DNA of 64,000 nucleotides from Catajapyx aquilonaris (lineage: Eukaryota). Numbering within the stretch: position 1 is the first letter of the stretch; each line of letters opens with the position of its first letter. Both the position numbers and the translations under genes were made by a program. The stretch is from NCBI GenBank assembly GCA_000934665.2, contig JYFJ02001087.1, positions 1 through 64,000 of the forward strand, in the 5' to 3' direction. Under the pieces are notes generated by a model. That model was not told the DNA's origin. It saw nothing but the letters and a program-made list of their open reading frames with translations, and searched no databases. Positions 1 through 64,000 of this stretch are shown one piece after another.

Positions 1-147
1 CGTGGAGCGTCTGAGCGCACCCGTTCCTCGTCTATGAACACCCTCTAGATGGCGTTTCCGGACACGGTTTCCTATGTCAAAAATGTTTGTCTTGGTCTCC
101 TCTATCACCCCTACAAGTTTGTCGATCGAATTCATTTACACCCTGTA
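1..147. mobile_element. Possible right end of a Tc1/mariner-type non-autonomous element truncated by the window edge
   Basis: Ends in ...TTTACACCCTG followed by TA (146-147), the reverse complement of the TA-CAGGGTG terminus common in Tc1/mariner elements. A similar terminus TACAGGGTGATTCAAAA occurs at 3445. No transposase seen. Confidence 0.3.
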
Positions 148-630
148 TAAACATGCATTCCAACACTTTTCGGCACCAAAATGTCATTACTCGATAAATT
201 ATAGGGGGTTTAAAAGTCACTCGCAAATTGGCCGGAAACACGGGGGCGTGGCCTAAAAAGCGCATTCCCACTCCTGCCTAACCAAGGAGACAACAGTGAC
301 GTCAGCAGTTCGTTGCCTCGCGGCCGTTTGATTCGGCTTATTTACTGGTGGTCCCGTTCGATTCGGATTTATACCATGATTTATACTTACGGTCGTTCGA
401 TTCCGTTGTTAGGAAACAAACAACCCGGGTGCATTCCTGCCTCTGCACCGATCTTTTAACAACAGTGACGTCAGAGGGCAATACGATACCATATAATTAT
501 TATGATATTAGATCGATCATAGCTCGAACACTAATAGCCTATATTTATTTCTTCAAACATAAAACACCAAAATTTATTTTAAAATAAGGACAATTTTTTC
601 ATGGGTTTGCAAAATGTAGGCTAGGACTCC

Positions 631-990
631 ATTTGGCCATTCAAATCATAATAATTGCATTCACTAGAAACTAGACACCGATTCGAATGATACTGGTATT
701 ATTGGGATATGTGGCCCCTCCAGAAAACATTGTGACAGTTCCCTATGACACGGGCAGCTATAGGATAACACATTGAATTAATAAAAGCGTGAAAACTCAA
801 TTATTACAGTATACGGTAGTAAACTTTGTTAATAAAAAACAATGTTGGTGTATCGCCAGTTAGCAAGTGTCTGGCCGTAAGATAACTGTAATTTCATTTC
901 CCTTTTTTACGACAGTGACATCATATTCAGAAAAAAATTGCAGGCTGCTGTTGAAAAGTGGCGGGTCACGAATGTCTTATTATGCAAATA
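631..990 (+). repeat. Diverged direct repeat, copy 1 (partner at 5222-5537)
   Basis: Collinear blocks ATTTGGCCATTCAA, CACTAGAAACT, GATTCGAATGATA, GTGACAGTTCCCTATGACACGGG, GCGTGAAAACT, TTTGTTAATAAAAA, TTGCAGGC, CTGTTGAAAAGTGG and TTATGCAAAT shared with 5222-5537. Confidence 0.9.
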
Positions 991-1180
991 ATTTATGGAA
1001 AGAAAAGTACCGTACCATATAATCATAAAAATATGGAAATTAGAGCATGCATTAAATGTTTTCTGATATTTTGTACCTGCATCGGTTGCTATTAAATTAA
1101 ATGTGAAATTTCCTCCAAGTGTGCTGCTTAGGAGTGCAACTATCTAGTTTGGGTTAATAGCAGTATGACTTTCAAGTGGA

Positions 1181-1251
1181 GCATCGGTGGTTCAGTGGTA
1201 GAATGCTCGCCTGCCACGCGGGCGACCCGGGTTCGATTCCCGGCCGATGCA
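1181..1251 (+). tRNA. tRNA-Gly-GCC: tRNA-Gly, anticodon GCC (intronless, 71 nt)
   Basis: Full cloverleaf: acceptor GCATCGG/CCGATGC plus discriminator A; D arm GTTC-AGTGGTA-GAAT; anticodon arm CTCGC-CTGCCAC-GCGGG; variable loop CGAC; T arm CCGGG-TTCGATT-CCCGG. Closely matches the familiar arthropod cytosolic tRNA-Gly(GCC) sequence. Confidence 0.98.
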
Positions 1252-1260
1252 ACTGATTTC

Positions 1261-1265
1261 TTTTT
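1261..1265 (+). terminator. RNA polymerase III oligo-T terminator of tRNA-Gly
   Basis: TTTTT run starting 10 nt after the discriminator base. Confidence 0.8.
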
Positions 1266-1564
1266 CTCTCTCGCCATCACTTCATTTTGATTCCATTGAA
1301 GCGTGGAATTTACAGTTTCACAGCCGATGTATTGTCTATGGTCTGAAGGGAATTATCTTAATTACCATAATGTATTCGTTGCTATTTTTAAACAGAGCCT
1401 CTTGAAGATTTGAATTTTTATGTTAATTTGAAAGCGGAAATATGCAAATTGGCCACCTTATGGTAATTTATCATGAAAGAAACTAATATTTACCAAGTAC
1501 TTTCAATTTTCACAGTTTCAGGAAGCATTATGTAGTGATCACTGCTACGCGAGAACTTCCGTAA

Positions 1565-1596
1565 AGGCCATTTCACAAAAAAATGTGAAATGGCCT
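1565..1596. mobile_element. 32-bp minimal PIF/Harbinger-like MITE or internally deleted remnant
   Basis: Perfect 13-bp terminal inverted repeats AGGCCATTTCACA (1565-1577) / TGTGAAATGGCCT (1584-1596) around A6, flanked on both sides by TAA (1562-1564, 1597-1599). Absent from the paralogous spacer at about 2776-2790 (GAGAACTTCCTTAGA). Confidence 0.6.
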
Positions 1597-1675
1597 TAAC
1601 GGAGTATAAAGGCACTCGTGTAATCTTTGCATAATTATATGAAGGCATTTATTCCAGATATAGCTTTCAAGTGAA

Positions 1676-1770
1676 GCGTCGGTGGTTCAGTGGTAGAATG
1701 CTCGTGGATCCTGTCCGGCCGGCAGGATCGCCACCCTCGAGCGACCCGGGTTCGATTCCCGGCCGACGTA
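1676..1770 (+). ncRNA. tRNA-Gly-derived Pol III RNA with the anticodon arm replaced by an extended hairpin (copy A, 95 nt)
   Basis: D arm, variable loop and T arm identical to the tRNA at 1181-1251. Acceptor GCGTCGG/CCGACGT plus A. A 41-nt arm (1701-1741) replaces the 17-nt anticodon arm. TTTTT terminator at 1773-1777. Confidence 0.75.
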
Positions 1771-2587
1771 CCTTTTTCTTATTTATTTTCCCCCCTTCCA
1801 CTTTCTCTTATAAACCTGAGACAACACTTTTGCTACCTTAGATTCTCGCTCTTGTTCTATTGGGTTATTCGTTATGACTTTTTATTGAATATAAAGTCAT
1901 TCAGTTCGGCGCATGGTTCGGCGCAATATTTTCAGCTAATACTTTTGACAACCATTAAATGCAACTATGCAAAAGTAACTGCTACAAAATAACCATGTGG
2001 GACTAGCATATGCACCCAAAATAGCTTCCAAATAGCCTACATGACGATATGAAAGAAATGAATGGAAATCAGTATAAGTGAATGGAAATGGAAGCCATTT
2101 ATGCTCTCTGCGTGGCCTGACCAGTCACCAGAGAGTTCATTGTATCTGTCAAACGAGATGGCCAAATACTTGTATCGGGTCATCAATGATGGCCATCCCT
2201 TAACCCTGTAACTGTGACGTATAGGGTCGTTTAGGACCCCAAAGGAATTAAAATGCATTAAAATGATAATTACACTTTTGCTATTTAAAAAAGTATATAA
2301 CAGGAAGTCCATGTTTATTTTGAATTAGCGATCGTTTTAGGCATTGTTCAAAGAATGATTGCATATACTGTTATAACAATTTATGAAATATGGATGGGGT
2401 CCTATAAGACTCCACGTCACGGTTGCCGTAACTTTCAGGCACGTCAGGATTCCATGGTTAATGCACTGGGGGTTGCGAAGCCTTTTCCGGGGGGTCGCAC
2501 GTGGCTGCAGTAATTTTTATAAATTAAAAAATTACTAAAATTTAAAACAAATAAAAAAGTTATAGGAAATTTCATCGCGAATGTTCC

Positions 2588-2600
2588 CCCGGACGATGCA
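2588..2600 (+). pseudogene. 3'-terminal remnant of a second tRNA-Gly(GCC) gene
   Basis: CCCGGACGATGCA matches tRNA-Gly 1239-1251 (CCCGGCCGATGCA) at 12 of 13 positions. It is followed by a recognisable copy of the tRNA's 3' flank (TTTCTTTTTCTCTC...TGAAG(T/C)GTGGAAT...ACAGTTTCA(G/C)AGCCGATGT). The 5' part of the tRNA is missing. Confidence 0.75.
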
Positions 2601-2886
2601 ACGACTGCTTTCTTTTTCTCTCATTTTATTTAGCCTTTAATGAAGTGTGGAATAATTGACAGTTTCAGAGCCGATGTTATTTGCGATCTACAGTATACTG
2701 TACATAGATTTGTCAATAATTTTTTATATTTTTACGAGGTTATAGAGAGCATTTTGTAGTCTTGAGTGCTACACGAGAACTTCCTTAGAAGAGTGATGTA
2801 CAGTACGTATAAACAAGATATAAAGGCACACCGTTTGTCGTCTTTGCATATGAAGGCATTTATTCCAGATATAGCTTTCAAGGGAA

Positions 2887-2990
2887 GCGTCGGTGGTTCA
2901 GTGGTAGAATGTTCGGGAATCCTGTCTGGCCAGCAACAGCAGGATAACAGCAACTCTCGAGCGACCCGGGTTCGATTCCCGGCCGAGGTA
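2887..2990 (+). ncRNA. tRNA-Gly-derived Pol III RNA with the anticodon arm replaced by an extended hairpin (copy B, 104 nt)
   Basis: Same architecture as 1676-1770: identical D and T arms, 50-nt arm at 2912-2961, acceptor GCGTCGG/CCGAGGT (one G:G mismatch) plus A, TTTTTT terminator at 2993-2998. Confidence 0.7.
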
Positions 2991-5221
2991 CATTTTTTCT
3001 TATTATCCCATTTTATTTTACCAGAGACAACACTTTTGCTACCTTTGATTTTGCAACATATTGTGCAAGTCTGATAGTGCAAGTGGAAACTAGCTATAAG
3101 CGGTAGAGTCCAGAGCAAGTGATAGGCTACTTGCGTGCACTTTGTGTCTTTTGCCCACGTTTTGTGATTTTCTTCCAATATTATCGTTGTTATTCGATTT
3201 TTGCTCTGGTTTGCGACCTTATATTTATACCTTAGGTCTATAAAATTATTCTGGCTTTTTTAATTTTCTGCATTACTTTATCCTCCATATGCCCCAAAAA
3301 GTAAATTTTTTGTGCCTATTAAGAGGTTTTTTCGTACCTATTTAAGTGCCTATTTGAGGTTTTTTTCGTGCATAAAAATCCGGACTCTAGTCATCTGTCA
3401 TTCATGGACAACCAGCAGGCCTACTCTCTTGTAGAGTATCAAAATACAGGGTGATTCAAAAATACTGGTCCGATTGCTATGGCTATTTCTTGGAACTAAG
3501 CGGTTTATTGAAGCATTTAATTTTGCATATAAAATATGCTAGCTGCCAATATTGTGTGGTGTGTACACATATTTGCAATTAAAATTTTTACGAGCTTGCA
3601 AGTGGGTTATGTCATTAACCTGAGCTGCCAATCTATTGTCCCAATAGAAAGGAAAAGAACCTCAGTAACTGAAATTGAAAAGTGTAGTTTGATATCACTT
3701 ATTTCGTACATGATTATTACGACATGGTGAAGCACAGTTCTTATTTTTAGGGGTCAATTATTTCATTTGAAGTAATAGGTCCTATTACTGGAATTCCTAT
3801 GAGGTGATGCAGTAGCCTACTTACAATTAGATAAGGTCAGATGAAATAGGATCTGAGGCTTAGGTAGAATGTTTAAAAAAATTATTTTTTGTTGCATCCA
3901 AGAAAGCCATTTATCAGTTCCATAATTATATGATTTTATTTTGGTCATAGAGTAGCCTAATACCTACTTTTCAAAAGAATTCATGCTTATCTTATGCTCA
4001 TAATTTCATTTTAATTAACTTACATGACTTTCATTGAATTGTACTGAATGCTCACTACTGGTAACCATATTTTAAGCAACGAGGCTTAACCACATGTTAT
4101 TCTATAGATCTAGAGTTAATGTCATTCTTTTCAACACATCGTAAGTCAAATCGCTTTAAATGCCGAAAGAATCAATCTTGTCAACGGTCACACCCAGAAT
4201 GAACTACAGTAGATTAGCTAAACCGACAGATGAAGATAGTCACGCCACAATTTTAGGGTAGCCCTCCAGTAGCATCAATTTGACAATGAATCTCCAAATC
4301 CCTGGCAGCACCTCAGGCTGCTCCTTCCTGATAAAGGTGCAGTTAATGCGTAATTAGCCCATGTTGCATTTGCGGGTCAGAAATTTTCGGGACCTCCCAA
4401 AAAAAACTATAGGAAGGGTCGTCTGGGAGAGATAGTTTTAGAGGTGGGGTTGGTGTTGAGGGTGGGTGGGGTGTAAAGCTGCGCAGAGGATTTGAAGAGA
4501 GGAGGGGCCTGGCGCTGGCGCCAACGTCTAATGGCGCAACGGACATTGCGCAGGCCATACCCGATTCTGCCTCTTTTTTTGCTCCTTTTTGCGGGTCAGA
4601 TCTGGGAAGCTCTTCCAGTGTGTCGGAGCTTGCGGGTTGGCGCTAAGTTGGCGCCACAGACTCCGGCTTCTACTTTTGCTCTTTTTTCTCTCTCGCAAAG
4701 GAGGGGGTGGAAACGGGGGGGTTCACAATCTGTTTTGCATTGATCTGGCCAAGACCCCAGTGCTTGCTTAGGGAGTGAGTTTGAGAGGACACATGCAGAA
4801 GATGTTTTCAGATGTGGTGATTGTGTGAATGTGGCCGTCCAGAGGCGAATAACGGCTTTGGTTGTTTTGCGTGACATTGCGGGCACGGTTCTTTTTTCTT
4901 TTCTTTTTAAAAAAGTTTCTTCACGGTGGATTTGTATCGAAAAGTGGTTGACATGTGGCCATTGGCGTCCACGTTGAAGTTACCAACCTGGTTGACAAGG
5001 TACGGATTTTATTGCAATTTTTTGTCGTGTTATGTTGGTGTGTACAGTACAACTAAATTGACAATGTCGCACACAGATGCGGTATGATAATTTTACAACG
5101 GCTACAAAATAATAATTGAACAACCGGAATCATAAATACCACTTATTGTTTGTATATGTCGTATCAATGATTTTATAACTTTTACATTAATTATTATCCA
5201 ACATAACAATATTATTGTTCT

Positions 5222-5537
5222 ATTTGGCCATTCAATATTGACTACACTAGAAACTGATTCGAATGATATTACTGGACATGTCTCCTGTAAACATCGTGAC
5301 AGTTCCCTATGACACGGGTAGTTAGCGAAAGCAGTTAATTAACAACAGCGTGAAAACTAAATAATTACAGTAGTAAAGTTTGTTAATAAAAAGCAATGCG
5401 GCTGTATCGCCAAAGTTAGCAACTTTCTGGCCCGTATCGGCTAACTGTAGCTCCATTTCACTTTTTTATTACAATGACATTCAGAAAAAATTGCAGGCAA
5501 CTGTTGAAAAGTGGGTCATGAAAGTCTTATGCAAATT
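5222..5537 (+). repeat. Diverged direct repeat, copy 2 (partner at 631-990)
   Basis: Same collinear blocks as 631-990; similarity stops after ATGCAAAT. Confidence 0.9.
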
Positions 5538-8500
5538 GCGCCTGTTATTGACTCCCACCCCTGGAACATCCCATCGTCTGACTGACTTCCCCCGATTACA
5601 AAATCCAGGCGGTTGCTGAAATGCGCGTGTTGCCATTGACCACCTCCGATGTGTGTATATATATCCACGGGGCGACTTCAACACCTTGTCCCGTCTAAAC
5701 GGGCCACAGATTGTATCACGCCAAATTGGAAGCGACAGACCCCCCCTAAATTGCAAGAGAGGACAAGAAGGTGCACGCATCCGGCGAAGTGGCTTTGCGT
5801 GACGCTTATTCCTAATTCCCCAAATCCACATCCGGTGTGACACAACCTGCTGATAATAACGTATAGGGATTGTTTAACTCCACAAAACAAATTGCAAAAT
5901 ATTGAAAACTTTCTGTGTCAATGTGAATTTTTTGTGTGTGCGCAGCTTGAGTGCGGCTGTCATCTTTTAAGTGATCAGCGACATGCTTTTGACAAGTTCA
6001 TTTATTTTTCCCCGCTACTTGTGCTGGCGTGGATTTTGCTTCGATGACGGGTTACAAGGGTTGTGGTGAAGGAAGATGGGGATGAATACTTGGGTTGACA
6101 GTCGGTTGTTAAAGGTGACGTGAATGACAGGACATTGGGGTTTACAGAGCGGATCTATTGACATAATACCCACTCTACTCTGGATTGACAATTAATATAA
6201 GTGCGCACAATCGATATTATGGCTATACCCCTTCCCTGCATTTACACCTGCCAGTTGAGGGATTTTTGAAAATTACAAAAAAATATGTGATTAGTGCACG
6301 GTTTGCGCAGTGATGCCTTTTGATGACGTAAACAATTAGGGAGGTATACACCGTGTTTAGGAATATGTGCCATTTATGGGGTCGGCTCTACTGGATTAGC
6401 GGGATCAAAATTGGTTCCATGATGATTCCGCAGTGTGTGTGAATGTCGGCCCCGAAGCATATTTATGCGGAATGAAGCCACAAAATTCACTTAACCTTTA
6501 TTTTTTGTTAAAGTAATGACCCCAAAAAAATTGCGCATATGGTCATGAACATGTGTAGTACACGCGTATGAATTATTCATCCAGATGCAGCAACCAGGCC
6601 CATTCAGCTTATTCAAGGAGCAACATAAGGCTTAGAAAGTCTTTTCCTCCCAAGTGTTCAAAATGACCTGGTATAGTTGTTACCTTTAACTCCGCGACAA
6701 AATTGCTTTCGATAGTTGCCCCGGATCCTTAGACGAGCAATCCCCAAAAGTCCTAGCGTGCTCATAAGCAATTAAGGGACTCTTCCTTTCTACGTGCTGG
6801 TACTCTCCGGGAGCCAACTGCTGGGAAGAAGTAGAACAAGACGCGCGCAAAAAAAAACTAACACACCATCCAGTTCACTTGGTGATGTGACTGCAGAAAG
6901 GAGAGAAATGTATTGGAGCAGTGGAGAGTAAACTGGTATTTGGAGAACGCGGCCAGAATGGAGAATATGTGTTTTTCGGAGAGGAGGCCAAAGAGTGAAC
7001 CGACAGATTGACTGGTTGTTGCCAACTTGCGCCGGCACATTTTTATGGCTGGACCTGCCAACAGGCACATGAAAATCTCACCTTGCGAGCAGGGAAAAAA
7101 AGCAGATGGACGACTACGAAACCGTTTTTTTTTGTCATAAGGGAGCAGGTTTTTGGAGTGCATTTCCAAGTTGGACCAGGCCGAGTTTATTTTTACGAGG
7201 CTTATTTTTGTCCGGAGTTGCCCGAAAAACTGCACAAAATTATAGTCAGAGCGACCAAACAAAAGGCAACTGAACTATAAATACAGGGATTTTTGAATGA
7301 ATCCGTTGCTTATTTATGGTCATAATTCATTTGAAAACGGATTTACATGAGACCATAACTGACATCAAAATATGGATAGCTTTTGAAAATGGCTGGACCG
7401 TCACAATTATAGGCTTCTGAAAATTCGGATATTATACAGAGGCGTCGAAATCAAACACAAAATGGATAACGAATTTATTGGTTTATGAAATTTTGAAATG
7501 CAAATGCAGTGCTCTTGCTTTGATTCCATTCGTTTATTTGACGCTTATGTTGTGCATGAATGTGCCGCATACCCAACAAAAGCCGTATTGTATTACCTTT
7601 GATTTCATAGGGTGATGCCCTTCCCCAAAATATTGACTCTCAGTCCATATAGTTATTTTATTATATTTCAATCAAAGCATATGTACCAACAAGGGTCTTG
7701 TATAATTGACATTAGGCCGATTAAATTAAATATGTTCTGTGGTTGACCTGGAAGCCTGGAGATTTCCAGCTGTGTTTCCCGTCTCGTAAATAAATTCGGG
7801 CGTGTAATTTTCTCTCCGGCGTTCACATTTCTTACCTTTCCACCTCCACGAAAGTAATAAATAACTTTCTGGAGAGACACCTTCCAAATCTGTTGCATGA
7901 TGATGTACAATCCTACCGGATATATATTTACAAATTTTTTTGTCTCCCAACTGCACCCATTTTATATCCATACTGTAGAAACAAATGGTATTCTGGCGCC
8001 GTTAACATCAGGAGCCAACATCCATCATTACAGCATCATCCTATGCGGTAGTAGTTGTCAGAGCTGCAATTTGTTGTGTTTATGGATTGTGTCAAGCGAT
8101 GCAAGGCAGTTAACATCGATAAGGGGGCAAGCGAGGAAGTTGACAGTATGAATTGTACCGGTGCGGTGTATAGTGTTGTACCGCTATAAATTACCCGTTA
8201 TTTAATTTTAGTGTGGTCGTCACTGGGCAAAATTTGCATCGTGTGAGAGAATATCATCCGGCAAAATCTGGACATTTTAAAATGTGTCGCAAGATAAAAT
8301 AATTAGTTTCACAGATCATACAATGATGCCAGGTTTAAATCAGATCACATCTAATAAGTACAGCAATGGAATAATTGTAAGTTGCGCAGGAGAGAAGTAA
8401 CAATGTTAGACTATATGCTGAGAAGCAATTGAAGTAAGGCTTTGTGTTTGCACGACAAACGCAGAGGAGATCACTTCGATCCTCGGAGTTGGGAATTGCT

Positions 8501-11500
8501 TCAGTTGATGCACGCATGAAGGAGTTGATTAATTGTGCATAACAGTAATCTTGCCCTGTGATCATGTCTATGAATTTCTGGGATGGGCCTTTATTGCGTC
8601 TTCATGTAAATAACGTATATCAATATATTTAATACAATAATGTTTGTGTCTGTTACTGTGTAACTGAGAGAAATCCTGCCTCAATAATATAATATCGACT
8701 AAAATGATGAAATCTCTAGCTATAGTTAAACATCTAGTTCAAAGAAATAAAATGTACCGGTCATACAGACGCCTTATATTGATAGTTTCCTATAGCAATT
8801 ATAGATTGAAAGCCATGTGAATTCGACAAAATGGTCCATAGTGACACTGTTTAATGCATCGTTGACATATTTTTGCATAGCTGGTGTCAACATGGAGTGC
8901 CAGGTGCTTTCAAAATCGACGCCGCCAATTTAGTGTTGAAAACAAAATCGATTTCTGGTGTCAAAACCTGTTACAAGACTACCCATAATATCTCTTCTGG
9001 CACAAAGTAACATATCTACAAACATCAGCAGCGGCACCGATTGTCCTGGGCTGCTTTGAAGTCCGAATCCCCCACCTTTTATGTAACCTCGCAACAGTAC
9101 AGTGCATGTACAGGTTGGTAGGCACCACCAAAGGATTCCAATTCGAATGTGTATAGAGAGTGTGGCCTCAATTCGTGACCAGACGGGTATCCATGCTTGC
9201 TTCTCGAGCCAGGCTTGCTTCTGAGAGGGGGTCTGCATTGTGCGATTTCATAGCAGGGTCCGGCTGTGTGACCGCCATAAACGAAATGTCCCTTTTCATC
9301 CCAACAACTCGGTTGGCAAATTCCCCCTGCGCGGCTTCGAACCAGGAGCAAAGCCCTTCCTATTTCTTACATACAGGGGGGGCCAACATGAGATGAAAAA
9401 ATCTGGCTCATATTGTACTTATAAGGTCAGATTGTACGGAATAGTGCTGTAAAAATCAGCAAAATTTTGAGTATATCGAAAAACGCAGTTTTTTTCTGAA
9501 TTGTTTGGGCGAAATTAATATTAAAAGGCAAAATGTTGGACTAGCAGGTTTATACCCTATTTTTGACTACCAGTATCCGGTTTGGATTTGGTCTACTTCT
9601 CACAGCATCTCCCTTCTGGAAAATCGTTCTCGCTTTGATATGCATGGGAAGTACGACGTTATCTATACGTTTGCTTATTCTGCATTGATTTCGGGTATAA
9701 GGCTCACCCTGGCGTGCACACACACCTTTTGCACCCACCCAACCCCAGCTATCAATACGTTCAAGTCGACGAAACGCACACTCGGCACAGATTTTCTTAG
9801 CAGACAAGGATGCTGGGGCTGATAATTAAGCCGCGGCCTTAATTAAGCCTCACGGACATTTAGAGAAAGATAAGTTGCGGCTGGTTGCTCCAGTGGAAGT
9901 GGAATTAAATAAATGAGGAATGTGAAATATAAGGTGAGCCCTAAGACATTAGGAGAAAAGTAAGGTTGAGTGCCACTTATCAACCGCATCTAAGACGGAT
10001 CTTGCTTTATTAGTAATTTGCGCTTATTTATCTGATGTCTCCAAAAATGGCACCTGGTGGCCTCTTATCAAGCGTGTAAGCGCCATCGAGCGGGTATACA
10101 GGCCGCGACTCTTCTGTCTGGATGGATATTCCAAGACGAGAATTGCATTTCGCTAAAAAGCGGCGGAGGACACTTTGCCAGGGGGGTTTAGAGGACTGTA
10201 AAAAATGGGAGCCTTTGGCATTCGGCTGGCTGGGCTGGCTGCAGCAGAGGCGTGGGTGCTGACAGTTCCCTGCCATATATATCTGCCAACATATTTCGCC
10301 CAGTTCGCGCCTTTCCCCCACTGAATAGGAATCCAATGTGAATTTTTTTTTATTGGCATCGTCCCATTACAATGGGGGGAAGGCCAACATAATATCGTTT
10401 GCTTGCACCTGATCGAATTGGATGGTTGTCATTCGCAAGCTTCCAACCCCCCCGCAAATCTTTGGGATCTTTTGGAGAAACTTTCCTTGATTGCGATTTG
10501 TGTACAGGGGACATTTCGGTTAATCCAATTAGTTTGCCCGCTTCCGAGAAACGAATTAGGGAAAGGGATCCGCCCAAATTGAATGCAATGTAATTATGAC
10601 GGATCCTATATCAAATTTCAATAAAGAAAAGTTGGACCCGGATGGAAAAGGAAGTTCCAGCAAAAAAAATAAAAATATGAAAAGCGAGATTTCCAAGTCC
10701 GTCCAAATATTTTATTTGCGAATCAATACGACGACACAAGGTCCTTAACCTTTCTGTGGATCCGGACCAGTTGGTATGTGAATAATTTGGTATTGAGACG
10801 GTCCTAATTTAGATCTGATCGATTACCCGCCGCTTGTGGCAGGAACAACAGGCAAAACCTCTTCACCATAGATTAATCAATGATGTAAGCACTGTCCAAG
10901 TTCTCAGTTCTCCAGAAGTTGTGGACTACTGTTTACCCAAACAACAAGTGTAAACAGAAGCTAGATATTGTTCCGTCGTTTTGAAACGGTTTCTGTGGGT
11001 AAACATCAGTTACTCTCAATTGCTCTCTGCTTATTAGACAATGGCTAATTTTTGTTCCTTGTAAAAGTTGAGCCACCATGGACGTTATAGCATAGAATTA
11101 TTAACTTGTGATGAGAGTATACCGATAGAGCAGGTTTTTCACGCATTGTACACGACTAAACATCATCATATGTCCCGTATTTATATAGCAAACAGGATGC
11201 ATGTCCGGAGTGTTTGCGTAGCAAATACGTGAGAGGCAGCCAGGGGAGTGTACATAGCAGCAGCTAGCAGTTTGGCCATTGGAAATGAAGTGGCTTTCCC
11301 CTGCTGCCAGATGCTGAGATGGTGAAACAGAATCGCGGATGATATACGTGATGCTATCCCCACCTGCCCCAAATGCATTTTGGATGGAAGCAAAGTGGCA
11401 AAAAAAATAATTCAAACGTTATGGGCCGCTTGCAGCTTGCATTATGGAAGTGAATACCGGTCTCGAGTATGTGGGATGGGAGCCTGTTAATGAAGTTTGG

Positions 11501-14500
11501 ATATTTGAAAAAAATATACATATGTGCTATACAAGCCTTTTTAAACTGCAAGTGCTGAAATGTCTGATGGAAAATTTTTGGTGATTTGATTTATTTGATG
11601 GGTTGGCTCTCCAGTATCGCCTGTATGTAATTTCATGACTGCTTTAATGCGATTTGTGGCGCAAAATCCTTTACTTCTGAACTCTACATACTGGATGATG
11701 CACTCCCCTAGTACGACTAGTACGAGGGAAAATGTTACACCAAAAAAACAGTTGGAAATATCATACATATCTGGTAATAATTATTAATTCCCTTTAAAGT
11801 GATCGCTAGGGTAAAAAATCCATAACTTGTCCGTGCTGAACTGCGTTTGGAAAGTGCACGACCCTGTATATTACAGCAGCCAGGTTTTTTTCTGCAATGC
11901 CATATGTTCGAATTCATGACTGCATAATGCGACGTGCATCTCAATATCCGGCAGCCCAAAATCAATCGACCTGAATGGCAGTTTCACATTGTTTGGATTT
12001 AATAATGCACTCGGTATACATAACAGATGTGCATTTGTGTTAGTGTGTTTATAATTTGTATAATAATTATATATATTTTTGAAAATAGCCATAATTTTGG
12101 GCAGGGGATGGCCAGTTTTGCGATTGTAATATTTCCCTCAGTGGCTCAGTGGCACAGAATTTTGCGAGTTATGCTGCTACCTCAGACTTCGGAATCCTCA
12201 GAGAAACTCGATACGAAATTGCGCCAAAGGAAACCCTCCCCTCCTCAGCTACTTTTTCCTTGTTTGCTTCTTTGCTTGTAATTTGGCCGGGTTCTGGCCC
12301 CCGAGGCATCCTCGTGACTCACCGGAATCACAATGTTTCTGGAGCGAAAATGGGGGTGGGACATAGAGCAAGAAGAGAAAGTGACTATAGCAAAAAACGG
12401 TAAGCCCAAATGGTGGGAAAGAGTCGGGGAGAAAATAACCTCTAACTTCTGCCCGGATGCGCAATTCTGTCCACGGCGGAAAGGCCTTTGTCTGTAAAAG
12501 GAGTGTGGGTATGTCTGGCATAGGAGGGAACTTCCATCATTGATCTCGCCAAGTTTCCTTCCTATTTGCTTTCTGTTCCTGACCCACCGTGTCCAATTTT
12601 GCATTTCTCTGAGCCTTTTTTTATATGACTATATATAAAAAAGAGAGGAAGGGGGGGACAGTTGTCCAACTGTGCCAAATCCCACAAAAGGTTCTCACGC
12701 GCTTGCTAGGTCCCGAGGCCTTGTTTTTCATGGTTCCGGAGCGTCCCGTGCGGCGTGCTGTGGCGGTAGTGTTGAAGCAAGGGGGCCAACGGACAAGGGT
12801 CGTGCTGCTGGAGAGAAAAGGGCTTAGAAAGAGATTGGTAACTTCCTCTTTAAATCCCCAGACCTAATGCAGGCCTCCCCCACCTTGCTCAAAGTGCCGC
12901 CTGCGTTAATTAATTCGCACCCTTTCAGCCATTGTTGAGCAGTGGATTTGCGGAATGACCCGCGTCCTGCGCTTGCCACGCTCTTGCTGCTGCGGTGCAT
13001 TCATCATATTAAGTGCTTTTTAGGGAGGCTGTATTTAATTTTGCAATAATTTTGTCAGCTGCTGGGTTTCGCCCCCACTGATTTCTGGATGAACAATGTA
13101 AGGTTACCAACTGCGCATTAATTTTTCGCAAAATTTGATGAAGCAATCTTGCATTGTTTGAAAGACCACGTCTTGTTAAACGCTAGATGTTTGATCAATT
13201 TTTCTCAATACACTGTCTGCGCTCCTTTGTCTCACTTCTAACAAAAACCTGGGCCTGCATTTAATATAAGCGAATTGAGCGGGTTTTAAAGAAACTACTG
13301 AAAAGTAAGGTGAAATAGGAGATTACCCAACCTTGCCACCTCCAGCAGCCCTTCTCCGGAAAACTTCTCTTTGTGCCTGGAGCTTTCCAGCAGAAAAGCT
13401 GAGCAAAATTTAGGAAAAGGGACTTAAAGTGTTGGAAAGTGGATTAGTTTAGAACATATTGTCCGTTTTTCGGGAGGGAACTGAACTTATTCCCTTCCAG
13501 TGATGGAAATTGGACAAATAATTTGGGAAAGTTTCTCGTGTGCTTGTTTTAATAAGCAAAGCTACTGAGCAGTCTTTGTAGGAACAAAAGATTATGTCTT
13601 ATAACTATATTTTTTAGCAAGATGACAACTTCGTGAGAGATGCAACTTGTCACCTGGTGCATTTTCCACATCCAGGACACACATTCCAGGCATCCTCCCT
13701 TTCCGCACAGCCAGCAGGATAATGAGACGTAACATTGTCGACATTGCAGCCTTCTTCCGTATCCAGGATTCCGGGCGGGCCAAGAAAGAGGACAAATCCC
13801 GGGCAAGCTAACGGGCGATGACAAATTCTAACTATTCTGAGGAATCTCAATTAGAGACTGGCTCAATATCCGCATAGAGAATGCTAATCATTGGTCCAAT
13901 GAATGGTCTGGGACATCCAAGTTACGGATCGCGTTAGGGGCGGGATTAGCCCTAATTCGCGGAATTTAATGGGGGATGGCCCTGTCCCGGATCTTGCCAT
14001 CCATCACACCCCAAATCCCCGGACCGCCGAAATTATCCGGTCACCCCAGCAGAGACATTATCAACACACAAAAAGGGGGGGGGGGGTACCCGAATATTTC
14101 TAGGCGCCCCCCTACCACTAACCGATCGCATTCCGCCAACTTTGGATTCGCCAAAAAAAAAGAGAAAGAAAATGGGAGAGAGAAAAAAAGGGCTAGCTAT
14201 TGTCGCAGTTATCCAATGGCTGCATTCCACACGTGACCATTGTGCTACGTTTCGGTTGAATTCAGGAATTTTTACGGGAAACCAATGCGGGCCCCTGGAT
14301 CTGGGGCTGCATCGCTAATTTTTTAATTATGAAATGGCGACGGCAGCAACTGGAACGCAACTCTGGAGGAGTGTGGACCAGGCCCGGATTTTTGTGACAC
14401 AAATTGACCCTGGCCCCAATACTTTTTTTTCCCCATATAATATTCGCAGCTTTTTTTTTAAAAGTAAGGTGACAGTAACCTACAAGCTAGTTGATTGGCA

Positions 14501-15760
14501 ATTCCGGTCAGAGGATTGTCAACTCGTATCTACAATTTGCTCTGGACTTGCTCTTGCTCCGGTCGGTTCGAAAATGTTTGATGAAAAACTCGAATAAACA
14601 CGCGGGGGAAAAGGGGTGGTCGTTTTAATGCTCCGACTATTGGTTGTGCGGGTCTACTTTGATATATCCCAACCCTCCCCCTCTTTTGGTCCGGACGCTG
14701 ATGCTGCTGGGATGGAAATGGATCACCGGTTTATAAACCTATGGAACACAGTATGCGTGTCATTTGCGTGCAAAAAATCTGGGGTAGTGGTTTAATCTGT
14801 GGACAACTTAAACACAAAAATATTTTTTGATAACTGCTATAGAAGTAAATGAATCCGTACCTTCAATGTACTGTAAAATTTTTAGATGTTCGGTGTACAT
14901 GTGCTACAAACTGTGGATATATGGACTGAAATGAAAGTTAACAGTAGCAATAATTGGCGCGGAAGAGATGACCATGCTCCATTTCCTTTTTCATCGCGTA
15001 ATTCCAGAGCTTTTTGACGCGACGAATGCGCGACATAGATTTAAACATTTCACGCCGTATAAATAGCTTATTCTGCCATAATTTTACGCTAGCAAAGCTC
15101 CCCATAATATACTACCAGCATGGCATTTAATAGCTGACTGAGTTTAATGAGCTCCACTGTTTTCTAACTCTTGTGGGACTTACTGGATCTGACAAAGGCA
15201 ATTCAAAAACAGGATCCACCCTACCACATTGTGACATCTCCTTTCACATAGAGATTTCTTCGATTAAAACAAACTGAGCATGAAAGTGTAGGGGGGGGGG
15301 GGGAATATTCTCTTGCACCATGCAATGCAAGTTTCTCTCTGCAACATTCCTTCCAACGTCACAAACATTATTTCATGGGGCGCTCTCTTGCTTTCAATCT
15401 CGTCCCAACAAAACACTAAACCGGGAAGCGTAAACAAATTGAGCCAGTTTGAGGGGGGTTGAGGGTGCAGGGTGCAGGGTGGGTGGTGGGGGGAAAGGCT
15501 TTTGGAATGAGCTTCCTGACTCGCGCAAACCCAGAGCCAGCTCTACTCGATAACCGCGCTACATTTGCCGGACTAAAACGACCCTCTTATCGACTTCTGA
15601 ATTAACAAAAACCCGGTTCCAGACAATAATGAGAGAGAGAGAAAAAAAAATTGTGCATGTGCAACAATAGTTGTTAGTAAAAATAGCTGACAATAATTGT
15701 CACGATCTGTAATAACTGCTACAAAATTAACAATTAATACTAGAAAAACCCTCGTTTCGT

Positions 15761-15935
15761 TCACTGAGTGCGGCGGTTGGGAGGGAGCGATGTACACCCT
15801 CCGGCCGACAGCGAACGAATGGATAGTTCCTCCTCCCATCCACCAGAGGCGCTGTCTCCACCTCCATTGCGCCTGCGCAGAACCGGGGCCAATCGGATGA
15901 GTCGCGGTAACACTATACGGCGCACCAATCAGAAG
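15761..15935. promoter_or_regulatory. Promoter-like island: NRF1/Ewg-type site and two CCAAT boxes
   Basis: TGCGCCTGCGCA (15868-15879), GGCCAATCGG (CCAAT 15889-15893) and CACCAATCAG (CCAAT 15925-15929) in a locally GC/CpG-rich patch. Initiator-like TCAGT on the minus strand at 15763-15767. Confidence 0.4.
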
Positions 15936-18900
15936 GCATAACCCGGCCGGCATAACCATACAGCATGAATAGAATTTTTAATATTATAGATTTCTGCTAA
16001 ATGGTTGAAAACTGATTGATCATGTGCAAGCTATACAAAGAGTTAAACTCTTCCAAGCAAATGACAAATGCAACCCAGCTTTGACTCCAGTACTGTCAAC
16101 TCTTGCCCTCCCACCTTGTTCAGTAATTTCTAGAAATTTTCCCGTTAGGACTAATTACCCGGGGAGAGCTTTCAGAGCCGAATGAGATAGCATAATAAGA
16201 AATGATATTACATTTACAGCGAGAGTAACTCAAGGACGCTTTCAAAATCAGCGGATCGATGTCTGCGAGAGATAAGTTTTTGCTTCCTCAGGAAATTTGC
16301 GATTTATAACCTGTTTTCGACCTTCTATTTTCCGCCTATTTTTTTGCACTTTGATCCTTCAAGAAGTGGACCAACATTACAAAGTGTCGATGACATGAAG
16401 GTGTATGCATTATACTGTAGGAGGACAGGTGACACCTTTTTTGCAATGCGACATAGCACGGTGCGTTGGGCAATAAAAAAGCGAATTATGGCCCGTTTGT
16501 GCCAGTGCTCTCGGCTTCATTAAAATTGCCTGTCGCTTTTCGACAACACCTGGTCCTCTTCAACCCGTCCACAAGAGCGGTCTTTTTTTTGGTCCATGGA
16601 GTATATATCGAGGGTAATTATTGCGATTGTTTTCGGATGATGGACTCGGCGAGCTTTTTAAACGGATGATTTTTGCCGCTTTGTTAGCGATTCCAGAGTA
16701 TGAAGCAAACTGGTTTCATCCCATTTGCCATGTGGTGTGTGATAGTTACAATGTTTCACAACTACTGGTCATACTGGCCAGAAAAATAATTTTCTGCTTA
16801 ACCAATTTTGTAGTATCAGGTGTATTCACCTCTACATATTAGCTACATTATTTTATTGAACATGGATCATCGGGCGATCAGGAGAAAACCTGATGTTTTA
16901 AATCCACGGGGCTCATTACTGATTCCCAACATACAAAGTGCACTACATTATTAAAAAGGGCCTACAACACAACACCCTGTGCAAACGGACAGCTTGTCAG
17001 AGTTGACTATAGGCTACCTTTTCCCGTTAATTTATAGTCTAACCCGCCCCTAAAGGCCAGCTGGTTCTAGCATAGTGCTGGGTCGAAGAGCCGCTAACAA
17101 TTTATTTAGCTAGTTAGTGTTACCCCCAAGATCCTCTTCACTCCATGTGAGATTAACCATTCAGGGGCTGTTAAGTACAGCATGTCTGGATCCATGTACT
17201 ACACAGCTACTGTGCATTCGAGCCGTGTAACCCGGTTGGTCGGATATAATGCACACAAAAGCCTATAAAGTGTGCACATAGTGAGCAAGGATTGATATAT
17301 TTTGTGTCACCAAAATGCATGGTGCATCATTTTGGTTTAATCCAACAATTTTGAAGAGACGACAAGTGGCCATATTATCTTTAATCCTTGCATTAAAAGT
17401 GCGGATCCCCCTATTCGCCACTCCTGTTCTCTTCCAGCTTAGTGGCAATTATAATAATCCGATAGTGGCCCCAATCGTAAAACTAACAATTAGCGCTACA
17501 CGTGTGACTTATTACGGGGGGGCACAAAGTGCTGGGTCAACTCCGCCGATATAACATTCGCCCGCAAAATTGGTGGCGCCTGAATAAAACGCATCGGATT
17601 GGGCCATCACATTCGCGAATCTAGGCATTGATTTGCCAGGAAAATCGCGTTCCTGTAGGGAAATAAAATCGCGAAAAAATTATTGACTTTAAAAATTCAA
17701 AAGTTGCGCTCGTCCACTTTGATCGCGTTGATTATGCATCTTTTCGCCCTGAACTCGCAAAAAAAATAAATTCTGTGTGTACCCAACATGTGGCGAAAAT
17801 GAAAACGAGTCCCTGGTATATGCAAATGGCACCGACTGTCCTTGACGCATGCATGCACACACACATGACGGGTGTAGGTGGAAAACCCTGCTCCCCTATT
17901 TTTGCATGATGCAATGACCGCAAAAATTATTCAGCTGCTTGTGGCTTCTTGGTCCAGATGACTTTATGAGGTCACTTCAAACGGACCGCTGACGATGTTC
18001 ATTCGACATCCCGTGGCCTGCGGTAGCGGAGTTTGTCGCCTAGTTTTTATCTGGAGCGACGATGATGGACGCTGTCAGTTTATTTATTTTTTTGTGAATG
18101 TAAAGAAGCCTGTTAGGCTCTATTATGCTAATGTTAGAGGGGAAAAAGTTATAGGCTGTTTACTCCAGCAACTTTTTGCCGAGCAGTATTTTCTGATATA
18201 TGTCAAAAGCTGCAAAATCTGTAGTCGACACCATTTGATTCGTTCAGTGCATGAGTTGTTTTGACGAGAAGAATGGAATATTGTCGTGTGCAGTATTGCA
18301 ATATCCATTTTTCAAATCCAATTTCCTACGAGAAATGTGTTGAACTATTATGAAGAATGGATTTTGTTTCATGCCAGTGTTATTTCACCCTTTTTTTCGC
18401 GACTCGCAAAATGCGCTGAAAGAAGACGGTCGACCTCTTTAATATCGCGGTCTGTGCAAGGGTCAGGACAAAAACCGCGATTTCCAGCGCAATGACTCCC
18501 TCAGCGTGTATTGCGGTCTGCGTTACCCGAAAAAAGGGTCGCTCAATATAAACCCAGCGGGTGCGAGCAACGCTGATTAGGCAGCATCACAAGGGCAATC
18601 AATTTTTTTGATAGTGGGGGTCCACAGGTTTTTATACACACCCGCGGAATGTGCATTATGCCAAGTGGAAATTAAATAGAATAAATCTGCTCGCTTGTCA
18701 CAACCCCCCTTTCCTATCGTATTTGCATGTGTACAATTTGACAATCGCGACCAGAGATAAAATGCTGGACGGAACAAGCTTTCCAGGGAATGGTGGGGGA
18801 CTGTTATTTTGCAATACGCATTGGCAGACATGATCCATAACCACCGCCCCAAAACTGGGCAATAAAATGGATGTATACACAGCAAAAGAGGAGATATGGA

Positions 18901-21900
18901 AAGGCGGTCAAGCTGTAGGACAATAAAGGCAAAGGGAGAGTGAGTGGGTATGGCCGTGACTGGACATTGATAAGGACAAGGAATGAAAGGTGGATTGGAC
19001 CATGAAATCAATTTTACGCCCTGTTTTAAAGCCAGAGGGTGGAAGAAAAACGCAAAAAGATGGCCATAAAATTTCACGACACTTATTTCCAGATTTTGGC
19101 ATTAGCTAATGGAGTGCAAAGAGCTGTTGAAGTTCATGAAACTAGTCTCTGGGTTAGTTTGCAACTAATTAAAGGCAAAATTAAATGCAATATTTCCTTG
19201 TCAAAAGAAGGTTGAAAAGTTTTAGTTTGACATTATTTCAATGTGCGCAAAAAATTAAGTTCGCAAATTTTATACCTGACAGGGAATTTTGCATAATTTG
19301 CGTTACTTTAATATTTAAGTGACATGATCACTGCTGGCTCTGGAAGTATAGGAATATTTTTAAGAAATTGAGAGTAGGCGTAATCCTTGGTATTCTCACA
19401 CTAACAATGAAAAACTTTCTGACTTACTGAAATTTATACAATAAAATTAAGTTATAAGCCCTGCAGATGTATTCATCCATAAATTCATAAAACCATGTAA
19501 TATTGGTTAAACAATGATAATTTGTAAATAAAAATTGCAGAAAATTTTAAATGTGGGGAATCTTATTAGCTAGAACAACAACAAAATTAGCAGTTATTAT
19601 GGGAGAACCAATATGAGCGAACACTTCCTATGAAAAATGTTTTCGAAACGCGCCCCCTTCAGTATTTTCTCTGACATAATTACGTAAGCTAATTATTTTG
19701 AAACCGACCCCTACAGAGTTTGGAGGATCCAATTATCGTCAGCGTCAAGGCTGCTAAGGGAATGTTTCCACTCAGACGACTGCCTAAAATGCGAAGGCGT
19801 TTTCAACACCGCCGCCAGATAGATACGGTCGCCTTGCATTGTTCCCCAGGAAGTCCAACTCTCGGGGTCAAATGAACCACTTTCCCTCATCCAGAAGAAA
19901 GTCTGTAACATATCCAGACGTGTCATAAACTGTACTGTGACAGTCTCTTGGGTTGCCAATAATGTAGGAGGCCTAAAGGGCTTAAGAGATTATGACTCCT
20001 GCGAGACACTATCTCTGAATGATTGATATGGAGTATTGCACACCGAGGAGAGGATATATGAGTGTCATTCACTTGTAAAAGGAAGCGGTGACGCCTGCAC
20101 GACTTGAATGGGTAGTCCCAGCATATTGTCGCCGTCGGGCCAAGTGGAAATGGGAGGAAAAAGAAGCTGAGAGACGATTCTGCCTTATCGGTTTCGATAG
20201 AATGTTCAGACCCGAGAAAAGGTTATACGATGACTTATAAGTAGTTTCAGGGGGGAAAAGGAGCTAGGTGTGAACTTTATGAACAGTTTTTAAATTCGTC
20301 ATATTTTTTTTCAACAATGTTACAGCGGATAAACCATACCTGCATGATTACGTAGCCTACTATTTAGTATGACCTCAATCGTGCAACTGTCGAAGTATTT
20401 TTTAAAATTTGAAACGTCCAATCATTTCTGTCACAGTATTGGATCCTCCGTATAATTGATGCCTCCTCCAGGTATTTAAAATATAATTTTGAAAAAAGGA
20501 TGATTTATGTTCAGTAAGCGGAGGATAACTTTGACTTTCAGATGAGGCTTGCATCTCCCATCGGATTTGAATGTGGGAGGGAAAAGAAGTGTCTGCAGCT
20601 TTCACGGCCGCGTATATAACTTTTCCTCCACAGTTTAATATTTATTGACAGCCAGTCTCGAAGGTTTCCAAAAAAAAATGTTTGGGTGTCAAGGCGATAA
20701 AACGAGGCGAATATTACGGAGGGAAGAAGAGAAGCATTGAGACCACCTTCTCCCTGCCTCTAAGCCTTCTTCTCCCCCATCTGCATAGTTGCTGCTTATT
20801 TAATTTCTCTGAAACTCGAATCACTCAAGCCTGAAAAGCCTTTCCGCCCTTCACCTTTTCTATACACGTCTCCTAGAGACCCGGATTCTGCACTGGAGAA
20901 AAAGAAGTTCTATTCCCAAAGTCTGAGGGAAACTCACCACGACGAAGGTTTTCGCCCATCGATTAAGCATTAATTATCCCAAATTCTGCTACAGAAAGTT
21001 GGGCATCGATCCGTTTTTCTGGCCCCTGCTGCTGCCTGCATGAATCCAATTGGACCGGATCCCACCCATCCCTTTTTATTTGGAGCTGACGAAGTACTAT
21101 GTCGAATAACGAATTCAGGTTGGCATCCAACACTGCATATTCCAGCACACTGTATGTGACAAAAAAAAAATAGAGGCCTGAAAAACAAAACACGCCGCGT
21201 AAGTACAGTATAATTCTCTCTGAGGTAAACATGCAGTGGATATCGATTTGCGTGTTTATGTTGCCGTTATTACATCGAAATGAAGATATGTGCAATTATT
21301 ATCATCACAGCAATGCCACACAAGCATTTGCGGAACGGTCATTATCGCCATATCAATTTTTGGGCAATTTAAGCTCAACAATGCTCATTAAGAATGGTAT
21401 GCACTCCAATGAGAAATGTTAATACACAGTTCTAAGTGCGACAATCTGCTATTAATATTTTAAATCATGCCTGTTATAGCTTCTCCGCTTTAATACTTCA
21501 AACAGGGTACAGTACAGGGTAGTTGACTTGCGTATAGGCCAACTCCAGACGGCCCTAAGAGTACCTGAATTTGTAGCATATCCGTCATATCAGGTGTAAT
21601 GGGAATAAATGAAGCTTGAAGTGTGTTTGCTCCGAACCGAAAGTAAGAATAAGTGGTGCTGTCAAAGGCGCTTCAACCTTTGCTGCGAACTACGTCATTG
21701 GCAGGCGAAAGACTGCCTCACCATTCAATCTGGTTTACGCGGATGTCTTTAAGTCCTTGGAGTTCACAAACTCATGTTGCAAGTGATTGTGAGAGTAATA
21801 AAACTATTTCAACCCCCCCACACAGGTCAGTAGTGAAAATAAAGCCAGCTCATTGTTCAGCCCCCTAAAATTCTTCTAAGGAATTAAAGGCAGTTATGCG

Positions 21901-23917
21901 AAAGAGGGCTGTCGTAAACCGTCGTTAGCGGCCGATATTGGTAGAAGTAAGTGCCGTGGAAAGAATTCATAAAAGCGTCGCCATGCATTGTGAGACGCTT
22001 CCTAATAAATTGGCAGCAAAAGTGCACCAGGCTTGGAAGGTGTATACAAATGACGGGGCTGCCCCCTTCCTTATGCCTAACACTTGGAGCATTTTAACGG
22101 CCCATTTTTCCATCCCAAGTGCCTAATTTTCTAAGTTTTTTGGGGGGAGGGGGAGGGGCATTTTTTTCACTTAGAAGCACCTCAAGCTTCATGGTGCTGG
22201 AGAACAAGGCAGCAATTATCGTCACTCGAGGTGTCGGATCATGGGGCGGACCTGCTAAGTTTGAAATATGGAAATCATAGATATTAATATATCTGCAATG
22301 GACATAAAATAAATACAATGGACAAGTTTTATAATTCAGTCATAGAATTGAAATCAATCAAATAATGTGAAATAGATTAAAATATATTACACCTGAATTA
22401 TTTGTGCCGGTGCAAACTGTGAAATACACAGTGTATATGAAAATTACTGGATTTTTTGTTTAAAAATGGAGGCAATATGCCATTAATAACCACCCAGCTA
22501 TATATAGGAGAAGATGGCACGACATGGCTTGCAACAATGAATCAAAGCGCCGGTTGCATGCTCTCAGGAGTAATTTCCAGGTTGTCAGTCAATTACTTGG
22601 GCCTGCATTTTGGCCCTAGCATTTCAATCTGACTCATCAATCACCGTAATTAGAAGTGCAACACCTAGCCAGCAAAAAGAGGGCTGAGCACTGGGAGAGA
22701 GGAAAATCTGTATATAAAAAATAATTGGTTGTTCCTGCAAGGGGCTGCTTTTTCCTTGCGTTTGAAAATTATGGCATCCAGCTCTGGCCGAGTCAATCAA
22801 TCAATCAATGTCTGTGTGCATTGGTGGGGAGGGGGTAAGGCTGGTTACCTTTTGTCTGCGTGTGGTTGACAGCTGGGGGGAAAAAAAAGGAAAAGTAGGG
22901 CGGAAGTTGGGGAAAAAGAGAGTCGGTAAATCCAGGACCGTCCTCCAAATGCAATGCCGCAGCCTGTTTGATCCCACAGTTGAATTATTCACACTGGATT
23001 GTCCAAAGAATATTTAGAATCCACTGTGTCAAAAGGATCACAGGATTAATGGGAAGGTTTTTTTTATAGTGAACTAAAGATGGAATCGATGACAAATGCG
23101 AAATTTTTGTGAGGCGGTTTATATGTATGGAAAGAGAATCAATAATTGTTTTTTTTTTGCTTCCATGCACTGCTGAATTTTGGAACCGTAATGCTTTTCC
23201 TCGGTCTCCCAGAACTAAAGGGATTCACATTTTCGCCGATGCGAAGCTGCAACGCTTTTCGCCTTGAAAATGTGTCAGGCATTTAGGCAGGTTTTCCGGA
23301 AGAGTGCCCTAAAAGCTTAGGGACTTGTGCAGCCTCCGATGGAGATTAAAAGTAGCTCAATTTTTGTGTGAAAGTTATTTATTGCTCCGGTTACAACTTA
23401 AACCTATAACAAATATTTGGATATATCGAACATTACTTTTAATGTCAGTGTTAGTTACACAACAAAATATGTCAAACTTTTTAGAGCAACGTGTGCAAAG
23501 TAACACGTTTTGTGTGGTATAGGACAGTTGCAATTCATTTCTCTCTCGCTTCAGAATGAGCTATGGCATTTTGTTTGAAATGAGCGCATGCCTTGAAGGT
23601 GTGTCATTCGGGCCACTCTGGTGAAAACTTTCTGCCACAGCACTCTCACAGAGTTGATGCTCCATTTGACGGGCAGACCACTACTGGAAATGGTCCGCCA
23701 AAGGCGTTTTCTAGGAATCAGACCGACTTTTTGATCCCCACTCGGTTCGGTCGCTTTCTCGTCTCTGGAAATGGAGGAATGCACTTTATCTACACACAGT
23801 TATACAGTATACTGCTGTATAAGAATGTAACCATTGGTGTTGATATTGAAGCGAAATCAATATTGCTTGAATGTGCCAAAATGTGTGATTTCTAACTGTT
23901 TATTCTCTTCGTTTCAG

Positions 23918-24495
23918 TTACTGTGCGGTGAGAGTAGTGCACGAGGAGTGGGTGTCATGGGGGTGAAATGGCCGTGTATTCCCGTGGCGGTGGGTGCCGT
24001 GGCGGTGGAGGAGGTGCAGGGGGCGGGTTCCAGGACCGGCATCATCACCATCGACGGCGGCAGCGGTGGTCGTCGAAGAAGCAGCAGGGGAGGCCGTAGG
24101 GTGAGCTAGGAGCGAGTGTCTGAGATGGGCCCTGGACTGATTGCTGCTGTTGTGGAGCGGAAGTGACGACAGAAGGAGGCCCATCCAGAAACAATCAAAT
24201 AATAAAAATCCTGATCAGCACCCCGCGTCTGGTAAAGTCTCGCGTTCTCATGCGTCGGTCATCGTGGGAGGCTGCTGCAGCTAGCCCCGTCGTCGTCGTC
24301 GTCGTCGTCTTCGTCGCATCACCCTCACCGTGGTCAGCCCAGCCGCCCTCCCGATCGTCATCCGACCAGCATCTCCTCCGGATCACAATCCGGACTCCCA
24401 GCAGCAGCAGCGTCTCGTCGGCCCGCCCACCCGCATGGCCGCCAGCTCCCATGGCCTGCTACCACCTCCTTCTAGTCTGTACTGACGGCCTAATC
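23918..24495 (+). other. Long GC-rich 5' UTR part of the first coding exon of the NMDA receptor gene, with several uAUGs
   Basis: Branch-like TCTAAC (23891), pyrimidine tract and TTTCAG acceptor ending at 23917, then an abrupt switch to GC-rich sequence continuous with the signal-peptide codons. Implies at least one upstream non-coding exon. Confidence 0.6.
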
Positions 24496-24612
24496 ATGCA
24501 CGGCCTGCGTCTGCTGCTGCTGCTGCTCGTCGCCGTGCCCGCGCTGGCCGCGCGGCTTGCCTTGCAACTTGCCGCAGCATTCGACCCACACAACTACGCA
24601 CTCTTCGCTAAG
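24496..24612 (+). CDS. NMDA-type receptor coding exon 1 (signal peptide)
   Basis: MHGLRLLLLLLVAVPALA-ARLALQLAAAFDPHNYALFAK; donor AAG|GTACGT. The start is uncertain because in-frame ATGs also lie at 24250 and 24451. Confidence 0.8.
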
Positions 24613-27600
24613 GTACGTCTGACACTCCTACTCAAGCCATATGCAGACCCCCGTCAGATTAGTAGTTCTCCCCACCACCTGTAGCTAGTGGGGGAACCCT
24701 TATTTCAATTTGCGGTTTGGGAGGTTTCGTCCTGCCGCCAGGGTCAGAAGGTGAGAAGTCTTATTTGGGCCATAGCTCGCGAAAACGGCGGGGAAATTTG
24801 CAATTCTGTGGATTTTTCGCTTTACAATATTGTCGACGACAGCTTTCCAGCGAGCCATCTCCAGATCCGCTACGACGTGTCGGGAAGTGCGAAACAAATA
24901 TTTTCTAACCTACTCCTACTGCTCGGGTAGGGGCTTTCTTTACTCTGGATTCAACATTAATTTTTCTCTACACATGCACGTTACAATGATTTCTACCACT
25001 CAATTATCAAGCTAATAATTCCACATACTCCTGGCGTCAAATACACTTTTTGGGCGTGTCATTGCTATACAGTATTTCTCTCGTATTTCTGTTATCGCCT
25101 GCTTTTAGAGCAGCAAAAAGGGGGCCGATGTCAAATTCAGAAACTTTTATAAGGGGCTTCATTTTCAAACTCAGCCAAATTTATGCAGGAGGATATAAAT
25201 TCAGGCCCACTCTCTGAGGGTGTGTTGTACCGACAATGTTTCTTGTCGAGAATATTGCGGAGAGGAATTCAAAGTGCGAGCTTTACTGCATATTGTTTCT
25301 TATATGCATTATTGTAAGCGGCACTGAAAGCGCAGTTTACATGAGTGATGGCCTATAATTAAATCCTGCTTACTTTCTGGCAATTTCAATAATGTCATAC
25401 ACTCTTATAGACTAAACTATTTGACCTATCCACAATAAACAAAATGCTCCACGCCAAAGTTGGCTAGTCCTGCAGGTAGGCTATATATGCTGTGGCACAA
25501 ACCAGTACGAAATCCTATTACCCATATTATTACTGTTATTATTATTCAGTAATTATGCAATGCAATAAATCGAAATCATAATTGGCCAGTGGTGTCCGAT
25601 ATTTCCCTCGTCGATGTCATCAGCTGTCATTGTCTCATACGTTGATTCCCTGCCCTAGATACGGTAGTATTGCTTATTGTGTTTTTGTATATGATGCTTT
25701 TTACTCACACTGCGTTTGTCAGGATGCTTGTAGCCTACTGAATAGACTCTACGAAACCTCCAACCTGCTGTAGTAATAAAGTTAGATTTGCCCATTCAAC
25801 CTGTCGAGAAAAATAGGCAGCAGTGACCCCCAGGTCAACCCTTGCATTTTGTTCCCGAAGCGTGACCGCACAATTTATCTTATATTTATTCGGCAGGCGG
25901 CGTCTCTCCTGTAAATAACCCAGGGTTGCTCCTCAGTGATTGATAAACCCGAGTTTAAAGTGTGGGCCTTTTGAGATGAACTGCTGAAGAGCGTGCTTGT
26001 ACCAGTGTGTACGTACGGTACATAATGCATTGTGCCTGAGAGCTTAGGAATGAGGGTCATAAATCCTTGCAAGGCTCCGCAGGCCATTTTCCCTGGAGCG
26101 ATTTTCCTTGAGTATGCCTACAGTGCAGCTCATGAACGTTTCATTACAGCTGCCCATCTGATGACTTGCGTAACAGCCCTGAATCTGATACATGATGAGA
26201 GTACAGTACCGGCTGAAGGTAATACAAAAACTACCCTCCTTTCTAGAAGGAGTGATGAGACTTTTCAACACATGACATCCATCTGCCGCTCCTCTTTTTT
26301 TGCACACAGCTTTTGTGCAGTCTGTGCATAACGAGCCCGTGTTAGGAAAATTCATTTAACATGATAGTTAATATTTAGCTAATTCTCTTGCATTTTGAAA
26401 AGTTGGATATCTGCTATGTATGTCAGATATTTTAATATAAAGAGTGTTATTCAGATTTGAATGGTTATCTTCTATGGTTATGGCGACTTATTGTTTTCAT
26501 ACAAATCCCGATTTCATCACAGACTTTTCCCATAGACATATTTAGACATCAGCTAGTTGAACACGCTGAATGCAAAAGGCGATTAGTAGAGATCCTCCAT
26601 TCTTGTGACATGTAATCGTGCATGACCATTTCTCTCTGCTTCTGACCAAAAGAAATCCGTCCACGGTCTGCTGCTCATTTTATTCTAAGCACAATGTGTG
26701 CTGGAATAAATGTGACGAACAACCCCGCAGGCATGAGGTTAGCAACACTCAGCTGGCGAACTATGGAGCGGTCGATACTTTTAATAATGCCAATGAGCTT
26801 GGGACACTAATCCGCATAATAATCGCTTTTCACCGTTTTGATTTAATTCTCCAACCCTTCATCCCACCCACCCACCCACCCCATCCGAGCCCGGATGGTA
26901 AATAGGTGTTATTCATGGAAACACTGGAAAGCTTCCGGATTCCGGGCCACAGATAGTGGCTTGTAAGCACTTTGTGAGCGGGTTGTTTTTTTCGACAGAT
27001 GGCAGAAAACTATTGGCGGCGACAAAATAAAAGGAGTTTGCGAAACTTTTAATAGTCCTTTCCTTTTCGTCCCCGCCCGTATAGCATTGCATTCACCTGG
27101 AAATTGCTTATATCCGACCCTGTCTGGAACAAAGTTTTTGGTGTGTGTGTTTTTTTATGCCATGGCTGCAAAAAAAGATTTTGAGTCGAATGCACCTTGG
27201 AGAGTGAGGGGGAAAGAAGTTTGCCCTATGGAAGCCCAGGCCGTTGACTTTACTTCCGATACTGAAGACGTTTCCAGGGAAAGTAGGGACTGGATAAAGA
27301 AATCCGAGAATGTCCGGAGGAAATGTTTGCCCTGAGATTTAGCTCAATGTAAAGTGTGCTCAGAGATGAGGCCTTTGGATTCAGACGCAAGACGACGCTC
27401 ATCTTACATCTTCCTGACTGCCCCAAAAAATGTGCATTTTGAATATTTTCATCACTTCTATTTTGTATTATGCCCAGTAATTTGTTGGCTTATGCTGGTA
27501 ATTACATGTCAAATGTACAGCTCTTTGTTGTCCAATGCTGTCGTTCGGTGCAGTAGTCAACGTGGATGTCAAATTATCATAAGCTCTTTATGTATAATGC

Positions 27601-30600
27601 TGTTCGAGTGTCAATAGTTTGAAATGTGACGTCATGTGCATACAGTACACACACAATTGCAACCGTTTGTGCACCGTTCTCTAGTAATTTTCTTGGCAGA
27701 GAATTGTGCACGGTGTCCTGCACCATACTTTTTTTACCCGGACCTAATTTAACACGATGACAGGGTGTGCCGTACTACCTGCCTGCAACAAAAATGTTCC
27801 ACGATTAAGATGTGCATCAGGGCGGGGGAAGCATCCATCCAACGGAACCAGCTCAGCAAATTGAGCGGAAAATGGTCATTGGTGACCATAAAACAGTTGC
27901 GAAAGGACGTTGCGCCATTTGACGCTATAGTCCAACCGGGTCCGACCTCCCCGTGTAATTAATCCGATGTAATTTTGTGTGTGTCCCAAGTAGGTTAAGG
28001 TCCCTGCTCTTCAACGTTGTCTCTTGGTTCCTATTTGAAATATTGTGATATCTCTTTCGGACAGATGCTGAACAAAACCCTGGCCGCAGTGAACCGGGAC
28101 AGGCGAGGAACCAACCTGACGATGACGGGGTCGTCGATGCCCTTGTCCGACTTTTCCGCCGTGTCCCTGGAGCAAGTGTGCAGCACTGTGGAGCAGCAGA
28201 GGATAGGCGTCTTCCTGGCGCTGACCGATGCCCGCGCCGCCCACGCCGTGGCCATGGCCGCAGGGGTGGCCGGCGTGCCCGTCGTCGGAGTCAAGAACCA
28301 TCTCTTCCTTGGACATGCTGACAAGGTTAGCCACTTCAATTGGTTATAACCTAATAGGAAGTACAAGCTCAACAGCTGAAATAGTGGCTACCTATAAAAA
28401 CATGTCATACGCTAAACAATAATGAAGTGCAGTACTACGCATTGCAATTAATTAAAAGCTAGGTACTACGTGAACACTCGATGGTTAAACAGATTGGTAA
28501 TTAATCTGCGATCTGTAACTTTTGTCAGTTTGACCTGAGCGGATGGGAAGGTGACCTCTATGAGTGTATACATACGTACATACACGACCGGCCAATCCCT
28601 TCCCGCAAAATTAGCCTTGCAATATCCGCGCGACTGTACATTGCCCCTGATTTTGCATTAGTCGAGTTAATTACTCATACACGTTTGTGTGATTATATGT
28701 CGCGGTTCTAGAATTAGCTCTTTCACTGACACGCTAATGAGGTTAGCCCACCCCTTTGATTTTTTAATGAACGGGACCAGTAAAACAAAGATTTCTGAAT
28801 GGACTCGATTACGTAATACTGGAAGTCCGTATCATGCAGGTTACGTCTACGCATTATGTTATACGTTTAAGTAAACATTTCAAGGTGACGTTGTAGGCTA
28901 CTGACGTCATATCGAAAGAAAAATTATTTTAATGTACATTTTGTTTATAACCTAATGTTTTTGTACTGAATTATTTACCGATTATTATTAATGTATCTCT
29001 GAGGATTTGTTAGCCTGTTGAATTGAAGCCTTTAGATTCGGTTACCGACAGTGATAGTATTTTTCACTGATGTCAACCTCCAAATTTTCTCCCCCCCATT
29101 CTCCACGCCTTGCTGACTTCGCCAAGAAGCGTCGCGACGCTTCACTATAATGACACAACCACCGCTTACATAACGCAATTTCAATTCAGGCAGCAATCTC
29201 GCCCCAGCAGAGATGTAATCTCTTAATGTGCTACACTCAATTTGCGTGTTACGTAAGCTTATGAAGTTTCCCTGCATTGCCCTTCCCTTTTGCCCAACCT
29301 TGTAATTCTCATAAGTAGGGCGTGGCCGATTTCCGGAACCGATTGTGCGGTGCTGGAGTCACCCGGTTTTTGCAGCCCCAAGTTTCCGGGAGGATCTAGG
29401 GAATGGTCTACTCCCTGACTGTGCAGATCTCACCCTTATTAAGCAGATTGGGAGGATGTGATTTGGACCGGGGCGGAATCGATTCTGAAGCCCCGGACAA
29501 AGATTACAATATATCCCTTATGCCCAGGACTTAGACTTCATTCCCACAAATTAGTTAGCGCCCAGCCGGATTCCTTTAAAATCCTAAAGTTGGGATAGAA
29601 CCAGCAGAAGAGTGGGGGGGAGATCATTAAGCATTTTCCACTCCAGATAATCCCACCTTTGAACTGCAGATCAAGCTGCTTTCAATTTCTAGCCACGTTT
29701 AGCCAAGTCAGTAAGAATGTCTCTCGAGTACTTTACTAGGGGAGATACTCGTGTCTGCTAAAATGTTACAAGGTATAGGATCAGCTAAACCTTTTAAAAA
29801 AAGTTCCAATTACTCTCGTTGCTAATAATTGGAAGGGGGAGTTTGCTAAAATAGAATGGCCTCATTTCCAACAATTGGGAGTGAATTGAATTAGCGGTAA
29901 CCTCGTGAGAAGAAGGCTACAAAAATTCTCCTGGAAATTAGGGGGTCTTCGATGTTTTTCAAGTAACAGGAGGAATTGGGGCTGATCAATGGACTAATTC
30001 GGGTACGATGCTGTTGGACTCACCAAAATCTTGGCTTGCATTCACTAAGGCGTACCAAGGACTGTCTGACCTAACACCATGAATCGAATCTTCAAAACAA
30101 TGAAGCTATGTCATAAATTTAACAACAGCCTCAAAGAAACATTAAATTTACCGGCCCCGAAATTACACTGACACAATCTTAGTGTACTGTTATGCGAATA
30201 ATCAATTTCAATGACCGATGACGTTGGAAAATTGGGCTCTCACGCCTTGCACTGTACAGTACCAGAAAAAAAGAGTTTGCGAAATGCTGACCACCGCTGA
30301 CGTCATCGTGCCGTAACTTCATGCAGTGTTTGCCAAACGAAAGTTCCTCCTTATGTCTTACATCTAGTAGCGGACGAAGTTTTGACAGTGACTAGGATTT
30401 GTGACAAGACCTGATGCCAAGCAAGTGTCGCCTCTGAAAAGTGTCTTGGCAACAGATGTGACACATACAGTTAACAATAGTTGGTAATTATTGGTATAAT
30501 CGGGACACCTGTTAATGCATAGCTTCCAAGAGACAAGACAGCAGCACGTGTTCCGCTTAAAGTCGCGCGCGCTTGAGAGCATCGCAGACGCCGAGCGATG

Positions 30601-33600
30601 CAGGCGTGAAATTAGGTTGTCCAGGCCTATAGAGATTGATTAAGGCCGCTTCATAAATAACTCATCCGGCGGAGGAAATGTTTTGCATGCTGACAATGGA
30701 GGCCCAGTCCGAATTAGCGACGCCGCCTCATCTCGAATAAGCCTTTTGCGCCACCTACCCAAAATGGAAGATGTTGGCGGCGCCGAATTTTAATAGCCCG
30801 GGCCCAATTAACACCAAGAGCACGATTAATCACAGAAGCAGCAAGTGCAAAGTGAGCCAGGGCCCAGATATTAATTTACGAAAAGGAATGAGCTCGAGGA
30901 CACTCCCCATCTACCCTAATTTTTTGGCCTGAAAAAAAAAAAACCCTGAAACTGGCAAAAAAAAAAGGGTTGGCTTCTTTCGATAATTCGAGCGGTTGCT
31001 AATTTGTAGGACCAATCATAATTAGGCCACTATGACAAAGGGGTGCCAGTTGTCTAATTGGATACTTGGATCGATTCGGGTGAAGGGGTCTGAAACAGCG
31101 GTCTGGAGCTATTTGCTGTTAAATAAAATCTCACAATTTTGCACCCAGGTTTTTTCCTTAGAACAGACATCAGCACCCTTTGTTTTTGTGGCTTGGATTT
31201 ACATCATGTTCGGACAGGCCGAAAAACGTGTGCATTTGTTACAAATAGGTAAAGGGCTCACCTTTCGATTTGGATCGCAACTTTGTCACGTTTCCCTCTT
31301 CATCATACCCCCTATACCCGCCTTTCGGTTACAAAGGGGCAGGTTAGGCTCCAATTCAGGGTTTAAGTGTCGGTAGGGAGTGTTTAGCTGGCACTTTGCC
31401 GTAGATGGCGAGAGATCAGGGCTCCCTCTGGAAGTTATTACTGCCCGGACTTAGTTTGGAACGTAAAACTTGCACTTAATCAACACTCACTTTTTGATCA
31501 TTTTGGGCTGTGTTTGGCTTTGAGAGGCCTAGCTCCTTCCATATTTTAGCGCCTGAGTTTGATACAACCCGTTACACAGGAGAGGCTGAAGGGTTGCCCT
31601 GAAGAGTCAGGATGAACTTTTCATAACATGTAAGAGATGCTGAAAATATTAGTTAAAAATGCAATATTAGTGCTCAAGTGCCAATGGTTCTAAAATTTCG
31701 TCCTGAGAATGTACTTTGTTACTGATTGTCAAGTCACATTTCGCACCCTAGAAAATCGTCCCGAGAGATTTGGCGTACAATTCTCTCTCATTGCTTCAAA
31801 GTGTCACGTCGTGTTTCGTTACCAGCAGCTCAGCTTTGTTCAGGGCCCATATATAGTCGGCACAAGATGTAAGAGGCAGAATGGCTGTATCTGCCGGAAT
31901 GGTGGTGTAACGGCTCGTCTGAGCCACAAAATGGCCGACGGGCTGTGAAAGACGCAGCTCCTGAACTTCCTCGCCTATTCAAATGAGGAAAATCGGCCTC
32001 GAGTTAAAGCAGTCGAGGGGAAAGCGTATCGCACAAATTAGCCCTCTCCAAACGTATATAGCCCCCCCCCCCCTTCCCAAAACGGGTAAAGGACCTGAGT
32101 TTGTGCCTGCCCAGGTGTGAAGATGGCCCGTGTTTTGGAGCTCAACATTTTTTTCTTCGAGCGGTAAAACTCGTTAGAGTTGAGCTTTGGAGAAACTCGG
32201 TACTGATGTGATGACCCCTTAAGCCATCCTCTTCTCCTTTGGGAAGGAATTTCCCGGGAGGAATAGAAAGGGGAGGGGAGGGAAAACTTGGGTGTTTTTC
32301 TAGACCGGCCTTTTCCTTCCTTCCTTCGCCCATTTTGAGTCCAGTTAACAACTGGTGGCGACGCCTCCATTGATTGCTTTGTTGGGAGGCAGCCGCAGCT
32401 GAAGGTGCTGCAAAGAACGAGCTGGGTTTGCCGACGACGGTTTTCGGGGCAGCCCGCTAACTGCCAGGGTGGGCCTACCGCAATCATTATTTATTTAAGC
32501 CAATCCTAACAACAGGAGGATTGTTGCTGGGATCTAATCTGTATTGCTATTATGATGAGCCAATCGATCGAGTTTTATCCAGTACAGGGCGATATCAGCA
32601 ATGGTCTGTGCTGATGTGCACTAATTTTGTTCCCTGAAATCCTCCTGATATTATAGGCAAAGAAAGGGTGAGAAGCTATTGAAAACAATTTTAAAGTTTA
32701 AAAAGAGCTGGACGTTTGTTTAGATTGTAACAAAGTGGAAAGTTTTTCATTTCCTAAATTAATGTTAACATTTTGGATTTTATTGTGTCAGAGATGAGCA
32801 CATTGTAAGGCTGCTGCATGTTGGAACATTTGCGAGGCGCTGTGTAATATTATGGCTTATTAAACCGAGCTCCGCTATAATTGTGTAACAAATTAGAGCG
32901 TGCACGTCGAGGTTGAATGGTACACAATTACAGCGCAACTCCCTTCAATGTTCAGCCCATAAATTATGCTTATTTCACGTGTGAAATCAAGTGAAATCAA
33001 TACTGATCAAAGTGGCACACGGAAAACTTTGTTGGAAATTCAAACACAGTCGTTGAATAATGCACTACAACTACAAATAATTCCATTATTGGATAAATTG
33101 CTAATTTAATATCCTCGTGAGTTATTACTGCTCTGTTTTGGTTGCGCATTTTTAGTGCTGGGTTATGTAACGGGTTAAATGGCTTGCTTCGGATCTTCTC
33201 CCAATTACCGAGAAACTATGAAAATCTGTCCGGCTGGCAAGCGTTGAGGCAGGTTATTGTGCGATTAGATGGAAATTCTAGGAAGTGAGAGGTGGGGGGG
33301 GAGGGATTTTAATGAGGTTGAATGGAAGCCATTAACCCATCGTATGACAGTATACAGTGTTCCGCCAGGTAACTGCAGCACAGAAGAGATGAGATCTTGA
33401 GCGAGGTAATTACTCGGGCTCCGTGACGCATGCGGACGGTTACTTCAAAGCTGAAATGCGACCCAAAGGCTCCGTTTCCTCTATGCAATGTAAATATCCG
33501 GGTGCTTCTATAAGGTCACCATGGAAAGTAGGAGGGGGTAGGAGGAGGTGGGGGAGGATTATTACTTCCGTCGATATGCTCTCGTGGTTTCCCTTTCGGT

Positions 33601-36600
33601 GCAAGCCACGTGAGAGATCCGAACCACACCAGCGAGAAAATGTAAGGAATATGTTGCAAAAAGAGGAGCTCATATACATTGATGTGGGAAAAAGTCAAAT
33701 TAACATGTGAAAATGGGGGGTTAAAATTGATTCAAAAGTGAAAAAGTTATGAACAGTTGATTTAAACTTTAAAGAGAAGCAATCTTATCGCACAGATGGA
33801 TTAATTAACCCAAATAACAAAGGGTAGAATTTTCTTTCCACTGCTACTAGTTAGCAGGATCTAGCACTGGGACGAAAATTCCACACAATTATTTTTGAAA
33901 GCAATGGATGGACGCCTTTTGTGTGTCTCACCGTTTACATATTAACATACTTTACTCCAACAAATAAATTGTGTAGTTAGGCTTTTCTTTTTCTCGTGAA
34001 CTTGATTCGCTTTTTGGTCAAAGATCATTTGTACCCCGGAGTAGAAATAGGACCGACAGGCACAGGGATGTAATAAGGCAACAATGTTGTGAGGAATGGG
34101 CCTACCATTTCTTTCTCCCCTTTTCTTCCTCTTTCTCTTTTTTTCCCCATTCTCCGCGGCTTGACCACGGGGAGAAGAGATTGACCACTTTTCTCTCGGG
34201 GGCTTGGAATCCTTGAATGCGATCCTGGCTGGCCAAATCCAATATCGCAAGGGCGATGTGATGCATGGGGAAGGAAAAGGAGGTATAGTTTTCATGCTTT
34301 TTGTCTCGAGCCTATCCCCCAGTGTCCCACAGGAAGAGCCGGATTGTTGAGAAGAAGGCCCCTTTTCCATCTCCATTCCTTCTTCGTTCCTGAAGAGAAA
34401 TGAGGCCCATGCACGGTTGGGTCCAATCGCGAGTCTTTTCATTCAGGTTCGGAGGTGGCGTCCGAGCAGGGGGGGTGCTAAGGCATCCATTCATCCGCCG
34501 AATGTAATTAGAGCAGCTAATGACCTGAGTGACGGTGCTATTATGTACACACTGCGGGGGGGAAGCCATGATTTCATCCATTATCGGCCGCGGAACTGAC
34601 ACGTTGAGGTAGCAAGGTATATGCGCTTACATAACGCTGCCCAGAGACTCATTTGCATCAAAAATGGGCTGAACGCAAAGTGCTGTGGGAGAGTGCTGGG
34701 GCTGGAAAATGTAATAAATGTCGCGTTACCTGAATTACATAACGATTCTCACTTTTTAGGGTACAAAATGGCGTTTGTGTGTATTACATGCTGATGTGAT
34801 CTTTTCTCCTTTGTAAAGTTGGGTTATTAAATTACATATTCTTCAAGTATAGAAACACTCTTCTTGATAAATCCGTGACAACACAAACTAATCCGTTTTC
34901 TGAGCTACACTTGTCCACTGCTAATCTTCCACAGAAACTAATCCCGACTGGGAATGAGCACGTACCGTACTGACCGTGAGAACAAAGCGCAAACATCAGT
35001 GAAGAATGGCTGCTATGTGCCAACCAGCATTACCAATAATTACAACGAGAGCTTTAACCGTCACAAGACTGAAAAACACGTAACTTGTTACGTGTCCAAT
35101 GAAATCATCACGCCCTGTGCGGATTAAATGGTGAATAAATAATTGGGCTTCCGGATTTACTGCCGGGTTGGGGGGGGGGGAAAAATATACGTATGTGAGA
35201 GTCCACAAAATCCGGGGGTCCGTCGCTCTTTATTTGACACGGAGGACTAATTTCATTGGGAAATAATAGCCAAAAGGGGGTGGACACATTGACGCAACCA
35301 CTTATATAGGGCACATGAACCCTCATAAATCGGTCAAAATTCGAGCCAGACCGGATTGTGCAAAAGCGGAGGAGACTAATTAATTTCGAACAATAATAAT
35401 TGTCCGGACCAGACGCAGAAAAGACATCCGTTCGATATGTTAGCGAAAATAGACCCACACAAAAAAAAGGCAGCATAGAAAATGTTAGCAGGCGGAAAAT
35501 TGGTCTCGGCTTGTCCGGAAATCCCCCATCATAAAAGCCGAGCCCAGTTTTAAAGCCAGGGTTGGGGGGAAGGGGCGATTATTTTTATTCTAAGGGGGGC
35601 TGAATATAGCCATTGGCCATGGAGATCCATAATCCCTCCGCCTTAGTTTGTAAGCTTCCCCACACGGTTTTGTTGCGATGTTTCTTTTGAAACTTGAAAA
35701 ATATCACCAGTGTTTAAAAACAGCGATTTGTGACTAGCAGTGATCTCTGCTACTGGTGTTAAAAATAGCAGTGATCTGAACATTGTAATCGTAATAAAAT
35801 CTAAGCTCAGATTGTATGCATACTGCACGCGTCTTACTGTAAGGAACGGACGAATCAGATTTCACAGACACTTTATCCGAGAGTTTAATCCTGATTGCAA
35901 CAGGTTTTTTTTTTTATCAGGCAGAGTTTATCAGGTGGGCGGACAGTTACGTGCTCAGGTGCAATTTTGGCAGTGGGTGCAACAGGCTGGGGTCGTGACA
36001 TTTAAGGGCTTTCCCTATAAGCACACCTGTTGCAACGCTGATTTTGAGGGAAATGTGAGCCTCCGAACCGGGTAAATGTCTGGACAACGGGGAGTTGATC
36101 ATCTCCGGAAAGTTGAGCTTTTGCAGTAAACGGGGGCCAATTTTTTTTAGCTGGAGGGTGGTGGTGGTGGTGGGGTGGGACTCCCATTGATTAACTTTTC
36201 AAACAGCGATGATGACAACGGGCTATATCCTGCAGTCACACCCGCTTGAACACAGCTCCAATTATACACCCACGCGGTTTTCTAACGCATGTACAGTGCG
36301 AGGTACAAAAAGGACGGAAATCCGACCCTGGAATTCTCTGCGGGCGATTTCCATTACGCTTAAAAGTAATCGGAAATTGCATCACGCATAATACCTCCCA
36401 ATAGGCAGGGTTAAACTACAAGGGCACGCGCTTTTTTCTTTTGGACACAGATTCCATTGCCATGTGGCATTGTCGCATATCACAACAATGTTTCGCAGAT
36501 TCACTCAAATTAATTTAGATAATAGAGAATATTAATAACTAAAGAAGACATTCACACTTACAAGCTCATTCCACTGGAATTTACTGCAATTATTTCAAAG

Positions 36601-37287
36601 AGCCTCTCATGATCTGCTCAGCTGTGTTGTTGTAAGTTTGCATGGATTGCTTCTTCAGGTTGTAAGAGTTTCGCCAAGATCTTTTCCTGATGGTGTGCTC
36701 CAGGCTTTGCCTTTTAAAATCATTTCATGCATAAATTAATTTCACGGAACTTTGCGGTTTTGCCGTGCTAAAATGTGATAAGATTGCGAGCGAACCAAGG
36801 GTGAAATGACCCCTATTTTCTGAGAAAACTGGGGTGTACATCATTAATCACTTTGACGCTAATGATGCATGCAGTAGCGAACCAAGTTGGCACAAGGTAT
36901 ACAGTAAACGCTTAAATGCAACAATGCTCTAATCACAAGTTGGAATCTTTTTGCACACGTGTGTAAAGCATGTAAATCTACTTAAATATATAAATGGTTG
37001 CAACTCATCTCCTATACAGTCACCCATCCGAAAGTGTGCCAAAACTCTATTAAAATATTGCAGCTCAATGTGCCTCATAGCTTTGAAAGCACTACCCAGA
37101 TAATATTAGATTATTAGATCGAAACCTATCTCTAGACACACTCTGGATAAATCGAATTGTGGATTTTTTTTTGTCTGTCGTCCAGGCGTATAATTTTCAA
37201 TGTATTTCTGTCGCATATAACGGGAGCCTGTGCTAGAATAATAATTTTGCTGTACGGATCGATTCCGCTTTAGAAATTTTTTACTTA

Positions 37288-37369
<82 letters not shown>

Positions 37370-40300
37370 GAAAACACCGCACACTAACGAGAGTGGAAAT
37401 AAATAAAGATCTAAGCCACAAGAATAATCAGATTGAATTTAAATGCATTACACTCCTAAACTAGGTACTCCCTGGCAGACGAAGTGATTAGTGAAAAATC
37501 TGCTATTTAAAATATGCATTATTATGCGACTGAGTAGTATTTTTATGGGTTTAAAAAATGGATGCAGTTGGCTGGGTCGTCGGCTGCGCAGATGTGATCT
37601 GCTTGAAATACCATGTGTCCCGCTTTGGATGCATGGACAGGATTGAAGTGTTGTTCATTAGGCCTATGTTGTTTTGGTCCGGGAATTCGAGCAGTGCAGG
37701 CACAGTCTACATAGCGACACTGCCGATAAAAATTTATGGTCGCCATGAGTATTGATTTAGTTACAGCTGCACAATAAGCATAGCCTGTAAAGGTCGTATA
37801 AACCTGTTTTAAATCATCATTAGTAAACAATGTAAATGTTGTATGCAACTGTGGAGCACTATACTTGAGCAAAATGACACAAGTTTATTTTCAATAGGAA
37901 AATAATATTTCCTTTCTGAGATGGAGAGAAGGATTAAGCTAAACAAGCCATACAGTATGAGTATGCCAAACACACTGTACTGACTGCTACATTGTATCCA
38001 AAGTATGCACACTGGATTTTGTAGATGCGCCGTCCCCAAAAAATTAGTGTGTATATAAAAGTGGACCTTGCTTTACAGCACTAGGGGGTAAAATATGGAA
38101 GCGGTTTCATTCCCCGAGGACTACATGCAATGCTGAAAAATATCCGGACCTCACTGTGCCGCAATCAACTTTATAGGAATTTTGCTTTTGTAGTGCAGAA
38201 TAAAAAAAACAGCCTTTGTCAGCTTGACTATATCATATTCTTTTTTCATAAGCATGGGACAAATTGAATTATGTGCTTTATTGTGACAGTTTCGGTCAAC
38301 TTTTATTCCGGAAGAGTTATTCCTTGCAACCTGGGACATTTGACACAAACGTATCGTGAAATCCACTTAAAAAAAAACCATTTTCGATAAAATCTAAACA
38401 GAGAAGATTTCACATTGCACTTGTCATTCGCTTCAATTTGCCAGCAGCTGGCATGTACTGTTAGATATGTTCCGTAGTTCGGCTTAAAGAGTTCTGACCT
38501 GTATCACGCACATTAAGCAAGAGTTGGGGGCGTTAAAATCAGGTAATGACCTGTTGTGTTTTTGGCTTCCAAGCGGGCTCCCCGTTTTAGTATCCTGGGC
38601 TTGGAATTGATTATAGCCATCAGGGTAACTGTTTGAGTGTTCGCACGTGTGGTTAATGACTGCATTATTTGTGCCGTTTCATCAGCTCAGGTGTGTCCAA
38701 ATGGGGCTTATGCTGGGGTGATCACACATTGCAGAGGGAATTACTGGAAGAATTCTCCAGCACAGTAATCGTGATTATGGCTATGATTATTCGCATAATG
38801 TGTCACAATTTTGTTAGATTTTTTGGCACTAACTTACATGGACAGGGAAACACTCATTTATGTCATAAGTAGCCGATGAAAGAAAGGAACTGTCAACGAC
38901 TTTTTATTCATTATTAATAATGTGAAATATTAAATTCATACTGAAGAATTTTAAAGTTATCACCAAATCTTGTCGCCCCCAACGATTTGTTGCAAGATTA
39001 ATGCAGCAACTTTCAGCTTCTCACGCAAACACCTTGAGGTGCAACTTGCGTTATAAATTAGTCTCGGTTGGCCAGAATATAACGCCATTAAGACTAAAGC
39101 AATGAGCATCGGCAGCGTTTTCGTTGGTCCGCGGTCTCCAAATCACCCCCCTAGGCCCAAAATCACCCCCCTCCGACTGCGGCTGTTTTTCTTCATTAGT
39201 CTGTAAGAACTTGATCGACCTGAGTCCGAGAGAGAATAAGGCAAGAAAGAGAGGGGTGGGGAAAAAATAAAAGTAATTCGGACCAGGCTCTTAGCTTGGT
39301 CGTGAGTTGTCAGTGATAAAAGTCTGGCAGTTGCTCTTCGTCTCTTTTAACTGAAGAAAAATGTCGGCCGGAGCTTGATGGAGCCGTTCCTTATAACGAT
39401 GTGTCCTTTGTATCCAACATGGCCCGGAACGAGGTGTCCCGCTCTCCTTTGCGCCGGTTCTTATCCGATTTTCTGCCAAACCAAGTGCAGCCTGGAAATG
39501 AAAACGGAGCGACGTTATGTTCCACTGCATTGTATATACAGCAGGGTGGTCCTATGTCCAAGAGAGAGTAGATGTTATCGACTGTTTACTCCAGCAACCC
39601 GTTGGTCGTAGCAGTGTGCTGAGATTATAAGTGATTTTGATATTTTTAAAAAATATCAATAACTCTGACAGTCTCCAGTAGCAGTGATTGGCATTAACGG
39701 TGATTTTGTCTGTTACGTTAGCTTATTGTTCACTTGTGTTCAATGCAGAATAATATGGACGGAATTACAATTGGGGACAACACTTTTTTCATCGCCTTGT
39801 GCAGTTATTCCTCTTAGGCGAGATTACAACTTGGGCTAATCTCGTTAAACCAATTCTGATGGAAATATTACAACCTGAAATTGGAATCGGTCTCTGAAAT
39901 TACATTTGATTATGCAGTCACTAAACGATGGGATTTTTGCCATCTCTCCGATTCAGACTATCAAATAGTGAGAGCTTATTGGTATCCAATGCGATTAATA
40001 TCGACACGTAGTCTGAACAGCACAACTTTGGTGCTTTATATTAGGTGGGGAGGAAAATAATATGTGAAATAATGAAGACGGGGCTGATTGGTTGCTTTGG
40101 AGCCGAGGCAAAATTCCTGGAAACGAGCCAGAATAGAGCGGTCTGTGTTATTACAGCTTGGAGCAAGGCTAGAAAAAATCGAAGCTATATCGTTGAGGTT
40201 TACCATAGAGCACGTGAAAAGGCTGATTGTAATCCCGCCTCAGTAGTAAAGCTCAAGTATGGCAGGTATAAAGTTCATTTTCGAGGGAAGCAGAGAGTGG

Positions 40301-43300
40301 CTGAATGAAGATCCTTGTGTCTTCCCCACCTCCATTTTAAATAGAGGCTGCAGCAGTTCAAGGGATTAATTACGAGACTTTCTCAAGCAAAATGCATCAG
40401 GGATATGAATCGCAGTTGATGATTTATGGCCTTTCCCGCTGCGTAAGTGTAACAGGTAAATTACCGCCCTTGCGAAATAATTTATCACCAGGGGAATTTC
40501 ACAGCAGCCTTCGTAACAAGATTACATCAGTTGGCACGTAATTACGTTTCAGTTTGTACAACTCTTACGGCCTTTGTGTATTAGTTGGCTCTGAAATATA
40601 GTAGGGTGAAATTTCAGCTCAATTATACGACACTGATTTTTTCCAGCACATTTTGAGATAATTTTAGGAGAAAATTAGCAAATTCCAGAGATGACACGCC
40701 TCACATTGCACCTGCTGGCTTACACGTACTTGACCAAGATTGACTTTGCCAGAAATGAACCCTGGATTAAAGGGGAGCAAGGCTTGTTATGTCCTGCTAT
40801 CGGTTTTACTGTAGAAGTCAGCTAAAATAATGTTGCTTCAATTGAAAAAAATTATAATGAGCACAGGCTGCTGGAGTGTGCAAAATCAATCAAAAATAAA
40901 TGAGCCTTCCCTTACAATTACATTGTTAAACATTTCCAGCAACAAATATTTAAAACAATTCATGTGTATAGCCCGATGTACGTACGTACCGTATACAGTA
41001 TGTTCAGTAGTGTATAGTAAAACCATGTCCTTTTGACCTCACAAATCCTGTAGTAGCCGCCAGATATATCACTCGGCCTACCGCCTGTTAGTCGCATTTG
41101 GGTGCTCGTACAAAACCCTCTTGCGGGAATTAGGTAGATCTGTATACTCGCGTTAGTTGCTTCCCGGATAAAGGATTGTGGGGTTAAGTCCAGCCCATAA
41201 GGATGGGGCTAATGGAAAGTCTGAGGTTGAGGCAAGGTCTGCTCATCTGGCCGACATCGATTCTCTCCCAAACTCTCAGGGTGGGATGGGTGGGTGGGGT
41301 GAGCCCTGAGAACAATTACAAGGCCAGAATATCGATTTCTTCTATGTGAGGATGGTGCCCAGAGAGTCTGGACCCGCATTATTTTGTTATCGTCCTCTCC
41401 CTGTCTTGACACAGGATTTCACGCGCTCTGTCATTATGTCACCAACTGCCCGATAAGTACTTTCCAATTTGGCCCGAACGTGCCTGGACTCAACTTGATC
41501 CGGATATTTTTTTGTGCCGATTTCTCCCTCGGTGTGTGTACTGTAAATATATATAAAAAACAGGGTCAACAATGCACCTATTTCCAGGCAGGCTAAGTGC
41601 ATATTTGAATTCCGGTCACGCGCAAGAACAATAACGCGAGCGGAGGAGTGTTTCATCCCCATATATACGTTTCAGAAATCCTGAGGCCAATTTAGTCCCA
41701 TATCGAACTTTTGCAGGCGAATATTTTTTTTCCCCTCTTCCAGTTTCCTCTCTCGACGGCTCTTACTGGTCTCCGGGGCCATTCCCGAGTCCACCATCAG
41801 ATTCCAGGGGCAGTGCCGCAGACTCACTGCAAAACCGGAGGGGGATGCTGCCCAGATTGCAGCTGCGAAGCGTGATTAAAAGTGTTGCTCAGGACGCGAC
41901 CTCCCCTTCAATATCATTGGGAAGCTGCAGGATAGAGGGGTGTTTTTTTTGCACGCAAATGTGCTGGTTTTTTTGGGCCAATCCTGATTAATTAGTGCGG
42001 GCGTAGATGGATGCGGCGTGCTTACCTGCGACGCAGGGTTTGCCATATTTTAGCAAATGTCAATAATTTTAGGCTGGGATGAACCTGGTGGATTTTGCTG
42101 AGAATTCAGTGCGGGACAAATTTGTAACAGTTGCATTGTTGGTGTTTAAAAAAAAAGAATGAGTAATGCAAAAACATGTTGCAATTGATGGGCGGTGTTA
42201 TGCAATAATGTATCAACTCACAAAAATGTCAAAATTGAGTTACTCCCAGGAACACATATACCCAAAGGATAGTACTTCATTCAGTTAAAATCAAGGTGGG
42301 GAAATCTGCATACTTCTGCCATAAAAGACCGGAAATGACAATTAATTAATTTCACAGGTGCTATTTTTTCAGAGCTGTTTTCATGTGGGTTGACCCATTA
42401 TTGCATAACACAGTCCAATTATGACTGTAAAATATCGAGTTCCAGGTCTTTCATAACTGTTCATAACCTTCTCTCGTGTCCATGTGCTTTTTCATTTCAA
42501 ATATCAAGCGTTTATTGCATCCGTCGCTTTTGTGCAATTTTCATATCGAGTGTTGCTCACTAGTAGGATTTTTTGGCCGTGCCCTGTGATATTTTCACAA
42601 TTAAAATGTTTCAAAAATTTCTATCGCGGATTGGTGGATTCTATAAGGGTCCTTCACGATATGGTGACATAATGTGCGTATCAATATCAAAAGCACAGAC
42701 AATGCAAATGAACCAGAGCGGTATATGAGCGAGTGCAGTCTATGACGTTTCCGCCGCATTTCCTCTTCCCATTGTGATTGAAGTGCGTTAGGAAGCCCGC
42801 AATTTCCCGGATAATGTAGTTAAATTGTCCAGAAACTTTGGAGAGGGTGGGCGGGATTCTCCCGGAAAGACTTGACAATCTCTTCACCCGTCTTTGCTTC
42901 GCCCTTCCCCCCCACCACAAACTCCCCACCCACTCACTCAAGCTTGTGTACCAGACAACCCGAGGAGATGCCGACAAAGTTTTGCATTAAGGCAACAAGT
43001 CGACGAGAGTATGCTTTATTAGTCGCACAAAAGTGAGAAGTGGCTGTTTAACTCGCGGAATCTGTCGCCAGAGGAGGAAAAACAGTTAGTGAAAGAGGAG
43101 AAAGTTCGCCTGAGAGATAAGCCATCCACCACCTCTAATTTTGTTCACTTTTTTTTGCGAAACAACCGAGCCAAAACCCATCTGCAGTTCAGTCGATAAT
43201 GGCAGGCGCTTGCTTTGTACAGGATGAGGCAGAGCATTGAAAGCAAGCTGTTATCGGAAAGTTCGTCCTATTTACCTTGATAACATATTAACCCCCATGG

Positions 43301-46300
43301 GCATGACTGCATGTGACCTTTTAGCAGGAGGAATGTTCTTTACATTCAGGCAACACTGCTATTTCATTTTGAATTTTCTTCTTGTTTCCTCCTGTACTAC
43401 GAACAGCTCCATTTCTGGGGGGGGCCTTGCTGCAGTTTCCTTCAACTTATCACGACAGATAAGATCCTGGCCAATTTCCACGAACCTTGTCAGCTTTGCG
43501 AGCTCCCACAGTTATAATCCGAAATGAAAAATTCGCCTCCCGGATCAGAACGGAAATGGCGGTACAGTTTGCTTTGACACTTTGGTGATGGAAAAGTAGG
43601 GCGTCTCATTGGGGAAAGTTTGTCGCGAAATAATGAGAAATATGTTTCACACTTTCGTGCAAATAAGGAGCAGGATAGTGAATCTTGCTATGCCGATTCC
43701 GATTTGCAATTTCATCGTTAGTTTTAATTTGTAAAATATCAGATGAAGTTAGCCGCATATTTTAATATCTCATCATGAAAATGTGTGCCAAGGGTAATCG
43801 AGGCAGCAAGAATCTTTAAACCCAGAAAAAGTAATAAAGAATCCAGAAATACCCAGCAGCACACAAGCTATCCAACTTCAAAAGCAAAAATTTCTTTCTT
43901 TTTTCTCTCTCTCTCTCCATCCGAGCTCGTTTCTTGAGGCCTCCTCACATTTGGAAACTATTACTCATCTTCTCCTTTTCATACAACTCCACAGAAACGT
44001 CTTGCTTCCACAGAACCTGCTGACAAGAGGATCTAAATCATTAAGATAACTTACAGAGGCTCCCTCTGGACGTTCATATTTTCGTACAATTAACTACCGG
44101 TACGGAGAAAAGAACTTTCCAGAACCATTCAAGTAGGATATACTGTAAGGACGTAACTAGCTTTGAAATTGTTATACATGAAAGTTGGTGTCAAAAGTAC
44201 CCAAATTATTTACCTGATTCTGTACGCTCACAATCCTATAATATTCAGCGACGTATTTGAAGCCTGACGACTTTACGCTGCTGTACAGCATCAAAGACAC
44301 AATTGAATTTTGCGAGTTACTGACTACTGCGCTACCTCGCCTGACTTTGACAGCCTACAACGGCTACAAAATTATTCCTATATGCACGTTACTTTTATCC
44401 CGTTCCCCCCCCCCCTCGGAATTCCATAATATTTGCTACGAGCGTGTGTGTATCCATTACTCTAGTAGCAGGCAGCAAAATAATCTCACCCAACAATTTC
44501 ACGCCCCTCAAAAAAAAAAATGGCCGAAACTCACGAATGAAAATTAGCTGCAGTGAGTACAGGGTGGTCCACTTCCCGATGTCCTACTCCGCGATGTATC
44601 GATACACATCGATATTTGGTTCATATATGGAAGCAAAGTGACGTCAATGGTTGTGATTGGCCTGTGGCTGCTTCTATACTTCTCCCAGCTTCCACTCGTT
44701 TCCGGACAAACATCCGGACGTAATTTGGGGATTGAACCACCCTGTGCATCCGGATGCAGGCTAGATAATGCAATGTCGGCAGTGGCGGAAGTGAAGGATT
44801 CTATTCGAGCCAAAGCAACATCCAGGCGTGTTGGAGGTATGGGGAGGGAAAAGGGAAGGGGCCCCATGTATCATGCATGTATTCGCCCAGAATAAGCGGC
44901 GTGTTCAAGGAAAATGCAGGAGAGGCGTGCTGATGAAGGCAGTGCCTGGAATGCAACTAGAGAGCGTAAATTAGGGACGGGGCCAGCAGCCAGGAAAGGC
45001 GGAAGAGCCGGGGTATTCCCATGACCCCCTTTTGTCGGCACTGTTTCCACTTATTTCCATCAAGTGCGGCCTGGGAATATTTTTTTTTGTAAGCCTTGGA
45101 GAGGCTAAAAAATAAGGGATCCGGAGCTGAGAGTCTAGGCCACAGATAGGATCCACTTTCCGGGCACGGCCTAGGACAAAAGCTCTCGGCTGCAGGCAGG
45201 TGTCGATAAGAAGCTTGCGGATGACTGGCTTCTGGATGTTTAAAAATGTGTGAGAGGGAGAAGAGAGAGGGACCAAGTTGGAGCCCAGGAAATTGGCTTC
45301 CACTATAATACTGTACAAGGATTTATGCTGCATTGGTTGTGTAACTAGGTTTTAAATTGCGAATTTTATCTAGGATATAGAATTTTTAAATTGTATCCTA
45401 ACTAACATCTGAATTGCCTTTTTCTTTTCCCCAGGGTCTGAGCCCATATTACGTGGGTCTGGGCCCGTCTGTGAGCCAGCTGGCGGAAGCGATGCGTCGC
45501 CTGTTGGTGTTCAGCCAGTGGCACACGTTCACGGTGATCACGGACGACTCCCCGGGGATGTACGCGGTACGGCGCGAGTGGGAAGCGGCGCTGCACATAC
45601 GCGGAGAGGTCGGGGTGTGGTCTGGAGAGGACGAGGACGATGGGGACGAGGAGGACCTAACCTCTACAGGAGGGGTGGTTGGATACCCGGGTGCCTTCGG
45701 AGTCACGCTGTCCGCCACCGCAACGCTGGTTCCGACGTTTGTGACGGTGCGCGACGACGCGGACCAGCACTCGCTGTTCAGGAAGCTGAGCGACCTCAAC
45801 AAGCTGACCCAAGGCGTGATAGTGCTCCTGTGCGACCCTGGGGTTGTGGATCGGTTGTTCTCGGCAGCCAGGAAGCTGCACATGCTCTCAGGCGACTGGG
45901 TGTGGATAGTGGTGCAGCCAGTGCACACCACAAAGGCCGTGTCCTTGCCCGAGCCCCAGGAGTACCCAGTGGGGTTGCTCGCGCTCAGGGCCAGGGAGCT
46001 TGACCTGACCAAGTCCTTGGTCAAGGGGGCGGTCAGGATGATTGCAGACGCGGTCGAGGCGCCCAGGGTCAGGGACGCCCTCGTTGCCTGGGAGGAATCC
46101 TCGGGAGGAAATAAAGAAGTGGAAAAGGCCAGCTGCTGGGAGGAACCTTCCGTCATGAGGAAAGCATTCGCTGAAGCCTTCACCAGGTAGGTGCAAATAC
46201 CATCTTCCTCATGTTAGGTGCTTCTTCTGCACACTGATTTACGCCCTCGCGATTTGAGCCTCGGTCGCACGACCAGACACTTTGCCACCGACAAAAATGG

Positions 46301-46982
46301 GTTCTGTCGGAACGACTGGAGGCATATGCGACCGCAAAATCATCTCAAACAGAAACGGTCGCATGCCTCTATAGTTGTTCCGGCCGGACCTAGGGGAACC
46401 TATTTTTGTCGGTCGCAAAGCGTCTGGTCGTGCGACAAAGGCTCAAATCGTGAGCACGTAAACGTACATTAAAGTGTGCGCAAAACAAACAACAAAGAGG
46501 AGTGAACCACATGTACTAATGTGTGATATTAGCAATATTATGTAAAGCCTGGTTTAACCTGGACGGGATTTCCAGCCATGAAATTCAGGTTATTGTTCAT
46601 TATCATCGGGTTACCTCGTTTTAATTAAGGCATGGGATTAGGCCGTTGGCCATCAGACAGGAGCTGGAGAAGATCTGGGGCGGTTGTTTCCATTATATTG
46701 GACCTGAATTGAACTGACAAGTGAGTTGAATCGGGGTTTTGAGGCACAAAGGCAACAAAAGCCACGCTACGCCAGACAATAGGAGGTCCTATATGACTCC
46801 CAGGATTTTTTTTATTGCTCTAGTTTTTTTCATCCTGATATTTCTCTGAGTTGTGGTGCTCAACTGTAAGTCCAGCAATGTGATATTGGACTGTTGCCAC
46901 GGGCACGAAATTTTTTATTGCGTAATAAACTAATATTACGAAATTGCAAGCGAAATAATTGTTATATTATTATCTTGGTAAA

Positions 46983-47053
<71 letters not shown>

Positions 47054-50000
47054 ATTGGAAACCGACGTGCCTCGCTAAACTGATCTGTGGTGTTGCATTC
47101 CTTTCTCATATGACAATTGAAGCTGAATCTGGATGAATGTAACTGTATCGAATCAACCAGCATGGCGGCCTCCTGAATGTTCCAGTTGACCTCATTAGTG
47201 TGTCTGGGGGCAATTGTCACATGTCATTACAGCTCCACTTGTTCTACTCGCATTTCAGCAAGCAGTAAATATGGACGCGACCATTTTCTCCCGTTTCTCT
47301 TGGCTTCATATTGAATCCGCGGTGCACACTTATGCGTATTGACATTATGTTATTGATGTGTTCAGTTTCTGTGTGTTTCTCCTGCTCTGCACTGTACGTA
47401 TATGGTGCATTATATATAATCATGTAGCTTATTGTTTCTGCACAATAGCGGGTTAAACAAATATTTGGGAAGCTGATTAAGAATTCAGAGAGTAATGTTC
47501 GGGGCCGCCACATTTGACGCTTGCAAGTGAAATAACCATGCGGAGTAACCAAATTAATTTTGGAATCGTGTGCAGTGAAATCGGAGAGATGCTGATTCAG
47601 GTTTTACGAGTTCGGATCCTCTGTGGACTTAATTCTTCGCTATGTCACGTTACAGTACATACGTCATGGCACATTACACCAAGCTGCTTCCTATTAAACA
47701 GTGTTCTTGTTGCACAGAAAAATGATTAAGAAATATCTTAGCTCTATGTCAAAAATTGTCTTTTACAGTTTCTATTTAGTTAATGTTAAGCTAACTCTTG
47801 AGATTAACTGATTTAAAATAAGCAGCTTATTGAAAGTTTGTTGAATCGAAACTGACATAAGTCACTTAGGTGGAATATCCTTAACGCGAGTTTCATCAAT
47901 GCCTTTAATAATAAACGTGGTTGGTGTATACCCTCCCCTTGGTGGTGTATATACAGGTCCTTGGTAAAACTTTGTCCTAAAGCGATAACGATCTCGTTAG
48001 CAGCATCAAGGGAGGAAGAATGCATCGGAGAGGACGCAAACTGGGTGACACCACATGGTTTCCAGCCAAAACTTTTGTTCACTTTCAGCATCGCGTCGTA
48101 CATAAAAGGCGGACGCAATCAATACAAAACCATCAAGTGACATCTGCTACATGCTGCGCGTTTCCGAATTTCGAGCACGATAACTGAACTTTGCCCAAGT
48201 TTTTTTTTCCCCTTCCCCCTAAAAATTCCTAATATTTTCTGTATATGTTCAGGCAACTTGACACAAGACCTGCTGCGTTAAAAAAAAGAAGTGAAAATTC
48301 CCCCGTTGAGTTCCAGGCAACGTACAGAAACCTGTCCGTCGTTGGTTCCCTGCTGGCAATTATGCAACAGACCAAAGACCATGCCGGTTGGCGGTCCTAC
48401 CGCAACTGTTGTATTAGTAATGAGGTTGGCATTACACCTTCCTCTCAATTGAGATTCTCTTTGCCCTTGCCACTCTGCCATACCCCTTAATGGACCTCAT
48501 GCTATACCCTATACTACGCCTAACACGGTTGTTGACCCGAACGTATTCTTATTCCCACATAATTATCCTCAGATCAAATAATATGGAGAAAATATTTCTT
48601 TAGCATAATTTCAGAACAATCCAATTAATACTGAGGTATCAAGATTCCTTGAATGGCTTTGCTCTTCCTGAAGTGTCCAGCTTTCCTTCAGTCCAGCGGT
48701 CGAGTGTTGGAAACCGCGTCGGACGGATAATTGAAAGCCGTCGCATTATCTTGCAAGGAGGCTGTGGGGAGTCGGCTAGTCCATGTCAAGCATGTCTCTG
48801 TGACCCACTTGACCAGTCGCGACTAAGGCCAGGCATTAGAAGGGGAAGCCGGATCCTGTAATCCCCATAGGACCTCAACTGAGATTGGAAGCGACCCAAC
48901 CGAAACACCCATTCCACTATTGGCCCAACAAACCACCAATTTTCTTCCAGCTGTATACTGCACATTGCACACAAAAACAGCAAAAAAGCATTAGAGCATG
49001 CAGTATATATATCACTCGAATTTTCCTTCCTCTCATCACCATCAAGCCCGCTTGTAAACACTGCAGACAAAAATCATCAGCTGCATGAATAATGTCTGCC
49101 AACATCAGGCGATAAAGCAAGCTACCAAAAAAAACTGTAGGCCCCTCCAGTTACTTGTTATTTTTTCCCCCCCCCGGTGGTCTGGGCTCTTACAATTCGG
49201 GGCTGTTCTTGCGGATGATAAAGTACAAAGAGCACAATGATGCTGTACAAAAGTAATTCCGACCCCTCCCAGAGAGAATGGGTGGTTGGGTGGGTTCTAG
49301 GATATAGAGCCAGAATTTTTATATGGTGGAAAGGGCACACATAAAAGCCCGACTTCCAAATGCGCTGCAGCTGGAATTGAGCTCTCCATGACAGTTCTTG
49401 CAGCTTGGAAATCAATCAACTCTAATGTGGTCTTTAGCTGGCTTTCCGCAAAAAAAAAATTGAATAAATGGTAATTGAACATTCAGCCTGTTTTGCACTC
49501 TCTTTTTTTTGCTCTCTTAGAGCAGGCTTTTAGTGAGAAATGTATGCAGCTCTTTGAAGCAGAATCAATCTGAGCTTAGGTGCAAATTTGGTTGTTTCAA
49601 GTTCTGATAATGCAAAAAAAGATTAATATTTTTGATATATGGTCAACAATTTAAATGTTTGCATAAAAATGAATTTGTGGAGATAGTCATTTTTGCTGCT
49701 TAATCCTTCAAATGTCGGGTGAACCATATGAGCCTGCCAATCCCTCGCTTTGACTGATAAAGCATATTCACTCCTTTTTACTGACTATAGTGACTAGTGT
49801 TGTTTATAGTCCCATGACCTGTCGGACGCTTTTTGTGTTCAATGTTGAAAGCTGCTGTTTGATGCCAACATGATGCAGTCACGAGCTTTACAATTCTGAA
49901 GGGACTTTTTATTCTGGTCGGTATAACATTACAAACGGGTATAAAACGTGAAAAGCATGCATTGATTTTTTTTTCTTCTTCTTCTACTCTTGCCTTAACA

Positions 50001-53000
50001 CGTGCTTAGCGCTTCAAAAATGCTCTAACACCACCTTCATTCCCATGAGGCTACATTATAAGTCTCCTCGCGTGATGGAGCGTGAGATCAAAATATTCCA
50101 TTCGCCTTTTTTTAACAAAAAAAAATGCGGGGCCTCCCAAAAATCCACAGTTTCGAAGCGAATGATGCCGATATTGTTGCGGTCTCCTGGGAAAAGCCAG
50201 AGTAAAAAAAGAGCGGAGTCTCATAAAGGGCCATAAAAAGCATGAAAGTGAGGCGCTGGTCTCGCCTTTTTTTCTATGTCCCTCACGTAATGGAACTGCG
50301 CATATACACTTTTTTTTCGGGGGGGGGGGGGGGGNGGGGGGACCAAACCTCCCCTGGATTTTGAGCCCCACTTGAAGCTGCCGTTGTGTTTTTTAAGATT
50401 GCCCGGCTCTCTCGGCAGGTTTTCGTGCACTTTGTAAATGGACACGCCCCCGATTAGATCAAGTTACTGGACCATCAAGTGCTGGGTTCATATATACTCC
50501 AGGGAATTTTTTTTGTGGAAAGGGGAAAGGCCTCTCCCAATTTTTTTTATGGGGGAATATTTTGGTGCATAATCGTTCAAGATTTATTAGCAGGAAGGTG
50601 ATAAATTGTGGGGACGGTGTATTATATCCCCTAGACGCGGTACCGGATCCGGGATTTCCAAATGGATTCACGTTCCGTAAATATTCCGGGGCCTTCACCG
50701 TATATGGAACTTATCCATGCGTGAAAAACTGCTCCACTCGGGGCTCAAATATGCCGTTTTAGAAATCTCATTTTCCCCTGTGTTCACCCTTTTCAGGCGT
50801 GTGTGTATAGGCCTGCGACTGCAGTCCGTATATAATAATGTTAGGAACTGAGTTGTATACTGTACGATGCGGTGGACTATTAGGCGCATATGAAATTTTC
50901 GAGTCTGCTTCGAAAAGTTGCGGACTATTTGTTAGCTTGTTTCAGATCGGGGAAGTTAGCATGTGTCTAGCCAAGTTGAACAGCCCGCAGCGTTGCGTCC
51001 TGAATTTTTGGTGTTGCACTAATTTTTTTAAAAATCATTGCAATAATTACCGCATTGAATTTGCCTCAAGTGTATACACCTTACTGATGCGGAGTCTCCG
51101 GAAAATTAAATCGCGAGTAAAAGTCTGACAGTGGGCATAATTATGCTCGGGAATATTATTTTTCTACTCGTAGATTTGCTATATCAGGTTGAAAATACAT
51201 TTTCATTGATATTTTGGTGAGGCTTTTTCTCATAACAATCTATTGATCATATTTGTAGTCAGTTGTCGCTAATTAACCAGTACACAAACTGTGAGCATTA
51301 TGCTGCTAAAAATGGTCGCGTTTTTACCCAAAAATTCCTCAGACCAGCCTCGTTAGAGCAATTTGCGTATTTTTCAAAGTGATTTCGGATGCTGTGTAGG
51401 GGAATCTGTTTCTAAAAAAATCGATGATCGGACCCGAATAATTGAGCCGTACACGATCGTGAGCTTGGCTGTAATCCTCTTTAGCCCAAAATCAACAAGC
51501 CGATTTCCTCGGGTGTTTGCCAAACTCTGCCATTATTTTTATCCGCCTCTCTCTCTTTTTTTTGTAATCCATCGGCTGCCAAACTTATATGCGTGGACAT
51601 ATCTTCAAATGGGTCTTGATCAGAGAGGGATACACTGGTTTTGACAAGCATCCGTATTGATCGGGGATGGACCACCCCATTTTCTGCGTCCATTGCAGAA
51701 GTTACATAACTGCGTCCAAGGGCAGGGGGTGATGGAACATAACGCGAAGTGACGTGACTGCAGAGCGTCCCAGTGTATGTAATATGCTAAAAGCAATAAC
51801 TCTGGCGGACAAGTTAGTCAGTTGCAACGAACGCCTTTTGATTAACGACCAACAATGTGCATTATAATGAGAGCAAATTTCTGCAACAATATGATGCCAT
51901 AAATCACCGGCCAATTTCTTATTCAGTGGGGCTATTGTGAGGAAATGTGACAAAACACGAACTGCAAATCGGGGAATCCCAGGCCTTTTCCCCCCTGCCT
52001 TCTAATTGGCTGTGATCTTTCACTCTTACTTAACTGGGCTAATGAAAGCCAGCCCTTGCGTGTTGTGAGACTATGATATCTTGGGTGGCGATAACAGTCA
52101 TTTACAGGTGCCCCCCCTCTTGTTATTAATGTCAATGGAGGTAACGCCTTTTGGTCTCCCGACGGTTAATTAGGCTCTCGTGAAGGGACTATTCATTGAA
52201 ATGAGGACTGGAATTATTGACGTGAGGGTGTGCTGGACGTATCGCGGGTTGTTTGCTACCTTTCAGCGACTATTAGAGGACGGTGGAAGTGACAGGGGGT
52301 TTCAGGACACTGGCATTTCCGGGTACAGCGGTGCGGTGCTGTACTCCGGACAGGTTGCCCATGCTGCTGGCACACGTCGATGTTTCCGCTTCAGCCGACA
52401 GCCATTGGCTGGACATGTCCACAGTTGCCTCAGTATCAAAATTTTGCGACAGATGCAGCACAAGTCATCCTCCCAGAAAGCCAGATGGCAGAAACCTTAA
52501 TTACAAGCCCCATTTTGATCCGTGCAGGAGCCAAATTGTCTCATGAATTGAAAATGAGATTCTCCGCATCTCAGGAAAGTGCATTATTTCACGGGTGAAT
52601 ATGCTGCGTGGTACAATAACCTACATAACTTTATGAATATCTGCCAGCATCGACACGAATAGAATTTCATTACCTTCGCGACGATGGAACTGTGTGAAGC
52701 TATATATGGCTCCGGGTAGGAATGAATGTTAGAGGGCCAAAGACTGTCTTAATGATGCCAAGCTTCACACCCCGAATATTTTTTTTGATACCCCCAACTT
52801 TGGCCCGTTTTAATTGAGTACGCAAACTCTCGCTGCCGGCCGTGCATGAAGTGGACTTGCATATTTCAGATGCTTAGGTGAGCCCGGTCTGCAAATCAAA
52901 TTAGCGGAGGACATTCCTACCAAAGGAGTGATACAGGCATCGGACTTGTCATCATTCATGCAACCGGAGAGATGGCACTAGAGGGAGAGAAGCCCGGGTC

Positions 53001-56000
53001 TTAAGTGAGTTAGAGGCCCGGAAGGCAGTTCTGTTTATCATAATTACATTGCTGGCGAGGAATTCGCCAAAATGCAGGGTTTCACGCACTGAAGGGTCAT
53101 CCCCATCCGTTACTGGCGTCTGGAGAGAAGAAAATAGCTGGAGGTGAGTTTTCTGGTGCGGTGTAAAAAAAAAACCCTCTCTGGTAAAATCATTGACCCT
53201 TCTTTGGCCGAGGCTCGGATACAGGCATGCTGGGAGCAGTCTAAGGCCCGGAGTTTTCCTCTTCACCTTGCTGGCACCTCAGGCGCCACTAAAGCTGTCC
53301 TAATTGACTTATTGTTCGGAGGGGGGGCCTTCAACTCCAAATGAGAAGAAACAGACGAATGCGCCTGCTCTTTTCCGGGACTATACAAATGGTCGGCGGA
53401 CCGCAGAAGGGGAACAAAACCCTATCTTTTCTGGGACTGTAAATTAGGCTCCTATTTCTGTGCACTGCAGTCTTAAGAGGAGGGGGGAGATGCCTATTGT
53501 TCTCTACTCTTAAGGATTCATTTGAATTTGCGGGTGCAGTCAATTTATTCGTGGCAGCACCACGTTTCTAGGGCGCAATCAAAATGGTAATTATAAATGA
53601 GAGGAACGTCTTATATTTTGTAAGGTCGCCGAATTTGTTTATGCTTCATACGAACTGCATCTTCAGAAATTGTAATATTTTGCAGTGTACACTTTCCATT
53701 TTCGCAATTTAACTGTACAGCGGACTTGCAGCAGAACACTGTATGGAGAAACATTCACCGCAGTGCCCGTCTTCGATGTGGGTGGTGTACATACTGTGGA
53801 TCCACATTGCCTCCAGGGACAGTCGGAGGGGCTAGAATTGCATTCTGACGAACCAGGTTGCGCGCAATTATGAAATGATTTCGACGAATTCAGCGTTTAG
53901 AAGCGATTTTGCTAGTGCCATGGGGACACGGGACCTGAATAATCGCGGGGGGATGCGGATTTGTGAGAGTTTTAATTTTCTATGGCAGAGGATTAGTTTA
54001 CATCTGATCGCGGTGTCAATCTAAATTTTAGAACTATCCAGAAGTCACTCGTACATGGTAACATTATTCACACCTAAACACACAAGTATGATGCTCCTGA
54101 AAGCATAAACTGGCAGGGAAAAGTAGAATGTTATTACCCCATAATGCATGTTTGCAATGCACAGGTTCATTGATTTCAACGTGCCGTCAGTAAACAACAT
54201 AAATTGATGCTTTGGGTATACAAGTCGATTTTAAAGTGATGATGGTATTTTTTTGTTGTTGTGCGACGTCATCTTTAAACGCAGTGCCGTCGCCGAGCGT
54301 CATTGCACATTGTCTGTATATTACGGTGGTAGATAACATTCATCGCTAGATAAGGTTTTACCCGGGTGATTTTTGTGGCCTGCAGTTTTGCCCAGAGAGA
54401 TATCATCACTAATTGCCTCTTTAAACTTTAGAGGCCAACCTCTAAATTAAATGACGCAAAATATGCTTTCCTGCCATACAGGGTGGTACACTATACCGTC
54501 AGCATATTTTGGCCAGTGATCATCTATGTAGTGAACATTTTTCCCCCCCACAGACAGTCGAGTTGCTGAAGGGAGTCCGGCTCTTGATCATTTTGAGAGT
54601 ACCCTTTTTTCTACCCTTTGCTTCGTTCCGTTGTGGAGTCATGAACGTGAGGGAGGCAGGAGGGGGATCCGACGGAGACGAATGCAGCCGAGGAATGTTT
54701 CCGGCGATGGCGAACTTTTGACAGTGCCATTGATCCAAAGAGCAATGAAGTGTAGAGGAAGAGGAATCCTTCCAATCAGCTTTAGGGAATCCCGAAAGCC
54801 TCCTCTTTCCCCTCGAGCTGGTGCCGAGAGCCCAATGTTTCTCCCCCAGAAGAGCCAGCAATTAGTCACTTCTGGGAACACTTTTCTCCCAACACCCCAG
54901 CATGCTTCCCTTACACACAAAAAAAATTTGAAAGAAAAAAAAAAGTAGTAGAAACCCACAAGTTTCCCAGAGCTGGCATTCTTCTTTGCCCGGCAGCTCG
55001 TCAATATTATCCCGGAATAATATTAGTCGCCGGTGGGTTCATAATTGAGTTCCGGGGGCCGCCATCTTGGGGGACCATTCCAATCAGGGTGGATGATCGA
55101 TGAGCACGCACGCTTCTGGGATAAATCAAGATGTGATTTCGGATGGAGGGTGGTCTCTACAGTGCGGCACGGAAAAGCATTATAATGAGGTCGTCCCCTG
55201 GGCGGCCAGAAGGGAATCGGGGAATTACAGGAGACGGAGGGGGAATGCGGGTCAACGTCTCTCAGGTCCTTTTTCTTATCCGGATTGGGGCTTTCAACCT
55301 CGAGTGAGCTTTACTTATGCAATCGCTTCAGGAATTGATGGGGACCTGATTTATGGGAGAAAAAATGTTAAGATTCTGGTCTTAGCAAAGTACGACCAGG
55401 TTTTGCCAATGTTGTTGTTGAAAAGCATACTTAACGCATGTTAACTCAGTGTGCAATTCTGAGGGTACCACAATTACTGGGCTGAAAATAAATCCTTCCG
55501 TATTTTGATTTTCCAATATCTCGCAGATGGGGAATATTTCAGAGTCTCGTGCTTGCTTCCTCCCCTCCAACAAGTTCCCAATTTTGCTGTGCCTGGGGCT
55601 TCTTACTGCCGTGATATCTCTCCCCCCCCCCCCCTTCTCCTATAAAACTCGAGCCGTCTTCGCATAATTGGTAACTTTCAGGGGGTGTATTACATCCCCA
55701 GAGAAATATCTTTATCCTGAGGGCCTATGCAACCCAATAGCCTCTTTTGTCTAACCGGACTGCATCACTCGCAGGCGCCAAACTTTCACCTCACTAGTTG
55801 AGCCATGCAAAGATTTTGTGAGGGAATATTTTGTACACTGCAGGGGCTAACATTCTGATGGAGTGTCCACAGTTGGAGCTTGTACTGTACGAGAGGTCAG
55901 CCATATTAATGACTAAAAGTGACTGGTAATTGATGGTAGTGTATACAGTACAGGCTAAAATGTTGAGGTGGCTTACGTAATGGCTTGTGTTTATAGAGCT

Positions 56001-59000
56001 CTAGGGTGTCAGGGGAGCTTGAAGGCCAGCGTTTTCGGGAATGAGGCAGCAACTACTAGAAGTTGAAACCGCCGGCTGTTACTACAGTCTGTTTAGATCT
56101 CACAGTACTTGAAAAGGACATGTGTGGCAAAAATGCGGTACACATTTACGCAGCAGGACTTCAAACTACAGGTGTTTCTGTTACTGTACGCGCTTCAGTA
56201 TTTTGAACATACTTGATAATAACTCAACTTATATGCCCCATAGCGAACAAGTTGAACACAAATATTTACTCTCTCTTGCTTGTCCTTCTGAATGAAGTGG
56301 TATTATTTTAAAGCAGCATTGCCAGTGCTTTAATTAGAAGCAAAACACGAGCAAATTCATGAAAAGCGGTATTTCTAGCGGCAGCTCCAGATATTTTCTC
56401 TGGAGCAAGGATCAGGCGTTGACGTCAGCGTATTGCACACCCTGCAGTGGCATAGCCCAACTCTTGTAACGCAAGCTCATTATGTTGAAAAGCACTCAGC
56501 CCCCTGTAAACGCTGGGGAATATATTATATTGGACGGTTTGCACAGGAGAAGTTCAGGGACGAGAAAGGTATGATTGACGCAAATTGGTCCACATCACAT
56601 TCATCCTTGAAAAAGGCAGCACCCGAGCACACAACCTCGTCAACGAAACTACGTCACATTAGAGCACTACTGGATTATTGCAGTACGGTTGGCTAGTTGC
56701 CCAAAAAATAGCAGAGGCTTGGGATATATATCCCATCCTTTTATTTCTTACACCACAGCGAGTACGTCAGTGTTGTGATGTCGAGATAAGGCTGACAAAT
56801 GTGGATCGTCTGAGAGAGAAAAAACTCGCAAAGAGCAAAATAAAAATTGAGTTGCATGTTGTCCACATCAAGGCTGATGACACGCAATTGTCAGAACGTA
56901 AATACATGTAGACTCAAAAATATCTTAGACATCTGCTTAGGTTGATATTTCTTAATAAATAATAATTATAAAATTTATTCTTATGAGCTTCATATATTCA
57001 CTTTAGCAATGATATAGCGTAAATAGCCATCAACATGATTTTTGTGTTTATTTGCCGTCAACCTCGTATAGCTAGATTCGCCCCGAAAATTTACCGTCAC
57101 TTATTCCGGGCGATTAACTACGACACACACAATCAAATCGATTCCAATTCTAGAGAAAAAGAGTTGGAGAACGTAATTTGTAAAACCCAAGGGCTGGAGA
57201 GATTCCCCATTAGCACTGGTCCGAGTCCGAAATGGGGTCTTGGAGCAAAACGAACGGGTATAGGGGGCGTTGGGCCAGCTCCCAAAATGTAAAAGAGGAG
57301 GGCTTGAAACCTTGTCTGACGGGACTGGCTGCAGGCAATTACGCAGATGAATTGGGCACTTGGTGTGTGTCTGTGTGTCCCAGGCCACCCGCCTCTACGA
57401 TAGTCACCAACCAAAAACGCCCTCGCCTGTGTCTATATTCGTGGACTTTTCTGCGACAGCTAACCAACAACCTTTATGGACCATAAAGAGGATACAGTAC
57501 ACTCGGGAGGTCACGAGCCAAGGTTCTATATTGTGGACCTTATAAATTAACTAGCTTAATGCTCCCCGAGGATCAAAGATGGATTATCAACATGCTATCA
57601 CTCTGCTAACTGCTCCTGGTTCGGCTATCAAGGGTCGGAACTATGCGGGGTTTGATTTTTGTTCAATTCTGCCAGGAGACAGTGGACCAGTGTTCTCTCC
57701 AGCAAGGCTCCCATTCATCATACGTTTTGAGCCTGGTTTAATTAAGTGGGCTTTGTCTATTTGCAGGGAGTTGCGGTCCAGGGTTGACCTGGCCACGGGG
57801 TCAACCCAGCTGCTGACCGCTTCGGCCACTCCTACGGCCCTGGAACCGAAACCCAAGGGGGTCAGCATCGGAGGGATGGCCCCTGGGGGAATGGCCATAT
57901 TTGACCTGCTCAATCTGGTGCACATGGAGTCGGGTCAGAAGGTGTGGAGGCCTGTGGGCACCATCACTCCCAAGGGACTGCACCTGGAGACCATCATCTG
58001 GCCTGGAGGGAAGATCACAGCGCCCACAGCTGATGGGAAAAAGGTACGTTGAATGTTGTAGCCCATCGTCATCGACCTTGTTTTGTAAGTCAACATAAGC
58101 CTAACAAAACGTTGGGATTAGCAACAGTGACGTGATCACCACTCCAAATCTACCGCATGCATTACCATCACGTCACAGTTGTTCCATGGCATTACAATCG
58201 TCCCAAACTGATTGATCTGCGCTGCACCAGACGCATCCGACCAAATATCTTGTTTTGGCATGTCAAATCATGAGAGGCGCAGAAGCTGCTCTGGCTACAA
58301 TTCAACGTCATGCCTTACATGTGCTTGGCCACTTTGCTCCTCGGCTCTGATATATCGCGTCCCCATTCACTGAAAATTGGAGGTGGACGCCCTGCAAAGT
58401 GTCCCTTGGCCACTAATATCGCAGAAGGATTTACCCCCTCAGCAATTTCTGGCCGTTTTCTTCCCCTAGAGACGCGACGCCGACAAGACTAATTGTTCGC
58501 CTCTATTGGATTCCTTCTGTTGGCCAATTCCCACTGGTTTCATTATATTTCCTATGCAGAATTTATTGTCGCGACCGTGCAGAGGCGGTGGAAGATGCCT
58601 CCACAGCATCAGGGGGGGATACACTAGGAGCCAAATAGAATTCCTTTTCGCCTCACCCCCCAACTCCGTAATAATTCCGGGGGCGCGCCAAAGTTCGTTA
58701 ATCTCTGGCCAAGTTTCGCAGCTTGCATGGAGGCCGCCAGAAAGTGCTTTAAATTGGTTCTGAGGATTAGGAGTGGCGGAAATAGCATCCTATAGCAGCC
58801 CTTCAAAAATAGTGGCCTTAGCGGATTGCCAGCTCCACTTTCTCTCTCGTCTCCAGCAAGACACGCCAACACGCGCGTTATTCGGTGTATGTATAGAAAG
58901 CCTGTATAAGCCTCGAAATATTCCGGGGTTATTATTCCTCTCTCTTCATCGGTTATTTTAAGCCTCCCCCTCTTCCGGGGTGGCAGGCACTTGGGACAAA

Positions 59001-62000
59001 TCAAGAAAGACAGTTTAACGAAGTACTGTATAGTTTTGGAATTGTTGGAATTGGCTGCACTGGGGATTTGAGCCCCGATGTGCCACTCAAACTCAGCAGG
59101 CGTGATTCCGAAGAGGTGTTCAAAATGTGGGCGTTAAACAATGGGGTTTTCTACTAGCCTGTCACGTTAGGATCAAAGCAAGTGTTAAATTCAGTTTCCA
59201 CTTGGTTGTTATCAGAAATATTTGGAGCGAATATTAGGTTGTTAAAGACAAAACGCAGGAAAATTGTACGTCTGGTGCAGAACATTGTATAGGGTCACAC
59301 CCACAATATGATCCCACTTCCCTAGTAATTCCAAGTTTATTACCCTTGGACATCGTAATCTGTTGCTTTGGTCATCCGCTTTTGTTCGATCGGGCCATTC
59401 AAATTTATTGGCCAATTTGGTCCTCTTTAATTGCAGGATGTGGTCTCCTAGCACCGAATACTTAAATTTAAAAATGCAAACTTTCTGTTAAACCGGCTTG
59501 CCCATCAAAAAAAGGACGCAGTAAGGACTGTGCTTTCAAGGACTTGCAATAATTCAATACTCTCCTTGTTAAATATGGCAGCTTTAGATCATATCAGCAA
59601 CATTTCACACCTGCTGCAGGTGTGTGCTGTTAAAGCCAGTGTTTGAAAACCCCCAATGTTGTCCTCATCATCTCAAACCATTACCTCTCACCGTCAGTGA
59701 AGAGAGATAGAAAAGGGGCTCCGGATCGACAGGTCCAACTAGTTCGGAGACTCATTGGCAAACAAGTGGAAGGTCAGTCAGCGGATGATGGGTCGGCTCT
59801 ATTTTTCGGTCTGAATCCAACGAGTGAGTCTCTCTAGCCCCTTGTTGCAGTCACTTTGTTCCGGCAAACAAAGAAAGGGAGGTGATGAGATCCTCTACGC
59901 TTCGTTTACCTCCAACAACTTTTCGAAGAGGCAAGCAGGTCGATTAATCAATTATTTGGAACGAGCCCAGAGTGATTATCGGAACTGGCTTTTCTGCTGG
60001 GGTGTGGGGGAAAACAAAACAGGGCTCCGGGGAAAGGAGGGAAAAAAAGGCAGCAGTCTTCCTAAAGCACCCCCAACCTGATTGTTTCACTCTGCCAATC
60101 TTGGCTCGGAAGCTGGGGATCCTCAACGACCTTTCTTGTAAAACTTTCAGTAAAACTTACCCCCAAAAAGATATGTTTAGACTCAACCTATTAGCTTATG
60201 CCAGTTACTTATACCACTTGGAGGTATAGAGCGAGGAAGAGATTCGGGGCCAATGTATAGTCCAGCTTAGTTGCAAATGGCGTTGGCGGTTTTTGTAAGA
60301 AGCATGCAGCGTTAATGATTAATATTATCTCTCTTCCGACCTTGCTGTGTAAGTAATGACGGTGACAAACGAGACTCGGCGGAAACTTTGTCAGGATATT
60401 CGCCGCGCTTGAGTGAAGGCACGTTAATGGAGTCCGACTCGGCAAGCGGGATTTTTGCGGGGGGAAAACTTTCCTTGTATAACTCACTGCCGGTCTGCAG
60501 ACGACATGTTGGGTATCCGGCGGATGACACCACGTCTGCTGGATATTATGGTGATGATGCGCCAGGTTTTTGTGTGAGTTGTATACGACTCTTTTCCTCA
60601 AAATGCTGACTGAGAACCATAAAACACGGAGTTGGCCCCCTGAAAACAAATGGTCAAAATATCCTGTTGCAAATGTCTCCTGTAATGAATAACCAGCAGT
60701 TTTTTAAAAGGAGTGGTCGCATTTAGAAATTGTTTAAATTGTCATACAAGAATTGCCTATTCATGTAGTCTTCCCTTTTAGTGACAGTGGCTTAGGTAGC
60801 AATATCAATTACTTGCCCAAGCATTAACACCATTATCGGCAGTCAAAATAGGCGTTACAGCACATTACCATTAATCCGGATGGAAAATGCATACTTGCCC
60901 AGCGAAGCTATCAATATTGTGAAACCAGCCTTGTCGGAATAGGTTAATCCAATTGCCTGGGCGTAATCGCGATGAGTTTGGGACGTGTGAAGGAAAAAGG
61001 GCTCGGGGCAAAATTCTCACAGTTGCTAATTGGTGTTGGCCGGGCAAAATGAAGTGTGAAGAAGCGGTAATGAGATAGGGATCTAGCCCAACCTTTTCAT
61101 CGCCATCATTTTTTAAAACCCCACATTTGTGCCTTTTCTGCCCTCAGGTGTATCGGGTGGTGACGATGTGGGCGCCACCGTTCATGATGGAGGAGGACAT
61201 GGAGACCAATTTCACCTGCATCAAGGGCAGGACTTGCCTTCGGATCAGAACCGCCGATAAGGATAACATCACGCTCATCTTTGCAGACTACGAGAGGGGC
61301 ATCAATCAGGTGGGAGTTCAACGGTGAAAGATTGATTGCTCTCTCAAATGGGGGCTATTGGAAATTTTTTACGTCTTCTGAGCATATAGGTAAAAGCGCC
61401 TCTGGTGGCCTCGAAAAATTCGGAAATATAGCGTTGCAACGCGTCAAATAATGTACAAGGTGATCCAGCATATCTATGTCTAAAGAATTTTGCAAGTGTT
61501 CGTGTCTAGTTGGACCACCTTGTGACAGACCCAAGAAAGAGGACGCGTGACATAAGGAAGTAAAAGACGAACCATTCATCTGCCTGTTCCCAATTCCAGA
61601 TATCAATAATTCCGTGTCAGGCGTGGCCTATTGTGCTTCTCCCCATTAATTCTGCCTGAAGCGAACAGTGATCGGGAACCGTCTGTCCTGGTTCTACACC
61701 CTACTTCCATTAATAGGTCCAGGAAGTAGGTTCCAGAGGGAAATGACCTTTCGCGTGCGATGCAGGGCTTCGAAAGAGGGCAACGGTCAGCATAAGGAGG
61801 AAATGAGGGGACGTTGATTTATTTTTTCCCCCATCAGTTAGTCAAGGGGTATAGGGTTGAAGAAAAGAGGTCTCTTGCTCTTCTCGAATTTTGAAAACAT
61901 AATAACAGGAAGGGAATCAACTGGAAAATGGCGCCGGTTTGCCTGATCTAATATTCATACAAGGCAGGAATTGGGGACGCGGAATTAAAATTGGCAGCTC

Positions 62001-64000
62001 TATTTGCAGTCCTGTTAGGTGCATGGAAAAAAACTAGTCTGCTTTTCAGAATTTTTGTGAGAGTTTTTTTTTGCGGCTGGAAAAGGGGTTGGTTAGTTGG
62101 GTTCACTGGAAGGGGGGACACTTTTGGTCCAACCGATACGCCTCGCATGTGTAATTTGGCCCAAAGCGGTGTCCTCTTGGGCATTGTGTTTGTGCTGTGG
62201 GGAAGTGCCGCACTTTCGCTTCTCCTGTGATCATGTTGATAGAATCTGGCAGGAAAGACAGTATATCGGGGCCCATTTTGCCAGGGGAAATGTGCTAAGA
62301 GTAGTTTGCCAGCAAAGAGCCCAGTCTGAACCTATAACGGAATACTGGCAACATAACAATCCTTAATGCGTACAACTTATAATACTGTTGGATTTCAGGG
62401 GTTTCAGTACGAAGTGACCTGCTGCTATGGGTTTGCCATGGACCTGTTATTGAGTGTGTCTAAAGAACTTCATTTCGACTTCCACCTGTACGTGGTCGCC
62501 GACGGTTGGAGTGGCGCCAAGAGAGGCTCCAAATGGAACGGGTTGGTCGCAGACCTGGTTTCCGGAGCTGCACATCTAAGTTTTGCACCTCTCAGCGTCA
62601 TCTCGACCCGATCTGAAGTGAGTATGCTCTTTTCTCATGGGGAACGTCACTCGGTTCAAAGTTTCTCTCAGGGGAGGGACAAATTTCTAATCGGAATTGG
62701 AATCCGTGCACTTGCACAGTAGCCAATTCCTTTCAAGAGTTGAGCACTTTTCAATTCAATAAAATGTGCTGGAAGTGCAGTGACATCGTGTATACATCAC
62801 CGGTAATTTATATCCTGCCCCAAATCCTTCAGATCAAGGGATACCTATTGACTTCCTTTAGTCTACTCAAGACAAATTCAAGTACAATTACACAATAACA
62901 ATTTAATTGGAGAGCCACAAACCACACTCAACTATTGATAGGCAACATCCCCAATGAATCAGAGAGAATGGGTAGTAAATTAGCCTGAATTGTGCCCTCA
63001 GGAATTCTCTTGCCAATAACAATCTCCTGACATGACCTCCCACAATGCAATGTTAGTTGTCGTTGAAAATTCAGACCATGGATATTCCAGGTGATCCTCC
63101 TTTGCCATAGGATCAGCTCGAAGAAACAGCTTTCACGTCAGGAGAGATTGATACTTTTGCTGGCTACTGTATACAGTACTGCCATCCAGTCACAAGTTGA
63201 CGGATTTCTCTAATAAAAAAGGGCACGTCCAGGACCTGAGGGCATGAGTCACGCCATATTGGATTTGTGTCAGGGATCACTTGTAACCTGTAACATCCTA
63301 GGTTAGGTTGTTGCAGTGGGGGACACTGCGGCTGTGTTATACTTCTGGGAGGGACGGGTATTGTGGAGGCCTCCAAATCCCTAGGCCCAATCTTAACCTA
63401 CAAAGACACAGGGAGCCTGGGGAGAGACAAAGAGGAAAGTGTCTGGTGGGAAGATAGATGAAGCAAGTGGCGCCAAAAAGGGGGTTGCAAGCTGCACCCA
63501 TGGGAAGAATCCCCTTTCCCCTGGATGGGGATGCAGCAGGCTTCCCACTAAACTTGTCACGCTTGATTCCTCATCCGGGCCCTTCCCTGGGAGGGTTTCT
63601 GGGGAGCTTAGGGGACGACATGGAGGCTCCACGCTTGATTTATTTCCATCAACCGCACCGAGATGCGACAGAAGGAAGCGTGTAACGTGATTACATGACC
63701 TGGTTTTCTTCCGCAAAGTCCGGCACAATCATGGATTCCCCTGCCGGACGCGACCTCATGCGGCAGCGCGGGGGACGCGCGTCCCCACGCGCCTATAGTG
63801 ACGTCACTCGCCTCACCCTTTGTTTGTTCCTTTCGTTTCAGGTGCTAGACTACTCCGTCCCGTTCCTGTACTCGGGGATCTCGTTTGTTCAGGCGGCGTC
63901 GTGTTATTACGACGTTCCTCTGTTGGCCTTTCTGGTCCCCTTCAGCCCCGAGCTCTGGATAGCCATCTTGATTAGCCTGAACATCACGGCCATCGCAGTG
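24496..64000 (+). CDS. Ionotropic glutamate receptor, NMDA class (probably arthropod NMDAR3/GluN3-like), 5' part; join(24496..24612,28065..28325,45435..46186,57767..58043,61148..61309,62399..62617,63842..>64000)
   Basis: Seven exons, all GT-AG, intron phases 0,0,2,0,0,0, giving 649 uninterrupted codons. iGluR/NMDA motifs: signal peptide; ATD (GLGPSVSQLAEAMRRLL..QWHTFTVI, GDWVWIV, YPVGLLAL); IIWPGG; RVVT...PPF; NMDA-type cysteine loop (TCIKGRTC...CCYGFAMDLL); FDFHLYVVADG; WNGLVADLVSGAAHLSFAPLSVISTRSEVLDYSVPF; AFLVPFSPELW into M1. Confidence 0.93.
28065..28325 (+). CDS. NMDA-type receptor coding exon 2 (ATD, R1 lobe)
   Basis: Acceptor TCTCTTTCGGACAG|, donor AAG|GTTAGC; 87 codons MLNKTLAAVN...LEQVCSTVEQQRIGVFLAL...GVPVVGV...HADK; GC-rich codon usage. 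Confidence 0.88.
37288..37368. repeat. (ACT)27 microsatellite
   Basis: Perfect trinucleotide run in the intron between coding exons 2 and 3. Confidence 0.97.
45435..46186 (+). CDS. NMDA-type receptor coding exon 3 (ATD)
   Basis: Acceptor TTTTCTTTTCCCCAG|, donor CAG|GTAGGT (phase 2); GLSPYYVGLGPSVSQLAEAM...GVIVLLCD...LHMLSGDWVWIV...YPVGLLALR...SCW. Confidence 0.93.
46238..46462. mobile_element. About 225-bp palindromic (fold-back) MITE-like element
   Basis: Left arm TTTACG..CTCGCGATTTGAGCCTCGGTCGCACGACCAGACACTTTGCCACCGACAAAAATGGGTTC is nearly the reverse complement of the right arm GAACCTATTTTTGTCGGTCGCAAAGCGTCTGGTCGTGCGACAAAGGCTCAAATCGTGAG..CGTAAA. Inner arms (CGGAACGACT..GAGGCATATGCGACCG / CGGTCGCATGCCTC..AGTTGTTCCG) also pair. 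No clear target-site duplication. Confidence 0.75.
46984..47052. repeat. (TTA)23 microsatellite
   Basis: Perfect trinucleotide run; explains the poly-Leu ORF 46894..47136. Confidence 0.97.
57767..58043 (+). CDS. NMDA-type receptor coding exon 4 (end of ATD, linker)
   Basis: Acceptor TATTTGCAG| supplies the G completing the AG-G Arg codon; ...FDLLNLV...KVWRPVGTI...LETIIWPGG...GKK; donor AAG|GTACGT. Confidence 0.92.
58112..58206. repeat. Short imperfect inverted repeat
   Basis: CAACAGTGACGTGAT (58122-58136) / ATCACGTCACAGTTG (58167-58181), 14 of 15 complementary, enclosed by TTGGGA/TCCCAA. Confidence 0.6.
61148..61309 (+). CDS. NMDA-type receptor coding exon 5 (start of S1, loop 1)
   Basis: Acceptor CTTTTCTGCCCTCAG|; VYRVVTMWAPPFMMEED..TCIKGRTCLRIRTADKDNITLIF...NQ; donor CAG|GTGGGA. 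Confidence 0.9.
62399..62617 (+). CDS. NMDA-type receptor coding exon 6 (S1 ligand-binding segment)
   Basis: GFQYEVTCCYGFAMDLL...FDFHLYVVADGWSGAKRGSKWNGLVADLVSGAAHLSFAPLSVISTRSE; donor GAA|GTGAGT. A second in-frame acceptor would start the exon at 62408. Confidence 0.95.
63842..64000 (+). CDS. NMDA-type receptor coding exon 7 (end of S1, pre-M1, M1), truncated by the window edge
   Basis: Acceptor TTTCGTTTCAG|; VLDYSVPFLYSGISFVQAASCYYDVPLLAFLVPFSPELWIAILISLNITAIAV. Not listed in the ORF track. Confidence 0.95.
   Translation, partial: MLDYSVPFLYSGISFVQAASCYYDVPLLAFLVPFSPELWIAILISLNITAIAV

Follow-up and report, generated by a model that had tools for sequence, protein, structure and literature searches.

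Two genes that lie next to a canonical tRNA-Gly gene (anticodon GCC) of Catajapyx aquilonaris retain the body of the tRNA and carry a far longer hairpin in place of its anticodon arm. The likeliest reading, which we hold tentatively, is that they are transcribed genes for non-decoding tRNA-like RNAs. The genes, here called copies A and B, were analysed within a stretch of 64,000 nucleotides (the window). The original prediction described them as two tRNA-Gly derivatives beside the real gene, and both their coordinates and their anatomy are confirmed by the Rfam search and by direct reading (Table 1). It had also argued against SINE retroposition, and this stands: the flanks are common to both copies and no tail is present, which points to local duplication. 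Judged by these features, copies A and B are local segmental duplicates of the adjacent tRNA-Gly and are not retroposed, and their likeness to each other is a matter of homology through duplication, not of chance.

The Rfam scan finds exactly three matches to the tRNA family RF00005 in the window, namely the parent gene and the two copies, and both copies score above the gathering score of 29 bits. The inserts reported by Rfam (33 nt in A, 42 nt in B) fall at the anticodon loop. With default settings, ARAGORN recognizes the parent and copy A but not copy B. The MFE structure of the parent is the cloverleaf, with a z of -2.45 against shuffles. The copies are part of two direct repeats of ~500–670 nt, ~1.2 kb apart, with one tRNA-like gene in each. 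The final ~13 nt of the conserved 5′ flank of copy A are also found in the 5′ flank of the parent, and beyond position -39 the identity between the flanks of A and B is only 69%. The 22-nt core of the conserved 3′ block occurs at just two sites within the window. Repeat unit 2 is headed by the remnant of a second tRNA-Gly gene, in a region of 77% identity to the equivalent part of unit 1; the 5′ two-thirds of this gene are gone and indels are present. The decay of this unconstrained piece can be counted in favour of constraint on the bodies of A and B. The locus is matched in four DNA sequencing runs, all from one sample of one study that is possibly the source of the assembly itself; no RNA run is among the matches, which has no bearing on whether the genes are expressed.

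Table 1. Features of the tRNA-Gly locus, with positions in the window.
Feature	Position	Strand	Details
Parent gene, canonical tRNA-Gly (anticodon GCC), 71 nt	1181..1251	+	ARAGORN; Rfam RF00005, 66.6 bits
Copy A, tRNA-Gly body, 95 nt; G1.U72, G3-C70, discriminator A	1676..1770	+	RF00005, 49.4 bits, 33-nt insert
Copy B, tRNA-Gly body, 104 nt; G1.U72, G3.G70 mismatch	2887..2990	+	RF00005, 40.3 bits, 42-nt insert
Arm of copy A, 41 nt	1701..1741	+	Basal stem, 3′ bulge, helix, palindromic tip; pair listing and pair probabilities
Arm of copy B, 50 nt	2912..2961	+	7-bp basal stem, 3′ bulge, helix, palindromic tip; pair listing and pair probabilities
T5 run, Pol III terminator-like	1773..1777	+	2 nt past copy A discriminator, read directly
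T6 run, Pol III terminator-like	2993..2998	+	2 nt past copy B discriminator, read directly
Conserved 5′ flank of copy A (-39..-1)	1637..1675	+	38/39 identical to 2848–2886
Conserved 5′ flank of copy B (-39..-1)	2848..2886	+	31-nt core only at copies A and B in window
Conserved block 3′ of copy A	1814..1844	+	29/31 identical to 3020–3050
Conserved block 3′ of copy B	3020..3050	+	Counterpart of 1814–1844
Second tRNA-Gly gene, 3′ remnant (T-loop to discriminator), head of repeat unit 2	2579..2600	+	Alignment of 1236–1420 with 2575–2760

The D arm, variable loop and T arm of A and B are letter-identical to those of the parent, as are the A box and the B box (the B-box 14-mer is exact in all three genes). 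Over the 5′ 25 nt the two copies are the same and depart from the parent solely at position 3; over the 3′ 29 nt position 70 alone distinguishes them from each other, and positions 70 and 72 distinguish them from the parent. Copy A is changed from the parent at three of 54 body positions. G3 and U72 are derived states, common to A and B and absent from the parent. The discriminator, the proximal 5′ flank motif and the oligo-T terminator are shared by all three genes, and apart from positions 3, 70 and 72 so is the acceptor stem; what sets the parent apart is its anticodon arm, which has 17 nt and is replaced by 41 nt in A and 50 nt in B.

The acceptor-stem changes first described, a G1.U72 pair in both copies and G3-C70 in copy A, are present, but that account left out a G3.G70 mismatch in copy B, which is flagged as a non-standard pair in the Rfam alignment. 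It should be pointed out that G3.G70 and G1.U72 weaken the stem, and that decaying tRNA genes typically show such changes too. An alanine identity was considered and dropped; a G3.U70 pair was perhaps present in the ancestor and is absent now.

The distance from A box to B box is increased by 24 nt in copy A and by 33 nt in copy B, and in type-2 promoters TFIIIC tolerates increases of this size. With both boxes intact and a T5 or T6 run close downstream, the two copies have the appearance of complete type-2 Pol III genes, as had been proposed. Their acceptor, D and T arms form a cloverleaf that scores above the tRNA family threshold.

All 15 pairs that had been listed for the enlarged arm exist; 14 are standard and one is U.U in copy A, and all 15 are standard in copy B. 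Of the plan proposed for the arm, the basal stem, the bulge and the helix are present, but the ‘GGCC-capped tip’ has a pair probability of only 0.27 in A and 0.00 in B. In copy A the 3′ bulge (CGCCAC, 1729–1734) retains the anticodon-loop bases of the parent, the helix is formed by 1708–1713 and 1723–1728, and the palindromic tip CCGGCCGG is at 1715–1722. The corresponding parts of copy B are the bulge AACAGCAAC (2946–2954), the helix 2919–2924/2940–2945 and the palindromic tip CTGGCCAG (2926–2933), which is followed by 6 extra nt. The invariant 6-bp helix has a pair probability of at least 0.93 in both copies in the thermodynamic ensemble, and the motif ATCCTG-N(5–30)-CAGGAT that specifies it is found twice in the window, with 0.20 occurrences expected. 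The two upper pairs of the copy A basal stem reach only 0.17–0.25, because a GUGG/CCAC pairing competes with them.

The arm taken alone has an MFE of -15.8 kcal/mol in A (z -1.28) and -17.3 kcal/mol in B (z -3.13), and the folding energies of the whole genes are ordinary against shuffles (z -0.93 for A, -1.70 for B). The arm of copy A is a near-palindrome centred on its tip, and its isolated palindromic fold is slightly favoured, -15.8 compared with -15.2 kcal/mol for the structure first proposed.

Comparison of A with B reveals a marked contrast in rates. Of the 414 sites of distal flank that can be aligned, 112 (27.1%) differ, as against one of 54 in the body (binomial P 8.4e-7 relative to the flank rate). 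Outside the A and B boxes one of 31 body sites differs (P 7e-4), and therefore the conservation extends past the promoter boxes. The arm has 8 differences in 41 positions plus 9 nt in two indels, and as a whole diverges at about the neutral rate; the segments around it have 1/39, 0/25 and 1/29 differences. All of the 7–8 CpGs in the body are kept, and three of the five in the arm of copy A are lost in B. The rate contrast between body and flanks provides the best evidence for function, and the body conservation fits a constrained tRNA chassis. The conserved block is contiguous around both genes, from -39 to ~+16, and could be a product of gene conversion between the two copies instead of selection.

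The evidence from base-pairing is less direct. All six substitutions at paired positions of the arm leave a standard pair. When six random substitutions were simulated from copy A, all 15 pairs survived in 0.04–0.25% of cases (20,000 trials per setting), and from copy B at least 14 pairs survived in 6–14% of trials; this pairing statistic depends on direction, and the structure used for it was picked after the sequences had been seen. Pairs were compared in a hand-made register and not in the MAFFT alignment of the two sequences, in which the 3′ half of the invariant helix is misaligned; on that alignment RNAalifold finds only one pair in which both partners are changed (covariation term -0.75). 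Of the co-varying arm as originally presented, one clean change from G-C to A-U in the basal stem stands, but the change at the tip consists of two CpG transitions in a palindrome. The two doubly changed pairs are predicted to be improbable in copy A (0.17 and 0.27), and the tip pair has 0.00 in B. The case for covariation is thus weaker than first stated, as it is drawn from two sequences only. A near-palindromic arm can arise through template-switch mutation and stay paired without selection.

These properties bear directly on the main rival explanation, to which we give a smaller, though not negligible, share of belief: A and B would be inactive or decaying tRNA-Gly pseudogenes, whose anticodon arm was destroyed once by a palindromic insertion (e.g. 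by a template switch) before the unit was duplicated. The likeness of the bodies would then come from gene conversion, either with the numerous tRNA-Gly genes as donors or from one copy to the other, and arm pairing would persist via the making and repair of palindromes in DNA together with symmetric CpG decay. The near-palindromic arm of copy A, which when isolated prefers the palindromic fold, is as expected for such an origin. A perfect hairpin with 20-nt arms (1558–1603) is found in repeat unit 1 and is absent from unit 2, and therefore palindrome-making mutation has occurred at this locus. There is also a precedent: one study reports that template switching produces perfect stems and compensatory changes in a single event (PMC8794818). 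The near-neutral divergence of the arm, the G3.G70 mismatch of copy B and the single contiguous block of conservation add to this side. Conversion, however, meets difficulties with either donor. Ordinary tRNA-Gly genes would be expected to have restored the parental bases at positions 3, 70 and 72 and deleted the insert, and G3 and U72, being common to A and B and absent from the parent, make wholesale conversion from such genes an awkward explanation. Had A and B converted each other across the block, the arm in its middle should also be homogenized, but 8 substitutions and two indels separate the two arms. In addition, the basal-stem change from G-C to A-U is not located at CpG sites, nor is it among the pairs that the palindrome itself forms.

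The remaining alternatives are each improbable. One is that A and B are intron-containing tRNA genes in which splicing removes the insert and leaves a tRNA able to decode; this we consider very unlikely. The insert is at the anticodon loop, the 5′ strand is continuous, the anticodon-loop region pairs with the insert and the 3′ strand is bulged near the stem, all as in pre-tRNAs with introns. The invariant ATCCTG could be an anticodon loop paired to the intron, in which case the loop reads A-U-CCU-G-C (Arg-CCU); neither ATCCTG nor the C preceding the 3′ stem varies between the copies, and the ARAGORN call for copy A is tRNA-Arg(CCT). Alternatively a non-canonical intron could lie 5′ of the retained GCC. 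By hand enumeration, however, any single contiguous excision leaves either a 7-bp anticodon stem or a 5-bp stem with a loop that lacks U33, and no splice choice yields a canonical anticodon arm. A 7-bp stem exceeds the 6 bp that PMC7609411 gives as the maximum for the anticodon stem of the natural decoding tRNAs it reviews. When ARAGORN allows introns, copy A becomes an Arg-CCT with a 3-nt ‘intron’ and an extra arm of more than 20 nt, and copy B a Ser-ACT with a 35-nt intron directly at the stem/loop junction and U33 absent; for homologous copies these intron and isotype calls are mutually incompatible. A bulge-helix-bulge is absent, as the 5′ strand bulge is just 1 nt and is separated from the 3′ bulge by 6 bp and not 4. 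The eukaryotic tRNA endonuclease measures its cut sites from the tRNA body, and sites measured in this way would land within helices. The non-decoding nature that had been proposed is upheld: an anticodon stem of 5 bp (6 at most) with a 7-nt loop containing U33 cannot be drawn in either copy, and therefore the product cannot decode. Equally improbable is a role as DNA elements only, i.e. as boundary or insulator sites near neighbouring genes that bind TFIIIC or Pol III and are not kept for an RNA. The perfect retention of both boxes and three more B-box-like motifs on the same strand at 326–405 would agree with such a role, and tDNAs and extra-TFIIIC sites are known insulators. Conservation, however, is equally strict outside the boxes (30 of 31 positions), and it includes the acceptor stem and the terminator, which are not needed for TFIIIC binding. 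A mobile element, only marginally more plausible, would consist of tRNA-derived SINE heads, or of tRNA-like promoters in the LTRs of a small non-autonomous element of the Helenus/TRIMp3 type. The two direct repeats, each with a tRNA-like gene, would agree with such an element, and PMC10886601 reports, for six animal phyla, Helenus elements that have tRNA-like sequences within their LTRs. These elements and tRNA-derived SINEs resemble A and B in having direct repeats and a tRNA-like sequence that keeps A and B boxes but does not work as a tRNA (PMC10886601). They differ in that A and B have a terminator directly after the tRNA-like part; LTR hallmarks were not recognized by eye, and a tail and dispersed copies are absent within the window. 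With oligo-T 2 nt past the discriminator, a Pol III transcript would end too early to take in either a SINE body or an LTR with its internal region, and no A-rich or LINE-like tail follows. Repeat unit 1 opens with the complete canonical tRNA-Gly, whose 5′ flank resembles those of the variants, which argues for nested local duplication and not for LTRs. TG...CA termini, a primer-binding site and a polypurine tract were not recognized by eye at the junctions or expected places. The flank blocks do not occur again within the window, which contains only the two adjacent copies.

Contamination with an engineered vector, suggested by BamHI, EagI, XhoI and GCCACC-like motifs in the arm of copy A, was rejected: copy B is without most of these motifs, and both copies have diverged genomic flanks.

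If the favoured reading of A and B as non-decoding tRNA-like RNA genes is correct, they would be lineage-specific paralogues of tRNA-Gly-GCC that still work as Pol III genes. The unchanged A and B boxes would be read by TFIIIC, and Pol III transcription would begin within the conserved flank that contains CAA, a few nucleotides upstream of the gene, and end at the T5 or T6 run. RNase P, RNase Z and the CCA-adding enzyme could then process the transcript as they do a tRNA, via the intact acceptor stem, T arm and elbow. The predicted product is a tRNA-shaped RNA of ~95–104 nt that is unable to decode, in which the place of the anticodon arm would be occupied by the basal stem, the 3′ bulge, the invariant 6-bp helix and a self-complementary tip. 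Its partner might be, as a guess, a protein or, through the palindromic tip, a second copy of the same RNA. Transcription, processing and stability of these RNAs are inferred from sequence signals. Against the favoured reading, only two copies are present in the window and these are adjacent.

Several known RNAs are related in design. BC1, mascRNA and the tRNA-like RNAs of gammaherpesvirus 68 are non-decoding and use a tRNA-type promoter, tRNA processing enzymes, or both, as is proposed for A and B. BC1, however, has lost the cloverleaf fold, mascRNA is released by cleavage of a Pol II transcript, and in the viral RNAs the hairpins are downstream of the tRNA-like part; A and B keep the cloverleaf and have the hairpin inside it. 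The Rfam model of mascRNA matches only the parent gene, and weakly (24.7 bits, compared with a gathering score of 42.5); A and B are not matched. Also related are the engineered tRNA scaffolds, which are man-made and carry recombinant RNA cargo in the anticodon arm of an intact tRNA chassis. There too a foreign hairpin stands for the anticodon stem-loop, and reliance on tRNA processing and stability is expected. In contrast to these constructs, A and B are natural, diverged genomic copies with their own flanks, present in the organism's DNA sequencing runs, and their cargo role is putative.

The original prediction did not recognize A and B as a described family, and they match no catalogued Rfam family besides tRNA: among all 4227 families of Rfam 15, searched over positions 1–4000, with E values up to 1, none other falls on them. 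These families include vault, Y, 7SL and mascRNA. In the literature searched, which did not cover subscription journals, no natural tRNA with an anticodon arm exchanged for a larger hairpin was found. The 20-nt junction of arm, variable loop and T stem occurs at 20 metagenome, 6 prokaryote and 0 viral loci, in collections that hardly sample animals. None of these 26 loci has an enlarged arm, and ARAGORN places a tRNA under one of them, an ordinary 73-nt tRNA-Glu. The pattern of insert plus junction gave no matches in metagenome contigs, a blank that is uninformative as animals are hardly sampled. The designation of a ‘new class’ is unsupported by two adjacent paralogues.

The favoured reading can be taken further, to a natural tRNA scaffold, and this we regard as rather doubtful. 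A tRNA-Gly chassis under selection would transcribe, process and stabilize a fast-diverging hairpin, and the RNAs would be paralogue-specific tRNA mimics that dimerize or bind a partner. The 8-nt tip is self-complementary in each paralogue and differs between them (CCGGCCGG in A, CUGGCCAG in B), and for this reason A-A and B-B duplexes are favoured in silico over A-B (cofold minus two monomers -17.7, -8.7 and -3.5 kcal/mol, respectively). Such mimics could titrate tRNA-binding factors, or could present the retained anticodon-loop bases in the bulge.

Should A and B prove to be pseudogenes, they would illustrate clearly that RNA covariation can be mimicked by palindrome-making mutation together with CpG decay. 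If the RNAs are made and selected, evolution would have reached the design of the engineered scaffolds, with the unchanged tRNA body buying Pol III expression, processing by RNase P and RNase Z, and stability for a hairpin unrelated to it. A type that retains the cloverleaf would then join the short list of tRNA-derived regulatory RNAs, and the locus would offer a tractable case of a tRNA gene recruited to a new role after tandem duplication.

Only three tRNA-like genes turn up in ARAGORN and Rfam scans of the whole 64 kb, all on one strand: a canonical tRNA-Gly gene (the parent) and two derivatives, copies A and B, in which an enlarged arm takes the place of the 17-nt anticodon arm. The RF00005 model aligns full-length to A and B, skipping 33 nt (A) and 42 nt (B) exactly at the anticodon loop. 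Sequence reading and counting show no difference between the two copies over the 5′ 25 nt, and a single one from the parent, at position 3. Across the 3′ 29 nt, which run from the variable loop through the T arm and the 3′ acceptor strand to discriminator A, position 70 alone distinguishes the copies; relative to the parent, each copy departs at positions 70 and 72. Runs of T5 (A) and T6 (B) begin 2 nt past the discriminator. The original prediction of two genes that preserve the tRNA-Gly D arm, variable loop, T arm and discriminator A, with an oligo-T terminator 2 nt downstream, is borne out; it omitted that the acceptor stem of copy B contains a G3.G70 mismatch. The tentatively preferred reading is that A and B are active Pol III genes whose tRNA-like product does not decode. 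Pol III would transcribe them, the tRNA machinery would mature the transcripts, and the RNA would display a fast-evolving hairpin.

Features of the tRNA-Gly locus and its surroundings
Feature	Position	Strand	Details
tRNA-Gly(GCC), canonical parent	1181-1251	+	Rfam RF00005, 66.6 bits
Copy A, 95 nt	1676-1770	+	Rfam RF00005, 49.4 bits
Copy B, 104 nt	2887-2990	+	Rfam RF00005, 40.3 bits
Arms of A / B	1701-1741 / 2912-2961		41 / 50 nt
Inverted repeat, unit 1	1558-1603		20-nt arms, 95% complementary, A6 loop
Downstream blocks	1814-1844 / 3020-3050		2/31 differ (29/31 identical)
tRNA-Gly remnant, unit 2	about 2579-2600		last ~20 nt
Inverted repeats, 16 nt	2226-2241 / 2395-2410		88% complementary, 153 nt apart
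Three B-box/T-arm-like motifs	326-405	+	spacings 30 and 39 nt
CRE-like 16-mers	290-305, 459-474, 909-924		two exact, one 81% identity
Ionotropic glutamate receptor exons	45402-46190, 62357-62722	+	ANF_receptor E 6e-10; Lig_chan-Glu_bd E 6.8e-14

The pattern of rates is the chief support for a functional product shaped like a tRNA. At alignable sites of the distal flanks, the repeated blocks containing A (unit 1) and B (unit 2) differ at 112 of 414 positions (27.1%). The tRNA body differs at 1/54 (P 8.4e-7), and the proximal 5′ flank (-39..-1) at 1/39. Blocks 45-75 nt downstream are nearly identical in a flank of only ~73% identity. When the A and B boxes are set aside, 1 of the remaining 31 body positions differs (P 7e-4), and it is very unlikely that the copies are simply TFIIIC sites at the DNA level. 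The arm differs at 8/41 positions, with 6-nt and 3-nt indels in addition, and is thus the fast-changing portion of an otherwise frozen 160-nt block. All body CpGs are retained (8 in A and 7 in B, the difference being the position-70 change), and three of the five arm CpGs of A are lost in B.

The arms had also been described as co-varying. The arm plan is as drawn, all 15 listed pairs are present, and each of the six substitutions at paired positions leaves a standard pair, by one-sided changes (C-G to U.G; U.U to G.U) and both-sided ones (G-C to A-U; at the tip, C-G to U-A). In simulations of 20,000 trials per setting, six random substitutions from A leave all 15 pairs intact in 0.04-0.25% of trials; from B, at least 14 are kept in 6-14%. 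The one clean double-change pair has a probability of 0.96 in B and 0.17 in A, the latter low because GUGG/CCAC competes. The tip does not stand as well: its change consists of two CpG transitions in an 8-nt palindrome (CCGGCCGG to CTGGCCAG), which persists in half of the outcomes if both CpGs decay, and the pair is barely predicted (0.27 in A, 0.00 in B). RNAalifold credits one compensatory pair on an automatic alignment. The 6-bp helix (pair probability at least 0.93 in both copies) is invariant, which says nothing either way. Covariation is suggestive only, since there are two sequences and the structure was drawn afterwards.

The arm of copy A is near-palindromic around its tip. Its 3′ bulge, CGCCAC, holds the same five bases as the parent anticodon and next two positions, and sits immediately ahead of the stem's 3′ strand. 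Most simply, a hairpin would have been inserted on the 5′ side of the anticodon and the stem lengthened by 2 bp. The inverted repeat upstream of copy A has no counterpart at the equivalent site of unit 2, has only weak sub-threshold miRNA-like Rfam matches (E 0.11-0.63), and resembles an insertion made by template switching or foldback; a palindrome-creating mutation has therefore happened at this locus. It should be pointed out that stems and multi-base compensatory changes are among the products of single template-switching events described in PMC8794818. Such mutation explains the origin of the arm without selection and, together with the CpG transitions behind the tip 'compensation', lends weight to the main rival, a dead tRNA-Gly gene pair homogenised by conversion, in which DNA-level palindrome dynamics mimic covariation. 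This rival is nonetheless doubtful. Palindrome dynamics leave the frozen body unexplained, the derived G3 and U72 common to A and B speak against ordinary tRNA-Gly genes having converted them repeatedly, and the divergent arm within the conserved block argues against recent A-B conversion.

An odd tRNA matured by splicing is very improbable. All ways of excising one contiguous stretch from the arm were enumerated by hand, and none yields a 7-nt loop with U33 on a 5-bp stem. A 7-bp stem allows two tidy loops, either A-U-CCU-G-C (both copies) or one in which the retained anticodon bases follow A-U, but exceeds the 6-bp anticodon stem of the longest natural decoding tRNAs among those reviewed in PMC7609411. 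A decoding tRNA is rejected, as no excision gives a canonical anticodon arm. With introns allowed, ARAGORN reads A as Arg-CCT (3-nt intron, long extra arm) and B as Ser-ACT (35-nt intron at the stem/loop junction). These calls are mutually incompatible, and pair lists and pair probabilities contain no bulge-helix-bulge motif in the arms, so a coherent intron is also rejected. A mobile element is scarcely more probable. The units are direct repeats, and Helenus-type elements of several animal phyla are described as carrying tRNA-like sequences within LTRs (PMC10886601); A and B differ from these by the terminator, at which an element transcript would end. In addition, a whole tRNA-Gly gene stands at the start of unit 1, and no LTR ends, PBS or PPT were seen by eye at the units. 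A SINE head is excluded for these two copies by the terminator 2 nt after each gene and by the shared flanks, the latter already cited against retroposition in the original prediction.

The unit of tRNA-Gly, ~420 nt spacer and variant occurs twice, with the tRNA-Gly of unit 2 reduced to a remnant whose following flank is 77% identical to that downstream of the intact gene. Because the final ~13 nt of 5′ flank and a short motif ~80-95 nt upstream are common to the variants and the parent, the first variant is taken as the product of an older tRNA-Gly duplication, the pair being copied by a later one. The flank blocks have no further occurrence in the 64 kb window. The 16-nt inverted repeats in the spacer between units form a MITE-like footprint and may have contributed to the second tRNA-Gly gene's disruption. 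The B-box/T-arm-like motif GTTYGATTCSG has 8 matches in the window versus 1.55 expected. The three clustered motifs each lie within a short stem, one preceded by a piece similar to the tRNA-Gly 5′ part, and may be what is left of tRNA-Gly genes after internal deletion, or additional TFIIIC sites. The first two 16-mers with a CRE-like TGACGTCA core flank this cluster on both sides. The neighbouring receptor gene is 40 kb from the tRNA locus, and its nearest Atlas clusters are eukaryotic, mostly animal, which identifies an animal host.

The original prediction recognised no described family, and the Rfam scan agrees: at E up to 1, tRNA is the only family on A and B. Scans for relatives in metagenome, prokaryote and viral collections gave nothing relevant. 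The literature searched (main texts) describes tRNA scaffolds made by engineering and a range of tRNA-like RNAs, but no naturally occurring tRNA was found there that keeps its cloverleaf while carrying an enlarged arm unable to decode. A 'new class' is premature; A and B are assigned to tRNA-derived Pol III RNA genes. The case depends on two adjacent paralogues with a striking anatomy and contrast in rates, and it lends itself to direct testing.
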